The notes under the pieces are model-generated. The model did no database searches, was not told the DNA's origin, and worked only from the letters and a program-made list of their open reading frames with translations. Below, piece by piece: positions 1 to 41,254 of a stretch of 41,254 nucleotides of DNA. This DNA comes from Bacteroidota bacterium (GTDB lineage Bacteria > Bacteroidota > Bacteroidia > Flavobacteriales > Flavobacteriaceae), in NCBI GenBank assembly GCA_024278565.1, contig JAJRSY010000010.1, positions 1-41,254 of the forward strand, given 5' to 3'. A program made the translations under genes and the position numbers. Position 1 is the first letter of the stretch, and every line of letters starts with the position of its first letter.

Positions 1-70
1 CGAAAAAATCTGAATTTCGAGATTTTTTCAATTCGTAATCTATTTCAAATCATGGAAAAGTTTTAATATG

Positions 71-126
71 AAGGACTTTCAGTCCTTAGTCAAAGAAACC
101 CCTGCACTTTCAGTGCAGGGTGGTTT
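71..126 (+). mobile_element. IS200/IS605-type end: two hairpins sharing an ACT-TTC-AGT loop
   Basis: AAGGACT-ttc-AGTCCTT (71-87) and CCCTGCACT-ttc-AGTGCAGGG (100-120) followed by TGGTTT. The layout matches the end that follows the TnpA remnant at 30509-30566. Confidence 0.5.
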
Positions 127-252
127 AGTTTAGACAAAAAACCTGCCTCGCCGGCAGGTCTAAGCATAGCCTTAGTTACGGTTATATTTTTTAACGACAA
201 ATCAAAGACAAAAGAACAAGTCAAAATGTATAGGTTATTTTGTAACAAGCCC
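127..252. repeat. Flavobacterial structured repeat (probably a truncated MITE) with an inserted CCTGCC palindrome
   Basis: A-tract, then ACCTGCC-tcgcc-GGCAGGT (141-159), GCATAGCCTTAGTTACGG core, T-tract, ending TTTTGTAACAAGCCC. No matching left end is in the window. Confidence 0.4.
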
Positions 253-294
253 TAAGGCCTGTTGTAATTTACTGTCCTCGATCCAAGGTTCGAA

Positions 295-331
295 TTAGTA
301 ACACCGTGACTCAAAGTCACGGTGTTACTAA
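295..331. repeat. REP-like perfect palindrome (17 bp arms)
   Basis: TTAGTAACACCGTGACT-caa-AGTCACGGTGTTACTAA. The 33 bp core recurs exactly in reverse orientation at 37168-37200. Confidence 0.85.
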
Positions 332-463
332 GTTTAGTTGCCTTTTGATTTTATCCAAAAAAAAATGGATAACAGGCTAAATGGCTTCGCATGCCAGACA
401 GGTTTAACCTAAATCGTTGCATGGTTGTTTTTTGGGTTTTGCGGTCTTTGAAATCAGATGACC

Positions 464-994
464 TTATAATTTTGATTTTCGTTCGGCATAAACAATATAA
501 TACCTTGGTGCGAACTTTCGAAGCAAGGGCCTGATACCAATTTTATTGACGGGGTTCGTCCACTTTGCCTTATCTTTTATCTGCCAGCCTGATTTTTCGA
601 GCAGCCAATCAAACTGCCAATCTTCAAATTCGTGGTAATGTCTGTCCCAAACATCGGTTTTGCTTTTGTAGGCAGGGGCAAACCAAAGACGAAGCGGAAT
701 GCTGGCAACCAGTTTATCAGCCTTTATTTCTTTAAGTACATTGAAAGGAGCCAATAAATGTTCAAAAATTTCAAAGGCGGTAACAACCTCTGAACCTGAA
801 GCTATAACCGTTGAAAAATCAACATCGAGATCTTCACCTTTTGTGTTTTCAACCGCATACCCTTGTTCTTCCATGATTTTTGAAAACGGATTCTCAACCC
901 CCAGATCAAGAATCGATTGGGTAGGAGGAATATGTTTTTGAAGAAACGATAAGGTGTGCTGAAAGCGTTTGTTCGGAAATGTCTTTTCGTACAT
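464..994 (-). CDS. Class I SAM-dependent methyltransferase-like protein
   Basis: 176 aa with motif-I-like ILDLG and FEIFEHL; downstream of fabH on the same strand. Confidence 0.75.
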   Translation of the reverse strand: MYEKTFPNKRFQHTLSFLQKHIPPTQSILDLGVENPFSKIMEEQGYAVENTKGEDLDVDFSTVIASGSEVVTAFEIFEHLLAPFNVLKEIKADKLVASIPLRLWFAPAYKSKTDVWDRHYHEFEDWQFDWLLEKSGWQIKDKAKWTNPVNKIGIRPLLRKFAPRYYIVYAERKSKL

Positions 995-1077
995 TTTTTA
1001 TTTGGGGTTTCTGGTTTGCAAATGTTTCAGGTTTAGAAATCATATGATTTGAAACATTTAAAAAAATCAGAAGATTT

Positions 1078-2136
1078 TCAAACCCTATAAACAATGGCGT
1101 TTACGTTCATACCTGCGCCAACACTTGCAAAGATAACAACATCCCCCTTTTGTATTTGGTGATTTTCCAATTTTCCGTTGCGTACCATGTCAAGAAGGGT
1201 AGGAATCGTGGCCACTGAACTATTGCCCAGTGTGCCAATGCTCATGGGCATGATGCCTTCAGGAACCTTCATATCGTACAGGTCATAAAAGCGTTGTACT
1301 ATGGCATCATCCATCTTTTCATTCGCTTGGTGAATAAATATTTTTTTTACATCGTTGATCGAGACCCCGCTTTCATCCAAACACTCTTTCATGGATCCAG
1401 GTACGTTCGTTATTGCGAATTCGTAGATTTTGCGCCCGTACATTTTTATGTACTTGGTCTCTTCTTCTAAGGGGTTTTTGTACGATTTTCCGTAGAACAA
1501 AAAATAAGCTTCATCATGGGCATAAGTGGCACTGGTGTGCGATAAAATCTGCCCCATATCATCAGTTGCTTCGATAATGGTCGCTCCTGCACCATCTGAA
1601 TAAATCATAGCGTCTCTATCGTAACGATCTACAATACGTGATAGGGTTTCAGCGCCGATAACCAAGCATTTTTTTGCAATACCGCTCTTGATAAAAGCAT
1701 TGGCCTGTATGACACCTTCGATCCACCCAGGGCAACCGAACAGCATATCATAAGCCACACACTTTGGGTTTTTGATGCGCAAGTGGTGTTTTACCCGGGT
1801 AGCTAGACTTGGTAAGGTATTACCCTGTGACTGCCCATAGGCGACATCGCCAAAATTGTGTGCCAGTATAATGTAGTCAAGGGTCTCTTTGTCAATTCCC
1901 GCATCTGCGATGGCTTTTTCGGCCGCTATAAAGGCAATATCTGAAGTGTTTAAATCGTCAGTGACATAGCGTCGCTCATTGATGCCGGTAATGGCTTTAA
2001 ATTTCTCAATGATCACCTTGTTCTCTTGCTTGAAAGGGGATCCATCTGAATTCAAAAATTCATGTTGTTCAAAATCTTCGTTTTCAATAACCACAGTTGG
2101 TATATGGCTACCTGTACCGGTAATTCCTATATGCAT
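1078..2136 (-). CDS. fabH: 3-oxoacyl-ACP synthase III (FabH family)
   Basis: N-terminal ITGTGS, TGINERR, catalytic C (GCPG), HQAN, GNSSVA, C-terminal GAG. Confidence 0.9.
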   Translation of the reverse strand: MHIGITGTGSHIPTVVIENEDFEQHEFLNSDGSPFKQENKVIIEKFKAITGINERRYVTDDLNTSDIAFIAAEKAIADAGIDKETLDYIILAHNFGDVAYGQSQGNTLPSLATRVKHHLRIKNPKCVAYDMLFGCPGWIEGVIQANAFIKSGIAKKCLVIGAETLSRIVDRYDRDAMIYSDGAGATIIEATDDMGQILSHTSATYAHDEAYFLFYGKSYKNPLEEETKYIKMYGRKIYEFAITNVPGSMKECLDESGVSINDVKKIFIHQANEKMDDAIVQRFYDLYDMKVPEGIMPMSIGTLGNSSVATIPTLLDMVRNGKLENHQIQKGDVVIFASVGAGMNVNAIVYRV

Positions 2137-2261
2137 AGTTTAAAAGTTAATAACTGGTAAACGGTGTCTGGTCGAAAATATATTAAAAATAAATCATTTT
2201 GTAAAAATCACCAATTTCCGACCGGACACTAAATAAAATTAACACAATTAGCCTAAAATGC

Positions 2262-2273
2262 TATGCATGCATA
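2262..2273. promoter_or_regulatory. Candidate operator upstream of fabH
   Basis: Perfect 12 bp palindrome TATGCATGCATA about 125 bp upstream of the fabH start. Confidence 0.4.
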
Positions 2274-2298
2274 AGAAGTAATACGATGTTCAGTAGCG

Positions 2299-2327
2299 CA
2301 TTTTTAATGATGCCATCATTGAAAATG
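2299..2327 (-). terminator. Inverted repeat downstream of gcvP (possible terminator or operator)
   Basis: CATTTTTAATGATG-c-CATCATTGAAAATG, 13/14 arm match, about 30 bp after the gcvP stop. Confidence 0.35.
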
Positions 2328-2358
2328 ATTTATTTAAACACTTAAAATACCATATTTA

Positions 2359-5226
2359 TTAGCTTCGTTGCGGTTGTTCCAATTCTTCATAGGCTTCAAT
2401 GGGCACGCATGTACAGATGAGATTACGATCGCCATAGGCATCATCAACACGCCGAACCGAGGGCCAAAACTTGTTGTCAGGGATATAGGGCAACGGAAAA
2501 GCCGCTTTTTGCCTGCTGTACGGAAAGTGCCATGAATCACTGGTGACCATGTCAAGGGTATGGGGTGAATTTTTTAAAACATTGTTTGGGTCATCAAGCT
2601 GGGCTACATCTATTTCTTCACGTATAGCGAGCATGGCATCGCAGAAACGATCTAGTTCGGCAAGGCCTTCACTTTCAGTAGGTTCGATCATAATCGTGCC
2701 CGCAACGGGGAAAGATACGGTAGGGGCGTGAAAACCATAATCCATCAGTCTTTTTGCGATATCGGTTACTTCGATACCCTTGGCCTTAAAAGGGCGGCAG
2801 TCAAGAATCATCTCATGGGCGGCTCGGCCTTTTTCCCCTGTATACAATACCTCGTACTTCTCACTTAACCTTTGTTTGATATAATTGGCATTTAGAATCG
2901 CAATTTCGGTAGAGCGTTTCAATCCGCTTTCCCCCAACATTTTAATATATCCGTATGAAATCAAACAAACCAGTGAACTGCCCCAAGGTGCTGCTGAAAT
3001 GGCTGAAATGGCTTTGTCGCCACCAGTTTTGATAATGGGATTTCCGGGAAGAAAAGGCATCAATTGAGGGGCAACACAAATAGGTCCTACGCCTGGTCCT
3101 CCACCCCCATGAGGAATGGCAAAAGTTTTGTGCAGGTTCAAATGGCATACATCGGCACCAATGGTCGCCGGGTTTGTCAGCCCAACTTGGGCGTTCATAT
3201 TGGCTCCATCCATATACACCTGCCCGCCATGATCGTGGATCAGTTTGGTGATATGCTTTATTGATGATTCAAAAACCCCATGGGTTGAGGGGTAGGTAAC
3301 CATGAGGGCAGCCAAATTAGCTGAATGCAACTGTGCTTTTTCTTCAAGATCGGCTACATCGATATTTCCTTTTTCGTCTGTTTTTGTTACTACGACTTTC
3401 ATGCCCGCCATAACCGCAGAAGCCGGGTTTGTGCCGTGGGCCGAAGCTGGAATGATACAAATGTTACGGTGTCCTTCGTTGTTCGATTCATGGTAGGCCC
3501 TGATTGCCATTAGTCCTGCGTATTCGCCTTGCGCCCCTGAGTTGGGCTGTAGCGAAGTGGCGGCAAAACCGGTAATCGTACTTAGGTCTTTTGCCAGTTC
3601 ACTTAAAACAATTTGATACCCTTCAGCTTGTTCTATCGGAACAAAGGGATGGATATTACCCCATTCGGCCATGCTCAATGGCAGCATTTCGGTGGCGGCG
3701 TTCAGTTTCATGGTACAAGAACCGAGTGAGATCATAGAGTGGTTCAATGAAAGGTCTTTGCGTTCTAATTTTTTGATGTACCTCATCAATTCGGTTTCAG
3801 AATGGTAAGCATTGAAAACCTCGTTCTGCATAAAACTAGACGTACGCCGAGTAGCATCTAAAATATTGGAGGTAGGAAGCAATGCTTTGATTTCAACCCC
3901 ATCTTTGCCCAAAGTTTCCGAAAAAATAGAAACAATCTGTTGCAGGTCATTAACTGATGTTGCTTCATTTACAGAAATGGCGATTGTATCTTCATCCACA
4001 TACAAAAAATTGACTCCCTGATTTTCTGCAATAGGTTTTACGGTGTTTGATTTTGCTTTTACTAAAATAGTGTCAAAATAGGATGAATTGGTCTGGTTTA
4101 GACCTAATTTTTGTAAGTTTTCAGAAAGTGTTGCAGCCGCGGAATGTACTTTTTGGGCAATATATTCTAATCCCTTTGGACCGTGATATACTGCATACAT
4201 ACCGGCCATTACCGCCAATAATACTTGGGCAGTGCATATATTCGACGTGGCCTTGTCTCTTTTTATATGCTGCTCACGGGTCTGTAGCGCCATTCGTAAT
4301 GCGGGTTTTCCGTCAGTGTCTTTGGTAAGTCCGATGATACGCCCGGGTATATTTCGTTTATAGGTCTCTTTGGTGGCGAAGAAGGCCGCATGGGGTCCGC
4401 CATAACCCAACGGAATACCGAACCGTTGTGTGGTGCCCACTACAACATCAACGCCAAATTCTCCTGGTGGGATCAATAAGGCCAAGCTCAAAATATCGGC
4501 GGCCACTGCAACTTTGATGTGCCGCTCTTTTGCCTTGGCAACAAAACCCGAATAGTCATGAACTTGACCGTGTTTTCCAGGGTATTGCAACAATGCCCCA
4601 AAAAAATCCGCCCCAAAAGTAAATTCTTCATGGTTTCCTACGACCAATTTTATTCCTATTGGGTTCGATCGGGTTTGAAGTAAAGATAGGGTCTGTGGCA
4701 AAACCTCTTCGGAAACAAAGAATTTAACGATCGCATTTTTCTTTTGGTCACGACCGCGCACATCAAAAAGCATGCTCATGGCCTCTGCCGCAGCGGTACT
4801 TTCATCTAAAAGGGAAGCATTGGCAAGTTCCATTCCCGTAAGGTCGGCCACTACGGTCTGAAAATTCAATAAGGCCTCCAATCGGCCCTGTGCTATCTCT
4901 GCTTGATAGGGTGTATAGGCCGTATACCAACCCGGGTTTTCGAGAATGTTTCTTTTGATGACCGAAGGGGTAAGGCTTTCATGGTAGCCCAAGCCAATAT
5001 AGGATCTAAAGACCTTGTTCTTTTTCGACAGTTCTTGAATATGGGCCAAGAATTTATGTTCACTCATCGGAGGATCCAATTCCAAAGGCTGTTTGAGACG
5101 AATGTCATCAGGAATGGTCTGATTGATGAGCTGCTCTAAATCTTCAACTTCAACCGTCATCAACATGTGTTGAAGGTCTTCTTTTTTAATACCAATGTGG
5201 CGTGATGCAAATACGTCGGTTTTCAT
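2359..5226 (-). CDS. gcvP: Glycine dehydrogenase (decarboxylating), glycine cleavage P protein
   Basis: FASRHIG, YTAYTPYQAEIAQGRLE, REQHIKRDKATSNICTAQ, PLP lysine in LNLHKTF, RRVDDAYGDRNL. Start placed at ATG 5226. Confidence 0.97.
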   Translation of the reverse strand: MKTDVFASRHIGIKKEDLQHMLMTVEVEDLEQLINQTIPDDIRLKQPLELDPPMSEHKFLAHIQELSKKNKVFRSYIGLGYHESLTPSVIKRNILENPGWYTAYTPYQAEIAQGRLEALLNFQTVVADLTGMELANASLLDESTAAAEAMSMLFDVRGRDQKKNAIVKFFVSEEVLPQTLSLLQTRSNPIGIKLVVGNHEEFTFGADFFGALLQYPGKHGQVHDYSGFVAKAKERHIKVAVAADILSLALLIPPGEFGVDVVVGTTQRFGIPLGYGGPHAAFFATKETYKRNIPGRIIGLTKDTDGKPALRMALQTREQHIKRDKATSNICTAQVLLAVMAGMYAVYHGPKGLEYIAQKVHSAAATLSENLQKLGLNQTNSSYFDTILVKAKSNTVKPIAENQGVNFLYVDEDTIAISVNEATSVNDLQQIVSIFSETLGKDGVEIKALLPTSNILDATRRTSSFMQNEVFNAYHSETELMRYIKKLERKDLSLNHSMISLGSCTMKLNAATEMLPLSMAEWGNIHPFVPIEQAEGYQIVLSELAKDLSTITGFAATSLQPNSGAQGEYAGLMAIRAYHESNNEGHRNICIIPASAHGTNPASAVMAGMKVVVTKTDEKGNIDVADLEEKAQLHSANLAALMVTYPSTHGVFESSIKHITKLIHDHGGQVYMDGANMNAQVGLTNPATIGADVCHLNLHKTFAIPHGGGGPGVGPICVAPQLMPFLPGNPIIKTGGDKAISAISAAPWGSSLVCLISYGYIKMLGESGLKRSTEIAILNANYIKQRLSEKYEVLYTGEKGRAAHEMILDCRPFKAKGIEVTDIAKRLMDYGFHAPTVSFPVAGTIMIEPTESEGLAELDRFCDAMLAIREEIDVAQLDDPNNVLKNSPHTLDMVTSDSWHFPYSRQKAAFPLPYIPDNKFWPSVRRVDDAYGDRNLICTCVPIEAYEELEQPQRS

Positions 5227-5347
5227 GAGGAAATATATCAAATGAAAGATGGGTAAAATTAGCGATTTATAGTCTTAAAATATATCCATACGCTTATGAA
5301 CTGGGGTAAAGTTCTTAACTAAAAACAAGGGTTATGAACAGTTTGGC

Positions 5348-5355
5348 TATTTTTG
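5348..5355 (+). promoter_or_regulatory. Bacteroidota -7 promoter box (near-leaderless)
   Basis: TATTTTTG matches TAnnTTTG, 4 nt before ATG 5360. Confidence 0.5.
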
Positions 5356-5359
5356 CGCC

Positions 5360-6214
5360 ATGAAATGGCTACAGCGTGTTTTTAACTTTTATTTGGATGC
5401 CAGTATTCATGTGGCCTTTGCGGTATTTTCCCTGGTTCGTATCTCTGAAATTATTTTGGGTATTTCGGGGGATTCCCATTTTGTTTGGTTTATTTTTTTT
5501 GGGACAATAGGGTGCTATAATTTCATTAAATATGGTCTTGAGGCGGAAAAATATATTTTGGTTGCGAACCATTACCATAGGAATATACAGTTTTTTAGTT
5601 TTATAGCCATTGCTATTGCGCTTTACCATGGTTGTTTTCTGGGTTTTCAAACCTGGCTTGGCTTGGGCTGTTTACTATTTTTTACAGGGCTGTACGCCCT
5701 GCCGGTTTTGCCGCACGCTAAAAACCTAAGAAGTTTAAGCGGACTCAAAATTTTTGTTGTCGCTTTGGTTTGGTCCGGTGCAACCGTGATATTACCCGTA
5801 CTTGCGGTAAAACACACCCTATCTTGGGATGTTTGTATTGAAAGCCTTCAGCGTTTTGTTTTTGTTCTGGTATTACTGGTTCCTTTTGAGATTCGGGATC
5901 TTAAGTACGACAAGCCCGAACTGAAAACCCTGCCCCAACGTTATGGGGTGGCAAGAACAAAGTTTTTTGGTGCTTTTGGCGCTGTGCTGTTCTTCTTTTT
6001 GATTTTTTTAAAAGATGACATTTCAATTTCAGAGGTTGTTGTAAAGGGAATTGTTTTTTTGATCTTAGGCAGTCTGATGTTCATTACCAAAAGAAACCAA
6101 TCGAAGTATTTTGCATCTTTTTGGGTAGAAGGTATTCCGATTTTATGGTGGGTATTGGCAATTGGTTTGGCAGGTCTGTTCAATACTTTTTCTGTAATTG
6201 CTCTTTCATTTTGA
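5360..6214 (+). CDS. Polytopic membrane protein (UbiA prenyltransferase-like)
   Basis: 284 aa, about 8 hydrophobic segments, PFEIRDLKYD...TLPQRYG resembling the second Asp-rich UbiA motif. Confidence 0.6.
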   Translation: MKWLQRVFNFYLDASIHVAFAVFSLVRISEIILGISGDSHFVWFIFFGTIGCYNFIKYGLEAEKYILVANHYHRNIQFFSFIAIAIALYHGCFLGFQTWLGLGCLLFFTGLYALPVLPHAKNLRSLSGLKIFVVALVWSGATVILPVLAVKHTLSWDVCIESLQRFVFVLVLLVPFEIRDLKYDKPELKTLPQRYGVARTKFFGAFGAVLFFFLIFLKDDISISEVVVKGIVFLILGSLMFITKRNQSKYFASFWVEGIPILWWVLAIGLAGLFNTFSVIALSF

Positions 6215-6407
6215 TTTTCTCATGTTTGGAAAGAACTTGAAGGTTCGCTTTTTCGCACAACAAGCTAAGTTTTGTGTTTTTTTTTGTAAACCCAGCACAT
6301 GCCCTGCACATGAAAAGGTGAAATCTTAATTTCAGTTTTTGCACAAAGGTAGTTTCTTCGTACTGTGTTTTATTACATAAAATGGCCGCTTCTTCGCAAG
6401 AGATCAT
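6180..6407 (-). CDS. Small zinc-binding anti-sigma factor (zf-HC2/ZAS)
   Basis: MISCEEA...HLFMCRAC (HxxxCxxC); starts 2 nt after the ECF sigma stop. Confidence 0.7.
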   Translation of the reverse strand: MISCEEAAILCNKTQYEETTFVQKLKLRFHLFMCRACAGFTKKNTKLSLLCEKANLQVLSKHEKIKMKEQLQKKY

Positions 6408-6409
6408 AA

Positions 6410-6964
6410 TTAAAACCAATTTTGGTTCAGGCATTCCATAAGGGCGGTTCTTGCCCTATGTATCATTACCCACAAATTAGACGGGTTAATGTCCAGTTCA
6501 TTACAAATATCTTCTGTACTTATACCTTGTATGGTTTTCATGTTAAAAACCTGTGCCTGTTTTTTGGGCAATTTTGAGATACACCCTTGTATGGCCAGGC
6601 CAAGTTCTGTACTCTCCATGGCGCTGTTCTCTAGGGTGCTGTAGGGGTCGGCAACCTGCTCTTCGAGCCAATCACCTTCCGAATCGCTATTTGAGCTGTA
6701 ACCCATGCGCACTTCGGCTTTTCCTTTTTTTGAGTTTATTTTTCTGTAATGGTCTATTACCTTGCGTTTTAAGATAGCGATTAGCCAAGTGCGCTCGGCA
6801 GCATCACCTTTGTAGTTTTTGGCAGATTTCAATCCGGCAAAAAAGGTTTCCTGTACCAAGTCTTTTGCAATTTCGGCATCGCTTACCCGCACGACGGCAA
6901 AATTGAAAAGGTAGTCGGCATAAGAATCCACCCAAAAATCAGGATTAAGTTGGTGTGCCCCCAT
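6410..6964 (-). CDS. ECF-family RNA polymerase sigma factor
   Basis: Region 2 AKDLVQETF...TWLIAI and region 4 LPKKQAQVF...EDICNEL...IHRAR. Start at ATG 6964 is supported by a TACATTTG box at 6990-6983. Confidence 0.9.
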   Translation of the reverse strand: MGAHQLNPDFWVDSYADYLFNFAVVRVSDAEIAKDLVQETFFAGLKSAKNYKGDAAERTWLIAILKRKVIDHYRKINSKKGKAEVRMGYSSNSDSEGDWLEEQVADPYSTLENSAMESTELGLAIQGCISKLPKKQAQVFNMKTIQGISTEDICNELDINPSNLWVMIHRARTALMECLNQNWF

Positions 6965-7083
6965 TTTTTTCTTTGTATGTATCAAATGTAAGAGAATTTG
7001 ATGCGATAATTTGAAAATTATGTTTTTGTTGTGAGATTTTCAATGCCATCATTTTTTTGTCTTATAAGTTTTTGATTTTAAGA

Positions 7084-7114
7084 GGCCTAACAGGTTTTAA
7101 AAACCTGTTAGGTC
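7084..7114. repeat. Flavobacterial REP-like palindrome
   Basis: CCTAACAGGTTTT-a-AAAACCTGTTAGG, 13 bp perfect arms. Confidence 0.8.
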
Positions 7115-7269
7115 TTGTCAACCAGCTGTAAAGCAGTAAATTGACAAACATCGTTTGATTTGTTAAGCTCTCCTTATCCGGTCCTTGGGCTATTATAGTA
7201 AATCAATACAAAATAAAATAAAAAGTATCACATGATTTTCACAGAACAGTTTCAAAAAGGTTGTTGAAA

Positions 7270-7315
7270 GACCTACTGGGTTTTGAAAACCCAGCAGGTC
7301 AAAAACTAGCAGGTC
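7270..7315. repeat. Second REP-like palindrome of the same family, plus a partial tandem half
   Basis: GACCTACTGGGTTTT-g-AAAACCCAGCAGGTC, then AAAAACTAGCAGGTC. Confidence 0.75.
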
Positions 7316-7394
7316 TTGGTCTTTAGTGTCAGTTATTTCTTAACAGATATTTGGGCTAAAATTCATTTTCGGTATGAAGGTATTACCGAATTTT

Positions 7395-9416
7395 TCAATC
7401 GACCAATCCGGCACGCTTCAATAATGCTTTGATTTTAGGTTCGCTGCCACGAAACCGTTTGTATAAAACCATTGGTTTTTCGGTTCCGCCTTTTGATAGT
7501 ATATGGTCTTTGAATTTTGTGGCCACTTCTTTGTTGAAAATTCCTTTTTCCTTAAAATAGGCGAAGGCATCGGCATCTAAAACCTCGGCCCATTTATAGC
7601 TGTAGTATCCTGAGGAATACCCGCCTTGAAATATATGCGAAAAAGCCGTACTCATACAGGTATCAGGAGTTTCAGGGTATAGATCTGTACTTGAAAAGGC
7701 CTTGGTCTCCTGTTTTTTTACATTATTGATGCCCGTTGGGTCGGCACCGTGCCAAGACATATCCAACAGGCTAAAACTAATTTGTCGCAAAGTGGCCATA
7801 CCTTCTTGAAAGGTGGCCGATTCCTTTATTTTCCGAACCAAATCCATCGGAATCAATTCACCCGTTTTATAATGGGTGGCAAAAAGTTCCAACGCCTCTT
7901 TTTCATAGCACCAGTTTTCCATGATCTGACTGGGCAGTTCCACAAAATCCCAATAAACCGAAGTGCCCGATAGGCTGGGGTAGGTGGTATTTGCAAGCAT
8001 GCCGTGCAAACCGTGCCCGAATTCATGAAATAGGGTGGTCACTTCATTGAACGTTAAAAGTGATGGTTTACTGTCGGTGGGTTTGGTAAAGTTGCAAACG
8101 TTTGAGATGTGGGGCCGTATATTTTCGTCATTTTTTATGTACTGCGATTTGTAGGAGGTCATCCAAGCGCCACCACGTTTTCCGGGCCGTGGGTGAAAAT
8201 CGGCATAAAAGAGCGAGATAAAGTTTTTGCCGTCATCATAAACCTTATAGGTCTTGACATCTTCATGGTAGGTGTCTATATCAAAAACCTCTTCAAAATA
8301 GAGTCCGAACAATTTTTCAGCTACTTTAAAAACACCGTTGATCACATTTTCAAGTTTGAAAAAGGGTTTTAACTGCTCGTCGTTAAGGTCATAAAGTTTC
8401 TGCTTCAGTTTTTCTGAATAGTAGCTACTGTCCCATTTTTCGAGTCGGTCGATTTGGTCGATTTCTTTGGCAAAATCCTCGAGCTGTTTGAACTCACGTT
8501 CTGCTGCGGGTTTTGCCTTTTGGAGCAATTCGTTCAAAAAACCATGTACTTTTTCGGGAGTTTCGGCCATACGTTCTTCCAGTACAAAATGGGCGTGGGT
8601 CTTATAGCCTAACAAATTTGCCCGTTCATGCCGAAGTTGGGCTATTTTAAGTATGTTGTCTTGATTGTCGAGCTCGTCGTTGTGAAATGCTTTGCTGCCG
8701 AACGCCAAAGAAAGCTCTTTGCGAAGATTACGGTTTTTGGCATATTTCATAAAGGGTATATAACTGGGGTAATCTAACGTAATCATCCAGCCCTCTTTTT
8801 TGTCTTTTGATTTTGCCAATTGAGCGGCGGCTTCCTTTTCACCGTCGGGTAAACCTGCTATATCTTTTTCGTTGGTCAGATGTTTTTCGTACTTATTGGT
8901 CTCCGCCAACACATTTTCACCAAATTTTAATTTTAGTTTTGCCGAAGCTGCATCAATTTCCCGTAACCGTTTCTTTTTTTCTTCGGATAGATTGGCTCCG
9001 TTTCTACTAAAGCTTTTATATCTTTTATCCAATAAGGTCACTTGCTCGGTTGAAAGGGTCAACTTATCTCTCTGCCCATAAACCGTTTTTATCCTAGCGA
9101 ACAATTCCTCATTCAAGGTAACATCATTGCCAAACTCTGACAATAGGGGAGAGACCTCCTGTGCTATTTTTTGAATCTCCTCGTTGGTCTCGGCCGAGTT
9201 CAGGTTGAAGAACACGCTTGAAATACGGTCGAGTTGTTGCCCGGTAAACTCTAAAGCTTCAATGGTGTTTTCAAAGCTTGGTTCGGCTTTATTAGCGGTT
9301 ATTGCATCTATTTCGGCACGGGCATTGTCAATCGATTGAATAAAGGCGGGTTTAAAATGCTCGTTTTTTAATTGTGAAAAAGGTGCGGTATCAAACGGGG
9401 TTAAAAGGGGGTTCAT
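7395..9416 (-). CDS. M3 family metallopeptidase (peptidyl-dipeptidase Dcp/oligopeptidase A-like)
   Basis: FHEFGHGLH zinc motif, KRGGAWM, DFVELPSQ, FSHIFQGGYSSGYYSYKWAEVL. Confidence 0.93.
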   Translation of the reverse strand: MNPLLTPFDTAPFSQLKNEHFKPAFIQSIDNARAEIDAITANKAEPSFENTIEALEFTGQQLDRISSVFFNLNSAETNEEIQKIAQEVSPLLSEFGNDVTLNEELFARIKTVYGQRDKLTLSTEQVTLLDKRYKSFSRNGANLSEEKKKRLREIDAASAKLKLKFGENVLAETNKYEKHLTNEKDIAGLPDGEKEAAAQLAKSKDKKEGWMITLDYPSYIPFMKYAKNRNLRKELSLAFGSKAFHNDELDNQDNILKIAQLRHERANLLGYKTHAHFVLEERMAETPEKVHGFLNELLQKAKPAAEREFKQLEDFAKEIDQIDRLEKWDSSYYSEKLKQKLYDLNDEQLKPFFKLENVINGVFKVAEKLFGLYFEEVFDIDTYHEDVKTYKVYDDGKNFISLFYADFHPRPGKRGGAWMTSYKSQYIKNDENIRPHISNVCNFTKPTDSKPSLLTFNEVTTLFHEFGHGLHGMLANTTYPSLSGTSVYWDFVELPSQIMENWCYEKEALELFATHYKTGELIPMDLVRKIKESATFQEGMATLRQISFSLLDMSWHGADPTGINNVKKQETKAFSSTDLYPETPDTCMSTAFSHIFQGGYSSGYYSYKWAEVLDADAFAYFKEKGIFNKEVATKFKDHILSKGGTEKPMVLYKRFRGSEPKIKALLKRAGLVD

Positions 9417-9563
9417 TTTCTGAAGTGATTACTGAACTCAAGATGAGCTCATTGTTGATTTTTTGTTGATTGGTCTAAAGTCTTAAACAGTACTTTTCTA
9501 TAGTATACCAGATGGACTACTTTTATTTTTAAGTTATCGATACGATTATCAAGAGGTTTAAAT

Positions 9564-9586
9564 GCCCCCTTTGGGGGCTAGGGGGC
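9564..9586. repeat. GC-rich REP-like palindrome overlapping the purE stop
   Basis: GCCCCC-ttt-GGGGGC-TAGGGGGC. Confidence 0.6.
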
Positions 9587-10072
9587 TTTATTTTTCAATT
9601 CCCCTGCTCCCTTGATGACTTTCTCTTTTAATCCCTCTTTGTAGAGAATAACCTTATCAAGCACACATTTGTCAGCACTGCCAATGATCTGGGCAGCCAA
9701 AATACCGGCATTTTTTGCACCGTTCAGAGCCACGGTGGCTACGGGTACGCCACCCGGCATTTGAAGAATGGATAGTATAGAGTCCCAACCGTCAATTGAG
9801 TTGCTGCTTTTTATGGGCACCCCGATTACGGGTAGGGGAGACAGCGAAGCTACCATACCCGGTAAATGCGCTGCTCCACCTGCTCCGGCAATTACGGCCG
9901 AATAACCGTTTGTATGGGCGTTTTTACTGAATTCGAACAATTTTTCAGGGGTACGGTGGGCAGAAACGATGTCCACATCAACCTCGATATCAAACCCTTT
10001 CAGTATGTCGATTGCTTTTTGCATTACGGGCAGGTCGCTGGTGCTTCCCATTACTACGGCTATTTTGCTCAT
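9578..10072 (-). CDS. purE: N5-CAIR mutase
   Basis: MGSTSD, SAHRTP, AGAGGAAHLPGM, LQMPGGVPVATV. Confidence 0.97.
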   Translation of the reverse strand: MSKIAVVMGSTSDLPVMQKAIDILKGFDIEVDVDIVSAHRTPEKLFEFSKNAHTNGYSAVIAGAGGAAHLPGMVASLSPLPVIGVPIKSSNSIDGWDSILSILQMPGGVPVATVALNGAKNAGILAAQIIGSADKCVLDKVILYKEGLKEKVIKGAGELKNKAP

Positions 10073-10080
10073 AATTTATA

Positions 10081-11247
10081 TTATTTGCTGATTACCTTTA
10101 TTGTTTCCTTTACTTTTTGAGCTATTTTCCTAGCTATCGTAATATCTTTATTTACAATCGTAACATGACCCATTTTTCGAAAGGGCCTGGTTTGTTTCTT
10201 GCCGTATATGTGTGGCGTAACACCACCCATCTTTAAAATGGCTTCCATGTTTTTATAGACCACATCGCCCGTATGCCCTTCGGCACCCACTAAATTGACC
10301 ATGATTGCGGCCACTTTACTATCCGTATTGCCCAAAGGTAGGTCTAAAATAGCACGTATGTGGTTTTCGAATTGATTGGTGCAACTCGCCTCAATACTAT
10401 AATGCCCACTATTGTGGGGTCTTGGGGCGACTTCATTGATCAAAATATCATCGTTTTCGGTCTGAAACAACTCCACCGCCAAAATACCAATATGCCCAAT
10501 TTCTCTGGAAACTTTTAAAGCAACCTCTTGTGCTTTTTGAGCCACTTTGTCATCAATACGCGCCGGACATATCACATATTCGACCTGATTGGCTTCTGGG
10601 TGAAACTCCATTTCGACCACAGGGTAGGTGACCACTTCACCACTGATATTTCTTACCACGATAACGGCAAGCTCGTTTTTGAAGGGGACCAATTTTTCTG
10701 CAATACATTCCCCAAGGGGCAATCCGTCAAGGTCTTTCAAACTGCGAATTACTTTTACCCCTTGTCCGTCATAACCAAATTGTGTCGCTTTCCAAACAAA
10801 GGGCAAGGCCAATTCGCCATTGACAATACTATTTTTGATTTCACTGGCGAAGGCAAAGCGCGAAAATTCCGCTGTGGGCATACCATTGTCCACATAGAAC
10901 ATTTTTTGTGTGGCCTTGTTCTGTACAATACGTAAGGTCTTGGTGGTGGGGTACACTTTTAAACCCTCATCTTCCAATTTTTCAAGGGCCTGTAGGTTTA
11001 CATTCTCAATTTCAATGGTAAGTACATCCACTTTTTTTCCGAAGTTGTACACCGAATCAAAATCCATCAAACTGCCTTTGATAAATTCGTTACAGGCAAT
11101 TTTACAGGGTGCTTCGTCGGAGGCTTCCAAAACTTTGGTGTGAATATCGAGTTTTCGGGTTTCGTAAAGCAGCATCTTGCCCAATTGGCCACCGCCCAGT
11201 ATACCTAGTTTGAAGTCTGATGAAAAGTAATTTTGTGTTTTTTCCAA
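10081..11247 (-). CDS. purK: N5-CAIR synthase (ATP-grasp)
   Basis: LGGGQLGKM, GYDGQG, NEVAPRPHNSGH, RKMGHVT. Start is uncertain: TTG 11247 was chosen because a -7 box (11288-11281) overlaps the ORF-track start at 11283. Confidence 0.92.
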   Translation of the reverse strand: MEKTQNYFSSDFKLGILGGGQLGKMLLYETRKLDIHTKVLEASDEAPCKIACNEFIKGSLMDFDSVYNFGKKVDVLTIEIENVNLQALEKLEDEGLKVYPTTKTLRIVQNKATQKMFYVDNGMPTAEFSRFAFASEIKNSIVNGELALPFVWKATQFGYDGQGVKVIRSLKDLDGLPLGECIAEKLVPFKNELAVIVVRNISGEVVTYPVVEMEFHPEANQVEYVICPARIDDKVAQKAQEVALKVSREIGHIGILAVELFQTENDDILINEVAPRPHNSGHYSIEASCTNQFENHIRAILDLPLGNTDSKVAAIMVNLVGAEGHTGDVVYKNMEAILKMGGVTPHIYGKKQTRPFRKMGHVTIVNKDITIARKIAQKVKETIKVISK

Positions 11248-11341
11248 GGGTGTTGTTTGAGAAAGATTATAATACGAATACAAAAATACATCGAATTCTC
11301 AAAATGAGCCCAATGTGTTCTAAAAAGAGAAATCAAAATGC

Positions 11342-11349
11342 TATATTTG
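11342..11349 (+). promoter_or_regulatory. Bacteroidota -7 promoter box
   Basis: TATATTTG, 20 nt upstream of GTG 11370. Confidence 0.5.
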
Positions 11350-11369
11350 CCCCCTAATTTATATGAGCG

Positions 11370-12476
11370 GTGATAAAGTTGCACGACAAGTATTTTAAGC
11401 CTTTTTTGGGGGAACCTGAAATACAGGCTGCCGTTAAAAACTTGGCAGATAAAATTGCATCCGACTACAAAAACGAGACACCTATTTTTGTTGGGGTCTT
11501 GAACGGTGCTTTTATGTTCGTGTCAGATTTTCTCAAACAATACCAGCATCTGTGCGAGGTTTCTTTCGTTAAACTTAGTTCTTATCATGGATTGACCTCA
11601 ACGGGCATTGTTGAAACATTGTTGGATCTACCAGAAAATATCGAAGGTCGTACCGTCATCATTCTTGAAGATATCATTGATTCAGGGCGAACCTTGAAAG
11701 AACTGGTGCACCTTTTTTCCAATACCCATGTAAAAGAATTTAAGATTGCCGCTTTGTTCTATAAGTCCACAACCTACAATGGAGAGTACAACATTGATTA
11801 TGTGGGAATTGATATTCCGGACAAGTTTATTGTTGGGTACGGACTTGATTATAAGGAATTGGGAAGAAATTTAAAGGAAGTCTACCAATTAAACCAAAAA
11901 CATATGATAAATCTTGTGATTTTCGGAAAACCCGGAGCGGGAAAAGGAACCCAGGCCGAATTTTTAAAAGAGAGGTACAATCTAAAACATATTTCAACCG
12001 GTGATGTGTTTCGGTACAATATCAAGAACGGAACAGAATTGGGTGCTTTGGCCAAGTCCTATATAGATAAGGGTGATCTGGTGCCCGATGAGGTGACCAT
12101 AAAAATGTTAGAGGACGAGGTTGATAAAAACCCAGGTGCGAGCGGGTTTATTTTTGATGGATTTCCAAGAACTACCGCCCAGGCTGAAGCTTTGGATGTT
12201 TTTTTAGCTTCTAAAGATATGGGGATAAACGCAACCATAGCCCTTGAGGCCAATGACGAGGTGTTGACCCAACGCCTTTTGCAAAGGGGCAAAGTGAGCG
12301 GAAGAACCGATGATCAAGATGAGGATAAGATCAGAAACCGATTTGATGAGTACAACCAAAAGACGGTGCCTTTAAAAACCTACTATGAAGGGCAGGGCAA
12401 GTTTCATAGTGTTAACGGTATTGGGGAGATAGATGAAATCTCACTCAGGTTGGCAAAGGTCATAGAAGAGCTTTAG
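11370..12476 (+). CDS. adk: Fused hypoxanthine phosphoribosyltransferase / adenylate kinase
   Basis: N-half has VLNGAFMF, EDIIDSGRTL and VGYGLDY (HPRT). C-half from ATG 11904 has GKPGAGKGTQ, HISTGD and FDGFPRT (short-LID Adk). No stop lies between them. Confidence 0.9.
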   Translation: MIKLHDKYFKPFLGEPEIQAAVKNLADKIASDYKNETPIFVGVLNGAFMFVSDFLKQYQHLCEVSFVKLSSYHGLTSTGIVETLLDLPENIEGRTVIILEDIIDSGRTLKELVHLFSNTHVKEFKIAALFYKSTTYNGEYNIDYVGIDIPDKFIVGYGLDYKELGRNLKEVYQLNQKHMINLVIFGKPGAGKGTQAEFLKERYNLKHISTGDVFRYNIKNGTELGALAKSYIDKGDLVPDEVTIKMLEDEVDKNPGASGFIFDGFPRTTAQAEALDVFLASKDMGINATIALEANDEVLTQRLLQRGKVSGRTDDQDEDKIRNRFDEYNQKTVPLKTYYEGQGKFHSVNGIGEIDEISLRLAKVIEEL

Positions 12477-12492
12477 AAAAAGATCGAACCAT

Positions 12493-12621
12493 GCTTGCCG
12501 GCGAGGCAGGTCTCTCCCTTTTAGGAGGGAAGCTATGTCTCCCTTCTAAAAAGATCCGTGCTGAGCGTGGTCATTGAGCATAGTTGAAATGTGGTCGAAT
12601 TAGGGGGTTAAGGGGGGGGGT
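12493..12621. repeat. Cluster of nested REP-like elements
   Basis: GCTTGCCGGCGAGGCAGGT (17/19 to the reverse complement of 141-159); CTCCCTT...AGGGGGTTAAGGGGG interrupted by GTGCTGAGCGT...GTCGAA, itself interrupted by GGTCATTGAGCATAGTTGAAATG. Confidence 0.55.
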
Positions 12622-12643
12622 GTAATATATAAAAGTTTCATTT

Positions 12644-12692
12644 TATACTCCTGCCAAATGGAAATTTCGGATTTCCATTTGGCAGGAGTATA
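12644..12692. repeat. Perfect 22 bp-arm palindrome
   Basis: TATACTCCTGCCAAATGGAAAT-ttcgg-ATTTCCATTTGGCAGGAGTATA. Confidence 0.85.
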
Positions 12693-12766
12693 TACCTACT
12701 GGTAAAGTACCGTGGAATCGTTTATTCTCTTAAAATTCACGCTTTAAACGGCTAATTCTTTCAATA

Positions 12767-13768
12767 ATGACCGAAGGTAATTTTGTAGATTATGTAAAGG
12801 TGTTTCTCGCCTCTGGCAAAGGAGGCAAGGGGTCGGTGCATTTACATCGTGAAAAGTATATTACCAAGGGAGGCCCCGATGGCGGTGACGGTGGCCGTGG
12901 GGGCCATGTCATACTTCGGGGAAACAAAAACCATTGGACCCTTGTTCATTTTAAGTTCAAAAAACACTTTAAGGCAGGGCATGGTGGGCATGGTAGCAAA
13001 AGCAGGAGTTCTGGTGCCGATGGTCAAGATGTTTATTTAGATGTACCCTTGGGTACTATTTTGAGAGATGCTGAGACCAACGAAATTATAATGGAAGTCA
13101 CTGCACATGGTGAAGAAAAAATCATATTGGAAGGCGGTATGGGTGGTCGGGGCAATTGGCATTTTAGAAGTCCAACGAACCAAACACCAAGGTATGCACA
13201 GCCCGGTGTGGATGCCCAAGAGAAAGATTTTGTTCTTGAGCTTAAGATTTTGGCCGATGTGGGTTTGGTGGGTTTTCCGAATGCGGGAAAATCCACATTG
13301 CTTTCGGTGATTACCTCTGCAAAACCTAAAATAGCAGATTATGAGTTCACTACTTTAAAACCAAACTTGGGTATTGTTGAGTACCGCGATTTTCAGAGTT
13401 TTGTAATGGCCGATATACCCGGTATCATTGAAGGTGCGGCAGAAGGTAAAGGGCTCGGCCACTATTTTCTTCGGCACATAGAACGCAATGCAACACTTTT
13501 GTTCTTGATACCCGCTGACAGCAATGATATTGGCAAGGAATATGCGATTTTGTTGAACGAACTGAAAAGGTACAATCCTGAATTATTGGATAAAGAACGA
13601 TTGGTCGCCATTTCTAAAAGCGATATGCTCGATGAAGAGCTGACCGAAGAAATGCGTCTTGAATTGGACAAAGATCTAAAAGAAGTGTCCTATATGTTTA
13701 TCTCTTCAATTGCCCAACAGGGTATTCAAGAATTGAAAGATCGTCTTTGGGCGATGTTGAATGCATAG
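12767..13768 (+). CDS. obgE: GTPase ObgE/CgtA
   Basis: Gly-rich Obg fold [13 protein letters not shown]1 [10 protein letters not shown]2 YEFTT, G3 DIPG, G4 SKSD. Confidence 0.97.
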
Positions 13769-13887
13769 AGTACGAAGTCATTTTTAAGATTGCACTTATA
13801 GCCCCTATTGAAAATACTGATTTTCAGAATTATTTTCAGTAAAATATACATTGTTTGTAAGAATACTTCTTTTGTTGAAAACTTTCA

Positions 13888-13918
13888 TTTGAAAATGTTT
13901 TGATTTTTTATAATTTAG
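13888..13918 (+). promoter_or_regulatory. Candidate -33/-7 promoter
   Basis: TTTG-N19-TAATTTAG, one mismatch to TAnnTTTG. Confidence 0.4.
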
Positions 13919-13975
13919 CACTCCAATTAGGAAAATACCCCTTTTTGAGACCCAAACCTAACTAGAACGATGCAC

Positions 13976-14005
13976 CTATAGTTCATGATCGAACTGTAGT
14001 TTTTT
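13976..14005 (+). terminator. Intrinsic terminator-like hairpin
   Basis: CTATAGTTC-atgatc-GAACTGTAG followed by T6. Confidence 0.5.
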
Positions 14006-14066
14006 CAGGTTTTTTAAGTAAACTGTGTTCCCCCATCACAAAATTCAATTTATAAAAATCCTTTGT

Positions 14067-14429
14067 ATGGTAAAGTGTGCTCTGTATTATATTGAAAACC
14101 ACAAAATTGAAGTGGTCAATACTTTTTTGGGGAAAGAAAAAATACTGCTCAACGGGGTGACGGTCTCTGAAAAATCTTTCAATGTGGGAATCTCACATAC
14201 GTTTTCGATCGGAAAAAACCAGTATCGAATTTCACAAAGGGATAAAAGTTACAGTAAAAGGGGAAATATGTTCGAAATTCGAAAGAACGGTATGCCTCTT
14301 TCGTTGGTAAACCTAAGACCACAGACTTCTACCCAATTGCTTATTCTTGTAATAGTAATGGGGCTGGGCTTTGGTTTTACCTTCGGCCTTTTGTTTTATA
14401 ACCTGTTTTGGCCCGTAATGGGCATTTGA
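14067..14429 (+). CDS. Hypothetical protein with C-terminal TM helix
   Basis: About 120 aa; beta-rich N-part (GKEKILLNGVTVSEK) and hydrophobic C-terminus. ATG 14067 preferred to GTG 14025. Confidence 0.6.
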   Translation: MVKCALYYIENHKIEVVNTFLGKEKILLNGVTVSEKSFNVGISHTFSIGKNQYRISQRDKSYSKRGNMFEIRKNGMPLSLVNLRPQTSTQLLILVIVMGLGFGFTFGLLFYNLFWPVMGI

Positions 14430-14440
14430 ATTAGACCAAT

Positions 14441-17400
14441 CTACCTGTTTCCGATCAACACCCTTACCCCTTCACTATGGCTACTGAATTCAGGCGCATA
14501 CATACTTTGAATGGTGGTAATACCGTTACTGAATTCACCCGCATTGTTTATTCTTAAATCATATTCAAAAATATAAACCCCTTTGGGCAGGTGGTCAAAA
14601 AAGAAATTGGTGCTGGCATCTTTGGTGCTTTCGTAATACCCAAGACCGTCTTGCCATTTGTAACGTGAAATCACGTTTACCGGTTCTAGACCAGAGGCGC
14701 GCATATCTTTCATGTGAACGAATTCCATGGGGCGATCCGCTCTTAATTCAATTCTGGCACGGATCAAATCACCTACTTTCAATTTTGTTTTTGAAGTAAT
14801 CTCCGATATTTCTTCTCCAGTATCGGTATTCTTTTTTAGAAAGAGTTTCTTTTTTAGTTTTAGGGGAGTTTCGGCCGAGGTGATTTTGTCAAGATTTTCA
14901 AAATACTGCCAGTAAAGTGCCCCCCACGCAATGCCCTCACCTTTTTTTCTGATCTGTACCTCGGCCATTTTAGGTTTTACCCCGTTATCGTTCCAAGTGG
15001 TTTTGTAATAACCCGTACCGGCTTCCACTTTTACGTTTTCCAATTTTGAAGCATCTATTTTTTCTCCTCCGACCAGTACTTCTACGGCCTCTGTAACCGA
15101 TAGCCAATCACTGCCCTGAAGCAGCAATGCATATACAGCATCAGTAGTGGCCTTCGTGGTTTTCCATTGATTCGCCTGTTTGTTCTTTAACAACCATATT
15201 TTAAGGTTATCAATGGTTTTGGTATCGTTTTGAATCTCTGAAAATGCTTCGATCAATAATGCTTGGGTCTCGATAGGGGCCTGATACCAATACCATGAAT
15301 TGGTATTTTCTTTCCAGTACATGCCCAACTCTTCAGAGGTTATGCTATTTTCTTTGAGCGACCTTATTATTTTGTTCGATGTGGTCGAATCATCCATTCT
15401 ATTTAGGATCAAGGCCAACATTCCTTTCGAGTACAGGCTTTTGTTCATCCAATACTTTTGGGCCTGGCCTTTGTAATATGGGGTAATTTCATTTACTTTT
15501 TTAGACCTTTTGACGCCCTTGAAAAAGCTTCGCATATAGAGGTAGTGGATCTGTGTCTGGCTCAAATGGTCGTCTTTCAGGTTCGTGGCATACTTTTTCA
15601 TGCGGCTGTATTCACTCACGAATTCCCGATCCAAATACGCAATGGCATTTCTGATCAGAGCTTCATTGTTGTCGGTAGTCGAAGTTCGGTCACTGAGCGT
15701 AGTCGACATCTCGGCTACGCTTGATGGTGCAGTAAGTTTGTTCAAATGACCAAGCCCTGTAACAATGTGTTGTGTGATAAATCTATTATCGGGCCCACCG
15801 TTGAACCAAGCCCAGGCCCCTGATGGTTCCTGGTTCTGCCGCAATTTGTTCAAAGCTATAGCCTGTTCGCTCTTCATTTTGTTTAGATCGAAAAGCAGGG
15901 CAATGCGTTTTTTCTGTTCTGTTTCTGATTGGGCATCGCGCAACCATGGGGTTTCTTGAATGAGAAGAGATTTTAATTCTTGGTTCTTCTCCAAGTTGCT
16001 TACCAGCGCATCTGAGCTTGCCCACAGGTCGAACACTTCCTTGATTCTCGGATTGGAATTTGAAATATGGCTTGCCAAGGTATTGGCATAGTATCTTGAA
16101 AATGTTTGTTCGTTGCATTCATAGGGGTATTCCATTAAATAGGGCAATGCCTGCACTGCGTACCAAGCGGGATTGGAAGTGATTTCCAAGGTTAGTTTAT
16201 GGTGTTTCAGCGTAGTGGAGGTATTGTTCCTTAATTTTTTCAAGACGAAAGTTTTGGTTTGATCGCTACGTACCCACATCGGCATTGTTTCGGTCACCAG
16301 CATTCGATTGGTGAGAACGGGCAGTACATTTTGCTCCCCATCACTAAAATTCCCTGCCTTGGCCATTACCTTGTATTGTACGGCCTGAATGTTTTCTGGA
16401 ATTTTCAATGTCCATGAAACTTGGGTGTTTCCCAAAGAATCGACCTGAAACTTTCTGCTGGCTTCAATCTGGCCTCCTCCGCCTGCGGCACCTCCCCCCA
16501 AGGAGGAGGATAATAGCAATTCTGATGAAACATCTTTACCAGATACCGCATCGGTCAATTCTAACTTAGCTTGTCCGGAAAGTGTTTTGTCAGTAAGGTT
16601 TGCAATTTTACTGCTGATAACGATTTCATCGCCTTCCCTTAAAAAGCGTGGGGCGTTGGGTATGACCATCAGTTCTTTTTGGGTAACGGTCTCTAAGATT
16701 TTTACCGAACTTTCTAAATTCTTGGTATGTGCCAACAGCTGTAGTTTCCATTTGGTCAGGGCTTCGGGCGTGGTGAAACTGAAAGAGACGTTTCCTTCTT
16801 TGTCGGTCAGTAACCGTGGAAGGAAAAAAGCGGTTTCTTGAAGGTTTTTACGAATTTTTACATCGTCAAAAGAAGATTCTTGGTTTTCTTTTTGTTCGGC
16901 TATCGATGTTTGGGTTTTTGGTTTGTTCACCCCTGTCTTGTCTTTCTTCTTTGACGCTGAACCCTCTACTATTATTTTTTCCAATTCGGCTCCATCCGCT
17001 TCCATTTTCATTTCGGGCATTGGAGCAGCGTTTTTTCCCATTCTACCGCCAACCAATCCTTTGCTTCTGCGTATGCGTAGGCGACCATATCCAAAGTGCA
17101 GCCCAAACCAATCGAACGAATCAAAGTACTGTTCAGAGTACTGTGTGTTATAACTGTAACTATCGTAATCAAGGTTGTATGTATTAAAGGGGCGTGTGCC
17201 AAAGCTTTGTTGGGCGTTGGCGTATCTGTGCGAATAGTAATTTGGTTTGTGCAGTGGGTGAAAATCCCAATAATGGCTCTTGAAAGCATCCAAAGAGGCA
17301 TCGTACATACTGGCCAATAATTCTGCAGCAACCTTGTCGCCCTTGGGACCTTTGATTTTGAACGACCAGATTTCATCGGTGCCAGGCTGTAATTTATCTC

Positions 17401-20400
17401 GAAAGGTAACGGTCTCGATTTCAAGATCGGTTCTGGGGTAGGGCACCGAAATATTTATAGTGTCCGATTGAAAATAATTGTAGGCCGAAAAACTGTAGGT
17501 GACCGCAAACCCACCTAGGTCATCTTTGGTGACGGGTATCGAAAAACTCTCTGAACTCTTGTTCAAATGAATTAATTTGGTATCGATTGTTTTTTGGTCT
17601 TTTTCAACATGAACGGTTACGGTTAGGTCTTCTGAATTTGAAAGCAAGGTGACCTTTACCTTGTCACCAATTGCATAATTTTGCTTATTGGTCTTGATTT
17701 CGAACAATTGGTTGTCGGCCAGTGTTTTATCGGTAGGGCTGAACAGGGTGGTTTGTACTACGTCTTTAACCGTTTGACCGAACTTGTCTTTGCTTTCCAA
17801 TTCGATGACGTACTTGCCCGAGGACCACTTAGTACTGTTGGCAAGGGTGATTTCGGTCGATTTTTCGGTGTCAAATGTTGCTTGCCAAACCAGTTGCCCT
17901 TTTTTCCAAGTGGAAGGGTCGTGTTCATTTTCGAAAGCATCATGGGGGTACAGTTCTTTGAATTTGGATGTACTGAAACCGGCATAGTCAGGTGCTGCCC
18001 AAGGTCTGGGCCGCAGTATATGTTCAGGTGTTATTAGTTTGTACATTTTCAGAGCCCCCGTTGCGGGTACCGATTGGCCGTTCAGGTTATTGGTTGAAAC
18101 CGTGATCTTGGTTTCTTTTTCATCTTTGTTCAATGGGTCTGGGATATTGATATTGGCGGTCATGGCATGGTACCCGATCGTAACCATTGTGGTGGTACTA
18201 TGCGTTTCACCATTGATGTCGGTAACATCGGCCGTGATTTCATAACTGAAAGTGGGCAAGTTCTTTTTGTCGACCGTGTTATCGGGAATGGCCTTGAAAT
18301 TGATTTGGTATTTGCCGGAAGCATCGGTCGTGGTTTCACCATGGGCGATTTCTTGCGGACTGGCATTGTAATAGGGGTGGTGCCAATAGTACCATCTTGG
18401 AAAATAGACCGCTCTTTTGACCCTGTAAGTGACTTTGGCTTCTGTGATATTGCTTCCGGCATAGGCCATCGCTTTTCCGTTTACCGTTACGCTGTCGTTC
18501 ACCTTATAGGTTGCGGTAATTGGCTCGAAGGAAGTCTCGAATTTGGGGCGTTTATATTCTTCCACAGAAATAGCAGCATAACCGCTAATGGCGATTTGCT
18601 TTGATGTCACTTGTAGCGAAAAACTACCGGTAAGTCCGTTATTGGGTATGATGAATTCCCCAGAAAACGAGCCGTAATCATTTGTTTTGAAGTTTTGGGT
18701 ACCGACCACCTGCTGGTTTACATCTTTCAATTCAACCGTGACTTCTTTGTTTATGAGTACAGATGTCACCCCTTGGTTGTTCTGAATGGCAATGCCCTTG
18801 AAATACAAGGGTTGACCAGGGCGATAGATGCTACGGTCTGTAAATAGAAAACAGGGATTTGTAATGCCTTCATTGTCTTGGTCGTATCTGCTGTCAACAT
18901 AAAAACCATCAAAAAAGGCCTTGTCATTTGCATGGGTGATTGTGATACTGACATCGTTCCAATACGCTTTGGTCAGCGGTAAACTGACTGTTCCGGTTTT
19001 ATCGGTAAACTGGGTTTTGGCCAGTTTGGGGCGGTTGTAATTTTTGCGATAGGCAAAAGTCATCTTTGCTTCAGTGATAGGTTTCCCTTTGTGGCGATCT
19101 ACTAACTGAAAGTGGTGGTGGGTATTCGTTCGGGTCTCTATCAAGGCCAAATTGGTCACTTGTACCTGACTATATGCAAAGGTCTTGTCGGTATCTTTTT
19201 TGGGCATTGCTAAAATCACATACCGCCCATTTCTCAGGGGCGGCATTGAAATTTCGGTGCTGTGGGTTTGATAATCTCCTTCGTTCTTTAGTTCCGTTTT
19301 CCATTGTTCCACAATTGATAATTTTTTGAGGAACGCCAGTTTTTTAGGTTCGGGATACAACTCGTTCAATTTTTTCAATTGGCTGGGTGTTATTTTACGA
19401 ACCGAAAGTTGCAATGCATTGTGGTTTTTGTAATTGACCAATAAGCGTGCGGTTGTATTTATGGGAATATGCCTTTCGGTGGTCAATTGCAGGTTTTTGG
19501 CCAAAATATCACTTTTGAGCACCCTGCATTTATCGGCGCCTTTGCTTTTGGGGAATTCAGAAATTACAGCAGCGCAAATCCCCAATGCTTCCTTGAGTCG
19601 CCATTGGTGTTTTTCATTGACTTTTGGTTGGTAGGTATTGCCCTGTTGTTGGTACAGGGCGGCAATCTCGTAATCGTATAGTGAGCTGTTGGGGTTTAGT
19701 TTTAGGCCTTCGGCCGTATTTTGGAGCACTTTCAAATACTGTTCGTCCTTATTTTCAAAAGTAGCATATTGGTGAATGAACCTAAGGCGTTCGATATCGA
19801 CCTCGACATAGGCATCGAAAGACTTGTCGCCCAAATGAAATTTCAATAATTGCTGGTATATTAACAGTGCTTTTGATTGCAACGAGGTTTTGTCTTTGGT
19901 GTTTATGTGCTGTTGGGTAAATTGATAGGCCTCGCACATAATTTCAGGGTCGTTCAACTCAAACTTATCAGCGGGTCGGGTAATGTTGTTTTCACTGGTC
20001 TTGTAAAATTTGAGCGCTGTATGGGCCAGTAGATCAAACAGGGTAGGGCGGTACCGCTCAGAACCGGATTCCTTGTTCAGGATTACATTGAATTCAGATA
20101 CCGAAACTTGTTGTAGACCCAATTCGTTTTTTAGTGAATTGTCAAAGAGGTTGCCTATTTCCTCGAAAAGGGTGGTCAGGTCCCATGTGCGAAAATCTGT
20201 GGAATCAACCTTGGTCTCTGTTTTGGTGCGGTTGTAAAATTGATAGCGGTTTTGCTGAAAAAACCGCCAATAGAGATTTGCTAAATAGCTCTCCAGTACG
20301 TTCTTAGTGGGAAAATTGCTCTTGTTTATCTCAGACTTAAAATCAGTGATGATCTTCAGTTGGGCATCTTCTTCTAAGGTCAAGGCATATTTAGAGGTAT

Positions 20401-20611
20401 ATAGCAATGCCTTTAAAATTTGCGCTGAATTCTTTTCCTTTTTAGCCTTTTCTGAAATGGATTTGACCACTTTCAGAGCAGATTTGGTCAAGGCATCATT
20501 TTCGAGTTTTTGTACATTTTTCCATAAACTTGTATATGAATCATTGTTTTTCTGTGATTGAGCCGTTTGCGAAAAAAAGAATAGTGCGAGTATAATGGTA
20601 ATGTTCTTCAT
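14441..20611 (-). CDS. Bacterial alpha-2-macroglobulin family protein
   Basis: Signal peptide, MG2 motif FTDRSIYRPGQ, VEEYKRPKF, IRKNLQETAFF, thioester motif CNEQ (16117-16106), C-terminal SMYAPEF. Confidence 0.93.
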   Translation of the reverse strand: MKNITIILALFFFSQTAQSQKNNDSYTSLWKNVQKLENDALTKSALKVVKSISEKAKKEKNSAQILKALLYTSKYALTLEEDAQLKIITDFKSEINKSNFPTKNVLESYLANLYWRFFQQNRYQFYNRTKTETKVDSTDFRTWDLTTLFEEIGNLFDNSLKNELGLQQVSVSEFNVILNKESGSERYRPTLFDLLAHTALKFYKTSENNITRPADKFELNDPEIMCEAYQFTQQHINTKDKTSLQSKALLIYQQLLKFHLGDKSFDAYVEVDIERLRFIHQYATFENKDEQYLKVLQNTAEGLKLNPNSSLYDYEIAALYQQQGNTYQPKVNEKHQWRLKEALGICAAVISEFPKSKGADKCRVLKSDILAKNLQLTTERHIPINTTARLLVNYKNHNALQLSVRKITPSQLKKLNELYPEPKKLAFLKKLSIVEQWKTELKNEGDYQTHSTEISMPPLRNGRYVILAMPKKDTDKTFAYSQVQVTNLALIETRTNTHHHFQLVDRHKGKPITEAKMTFAYRKNYNRPKLAKTQFTDKTGTVSLPLTKAYWNDVSITITHANDKAFFDGFYVDSRYDQDNEGITNPCFLFTDRSIYRPGQPLYFKGIAIQNNQGVTSVLINKEVTVELKDVNQQVVGTQNFKTNDYGSFSGEFIIPNNGLTGSFSLQVTSKQIAISGYAAISVEEYKRPKFETSFEPITATYKVNDSVTVNGKAMAYAGSNITEAKVTYRVKRAVYFPRWYYWHHPYYNASPQEIAHGETTTDASGKYQINFKAIPDNTVDKKNLPTFSYEITADVTDINGETHSTTTMVTIGYHAMTANINIPDPLNKDEKETKITVSTNNLNGQSVPATGALKMYKLITPEHILRPRPWAAPDYAGFSTSKFKELYPHDAFENEHDPSTWKKGQLVWQATFDTEKSTEITLANSTKWSSGKYVIELESKDKFGQTVKDVVQTTLFSPTDKTLADNQLFEIKTNKQNYAIGDKVKVTLLSNSEDLTVTVHVEKDQKTIDTKLIHLNKSSESFSIPVTKDDLGGFAVTYSFSAYNYFQSDTINISVPYPRTDLEIETVTFRDKLQPGTDEIWSFKIKGPKGDKVAAELLASMYDASLDAFKSHYWDFHPLHKPNYYSHRYANAQQSFGTRPFNTYNLDYDSYSYNTQYSEQYFDSFDWFGLHFGYGRLRIRRSKGLVGGRMGKNAAPMPEMKMEADGAELEKIIVEGSASKKKDKTGVNKPKTQTSIAEQKENQESSFDDVKIRKNLQETAFFLPRLLTDKEGNVSFSFTTPEALTKWKLQLLAHTKNLESSVKILETVTQKELMVIPNAPRFLREGDEIVISSKIANLTDKTLSGQAKLELTDAVSGKDVSSELLLSSSLGGGAAGGGGQIEASRKFQVDSLGNTQVSWTLKIPENIQAVQYKVMAKAGNFSDGEQNVLPVLTNRMLVTETMPMWVRSDQTKTFVLKKLRNNTSTTLKHHKLTLEITSNPAWYAVQALPYLMEYPYECNEQTFSRYYANTLASHISNSNPRIKEVFDLWASSDALVSNLEKNQELKSLLIQETPWLRDAQSETEQKKRIALLFDLNKMKSEQAIALNKLRQNQEPSGAWAWFNGGPDNRFITQHIVTGLGHLNKLTAPSSVAEMSTTLSDRTSTTDNNEALIRNAIAYLDREFVSEYSRMKKYATNLKDDHLSQTQIHYLYMRSFFKGVKRSKKVNEITPYYKGQAQKYWMNKSLYSKGMLALILNRMDDSTTSNKIIRSLKENSITSEELGMYWKENTNSWYWYQAPIETQALLIEAFSEIQNDTKTIDNLKIWLLKNKQANQWKTTKATTDAVYALLLQGSDWLSVTEAVEVLVGGEKIDASKLENVKVEAGTGYYKTTWNDNGVKPKMAEVQIRKKGEGIAWGALYWQYFENLDKITSAETPLKLKKKLFLKKNTDTGEEISEITSKTKLKVGDLIRARIELRADRPMEFVHMKDMRASGLEPVNVISRYKWQDGLGYYESTKDASTNFFFDHLPKGVYIFEYDLRINNAGEFSNGITTIQSMYAPEFSSHSEGVRVLIGNR
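15675..15727. repeat. REP-derived palindrome inside the A2M coding sequence
   Basis: GGTCACTGAGCGTAGTCGA-catc-TCGGCTACGCTTGA, same family as the intergenic GAGCGCAGTCGAGA/TCTCGACTGCGCTCGA pair at 29746-29799. Confidence 0.7.
16471..16510. repeat. Second REP-like palindrome inside the A2M coding sequence
   Basis: CCTCCTCC-GCCTGCGGCACCTCCCCCCAA-GGAGGAGG; encodes SSSLGGGAAGGGG. Confidence 0.65.
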
Positions 20612-20692
20612 AGGTATAAAATTACACAACAAATATGTATCCTATTCCATTGACGGGCAATAATAAATGAGTAAAGGGTCGTTTTGGGTGAG

Positions 20693-20890
20693 TGAAGGGC
20701 TGTTTGCGAACATAAAAAGTGCCCAGTAATGAACGGTCGTTCATTGCTAATGTGAATCAAGGGTTGAAAATAACATTGAAAAGCAAGCAAGCCATTTGGG
20801 CTAAAGCCCAGTGAGTTCCCTTCCGTACTCCAGCTTAAAAACCGTGGCAATGGAACTCGGGACCGGTTTTTCAATAAAAAAACAGTCTCT
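20693..20890. repeat. Degenerate MITE-like/REP-containing segment
   Basis: Imperfect ends AGGGCTGTTT / AAACAGTCTC; internal hairpins AGTAATGAACG-gt-CGTTCATTGCT and TGGGCT-aa-AGCCCA. Confidence 0.35.
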
Positions 20891-20895
20891 AAGCG

Positions 20896-21056
20896 ATCAA
20901 TAGTTCGGTAAATTTTTGTAGACAATAGCAAGCTAGTGTCGCAATTCTTTTATTTTCAATGCTTTAACCCGTTCGTCCGTCTGGTTTACCTGCCGTAGGC
21001 ATGGCAGGCGGGCTCATAATTCAGTATTCATAACTCATAATTACAGAAGTGTTGTT
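20896..21056. repeat. Direct repeat element, copy 1
   Basis: Begins ATCAATAGTTCGGTA and ends GTTGTT; 20942-21036 is identical to 22008-22102. Confidence 0.92.
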
Positions 21057-21062
21057 AAAACT

Positions 21063-21920
21063 TCATTGTTGATCTGCACCACCAATAAAGGCGTTTCCAT
21101 TCTCATCTTGATTTGTAGGAGGACTTGTTTGAGTGAAAATTGACAAATCATCAACATATACATGATTATTATTAGGTGGGTTCTCATTGTTCCAATAAGT
21201 AAACAAGTAAAATCCATCAATAACTCCTCCTGCATCTGTAATAGTCGGTACATCGGTACGGTCAAATATCAATTTATTATCCCTCCAGATTCGAAAACGC
21301 CCGTTACCGCCATCATCAACACTTACATCGTCCACAGACAAATACATCTCATACGTTTCCCAAGTGTCTCTGGGAATTGCGTTACCATCATAATATTCCC
21401 AAATATCGTGTATTTCTTTAATAGTCTGCAACACTTGTACCGTATCATTGGCGTTATTAACATATAGATCATTATACCCGCCATTGGAGCCATCTCCTTG
21501 TTTATTGTGCAGTCGCAAGAACTTCATAAATGGAGTGGCACTAAATTCAAAAGATGATGGCCAATATATTGCTAACCTCACCCATACTTCGCCTCCTTTT
21601 GGAATAGTTGGGCTAAGCGGTATAATTCCTCCCCAATATCCAAACCCGCCATCATTTTCAGGTTTGATTTCCATTTTGGCAGATGTAGTGCCAGAAAAAC
21701 TTTGTTCAGTACTTGCTTTTGTGTTGCCAGAAGCACCAAAAGGATTTCCACCAGAAAGGGGTACGCCGTCTGCATAATTTTCAAAATCATCTATAAAATA
21801 TGCGTTTGCAGTTTCATAAAAAGTCGTACCATCAGTTGGTGTTGCTGTGTCATCGTTATTATCGCAACCTATTGTTGTTAATATTAATGACAATACTATT
21901 ATTTTAATTGTTGTTTTCAT
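21063..21920 (-). CDS. Lipoprotein with polysaccharide-lyase-like beta-jelly-roll domain
   Basis: Lipobox TIG-C after MKTTIKIIVLSLIL; DDFE, WETYEMY...GRFRIWRDNKLIF and YVDDL pattern; visibly more AT-rich codons than its neighbours. The function is inferred. Confidence 0.65.
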   Translation of the reverse strand: MKTTIKIIVLSLILTTIGCDNNDDTATPTDGTTFYETANAYFIDDFENYADGVPLSGGNPFGASGNTKASTEQSFSGTTSAKMEIKPENDGGFGYWGGIIPLSPTIPKGGEVWVRLAIYWPSSFEFSATPFMKFLRLHNKQGDGSNGGYNDLYVNNANDTVQVLQTIKEIHDIWEYYDGNAIPRDTWETYEMYLSVDDVSVDDGGNGRFRIWRDNKLIFDRTDVPTITDAGGVIDGFYLFTYWNNENPPNNNHVYVDDLSIFTQTSPPTNQDENGNAFIGGADQQ

Positions 21921-21938
21921 TTTATTTATTTTTCTTTT

Positions 21939-22123
21939 ATCAATAGTTCGGTAGGTTTTTGTATACAATTGATTTTTAGTAAGTTATACGATGGTAAGCT
22001 AGCATTTCAATTCTTTTATTTTCAATGCTTTAACCCGTTCGTCCGTCTGGTTTACCTGCCGTAGGCATGGCAGGCGGGCTCATAATTCAGTATTCATAAC
22101 TCGTAATTACACGAAATGTTGTT
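21939..22123. repeat. Direct repeat element, copy 2
   Basis: Same ends and 95 bp core as copy 1, about 24 bp longer near its left end. Confidence 0.92.
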
Positions 22124-22137
22124 TATACCAATTATAA

Positions 22138-22340
22138 TACCTTAAATCCGCAAGGGTTTTCGTAGCGAAAAGTCTAAATGTCTGTTAGTGTTGGTCTAGC
22201 GCAGAAAAAAGTAACGCAGACGTATCATTAGATACGGTGAGCAGGTTTTTTTTGGCCTGCCTGTGCACGGCAGACAGGCATTGCCAACAATGACGGGCAG
22301 TTAGGCTTTGCAGTAGAAATACCCTTGCGGATTTAAGGTA
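22138..22340. mobile_element. MITE-like long hairpin element (about 200 bp)
   Basis: Perfect 20 bp terminal inverted repeat TACCTTAAATCCGCAAGGGT / ACCCTTGCGGATTTAAGGTA; arms continue imperfectly to about 58 bp. Confidence 0.8.
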
Positions 22341-22493
22341 ATAACCAATCAGTTTAGTTAAATGACTGATAATCAACGGTTTTTGTGTCATTGGAAAATC
22401 GAATCAGATTCAAAAAAATCTATGTTCCGACCTCAAAAAACACTGGCTCAATACTTTGAAAATAAGATGCTTACGGTGCTTTTTAAACTAAAA

Positions 22494-22643
22494 GTAACTG
22501 TTCAGTCGTTTTAAAAAAAATAGAGAATAAATGATTTTTTTTGTGAAACACACCCCAAGCCCCTCTCAAGAGGAGAATATTGGTGTTTATTCTCTATTTT
22601 TTTATCCCATTTGTTCTAATTTTACTATCGGCTGAACAGTTAC
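22494..22643. mobile_element. 150 bp MITE with 8 bp target-site duplication
   Basis: TIR GTAACTGTTCAGTCG / CGGCTGAACAGTTAC (14/15), flanked by AACTAAAA at 22486-22493 and 22644-22651. Confidence 0.85.
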
Positions 22644-22703
22644 AACTAAAAAGGGCATACTGATTAGTTGCCAATTATATTATTATTTTGTTACCTATGT
22701 TTT

Positions 22704-24827
22704 TTATTTCCAATCCACTATCACAAATTCACAGCGTCTGTTGATTTCGTGTTGTTGTTCTGTGCAGGCCTCTTCGGTCGCACATTTTATAATGGTTTTG
22801 GTCTCACCATATCCTTTGGGTGTTAGGCGGTTCTTGTCGATTCCGTTTTCCACAAGGTATTCAACAACCGAGTTAGATCGTTTTTGCGAAAGGTCCGTAT
22901 TGTATTTATTGTTTCCGCGAATGTCGGTATGGGTACCTATTTCTAGAACAATACCGGGGTTTTCTTTTAAAATGCGCAGTATCTCATCCAAGGTTTCCTT
23001 CGACTTTAACCGTATGTACCACAGGTCGTAATCGAAGTGGATCTTTGGCTCTGCCTTTATGACAATTCGCTCACCCTGACGTTCGATGGCCGGTTCTTTT
23101 TCGATGCCTTTTTCAATGCGTTGTAAACGTTCTTTTTCAGCCTTTTCTTTAGCTTTTTCGGCTTTCTTTCTTGCATTTTCTTCTTCTTTCAGTCTTTCTT
23201 CTTCCGCAAGTTGGGCTTTTCTAGCTTCTTCCTCTTTTTCTTTTTGAAGAGCTTCCGATTTTTGTTTCTGTACTTCTGAGTGTGATATCAGCTCAAGAGA
23301 ACCGTCTTTTATACTGCTTCGGTCTTTGTTGGTGATCACTATTTTCGAACTTTCTTCATAAGCGATTTTTCTGCCCTGTACTTTATATTCGGCCTCACAT
23401 GAAGCGGTAAACTTGAATTCGGCATCTTGCGATGCAGTTTGTGTTTCTATGATATTGCCCTCGCTGTCCACAAGCACGACTTCGGCGAATGCGATAGGTA
23501 GTTTGGTTGTCGCATCGGTGATGGTACCTGCAATATACTGTTTGCAATCTTCAATGATCAGTTCTTTGGTTTCTGTGAACTGATAAATATCGTCACTACC
23601 TTTTCCATCGGGCCGGTTTGAAGAAAAGAATCCTTTTTTCTCACCGTGGTTCACCGCATATGCAAAGTCATCGAACCCACTGTTGATTGGCTTGCCAACA
23701 TTGTTGGGCTTTTGAAAAGTACCGTTCTGTTGTTTTGATACAAAAACATCCAACAGTCCGAAACCTGCATGGCCGTTTGAGGAAAAATACAATTGGTTTG
23801 ATTCACCGATAAACGGAAATTGCTCTCTACGCTCTGTATTTATGGTCTTTCCTAAATTTATTGGGTCTCCGTAGGTTCCGTTGTCGTTGATGGCGACGGA
23901 ATACAGATCCAATGAACCAAATCCGCCCGGTCTGTCAGAGGAAAAATACAGGGTGTTTTCCGAAGGATCCAAAGTGGGATGCTCGGTAGAATGATCGTCA
24001 TTATTGAAAGGTAGTTCAACCTCGTTCTGCCATTTGTTATCAACCCATTCCGCCTTGTATATTTTCAATCTTGAGACTTTGTTGCCATCGGTTTTCTTTT
24101 TTCCCTTTGATAAATTATTTCGGGTAAAATAGATGGTTTTTCTATCTTTGGTAATGGCAAAAGTGGCTTCGTGCATTTTGGTATTGATGGTTTCCGAATA
24201 GTTTGTACTGATGCTGTCACCAATAGCCAATTGACTCATTGGATGTGCATACATATCCAAATAACTTTCATTGTTCCATCGATACATTTTTTTTACGAGT
24301 GCCTTCTTTTTGGGTGCTGAATAAATCAATGTGCTATCGACCTTTACGGCACCGAATTCCGATTTGGCAGTGTTCAATGCGAGGTTTTCAAGGTCAAAAC
24401 GCGCTCCTATGGCATCCACATTTTCCAAATGGGTCAATTGTGCCTGTAACTCAGCCACTTTTCCAGGTTGGTTTTGGGCTGCATAATACGCCATCAAGAC
24501 CTCGGTGGCCTCTTCATATTCGCCAACGGCTTTTAAGGTTTGGCTGTATTTGAAGAAATAGCTTTCGTCAAGGTTTTCACCGTAAACAGAGGTCAGGTAC
24601 GAATACCATTTTGCCGCATTGGGCAGTTGGTTGGTATTGTAGTAACTGTCGGCCAGGTTTTTGATGACCACAGAGCTCTTATTGGTCTTTGCCAGTTCTT
24701 CGTACAGCGGTATTGCATCGGTGTAGTAAGCCCTTTCAAAATAAGTATTGGCGCGTTTGAGGTCTTGCTGCGCATAAGAGGCTTGCATGAACCCGAAACA
24801 TAGTATGGTGAACAGTATTTTTTTCAT
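22704..24827 (-). CDS. OmpA-family protein with TPR, PD40/WD40-like and carboxypeptidase-regulatory domains (PorE-like)
   Basis: Signal peptide, TPRs, LYFSSDRPGGFGSLDLY repeats, C-terminal HTDIRG...YNTDLSQKR...NRRCEF. Confidence 0.88.
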   Translation of the reverse strand: MKKILFTILCFGFMQASYAQQDLKRANTYFERAYYTDAIPLYEELAKTNKSSVVIKNLADSYYNTNQLPNAAKWYSYLTSVYGENLDESYFFKYSQTLKAVGEYEEATEVLMAYYAAQNQPGKVAELQAQLTHLENVDAIGARFDLENLALNTAKSEFGAVKVDSTLIYSAPKKKALVKKMYRWNNESYLDMYAHPMSQLAIGDSISTNYSETINTKMHEATFAITKDRKTIYFTRNNLSKGKKKTDGNKVSRLKIYKAEWVDNKWQNEVELPFNNDDHSTEHPTLDPSENTLYFSSDRPGGFGSLDLYSVAINDNGTYGDPINLGKTINTERREQFPFIGESNQLYFSSNGHAGFGLLDVFVSKQQNGTFQKPNNVGKPINSGFDDFAYAVNHGEKKGFFSSNRPDGKGSDDIYQFTETKELIIEDCKQYIAGTITDATTKLPIAFAEVVLVDSEGNIIETQTASQDAEFKFTASCEAEYKVQGRKIAYEESSKIVITNKDRSSIKDGSLELISHSEVQKQKSEALQKEKEEEARKAQLAEEERLKEEENARKKAEKAKEKAEKERLQRIEKGIEKEPAIERQGERIVIKAEPKIHFDYDLWYIRLKSKETLDEILRILKENPGIVLEIGTHTDIRGNNKYNTDLSQKRSNSVVEYLVENGIDKNRLTPKGYGETKTIIKCATEEACTEQQHEINRRCEFVIVDWK

Positions 24828-24838
24828 GGTGGTTTCTT

Positions 24839-25777
24839 CTAGTAGAATCGTGGTGATTTATCGTATCCTTTGTTAAGCCCTAACAGGTCAAGGTCAAAAA
24901 GAAGGAATATTTCATGTGAACCGGCACTAAAATCGCTGAGGTTCGATAAGGTATAATCATAGGCGTAACCAATACGTAGTGCGGGCAGTACGGCTATATT
25001 GAACATGGCACTTACCGAATCCTCCAATCGGTACGAGGCACCTACTTCAAATCTTCCGTTGATCAATGCGTTTAAAGAGGCATCAACGGTAAGGGGCGAT
25101 CCCTTTACCATTTTTGTCAGCATTGAAGGTTTTATCTTTAGGTTCGAACTCAGCTCATAAACATAGCCTGCGGTTAGGAAAACATGTATTTCCTCAGAGC
25201 CCAGGCCTGTAATGCCATCTCTATTTTCTAAATATTTTGATGACAAAAGATTAGGTATCGAGGCTCCGGCATAAAAATTCTGCCTGTGGTAAAATGCCCC
25301 GACCCCTATATTCGGAAAGCTATTGTTTATGTTCGAATTGAATACGGGATCATCTTGAAGTTCTGGCAATCTGAATCCGCTAAAATCGGTCTCGAAATTG
25401 GTAACCCCTGCTTTTAGGCCCAATGAAATATTACTTAGGTCATCAAGCTTTAAGATGTAGGCGAAATCAACATAAAGGTTGGTTTCCTTTACGGCCCCAT
25501 CACCTATTCTGTCACTGATCAGTGATAGGCCGGTCTCGATCTTCTCATTGATGGGTACATGCCCAAAAAAGGTCACTGTTTTGGGCCCACCAAGTGCACT
25601 TACCCATTGTGACCTGTAGAGCATGCCAAAATTGAGCATACCAAGGTCATTGGTGGTGTAGGCGGGGTTGATGACACTCATATTGTACATGTACTGGGTG
25701 TACTGTGGGTCTTGCTGGGCATATGCCTTCCATTGTGTGAAGAACAAAAGTATGCCTATATATAGTAGTTTTTTCAT
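24839..25777 (-). CDS. T9SS membrane protein, PorP/SprF family
   Basis: AQQDPQYTQYMYN, INPAY, YRSQW, GYAYD, GSHEI, C-terminal SPRFY. Confidence 0.92.
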   Translation of the reverse strand: MKKLLYIGILLFFTQWKAYAQQDPQYTQYMYNMSVINPAYTTNDLGMLNFGMLYRSQWVSALGGPKTVTFFGHVPINEKIETGLSLISDRIGDGAVKETNLYVDFAYILKLDDLSNISLGLKAGVTNFETDFSGFRLPELQDDPVFNSNINNSFPNIGVGAFYHRQNFYAGASIPNLLSSKYLENRDGITGLGSEEIHVFLTAGYVYELSSNLKIKPSMLTKMVKGSPLTVDASLNALINGRFEVGASYRLEDSVSAMFNIAVLPALRIGYAYDYTLSNLSDFSAGSHEIFLLFDLDLLGLNKGYDKSPRFY

Positions 25778-25798
25778 GTTGTTTTTTGCTAGCTCGGT

Positions 25799-28054
25799 TT
25801 ATCGGTTCAAGTATAGTCTGCCCTGTATTGGTTCAGCCCCTTCTTTGTTGTAATTGATTACATAGAAGTAAACGCCATTTGGTGCTGTGCCGTTATTGGT
25901 CTCACCGTTCCATGAGGGATTGTTGATGTCGCCTTTGAACAGCGATATTCCATATCGGTTTAAGATCTCTAAGGTGAAATCAGGAAAGATTATCTCTATA
26001 TTGGGTATAAAGAAGACATCGTTTCGCCCATCACCGTTGGGCGAGAACCCGTCAGGAATAAAAAAATCATATTCTACTGGGTCACAGTGCGAAAGATCTA
26101 CCGTTACCGCAACTCGTGCTGAAAGAATACAACCAGTAATAGGGTCATAGCTCTCGGCATAATACATGGTATCGGTAACCAAAGGTTCTGAAGCTGACAG
26201 GGCGTTTCCGTTTTCGGGTTGATCGTACCAAATAACATCAAAGTTTGATACCTCTTCTAAAGCGATAAGGTCTTCTACGGTGGGGTTGTCCAAAGCACAT
26301 GCCTCAAGTGTCGTAAACTGTAGCGAGGCAGAATCCACTCCCACTACGGTAGGGGTTACCATAATCTTGTTTGTACTTTCACACCCTCCATCATACAGCA
26401 GGGTTGCATAATAGGTTGTACCATCAACAAGGGCTGAAGTGTCTGCAAGACTATTTCCGCCAGTGGGTGCATCAAACCAGGTTATGGTTCCAGTACCGTC
26501 ACCGGTTATGGCCAAATTGGCCAAGGTCGGGTTGTCAGAAGCACAGAATAATGGACTAATATCGGTTGTTGTAGGATCTGTTGGGGTAATTAAAGTAACC
26601 TGTACTCTTGTTCTTACAGCTACTACACAAGAATTGCTAGGATCGCTACTGCTAAGAAAGTAATCTTCACCATTAACTAAAGGTGTTGTTGCAGGCAATT
26701 GGGCCGCACTTGTCATAGTATCGAAGAAAACCACATTGCCTGTTGATGTTATTCCGATATCCGCAAGAGTAGGCTCTGTGCCACCGAATAAATTGGTGCA
26801 AAACGTTTGGTTGGCCTCAGCTTGAATAGTAGGTGGTCCGTCAATATCTAAAACACTAAAAGTGGTCTGTGGTGTTGTGGCAAGATCACAAAACAACGTA
26901 CCCGCTGGGCTTGTAATGCCAATGACAGTTAAGTCCATCGTTTCGTTCAAGGGCACTTGTGCCGGTAGGGTCATGGTAAAGGTACCCGTACCCCCATTTA
27001 AATTAGAACTAGCGGTCAGCGTATAGTTGCCATTGCTGGCAGCAACAAGGTATTCGATATCGTAGGTGCCATCTGCCACAAGATTATCGTCATATTCAAT
27101 ATTTACGATATAGGGCGTACCTGAACAGTAATCAGTCGCTGAAATGGTAGCTTCGAAAACGGCCTCTATTGTAAAAGATACCGATATAGTGGCAATGTCA
27201 CAGACAAAATTTGAGGGCAGTATCTCATAATCATAGGTATAGGTGCCTGTACCGGAGTTGTTGTAGATATCCTGTAAATCGATAAACCTGTTGGGTAGGT
27301 CCACATCGTTCTGGCTCCAAGTACCATTTATGTCCTCGCCATTTAAAAGCTGGTTCAAATTATAATTGGTCAAGGTCGAAAAATCCTCATCGGCGCAAAA
27401 TACCGTTTCAACAGGTGTGCCCACCGTTGGTAGTTTATGCACTTCAAGAATTATGGTCGCTTGCCTGCTCGGGCAGGTGTCAACCGCATCAACAGTGTAC
27501 AGAAAAGTATATTCTCCGGGGTCTACCTGGGTAGCATCAAAGATGTTGTCATTCAAGAAGCCAGTGGGTGCAGCTTCGCTCCAAGTGCCATTGAAATCTT
27601 GAACTTGGCCACTAATGTTACTTCCAAGAAAACTGTATAGGTTTAGATCATTCTCATCGTTACAGGCATTTGCACCACCATTTATATTGTCCGCACCAGG
27701 ATAACCACCTAGCATGATCGTAACTATGGCAGACTCGCCACATGCCGTATTGGTATATTGAAATTCATGTGCACCAAAGCGGTTTATGACCCAAAGATCG
27801 ACGATTCCTGTGGCTTCGTCCAATGCTGATGTGTTAGCCCCTGAAACGGCCATCCATGTGCCGCCGGTTGTTGGGGCTCCACCCAAGCTGGTAAAAAGGT
27901 CAAAGGTTCTTGTGGCTACATCTTGGTCTTTGTTACAAACTGTAACTGTATTGTCGGTTCCCGCACATTGTGCAGCAAGATCGGTGGAAAGGCCAAGTAG
28001 GAAAAAGAACGCCATATACTGAAATATGGATTTAATATTTTTTTGGCTGATCAT
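25799..28054 (-). CDS. T9SS cargo with type-B CTD (gliding motility-associated C-terminal domain), adhesin-like
   Basis: C-terminal IPDGFSPNGDGRND...NRYG...W...GVYFY; three Thr-rich Ig-like repeats (PTLADI...LVNG..YF). Start is uncertain (28054 or 28102). Confidence 0.88.
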   Translation of the reverse strand: MISQKNIKSIFQYMAFFFLLGLSTDLAAQCAGTDNTVTVCNKDQDVATRTFDLFTSLGGAPTTGGTWMAVSGANTSALDEATGIVDLWVINRFGAHEFQYTNTACGESAIVTIMLGGYPGADNINGGANACNDENDLNLYSFLGSNISGQVQDFNGTWSEAAPTGFLNDNIFDATQVDPGEYTFLYTVDAVDTCPSRQATIILEVHKLPTVGTPVETVFCADEDFSTLTNYNLNQLLNGEDINGTWSQNDVDLPNRFIDLQDIYNNSGTGTYTYDYEILPSNFVCDIATISVSFTIEAVFEATISATDYCSGTPYIVNIEYDDNLVADGTYDIEYLVAASNGNYTLTASSNLNGGTGTFTMTLPAQVPLNETMDLTVIGITSPAGTLFCDLATTPQTTFSVLDIDGPPTIQAEANQTFCTNLFGGTEPTLADIGITSTGNVVFFDTMTSAAQLPATTPLVNGEDYFLSSSDPSNSCVVAVRTRVQVTLITPTDPTTTDISPLFCASDNPTLANLAITGDGTGTITWFDAPTGGNSLADTSALVDGTTYYATLLYDGGCESTNKIMVTPTVVGVDSASLQFTTLEACALDNPTVEDLIALEEVSNFDVIWYDQPENGNALSASEPLVTDTMYYAESYDPITGCILSARVAVTVDLSHCDPVEYDFFIPDGFSPNGDGRNDVFFIPNIEIIFPDFTLEILNRYGISLFKGDINNPSWNGETNNGTAPNGVYFYVINYNKEGAEPIQGRLYLNR

Positions 28055-28299
28055 TTTGTTCGGTTTAATAATTGTTTTTTTCAACAGCATATATTTTTTC
28101 AAAAGTATTTTTAGTATTTGGTTTGTTGAAAATATTGTTGTGAAAAGGCTTGTTTTAAGTGTGAATGGATGAAAACATGTTAAAAACGGTGGTTTAAAAG
28201 ATGTATTTTGCCGAACATATTGGTATTTTGACAGATGTTAATTCGGGCATTTTCTGATTTTACCAGCAATCGTATTGCCCCAAAAAAGAGATCAATACC

Positions 28300-28307
28300 T
28301 ATCTTTG
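28300..28307 (+). promoter_or_regulatory. Bacteroidota -7 promoter box
   Basis: TATCTTTG, 16 nt before ATG 28324. Confidence 0.55.
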
Positions 28308-28323
28308 GAGGCTAAAACAGTTT

Positions 28324-29679
28324 ATGCGAATACACTTTATAGCCATAGGGGGTAGTGCGATGCACAATCTTGCCTTGGCCCTGCACCATAAAAAGTATAC
28401 CATTACCGGAAGCGATGACGTTATTTTTGAGCCTTCAAAAACCAGATTAAGCGCCAAAGGCCTGTTTCCCGAAAGCTTTGGTTGGTTTCCCGAGAAAATA
28501 CATACGGGTTTGGATGCCGTGATTCTTGGTATGCATGCCAAAGCCGATAACCCCGAACTGATAAGGGCTCAAGAATTGGGGGTGACGATTTACTCCTACC
28601 CAGAGTTTTTGTACGAGCAGTCTAAAAACAAGACTCGGGTGGTCATAGGCGGTAGTCATGGCAAAACCACCATAACCTCAATGATACTGCATGTGCTCAA
28701 ATACCATGACAGGGCCGTTGATTTTATGGTAGGTGCCCAATTAGATGGGTTTGACCGTATGGTTCACCTGACCGAAGAAAATGATTTTATTATTCTGGAA
28801 GGAGACGAGTATCTATCATCACCCATTGACAGAAGGCCCAAATTTCATTTGTACAAGCCCAATATTGCTTTGTTAAGCGGAATTGCATGGGATCATATCA
28901 ACGTATTTCCAACCTTCGATAACTATGTAGAACAGTTTAAGGTATTCGTTGATAGCATTGTAAAAGGAGGCAGTATCACCTATAATATAGAAGACCCCGA
29001 GGTACGAAAGGTGGTGGAGGCTTCGGAAAACGCAATTCGTAAATTGCCCTATCAAACACCCGAGTACTCGGTAGAAAAGAGGCAAACCCTATTAAAAACA
29101 CCCGAAGGCTCTATGCCCATTGAAGTTTTCGGTAAGCACAATCTGAGTAATTTGGCAGGTGCAAAATGGATCTGCCAGAACATGGGTATTGATGAAGATG
29201 ATTTTTATGAGGCCATTGCCACCTTTAAGGGCGCTTCAAAACGGTTGGAAAAGATTGCCGAAGGCAAAACGAGTGTCGCCTATAAAGATTTTGCCCATTC
29301 GCCGAGCAAGGTGGCGGCAACTACAAAAGCCACTAAAGAACAATACCCCAATAGAAAACTGATTGCGTGTTTAGAGTTGCATACTTATAGTAGTTTTAAT
29401 CCTGAATTTTTGAAGGAATACAAAGGGACTTTAGACGATGCCGATGTTGCAGTGGTGTTTTATTTGCCCGAATCGGTCAAAATAAAGAAATTAAAGAAAG
29501 TGACCCCAGAACAAATTTCAAGGGCTTTTGATCGTGATGATCTGCAGATTTTCACCGATGCCGTTGCATTTAAAGACCATCTCTACGGTCAAGATTTTGA
29601 TAATTCGGTATTGCTGCTCATGAGTTCGGGAAATTACGGGGGGCTTGATCTAGAGGAGGTAAAGAAAAAAATACAATAG
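28324..29679 (+). CDS. Mur ligase, MurC/Mpl-like (likely murein peptide ligase)
   Basis: IHFIAIGGSAM, GSHGKTT, EGDEY, WDHIN, DFAHSP, MSSGNYGG. Confidence 0.88.
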   Translation: MRIHFIAIGGSAMHNLALALHHKKYTITGSDDVIFEPSKTRLSAKGLFPESFGWFPEKIHTGLDAVILGMHAKADNPELIRAQELGVTIYSYPEFLYEQSKNKTRVVIGGSHGKTTITSMILHVLKYHDRAVDFMVGAQLDGFDRMVHLTEENDFIILEGDEYLSSPIDRRPKFHLYKPNIALLSGIAWDHINVFPTFDNYVEQFKVFVDSIVKGGSITYNIEDPEVRKVVEASENAIRKLPYQTPEYSVEKRQTLLKTPEGSMPIEVFGKHNLSNLAGAKWICQNMGIDEDDFYEAIATFKGASKRLEKIAEGKTSVAYKDFAHSPSKVAATTKATKEQYPNRKLIACLELHTYSSFNPEFLKEYKGTLDDADVAVVFYLPESVKIKKLKKVTPEQISRAFDRDDLQIFTDAVAFKDHLYGQDFDNSVLLLMSSGNYGGLDLEEVKKKIQ

Positions 29680-29856
29680 AGGTCAGTAGATAAGTACATA
29701 GGCAAGATTAATTATCAGTTATTTATAGCTTGTAATTTTGTCCGTTCGAGCGCAGTCGAGAACTATACGCAATTCTAAAAAGGTCTCGACTGCGCTCGAC
29801 CAGACAGTTGGCCACAAAACCAATGAAAAAAGCAAGTAGCTAACTACTGACCTCTA
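29677..29856. mobile_element. 180 bp MITE with target-site duplication and internal REP doublet
   Basis: TIR TAGAGGTCAGTAG / CTACTGACCTCTA, flanked by AAATACAA (29669-29676 and 29857-29864); internal TCGAGCGCAGTCGAGA...TCTCGACTGCGCTCGA. Confidence 0.85.
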
Positions 29857-29877
29857 AAATACAATTTTGATTTTTTT

Positions 29878-30321
29878 TCAAACCCCAAATTGCCTTAGGT
29901 GATGATCCAAATGTTCGTACTGCATCTTGCCCCATTGTTCTTTTGTAAATGACCCGAATATGGGGTGCGGGTTCCATTGTTCCCTTTCTTTGACCGCATA
30001 AAGATCTTGTGCCAGTTGATTTAAGATTTTACGTTCTTTATTAAAATCTTTTGCTTCTTTAGCCTTTAGTTGCGGAGCGGTAGGCAGGTTTTTTCGCCAA
30101 GGTTTATCACTGTACATTGATTTTTTAAAAAACCATCGGGCGAGCAAACTTCCTTTTTTTTGAGTTTTTTTGTTTTTAACAGCTGTTAGTATGGGCAACT
30201 GACAATGCCAAACCATTTGCCCAACGGTCATTTTACCCCATTTTCGTTGTGAGGTCTCGTTTAAAAGACCAATGCGTTTTACGAGCTCATTGTAGGCCCC
30301 GTCTTCAAAAATAGATTTCAT
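29878..30321 (-). CDS. DUF1569 / DinB-like protein
   Basis: WGKMTVGQMVWHC, HPIFG...W...HLDHHLRQFGV. True start ATG 30321 (MKSIF). Confidence 0.85.
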   Translation of the reverse strand: MKSIFEDGAYNELVKRIGLLNETSQRKWGKMTVGQMVWHCQLPILTAVKNKKTQKKGSLLARWFFKKSMYSDKPWRKNLPTAPQLKAKEAKDFNKERKILNQLAQDLYAVKEREQWNPHPIFGSFTKEQWGKMQYEHLDHHLRQFGV

Positions 30322-30385
30322 AACTGTGAATTTATATGCGGTTGAATTTACAATAAAAACGAATTTTACACCTACAGGTAGGCTG

Positions 30386-30493
30386 GTTTGTGCACGGGAA
30401 TATTTTGTAGTGAGTTCAGGAACAATAACAGATGAAATGATAATGGAATATATAGAAAAACGGGATATTGAGGATAAAGAAGGGAATTTGTAA
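30386..30493 (+). pseudogene. C-terminal remnant of IS200/IS605 TnpA (Y1 HUH transposase)
   Basis: Translates VCAREYFVVSSGTITDEMIMEYIEKRDIEDKEGNL*, matching the W-x-R-G-Y-F...Y-I-x-x-Q tail of Y1 transposases with decay. Not in the ORF track. Confidence 0.8.
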
Positions 30494-30508
30494 GGTTTCA
30501 GGGGAATA

Positions 30509-30566
30509 ACTTTAGCCACCTTATGGGCGGAAATAAAATCTACCGGCTTGTAGTCGGTAGTAGTTG
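30509..30566 (+). mobile_element. IS200-type right end
   Basis: ACTTTAGCC... then CTACCGGCT-tgt-AGTCGGTAG-TAGTTG directly after the TnpA remnant. Confidence 0.65.
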
Positions 30567-30597
30567 AGCTAATCCTCTTTTTTAGCTGGATCTTGGT

Positions 30598-30888
30598 TTA
30601 ATACCTTCTTTTTCCTCTATTATTATCCTCTTGTTTTTTCCATTCAATATATTCTTTATGGTCTTTTTGATAAAAATAATACTCTTTTGCTATTGTAATA
30701 AATAGTAAACCAAAAAATATAAAAATATAATAGGTTTTACTTTTAATTAGAGTATTTATGATAAAATACAGAAGGATGATTGCAACTATAATTAAGATTG
30801 TTCTTATAAAGTTATAGATTTCTGAAAACCACTGACTACTTGATAAGTATTCTGTATGATATATTCGTAAGCATAATACAATGAACAA
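30598..30888 (-). CDS. Small AT-rich membrane protein, possibly 5'-truncated
   Basis: 96 aa with 2-3 hydrophobic segments and a TTG start. The frame stays open upstream into repeats with no ATG. Confidence 0.4.
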   Translation of the reverse strand: MFIVLCLRIYHTEYLSSSQWFSEIYNFIRTILIIVAIILLYFIINTLIKSKTYYIFIFFGLLFITIAKEYYFYQKDHKEYIEWKKQEDNNRGKRRY

Positions 30889-30907
30889 TATGATTTTTAA
30901 GATAAAA

Positions 30908-30946
30908 AATAAACCACTATGGATTTCTAATCCATAGTGGTTTATT
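30908..30946. repeat. Perfect 18 bp-arm palindrome
   Basis: AATAAACCACTATGGATT-tct-AATCCATAGTGGTTTATT. Confidence 0.85.
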
Positions 30947-30964
30947 CTTTGTTCTTTCAGCGAA

Positions 30965-31019
30965 CCTGCCTGGCCGGCAGGCAGGGCGGTCTTTTATCCC
31001 TGCCTGCCGGACAGGCAGG
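30965..31019. repeat. Pair of CCTGCCTG-N5-CAGGCAGG palindromes
   Basis: Copies at 30965-30985 and 30999-31019. Confidence 0.8.
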
Positions 31020-31090
31020 TTTTGTCGGACAATACTGTATTATAACCATTAATTGTTCGCTAACGATCAACAAATACCTATTTTTAATGT

Positions 31091-31789
31091 ATGCAAGAAA
31101 AACCGACATCACTCTCAATAAAACACTGGTCAGATGATGACAAGCCAAGGGAGAAACTGGTTCGAAAAGGAAAATCGGTTTTGTCAGATGCAGAGCTCAT
31201 TGCCATTTTGATCGGTTCGGGCAGCAGAAATGAGAGTGCCGTAGAACTTTCGAAGCGTATTTTGGCGTCAGTTGACAACAACCTAAATAATCTTGGGAAA
31301 CTTTCTATAAACCAGTTGATGCAGTTCAAGGGCATAGGTGAGGCAAAGGCCGTAACCATCGCCGCCGCTCTCGAAATGGGGAGGCGTAGAAGGGGCGAGG
31401 AAGCCCAAAAGATAACCAAGATAAATAGCAGTGCTGATGTCTTTGAGTTATTGCAGCCCATTGTAGGAGAACTTGAACACGAAGAGTTTTGGATCGTCTA
31501 TCTGAACAACTCGAACAAGGTACTGCATACCGCCCAATTGAGCAAGGGCGGAATTACAGGCACTTTGGTCGATGTACGTTTGGTAATGAGACAAGCATTA
31601 GAGCTTGGTGCAATTGCACTGGTCTTGGCGCACAACCACCCCTCGGGAACCTTAAAGCCCAGCGAGGCCGATAAGCAGATCACCCACAGATTAAAAGCCG
31701 CCGCCGCCGCTCTTGACATAAAAATTTTGGATCATTTGATCATTACCCAAAAGGATTATTTTAGCTTTGCCGATGAAAAATTGCTTTGA
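31091..31789 (+). CDS. radC: RadC (JAB/MPN) family protein
   Basis: PREKL, LSDAELIAIL, HhH GIGEAKA, AHNHPSG..PS.AD, LDHLI. Confidence 0.95.
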   Translation: MQEKPTSLSIKHWSDDDKPREKLVRKGKSVLSDAELIAILIGSGSRNESAVELSKRILASVDNNLNNLGKLSINQLMQFKGIGEAKAVTIAAALEMGRRRRGEEAQKITKINSSADVFELLQPIVGELEHEEFWIVYLNNSNKVLHTAQLSKGGITGTLVDVRLVMRQALELGAIALVLAHNHPSGTLKPSEADKQITHRLKAAAAALDIKILDHLIITQKDYFSFADEKLL

Positions 31790-31868
31790 GAGAAGTTGTA
31801 ATTTGGTCTGATAATTTGTTAACCTTCCAGATACAAAAAAAGGAACTTCTTGTTTTGAAATTATAGCT

Positions 31869-33164
31869 ATGTTACTCATTTATACTCATAAAATAACCCC
31901 TCGTTTCAGTTATACCATGAAACAACTATTCACTCGAATATTGGGTATTGAGGTTGCTTTTACCACCAAGGTCGAAAACTTTATTAAACATTCGGGTGCC
32001 AAAATCACTTATACCAAACAGCCTTTGCAGAACGAGTTTTTTATTCGTAGCAACGACCTATTGTTCGAACAAGGTATCAATGACCTGCATATAAATATTG
32101 GGAATTGGGAGGGGGTTCCCTGTTTTTTTTCAACAGGCGAGCGTAGTGCTGTTCCTTTTGATGTTTTTTCGGCCAGTTTTTATTTATTGAGTCGTTATGA
32201 GGAGTATTTACCCCATGTAAAAGATGAGCACGGTAGGTTTTCCCCAAAAGATAGTATTGGGTATCAGAATGGCTTTTTACACCGCCCTGTGGTTGATTTG
32301 TGGGCATTAAAGTTGCTTAACAAACTCGAAGAGCGCTTTCCTGATATAATACGAAAGAAAAAAAAGTATGCCTATACCTCGTTGATTGACGTGACAACTT
32401 CACATTGCTTTGCATACCGGGGTTTGGTTAGGGGCGTTGCCGGTTTCTTCTTGGATCTGGGATCGCTGAAGTTAAAACGGGTAGTAAACCGAATTCAGGT
32501 TTGGTTCGATCCCAAAAGGGATCCTTATGATAATTTTTCCTACTTGGTTGAATTGCATAAAAAGTACAAGATTGACAGTATGTTCTTTTTTCAGTTCGCC
32601 GACTATTCTACTTATGACAAAAACGTATCCCCAAACAACAACAAGTTTAAGCACCTGATTAAGTCAATTGCAGACTATAGTGTTGTTGCCCTTACGGCAT
32701 CTTATAGCTCTTTTGGCGACGTCGAATTATTGAAAATCGAGCAAAAAAAATTATCGGCTGTGGTGAACAGGCCTATCAACCATTCAAGAATGCGATACAA
32801 TAGGGTCGATGTGCCCAATACCTATAGAAATTTGGTCGAAGCTGAGTTTACCGATGATTACACCATGGGCTATACCCATGAAATTGGGTTTAGGGCCAGT
32901 ACCTGTACCCCATTTTATCTGTATGATATAAATCTTGAGGTGCAACAACCGATACGGGTGCATCCGTTTGCGGTACATGATTATGCCATAACCCGTTTGA
33001 CTTCAACCAATGAGATAGTCGATAAAATCGGATCTCTTTACCAAGAGGTTAAAAATGTAGAGGGCGACTTTGTAACCGTTTTTTCCAATGAATTACTGGG
33101 GAGTTCGCACAGGGTAGATTGGAAGAACTTGTATGAAACCATTATAAAGAACTACCATGTTTAA
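31869..33164 (+). CDS. Conserved Bacteroidota protein, polysaccharide deacetylase-like fold (degenerate)
   Basis: FYLLSRYEEY, DEHGRF, PVVD, DYTMGY, GFRASTCTPF. Confidence 0.65.
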   Translation: MLLIYTHKITPRFSYTMKQLFTRILGIEVAFTTKVENFIKHSGAKITYTKQPLQNEFFIRSNDLLFEQGINDLHINIGNWEGVPCFFSTGERSAVPFDVFSASFYLLSRYEEYLPHVKDEHGRFSPKDSIGYQNGFLHRPVVDLWALKLLNKLEERFPDIIRKKKKYAYTSLIDVTTSHCFAYRGLVRGVAGFFLDLGSLKLKRVVNRIQVWFDPKRDPYDNFSYLVELHKKYKIDSMFFFQFADYSTYDKNVSPNNNKFKHLIKSIADYSVVALTASYSSFGDVELLKIEQKKLSAVVNRPINHSRMRYNRVDVPNTYRNLVEAEFTDDYTMGYTHEIGFRASTCTPFYLYDINLEVQQPIRVHPFAVHDYAITRLTSTNEIVDKIGSLYQEVKNVEGDFVTVFSNELLGSSHRVDWKNLYETIIKNYHV

Positions 33165-33846
33165 AGACTGGGTTACAGATGTTTTCTTTGATCTTGACCA
33201 CACCCTATGGGATTTCGAGAGGAATTCTGCGCTTACGTTTAAAAAAATATTGATGGAAAACGATGTTAGGGTCGATGTTACTGACTTTCTAAAAGTATAT
33301 GTTCCGTCAAATTTGACTTTTTGGAAGTTGTACAGAGAAAATAAAATCACCAAAGATGAATTGCGCTACCAACGTCTGAAATCGGTTTTTGATAGGTTGG
33401 GCCATACTATTTCTGATGAGAAGATCTATCGATTGGCAGACGAGTATATTTTACATTTAGCTTCTCACAATCACCTTTTTCCGAATACCATAGAAATTCT
33501 TGATTATCTAAAGCCCAAGTATAAGCTGCACATTATTACCAATGGTTTTAATGAAATTCAAACTAAAAAATTAATGAATTCAGGTATCCATGCCTATTTT
33601 GAGCATATTGTCGATTCGGAGATGGCGGGTGTAAAAAAGCCAGATGCGATAATTTTTCAACTTGCCTTGAACAAGGCCAAAGTAACCCCTGATAACGCCT
33701 TGATGATTGGCGATAATCTTGAAGCTGATATATTGGGTGCACAGGCCATTGGCTACCATACCTTACATTTTAATACGCATAATGAAGAGAAACACAACTT
33801 TTGCCCGATGATTCAAGATTTAGGTGAAATAAAAACCTTTTTGTAG
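33157..33846 (+). CDS. yjjG: YjjG-family HAD pyrimidine nucleotidase
   Basis: FFDLDHTLWDF, IITNG, KKP, MIGDNLEADI; overlaps the upstream gene by 8 nt. Confidence 0.88.
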   Translation: MFKDWVTDVFFDLDHTLWDFERNSALTFKKILMENDVRVDVTDFLKVYVPSNLTFWKLYRENKITKDELRYQRLKSVFDRLGHTISDEKIYRLADEYILHLASHNHLFPNTIEILDYLKPKYKLHIITNGFNEIQTKKLMNSGIHAYFEHIVDSEMAGVKKPDAIIFQLALNKAKVTPDNALMIGDNLEADILGAQAIGYHTLHFNTHNEEKHNFCPMIQDLGEIKTFL

Positions 33847-33914
33847 AGTTATAATAATAGCAATAATAGCATTACAACCCTACTCTAATGGTAGGTGAAA
33901 GAAGCTTGGGTCAA

Positions 33915-34463
33915 ATGAAAAGAACTCTCAAATTTGTATTGTCGGGTATACTGTTATCAACGGTATTGCCCTCTTGTGTTGACGAATTGGATTTTGACCA
34001 GTTCGATCAACTTGATATGACCCCAACTTTTGAGGCCAGTATTATATATGTTGAAGCTTCCGAACGTGTCATAAACCTTGTGACCGAGACCAATGTATTT
34101 AACAATGATTTTAATTTCGACGCTTTTAGTGACGATGTCTTTGCGAAGCGAGTTCTTGACGGTGTGGTTACCTACGAGGTTGAGAACACCACTAGCAAGA
34201 ATCTAGAGATTACCGTTGAGTTTTTAGATATCGAAGGAGCTGTTCTTGATGCTGAGGTTTTTACTATGCAAAAGGCGCCAACATTGATTTTACAACGTGA
34301 TATTGCCTATGGCAGTACAGGGCGCAGCATAGATATAATCAAAAACCTTTCTTCAATACGGGTGACTGCCGTCAATTTGGGTGACAATATAAGTACTTCA
34401 AGCTTACCGAGCCCAATGATCACACTTAAATCAAGTGGTAAATTCAGGGTTCGCATCAAATGA
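33915..34463 (+). CDS. Hypothetical lipoprotein
   Basis: MKRTLKFVLSGILLSTVLPS-C lipobox followed by acidic residues; ATGA overlap with the next gene. Confidence 0.75.
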   Translation: MKRTLKFVLSGILLSTVLPSCVDELDFDQFDQLDMTPTFEASIIYVEASERVINLVTETNVFNNDFNFDAFSDDVFAKRVLDGVVTYEVENTTSKNLEITVEFLDIEGAVLDAEVFTMQKAPTLILQRDIAYGSTGRSIDIIKNLSSIRVTAVNLGDNISTSSLPSPMITLKSSGKFRVRIK

Positions 34464-35890
34464 GGATTTCCAAGTTAATATATATGTCCATTTTATGGGT
34501 ATGTGTTGGTGCGTATGCGCAAAACAAACAATTGCTGTATGATTTTACCGAAATTCCCCAGTCGTTGATGGTCAATCCTGGGGCGAAAACTGATTTTAAG
34601 TGGTACACAGGCGTTCCTATGTTATCGGGAGTATCGTTTCAGGCGGGTTCAAGTGGAATTTCGGTAAACGACCTTTTTGCAAACGACGGACTCGATTTTA
34701 ACGATAAGGTCAGAGACCGTGCTATTTCAGGAATGACGTCTAGGGACGAATTGAGCGGAACCTATCAGATCGAACTCTTGAATGGTGGGTTCAGGGGAAG
34801 GGATTCCGATGTTTTTTACTCGTTTGGCATATACAATGAAGGCGATGCCATAGGGTATTGGTTTCAAGACTATGCCATTTTGGCCTTTGAGGGAAACGCC
34901 GATCACTTGAGCAAGAGGTTTGATCTGGGCGATCTGAAAACAAGGGGCGCAATGTTGAACGTGTTCCATTTTGGAGTTAATAAAAAGTTGAGCGATCAGC
35001 TTACCTTTGGTGTGAGGGGTAAAATATACTCCAGTATTTTTGATTTTAACTCTTCACGTAACAAAGGGTATTTTGTCACCAGTGAGGGCCAGAACAATTT
35101 ATTGAGGAATACCATTAATGCAGATATGGAATGGAGAACATCGGGGATCAGAGCTATTAGAGATGCTGAAAAAGAGGAAACCCTACCCAATACCATATTA
35201 AAAAGGGGGTTTTTTGGAGGTAATCTTGGCCTCGGTGTTGATTTGGGTTTTACCTATAACCTGACTGAACAAACCGTTATTTCCGGTAGTCTTTTGGATC
35301 TTGGGTTTATCTACCACGCAAATGATATAAAAACCTATACGCTGAACGGTAATGCCATTACTGAGGGGGTTACCGCTATTTTACCTGATGCCCTAGTAGA
35401 TCCTGACAAAGACTTTTGGCAAGATTTGGTCGATGAGATCGAGACAATAGTACTTTTTGAATCGAATACCAAAAACTACCTGAGTTTTAGACCAACCAAG
35501 TTATATGCATCTTTGCGCTACAATTTCGGTAGACAAGCGCAAAGAAGAGCGGACTGCGATTGTGGTCCCAATGCAACTCAAAGTAATAGAGGGTCCAAAT
35601 ATGCGAATGGGTTAGGTGGCCAAATTTATATGATCAACCGCCCAAGGGGACCCCAAGCAGCCCTTACGGCTTTCTATCACAGAAGATTTGGCAATTTCAT
35701 GGCCGTAAAGACCACGTATACGATAGATAAATTCTCATATACCAATATTGGTCTAGGGATCAGTATTCAGGCAGGGCTCGTAAACCTCTACCTTTTGGCA
35801 GATAACCTATTGGCCTATCAAAATTTGGCCGACAGTCACTACACCTCTTTTCAATTCGGATTAAATATCATATCTTGGGGCAAGAAATAA
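34460..35890 (+). CDS. Outer-membrane beta-barrel protein (DUF5723-like)
   Basis: Signal peptide AYA-Q, PQSLMVNPG, GLGVDLGFTY, SLLDLGFI, C-terminal FGLNI. Confidence 0.7.
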   Translation: MRISKLIYMSILWVCVGAYAQNKQLLYDFTEIPQSLMVNPGAKTDFKWYTGVPMLSGVSFQAGSSGISVNDLFANDGLDFNDKVRDRAISGMTSRDELSGTYQIELLNGGFRGRDSDVFYSFGIYNEGDAIGYWFQDYAILAFEGNADHLSKRFDLGDLKTRGAMLNVFHFGVNKKLSDQLTFGVRGKIYSSIFDFNSSRNKGYFVTSEGQNNLLRNTINADMEWRTSGIRAIRDAEKEETLPNTILKRGFFGGNLGLGVDLGFTYNLTEQTVISGSLLDLGFIYHANDIKTYTLNGNAITEGVTAILPDALVDPDKDFWQDLVDEIETIVLFESNTKNYLSFRPTKLYASLRYNFGRQAQRRADCDCGPNATQSNRGSKYANGLGGQIYMINRPRGPQAALTAFYHRRFGNFMAVKTTYTIDKFSYTNIGLGISIQAGLVNLYLLADNLLAYQNLADSHYTSFQFGLNIISWGKK

Positions 35891-36062
35891 TATTGCGATA
35901 AAGGCCGCTCTGTAAATTGATTTTTTCTTTGGCACGCTTTTTTCATATATAATTTCTGTATAACCAAGAATGCATCTTTTCCCACTCTTGAGTACAATCT
36001 TTTTTCAGCAATGTTAAAAGGAGCCTACTAAGTGAAAGATGTACTCTAATAAAAAGAATCCT

Positions 36063-37022
36063 ATGAAAAGTATAGTTCTATCCATTTTTATTATGGCAGG
36101 TTTTGTAGGTAGGGTACAGGCACAATTAAATGAGTATAAGTATATAGTCGTACCCAAAAGGTTCGATGGTTTTAAGAAAGACAACCAGCACCATACCAGT
36201 ACCTTGATCAAGCATTTGTTTGTCCAAAAAGGCTTTGAAGCCGTATATGAGGGTAGTTTACCTGAGGACCTTAACAAGAATAGGTGTTTGGGGCTTTTTG
36301 TTGGGCTTGATGACAGCTCCTCGCTGTTCAGTACCAAGACCTCATTGGTTTTGAAAGATTGTTCCAATAAAGAGATTTTTGTCACCCAGCAGGGCACGAG
36401 CAAGAAAAAGGAGTATAAAGAGGCCTATAAAGAAGCACTGACCGAGGCACTTGACTCTTTTGATGGTATAAACTATGGGTATGTGCCAAAATCAGAACAA
36501 GAAGGGCCTGTAACCATTAGCTTTAAAAACGATGTCAAAAAACTGAAAGAAAAACCGAAATTGGATAAGTACCAAGACCCTATGGTACAGCAAGAGGCAA
36601 CCCTTGAGAATCAATCGTACAGAGACCGCAGACCTGTGGCCTCAGATATAAAAAAAGCGGGTGGGGACAATATCAAAATGATAGAACAAAAGACCACCAG
36701 AGAAGAGCAGAGTTACAAAGACCGAGCCCCGGTTCAGTCTGATTTCAAAAAGGCCGAAGCAGCTACATCTATCGATAGTTCAAAAAAAATGGGCAATTCG
36801 AAACATACTGTACTTTATGCCCAAGAGTTGCCAAACGGTTATCAATTGGTCGATAGTACACCCAAAATTCGATTTAGAATATATAAAAGCTCTATGCCCA
36901 GCGTTTATTTGGCAAAGACCGATTATAAATATGGCATGGTGTATACGGTGGATGGAAAATGGTATTTTGAATACCCTGAAAATGGAAACCTCGTGGTTGA
37001 GGAGTTGAACATTAAGTTTTGA
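36063..37022 (+). CDS. Secreted hypothetical protein
   Basis: Signal peptide VQA-Q, YKYIVVP, two Cys, C-terminal NGYQLVD...LNIKF. Alternative start 36039. Confidence 0.8.
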   Translation: MKSIVLSIFIMAGFVGRVQAQLNEYKYIVVPKRFDGFKKDNQHHTSTLIKHLFVQKGFEAVYEGSLPEDLNKNRCLGLFVGLDDSSSLFSTKTSLVLKDCSNKEIFVTQQGTSKKKEYKEAYKEALTEALDSFDGINYGYVPKSEQEGPVTISFKNDVKKLKEKPKLDKYQDPMVQQEATLENQSYRDRRPVASDIKKAGGDNIKMIEQKTTREEQSYKDRAPVQSDFKKAEAATSIDSSKKMGNSKHTVLYAQELPNGYQLVDSTPKIRFRIYKSSMPSVYLAKTDYKYGMVYTVDGKWYFEYPENGNLVVEELNIKF

Positions 37023-37041
37023 TCTGGGTTTAACTCAGGGT

Positions 37042-37261
37042 GATAACCACACTTCAATACTCCTCGCAAAGACGAATTATCCTCCCAAATGTATTTGCGA
37101 GTGCAGCGAAGCGATCTCTAACTTTGGAACACAAATTCATTTCGGCTAAAAAAAAAAAATTTGAGTTAGTAACACCGTGACTTTGAGTCACGGTGTTACT
37201 TAGATTAGTCGTCGTTTTATGCGAGATAACCAATTACTTCAATGCCCCTCGCAAAGACGAA
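37042..37261. repeat. Intergenic repeat cluster between convergent genes
   Basis: Direct pair GATAACCA..ACTTCAAT..CCTCGCAAAGACGAA (37042-37076 and 37225-37261), related inverted unit TTTGCGAG...GAAGCGATCTC (37094-37118), and the palindrome at 37168-37200. Confidence 0.7.
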
Positions 37262-37304
37262 GTTTTTACTGGCCTCAGTTCAGGGTTTAGTCAGTAAACA
37301 TAGA

Positions 37305-38582
37305 TTAAAGTCCATACTTATCCTTCCATCTCTTTTTTAAAAAGTCTTTGATGGCATTTTCCCTTTGATTGCTTCCGGGTTCGTAGAATGTTGTACCGGT
37401 TAGCTCTTCGGGCAAGAATTCTTCCTCGGCGAAATTATTATCATAGTTATGGGCATATTTGTATTCCTTGCCATAACCCAGGTCTTTCATTAGTTTGGTA
37501 GGGGCGTTCCGTAGGGGTAGGGGAACCGAAAGATCCCCGGTCTGCTTTACCATTTGCTGCGCCTTACCAATAGCCATATAACTAGCATTGCTCTTTGCTG
37601 ATGTCGCTAGATAAATGGCGCATTGGCTCAGAATGATTCTAGATTCGGGGTAGCCGATCGTAGTAACGGCTTGAAAACAAGTGTTTGCCATTACAAGTGC
37701 CGTTGGGTTGGCGAGCCCGATATCCTCCGAAGCAGAGATCAACATTCTACGGGCGATGAACTTCACGTCTTCACCACCTTCTATCATTCTGGCCAACCAA
37801 TACACAGCGCCATTAGGATCGCTGCCGCGAATTGATTTGATAAAGGCAGAAATAATATCGTAGTGCTGTTCACCGGTCTTATCGTAAAGAACCGTATTTT
37901 TTTGAACCTTAGCCATGACCAGTTTATCGGTAATGGTAATTGTATTCGTTTCTTCAGCGTTGACTATAAGTTCAAAGATGTTCAAGAGTTTACGGCCATC
38001 GCCCCCTGACAATCTCAAAAGCGCCTCGGTCTCTTTTAGTTTTATTTTTTTATCCTTTAGAACAACATCCTGTTTTATGGCCCTTTGAAGCAAGGCCTCA
38101 AGGTCTTCTTTTCCAAACGGATTAAGAACATACACTTGACATCGTGACAATAGGGCAGGTATAACCTCGAAACTTGGGTTTTCGGTGGTAGCCCCGACTA
38201 GGGTGACCCATCCCTTTTCCACCGCGCCCAAAAGTGAATCTTGCTGCGATTTACTGAAACGGTGTATTTCATCAATAAAAAGAATCGGGTTTTTTGTGGT
38301 GAACAGACCCCCACTTTGTTTTGCTTTTTCAATGATTTCCCTGATGTCTTTGACGCCACTGCTAATGGCGCTCAAAGAATAAAAGGGTCTTTTGCTTTCG
38401 TGCGCTATAATATTTGCAAGGGTGGTTTTTCCGGTTCCCGGTGGGCCCCATAGAATTAGGGAGGGAATCGTACCTTTTTTGATCTGGTGTGTCAATGAAC
38501 CAGTCTTGCCAACAAGATGTTGTTGACTTATGTAATCGTTTAAGGTTTTAGGGCGTACCCGTTCTGCAAGAGGTTCGTTCAT
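37305..38582 (-). CDS. rarA: Replication-associated recombination protein A (MgsA/RarA)
   Basis: PLAERVRP, Walker [43 protein letters not shown]. Confidence 0.95.
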
Positions 38583-38735
38583 GGTATAAAAGTAATGGTT
38601 CTGCCATTGTTTGAGTAGAAATCAACAATTTATTCAGGTTTTCAATTTTTGGTTGACTAGAGGTGGAACTCATTAAAAAAGGGAATTTGTCGTACACCAA
38701 TCTTCGTAATTAAGCTATGAACAGCTTATAGCACC

Positions 38736-38771
38736 GTAAATAATACGTATATTAGCAGTAAAGAATACGTA
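38736..38771 (+). promoter_or_regulatory. Candidate TA autorepression operator (two boxes)
   Basis: GTAAATAATACGTA (38736-38749) and GTAAAGAATACGTA (38758-38771), 22 bp period, each ending in the palindrome TACGTA. Confidence 0.55.
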
Positions 38772-38772
38772 C

Positions 38773-39024
38773 ATGTTAAAGAATAAAAAACGAAAAGAGA
38801 TTACATTGGACATTGAGACCATTGCATTATTAGAGATACAGGCAGAGCGAGAGGGAAGAAAACTCAAGAATTATATGGAGCATGTATTAAAAGAAAAAGC
38901 CAATGATATTGAACTAACCGACGCATATAAAGCAATTATGGATGAAATGTTGGATAAGCACGAAAAAGGGGAGTTGAACTACACCCCTTGGGAAGAAGTG
39001 AAAAAACAATTGCTCAGTAAATAA
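38773..39024 (+). CDS. Putative antitoxin (RHH-like N-terminus)
   Basis: 83 aa; KRKEITLD...A..EGR.LKNYME..L and C-terminal YTPWEEVKK; TAATG overlap with the toxin. Confidence 0.7.
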   Translation: MLKNKKRKEITLDIETIALLEIQAEREGRKLKNYMEHVLKEKANDIELTDAYKAIMDEMLDKHEKGELNYTPWEEVKKQLLSK

Positions 39025-39314
39025 TGCAGTACACTATCACTTTATCTGATGAAGCTAGGCTAAATTTAAAAGAGGCTTCTGATTATTATTTAAAAATATC
39101 AGCTACTATAAATGATGGTTTTTCTTCTGATTTAATCAAAACCATTGACCAATTAAAGGAAAATCCGCATCATCATGAAGTAAGATATAGGGGCATTCGC
39201 ATTGCCCATGCTAAAACCTATCCTTTTGGGGTACATTTTATTGTAGAAAACAACAGTATACGTATTTTAAAAATAGTACATCATAAGCAGTTTTATAAAA
39301 TAGGACTGTATTAA
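39024..39314 (+). CDS. RelE/ParE family toxin
   Basis: 96 aa; EA..NLKEA.DYY...LKENP...IR......YPF.VHF......IRILKIVH. Confidence 0.85.
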   Translation: MQYTITLSDEARLNLKEASDYYLKISATINDGFSSDLIKTIDQLKENPHHHEVRYRGIRIAHAKTYPFGVHFIVENNSIRILKIVHHKQFYKIGLY

Positions 39315-39408
39315 ATTTAAGGAGCAAGCTACAAGGTACAAAGAACTCTAAATACAGGTTCATTCACTGTCTTTTAAGTGCAACCGCTATAGTAGAACAA
39401 TTATAAAT

Positions 39409-40152
39409 ATGTCAGAACCCAACTATTTTAAATTTTCGTACAATGTACTCATCGTTCCTATACTATTTGTTCTCTTAATATGGACTGTCTTTTTGGTCGA
39501 ACTTCGTCTGGGTGTCAATTTGAACCAATATGGGGTATACCCTAAAACACTAACTGGTCTAAGAGGGGTGATTTTCAGTCCGTTTATCCATGGTTCTGTA
39601 GCGCATTTGTATAACAACACCATTCCGTTGGCCGTATTGTTGTCGGCCATGTTCTATTTTTATCGAAATGTGGCTATGAGGGTAGTGCTGCTCGGTATTT
39701 TGTTTTCGGGGCTATTTACATGGGTTATCGGAAGGCCCTCGTATCATATTGGGGCGAGTAGTGTCATCTATGTTTTGGTCAGTTTTGTTTTTTTTAAGGG
39801 AGTTTTTACCAAATATTACCGTTTGGTGGCACTTTCGTTGATTGTCGTTTTTATTTATGGCAGTATGCTGTGGTATATTTTTCCGGTAGAAAAAGGTATT
39901 TCTTGGGAAGGCCATTTGGGTGGTTTCATAACTGGTCTAGCCTTGGCGATTTTTATGAAAACCGATATGCCCTCGCCCAAGAAGTATGATTGGGAGCAGG
40001 AAGATTTCAATTACGAAGATGATGAGTTTATAACACAGTTCGATAAGGATGGGAATTTTGTAGAAAAAAAGGAAGAGGAACCTACACTCGAATCGGAAGC
40101 GATTAAAATAACCTACCAGTACAAAAGAGAAGATGGTTCAAATTCAGAATAG
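39409..40152 (+). CDS. Rhomboid family intramembrane serine protease
   Basis: SPFIHGS..HLYNN, catalytic GASS, SWEGHLGG. Confidence 0.9.
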   Translation: MSEPNYFKFSYNVLIVPILFVLLIWTVFLVELRLGVNLNQYGVYPKTLTGLRGVIFSPFIHGSVAHLYNNTIPLAVLLSAMFYFYRNVAMRVVLLGILFSGLFTWVIGRPSYHIGASSVIYVLVSFVFFKGVFTKYYRLVALSLIVVFIYGSMLWYIFPVEKGISWEGHLGGFITGLALAIFMKTDMPSPKKYDWEQEDFNYEDDEFITQFDKDGNFVEKKEEEPTLESEAIKITYQYKREDGSNSE

Positions 40153-40192
40153 TTGGTGAAGGGTAAGTGATTCTCAATATAGAATTGTAGTT

Positions 40193-40226
40193 TCCTAAAC
40201 TCCTAAACTCCTAAACTCCTAAACTC
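40193..40226. repeat. Tandem repeat (TCCTAAAC) x4.25
   Basis: Four perfect 8-mers plus TC, abutting the rlmB stop codon. Confidence 0.9.
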
Positions 40227-40967
40227 TTACCTCGAAAACCGTTGTCGCACCACTTCATATAAAAAAACAGCACAGGCCACCGATACGTTCAAAGAGGCAA
40301 TTTCGCCCAGTAAGGGAAGTTTGGCGGTATGATCGGCCGCTTTTAGAATAGAAGGGCTGATACCGCGATCTTCAGAACCCATGATGATCGCGATCGGTTG
40401 CGTGAAAGAAATGTCATAAATGGTCTTTGGCGTTTTTTCTGAGGCGGCTATCACCTGCACGCCCGAGGCCTGTAAATAGAAAACGGCATCTTTGATGTGG
40501 TCGACCTTGGCAATGGGTACCTTAAAGGCCGCACCTGCTGATGTTTTGATGGTGTCGGCGGTTACGGGGGCCGCACCCTTCTTTTGAATGATGATTCCGT
40601 CGACCCCGGTGCATTCCGCAGTACGTATAATGGCACCAAAATTCCGTACATCTGAAAGTTGGTCCAATAACAGGAACAAGGGTTGCTTTTTGTTCTCCAT
40701 GACATTTTCGACCAGGGCCTCAAAGTCATAAAAGGAAATAGGGGATATGTTGGCCACTACACCCTGATGGTTGTTCTTGGTCAGGCGGTCGAGTTTTTCG
40801 ATCGGCACGTAAGAGGCGGTGATCTGGTTCTTGCGAACGGTGCTTTCCAACTCCCTGAACAAGTCGCCTTTAAGGCCTCTTTGCACAAAGACCTTATCAA
40901 TGGGCTCATTGGCATTTATGGCTTCCAAAACCGCTCTTATACCGTAGATTTGTGTGATTTTTTGCAT
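40227..40967 (-). CDS. rlmB: 23S rRNA (guanosine-2251-2'-O)-methyltransferase
   Basis: IYG...VLEA, NHQGVVA, DVRNFGAIIRTA, MGSE, SLNVSVA (SPOUT). Confidence 0.92.
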   Translation of the reverse strand: MQKITQIYGIRAVLEAINANEPIDKVFVQRGLKGDLFRELESTVRKNQITASYVPIEKLDRLTKNNHQGVVANISPISFYDFEALVENVMENKKQPLFLLLDQLSDVRNFGAIIRTAECTGVDGIIIQKKGAAPVTADTIKTSAGAAFKVPIAKVDHIKDAVFYLQASGVQVIAASEKTPKTIYDISFTQPIAIIMGSEDRGISPSILKAADHTAKLPLLGEIASLNVSVACAVFLYEVVRQRFSR

Positions 40968-41254
40968 GGGGGTAAAGGTAATTAAAAAACAACGGGATTA
41001 ATTGAAATATGTCCCGCACTACTTCTTTATTGTCTGTTTCAATTTTTTCATCATCAAAATTGCTATATTCAAATGTAAATAATGCGCGTTCAGAACCTAA
41101 ACCGATTATCAACTTTCATTGGTCACAATCGTTAGTTGAAACTATGCACTTTAGTGCAAGACTTTCAGTTGCCACACATTTTTCTATATTAGTTGAATGG
41201 GAAATAAACAAAGGCGATCTGGTCATACGGTATCTTGGTTGACGGTCCATGTAG

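What the first reader, a model, noticed from the sequence alone, without database searches (positions are those of the whole stretch)
20896..22123. Cassette-like foreign gene precisely bracketed by two direct copies of a 160-185 bp element
Seen: the copies at 20896-21056 and 21939-22123 share both ends and a 95 bp identical core. The single gene between them starts 18 nt from one copy and stops 6 nt from the other, and it looks more AT-rich than its neighbours. Each copy has imperfect inverted ends (CAATAGTTCGGTAA versus TTACAGAAGTGTTG). No recombinase gene and no outer target duplication are visible. Inference: a gene-capture unit (ORF plus one element), either an integron-like cassette with a non-attC site or a MITE-bounded unit integrated through a circle into a resident copy. 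This is the best candidate for an undescribed system in the window.
Basis: partly seen in the sequence, partly recalled or inferred. Interest (0 to 1): 0.8.

Follow-up and report, generated by a model that had tools for sequence, protein, structure and literature searches.

The report
Miniature transposon pair flanking foreign gene
The two repeats are copies of a small jumping-DNA family scattered through this genome, and they most likely landed separately on either side of a foreign gene for a predicted sugar-binding or sugar-cutting surface protein, so this is probably ordinary genome clutter rather than a new gene-capture system.

Summary
The repeats are real (20898-21054 and 21941-22121) and flank one foreign-looking lipoprotein gene with a polysaccharide-lyase-type fold. 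They are two of 11 copies of a dispersed miniature transposon (MITE) family; two other Flavobacteriaceae genomes hold 46 and 47 end matches. 17 of 33 complete copies carry exact 5-7 bp target duplications, against 12 of 1056 mismatched flank pairs. Copy 2 has its own duplication (TTTAT); the pair has no outer one. Peeling copy 2 and three further stacked MITEs off by their duplications leaves a plain 54-nt spacer between the OmpA-domain gene and this gene. The same element/gene/element layout recurs around an esterase gene in another genome, whose relative keeps the gene without the second copy. No integron integrase or attC box was found. Best reading (0.65): separate MITE insertions into a spacer hotspot around an already acquired gene. 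Unexplained: the two copies share a 95-bp identical core with divergent ends, and copy 1 lacks a duplication, so entry through a circle stays possible (0.15); that route is already described for other MITEs. The parent transposase was not found.

The parts
20898..21054 (+). MITE family A, copy 1 (157 bp); 23-nt internal deletion relative to copy 2; no target duplication
21063..21920 (-). Foreign-looking gene, 285 aa, predicted lipoprotein (Cys18 after a hydrophobic stretch), PF14099 polysaccharide lyase 32.6 bits (cut-off 29.9), beta-jelly-roll model
21941..22121 (+). MITE family A, copy 2 (181 bp), flanked by its own 5-bp duplication TTTAT (21936-21940 and 22122-22126)
20943..21037 (+). 95-nt core identical in both copies (its twin is about 22009-22103); includes a CCTGCC..GGCAGG palindromic insert of a kind found at many other places in the genome
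22137..22341 (.). MITE family B (about 205 bp, 60-nt inverted arms), other copies on C126, C167, C56 and in G002, G337, G338
22341..22671 (.). MITE family C (GTAA-type ends, IS66-derived); 8-bp duplication CAATTATA at 22129-22136 and 22672-22679 encloses B, C and D
22494..22643 (.). MITE family D nested inside C; same ends as a 1.5-kb element with an IS66 transposase on C2
20741..20873 (.). Repeated palindromic (REP-like) stretch left of copy 1, with matches on C164, C271, C288 and in G001
14441..20611 (-). Alpha-2-macroglobulin family gene, left neighbour (context)
22704..24827 (-). OmpA-domain/PD40/TPR gene, right neighbour, upstream of the gene in the same direction (context)

Best explanation
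The two repeats are copies of a dispersed miniature transposon (MITE) family, and they likely inserted separately into the short AT-rich spacers on either side of a horizontally acquired lipoprotein gene that was probably already in place. Steps: (1) shown: the element has inverted ends, 5-7 bp target duplications, 11 scattered copies and no coding capacity; (2) shown: the gene is absent from 21 of 21 other genomes of the genus and has an atypical GC3; (3) inferred: the gene first came to lie about 54 nt behind the OmpA-domain gene by an unknown route and is probably read through from it; (4) inferred: copy 2, then families C, B and D, inserted into that spacer, moved by DDE transposases supplied in trans (for family A probably IS1634- or IS701-like; not found); (5) inferred: copy 1 is a sister copy, from a local hop or homogenised by gene conversion with copy 2, and has lost its duplication by decay or adjacent deletion.
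For: Dispersed family: 9 both-ended copies on 8 contigs plus 2 right ends in G000; 46 and 47 end matches in G337 and G338 versus 1 and 2 for the reversed control. Exact duplications of 5-7 bp in 17 of 33 copies versus 12 of 1056 cross pairs. Copy 2 has its own duplication; the pair has none outside. Removing copy 2 and the C/B/D nest leaves 20+2+8+24 = 54 nt between OmpA stop and gene start. Tight spacing is common for solo copies: an ORF end within 30 nt of the left end in 12 of 33 and of the right end in 10 of 33, with both orientations (13 versus 12). The same layout surrounds a carboxylesterase gene between a polyprenyl synthetase and a GH3 gene in G337; G338 (92-93% identical DNA) keeps all three genes and lacks the second copy. 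The only family homologue found among 300 genomes lies in a tandem lipoprotein cluster with no repeat over 26 nt. MITEs in AT-rich intergenic DNA, nested in one another and losing their duplications with age are described in PMC10969869 (passages).
Against: The two copies share a 95-nt identical run, against at most 37 in the other 35 pairs of G000 copies, with all 13 differences at the ends (permutation p 3e-5): they are linked by descent or recombination, which separate insertion does not explain alone. Two of 11 copies within 1.1 kb are expected 0.04 times by chance. Copy 1 has no duplication. One 217-bp contig of run X1 joins a copy-1-type left part to copy 2's right end and flank. No same-species genome with the gene and without the copies was available. 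In the G337 control the first copy has no recognisable left end and the second no exact duplication, so gain versus loss is not told apart.
Confidence: 0.65

Rival explanations
1. A circle of gene plus one MITE copy, excised from a donor where two copies flanked the gene, recombined into a resident copy here by homologous recombination; the crossover and its conversion tract made the core identical and left two hybrid copies.
For: Direct orientation, one gene, 95-nt identical core with divergent ends; chance adjacency is unlikely (0.04 expected pairs); the X1 contig looks like the predicted single hybrid copy; the route is proposed for MITESen1-bounded units in PMC13367494 (passages).
Against: It predicts an outer duplication (absent) and makes copy 2's TTTAT duplication a coincidence (1.1% of cross pairs). 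The X1 contig does not reach the left flank, differs in 11 letters of the core, and X1 shows no high-identity cover of single-copy genes over 20 kb. No second gene carried this way was found in G000.
Confidence: 0.15
2. The gene moved as a composite transposon: a transposase in trans used copy 1's left end and copy 2's right end.
For: Both outer ends are nearly intact. MITE-bounded composites are known (PMC13367494).
Against: That paper uses repeats flanking the outermost ends as the test; here left flank GCGAT and right flank TTTAT do not match at 5, 6 or 7 bp, while copy 2 is bounded by its own duplication.
Confidence: 0.07
3. One MITE copy took part in the acquisition without a circle: copy 1 is a crossover point or adjacent-deletion end that trimmed the incoming DNA, while copy 2 is an ordinary later insertion.
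For: Copy 1 lacks a duplication and sits 8 nt from the stop; copy 2 keeps one. The site is variable in relatives: two other genes lie between A2M and OmpA in G009 and G022.
Against: 3 of 9 G000 copies and 16 of 33 overall lack an exact duplication, so its absence needs no special event. Does not explain the identical core by itself.
Confidence: 0.1
4. An integron-like cassette: the element is a non-canonical attC site and a tyrosine recombinase captures single genes.
For: One promoter-less ORF tightly between two direct repeats; no TAnnTTTG promoter motif was found in 21901-22720 on the gene's strand.
Against: No integron integrase over the cut-off in G000, G337 or G338 (best 113.5 bits versus 265); no GTTRRRY in either copy; fold z -1.61, made by the inner palindrome, ends unpaired; target duplications point to a DDE transposase; no arrays; both polarities to neighbouring genes.
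Confidence: 0.02

Closest known systems
Prokaryotic MITEs (non-autonomous IS derivatives; review PMC10969869, census PMC11602168)
   Same: Under 500 bp, short terminal inverted repeats, target duplications that fade with age, AT-rich intergenic sites, variable length, nesting; narrow taxonomic range.
   Different: This family's ends were not found in print and its parent IS is unidentified; it may be in the census's supplementary lists, which could not be read.
IS1634 family (and IS701) as the likely parent, from Table 1 of PMC2266710
   Same: Ends fit IS1634's C-----YT pattern and its 5-6 bp AT-rich duplications; ends also resemble IS701's ---YACT-Y--YR (6 of 7 left, 5 of 7 right).
   Different: The IS1634 pattern has only three positions; 7-bp duplications occur here; IS701 makes 4-bp duplications. 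IS1634 and IS701-like elements fetched from this family have other ends.
TIME-COMP / MITE-bounded composite units (MITESen1, IS101, TIME244; PMC13367494)
   Same: Gene between two direct MITE copies; a circle integrating into a resident copy has been proposed there.
   Different: Those are Tn3-derived, near-identical copies with outer duplications and known single-copy alleles; here no outer duplication, an inner one, divergent ends.
Integron gene cassettes / CALIN
   Same: Single ORF with short gaps to direct repeats.
   Different: No attC boxes or hairpin, no integrase, no array, target duplications present.
PF14099 / PL20-like beta-jelly-roll proteins (glucuronan lyase 2zzj, alginate lyase Aly36B, Cip1)
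   Same: Fold of the gene product (Foldseek E 1.9e-10 to 6e-8, TM about 0.5-0.55).
   Different: 13-20% identity; no sequence match in the PDB; activity untested.

Membership tests
Prokaryotic MITE | Short non-coding element with terminal inverted repeats | tested here: met
   122-366 bp in G000, about 136 bp core in G337/G338, imperfect 14-15 bp inverted ends
Prokaryotic MITE | Target site duplications | tested here: met
   17 of 33 exact 5-7 bp versus 12 of 1056 cross pairs
Prokaryotic MITE | Multiple dispersed intergenic copies | tested here: met
   11 in G000 on 10 contigs; 46 and 47 end matches in G337, G338
Prokaryotic MITE | Presence/absence polymorphism at one site | tested here: met
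   G337 filled, G338 empty between esterase and GH3 genes; junction not clean
Prokaryotic MITE | Autonomous IS with the same ends | tested here: inconclusive
   Not found among transposase loci of G000, G337, G338 and 250 family genomes, nor in three collection scans; all three carriers are fragmented assemblies
IS1634-derived element | C-----YT ends and 5-6 bp AT-rich duplication | tested here: met
   Both ends fit; duplications 5-7 bp; a weak three-position pattern
IS1634-derived element | Ends shared with an IS1634 transposase element | tested here: not met
   8 loci inspected from 6 family genomes with NF033559 hits have other ends; G000 has no hit over the cut-off
MITE-bounded composite unit (TIME-COMP-like) | Two copies of one MITE around cargo | tested here: met
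MITE-bounded composite unit (TIME-COMP-like) | Duplication flanking the outermost ends | tested here: not met
   AAGCGAT versus TTTATAC; copy 2 has an inner duplication instead
MITE-bounded composite unit (TIME-COMP-like) | Single-copy empty allele, or the unit at a second site | tested here: inconclusive
   No genome holds either; X1 contig ambiguous
Integron cassette / CALIN | attC R boxes (GTTRRRY, motif recalled) at the element ends | tested here: not met
   0 of 6 matches in L214 lie in either copy
Integron cassette / CALIN | Single-strand hairpin pairing the two ends | tested here: not met
   z -1.61, only inner hairpins (copy 1, + strand)
Integron cassette / CALIN | Integron integrase in the genome | tested here: not met
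   TIGR02249 over cut-off in 0 of 3 genomes; G000 is 85% complete
Integron cassette / CALIN | Arrays with fixed polarity | tested here: not met
   One copy per contig except C124; 13 versus 12 orientations
Integron cassette / CALIN | IntegronFinder covariance-model hit | not testable with these tools
   Program and model not available

The most novel reading that the evidence does not exclude
An unnamed Flavobacteriaceae MITE family serves as a portable recombination site: a circle of one MITE plus a carbohydrate-active lipoprotein gene, from a donor carrying the same family, integrated into a resident copy, leaving the 95-bp converted core as its scar. This would extend MITE-mediated gene capture, known mainly for resistance genes on enterobacterial plasmids, to a chromosomal glycan-processing gene in an environmental Bacteroidota.
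Probability: 0.15. Interest if true: 0.45.

Novelty: new member of a known kind. Interest (0 to 1): 0.2.

Why it matters
Mostly as a caution: in MITE-rich Bacteroidota genomes with short AT-rich spacers, a gene tightly bracketed by two direct repeats arises without any capture system, and target duplications tell the cases apart. The family itself looks unnamed, is patchy (three genomes found) and has no known parent transposase. If the circle route were proven it would be a modest extension of a known mechanism to environmental glycan-processing genes.

Tried and rejected
Parent transposase: PF01609 in G000 (12 matches), G337 and G338 (7 each), PF13546 in G000 and 250 family genomes, NF033559 in G000 and 250 family genomes; none of the fetched loci had matching ends. 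End-motif scans: 41 genome loci (14 from the two other carriers; the rest had no left end in register and mostly lay in ORFs), 72 metagenome loci and 39 viral loci; the 7 ORFs next to candidate ends that were scanned gave no transposase family (6 other families, 1 without a hit). Element ends in 0 of 300 family genomes, one per genus; the single same-genus hit (G009) lies in coding sequence; the C14 hit is spurious. Plasmid collection: only four 27-nt chance matches. Rfam: 3 matches, all far below gathering scores. Gene in viral contigs: none. Run X1: share 0.05, no cover of the gene or of single-copy genes at high identity, so it is not used as support for an empty allele. Earlier findings: two look-ups returned nothing. 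A pair-count call on the alignment failed on a length slip and was dropped. One paper id was not held.

Full report
Observation. The two direct copies exist. Comparison with other copies in the genome puts the ends at 20898-21054 and 21941-22121. They align with 146 matches, 11 substitutions, 2 gaps and one 95-nt identical run. Between them lies one ORF, 21063-21920 on the minus strand, 285 aa, its stop 8 nt from copy 1 and its ATG 20 nt from copy 2.

The gene. It matches PF14099 (polysaccharide lyase) at 32.6 bits, cut-off 29.9, and no NCBIfam family. It begins with a hydrophobic stretch and a Cys followed by acidic residues, which I read as a lipoprotein signal (inference from the sequence). 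A model from 54 sequences (pLDDT 89.3) is an all-beta jelly roll closest to glucuronan lyase 2zzj, alginate lyase Aly36B and Cip1 at 13-20% identity; the activity is untested. 102 homologues were found, the best at 70% identity; the few named ones include Aquimarina, Deltaproteobacteria and Myxococcales. It was found in 0 of 21 other genomes of the genus and 1 of 300 of the family, where it is split in two frames and sits among similar lipoprotein genes with no repeat over 26 nt. GC3 is 0.266 against 0.404-0.478 for 10 neighbours, in the lowest 21 of 1348 long ORFs. In G001 the aligned blocks on either side lie 110 nt apart, against about 2 kb here. Of 10 further relatives fetched upstream of A2M none has the gene; 1 has OmpA directly, 2 have OmpA after two other genes, 7 have other genes. 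So the gene is a recent arrival at a variable site.

The element. G000 holds 9 copies with both ends (122-366 bp, 8 contigs) and 2 further right ends (a twelfth match is spurious). Length varies through palindromic inserts of the CCTGCC..GGCAGG kind. A scan of genome contigs gave 41 loci, 14 of them from two other Flavobacteriaceae genomes, G337 and G338, which hold 46 and 47 right-end matches against 1 and 2 for the reversed control. The ends were found in 0 of 300 family genomes sampled one per genus. I tested 33 both-ended copies: all 9 of G000 and 24 of the 41 distinct right ends fetched from G337/G338 (17 without a recognisable left end were dropped; 93 matches were listed in all; one site is shared by the two genomes, so counts are not fully independent). 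17 of 33 have an exact 5-7 bp duplication (6 of 9 in G000), against 12 of 1056 mismatched flank pairs. This is a MITE as defined in PMC10969869 (passages). The ends fit the weak IS1634 pattern with its 5-6 bp AT-rich duplication, and partly IS701 (Table 1 of PMC2266710, passages), but no transposase with these ends was found, so the parent is only a guess.

Is the bracket special? Among the 33 copies a simple ORF call puts a gene end within 30 nt of the left end in 12 and of the right end in 10; neighbours run one way in 13 and the other in 12. In G337 a partial copy, a 216-aa carboxylesterase gene and a second copy stand in the same layout (stop 2 nt from one, start 21 nt from the next) between a polyprenyl synthetase and a GH3 gene; G338, 92-93% identical there, keeps the genes and lacks the second copy. 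The junction is not clean, so gain and loss cannot be told apart, but the element varies without the gene.

History of the site. Copy 2 is flanked by TTTAT on both sides; copy 1 and the pair as a whole have no duplication. Right of copy 2 lie three more families: C with an 8-bp duplication (CAATTATA, 22129-22136 and 22672-22679), B at its left edge, D nested inside. C and D have IS66-type ends; D's ends bound a 388-aa IS66 transposase on C2. Removing copy 2 and this nest leaves 54 nt between the OmpA-domain stop and the gene's ATG, an ordinary spacer. No TAnnTTTG motif (recalled consensus) was found in 21901-22720 on the gene's strand, so read-through is likely but untested. Left of copy 1 lies another repeated palindrome. 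The site is a hotspot for small elements.

Integron tests. TIGR02249 passes its cut-off in 0 of 3 genomes; none of 6 GTTRRRY matches lies in either copy; copy 1 folds at z -1.61 without pairing its ends. IntegronFinder could not be run; its paper reports integrons as rare in Bacteroidetes (10.1101/2022.02.28.482270, passages).

Against my reading. The 95-nt run far exceeds the 37 nt seen in the other 35 pairs, all differences lie at the ends (p 3e-5 if differences fall independently), and 0.04 such close pairs are expected by chance. The copies are therefore sisters or have recombined; conversion, a crossover, or collapse by the assembler would each do it. One 217-bp contig of run X1 joins copy 1's left-middle letters to copy 2's right end and flank, as a single hybrid copy would; but it stops short of the left flank, differs in 11 core letters, and X1 does not cover single-copy genes of 20 kb at high identity. 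The circle route, proposed for MITESen1 in PMC13367494 (abstract and passages), needs copy 2's duplication to be a 1-in-100 coincidence and the outer one to have decayed; I give it 0.15.

Novelty. The end motifs occur in 0 papers of the library (topic searches). A census lists 81,380 Bacteroidota MITEs (PMC11602168, passages); its supplement could not be read, so the family may already be catalogued. Verdict: a new member of a known kind, interest 0.2.

Noticed in passing
window 22129-22679: Three MITE families stacked in one spacer: B at the edge of C, D nested in C, all inside one 8-bp duplication. C and D are IS66-derived; 45 C-end and 18 D-end matches in the genome.
   Followed up: yes
G000:C2:12501-14039 (L313) and C117:6208-7208 (L314): A 1.5-kb element with D-type ends carries a single 388-aa IS66 transposase ORF (235 bits); a 1-kb element with C-type ends carries IS66 fragments.
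   Followed up: partly
X1 contig on window 20931-20961 + 22040-22214: Joins copy-1-type letters to copy 2's right end, flank and MITE B at 2 differences in 175 nt, in a run that does not cover the neighbouring genes.
   Followed up: partly
L101, L106, L135, L146, L152, L155, L156, L161, L167: A different, GC-richer repeat family of roughly 170-200 bp in metagenome contigs carries the same 17-mer near one end, inside longer inverted ends.
   Followed up: no
G337 and G338 (L229/L226, L233/L222, L245/L228): The two genomes share several insertions of the family at orthologous sites, with different inner lengths (116 versus 304 bp), so inserts accumulate after insertion.
   Followed up: partly
L247 (G318): Tandem cluster of at least four similar-sized lipoprotein genes, one with PF14099; the homologue of the window's gene is split over two frames.
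   Followed up: no
window 289-349 and 37151-37220; 29739-29806; 30963-31021; 12644-12692: Other intergenic palindromic repeats; the genome is rich in REP-like and MITE-like elements.
   Followed up: no
window 11370-12476: One 368-aa ORF reads like hypoxanthine phosphoribosyltransferase fused to adenylate kinase (by eye from the translation; not scanned).
   Followed up: no
L080-L098: Two IS701-like groups (about 360 and 477 aa) with ACTCA-type ends in G000 and six family genomes; unrelated to family A ends.
   Followed up: partly
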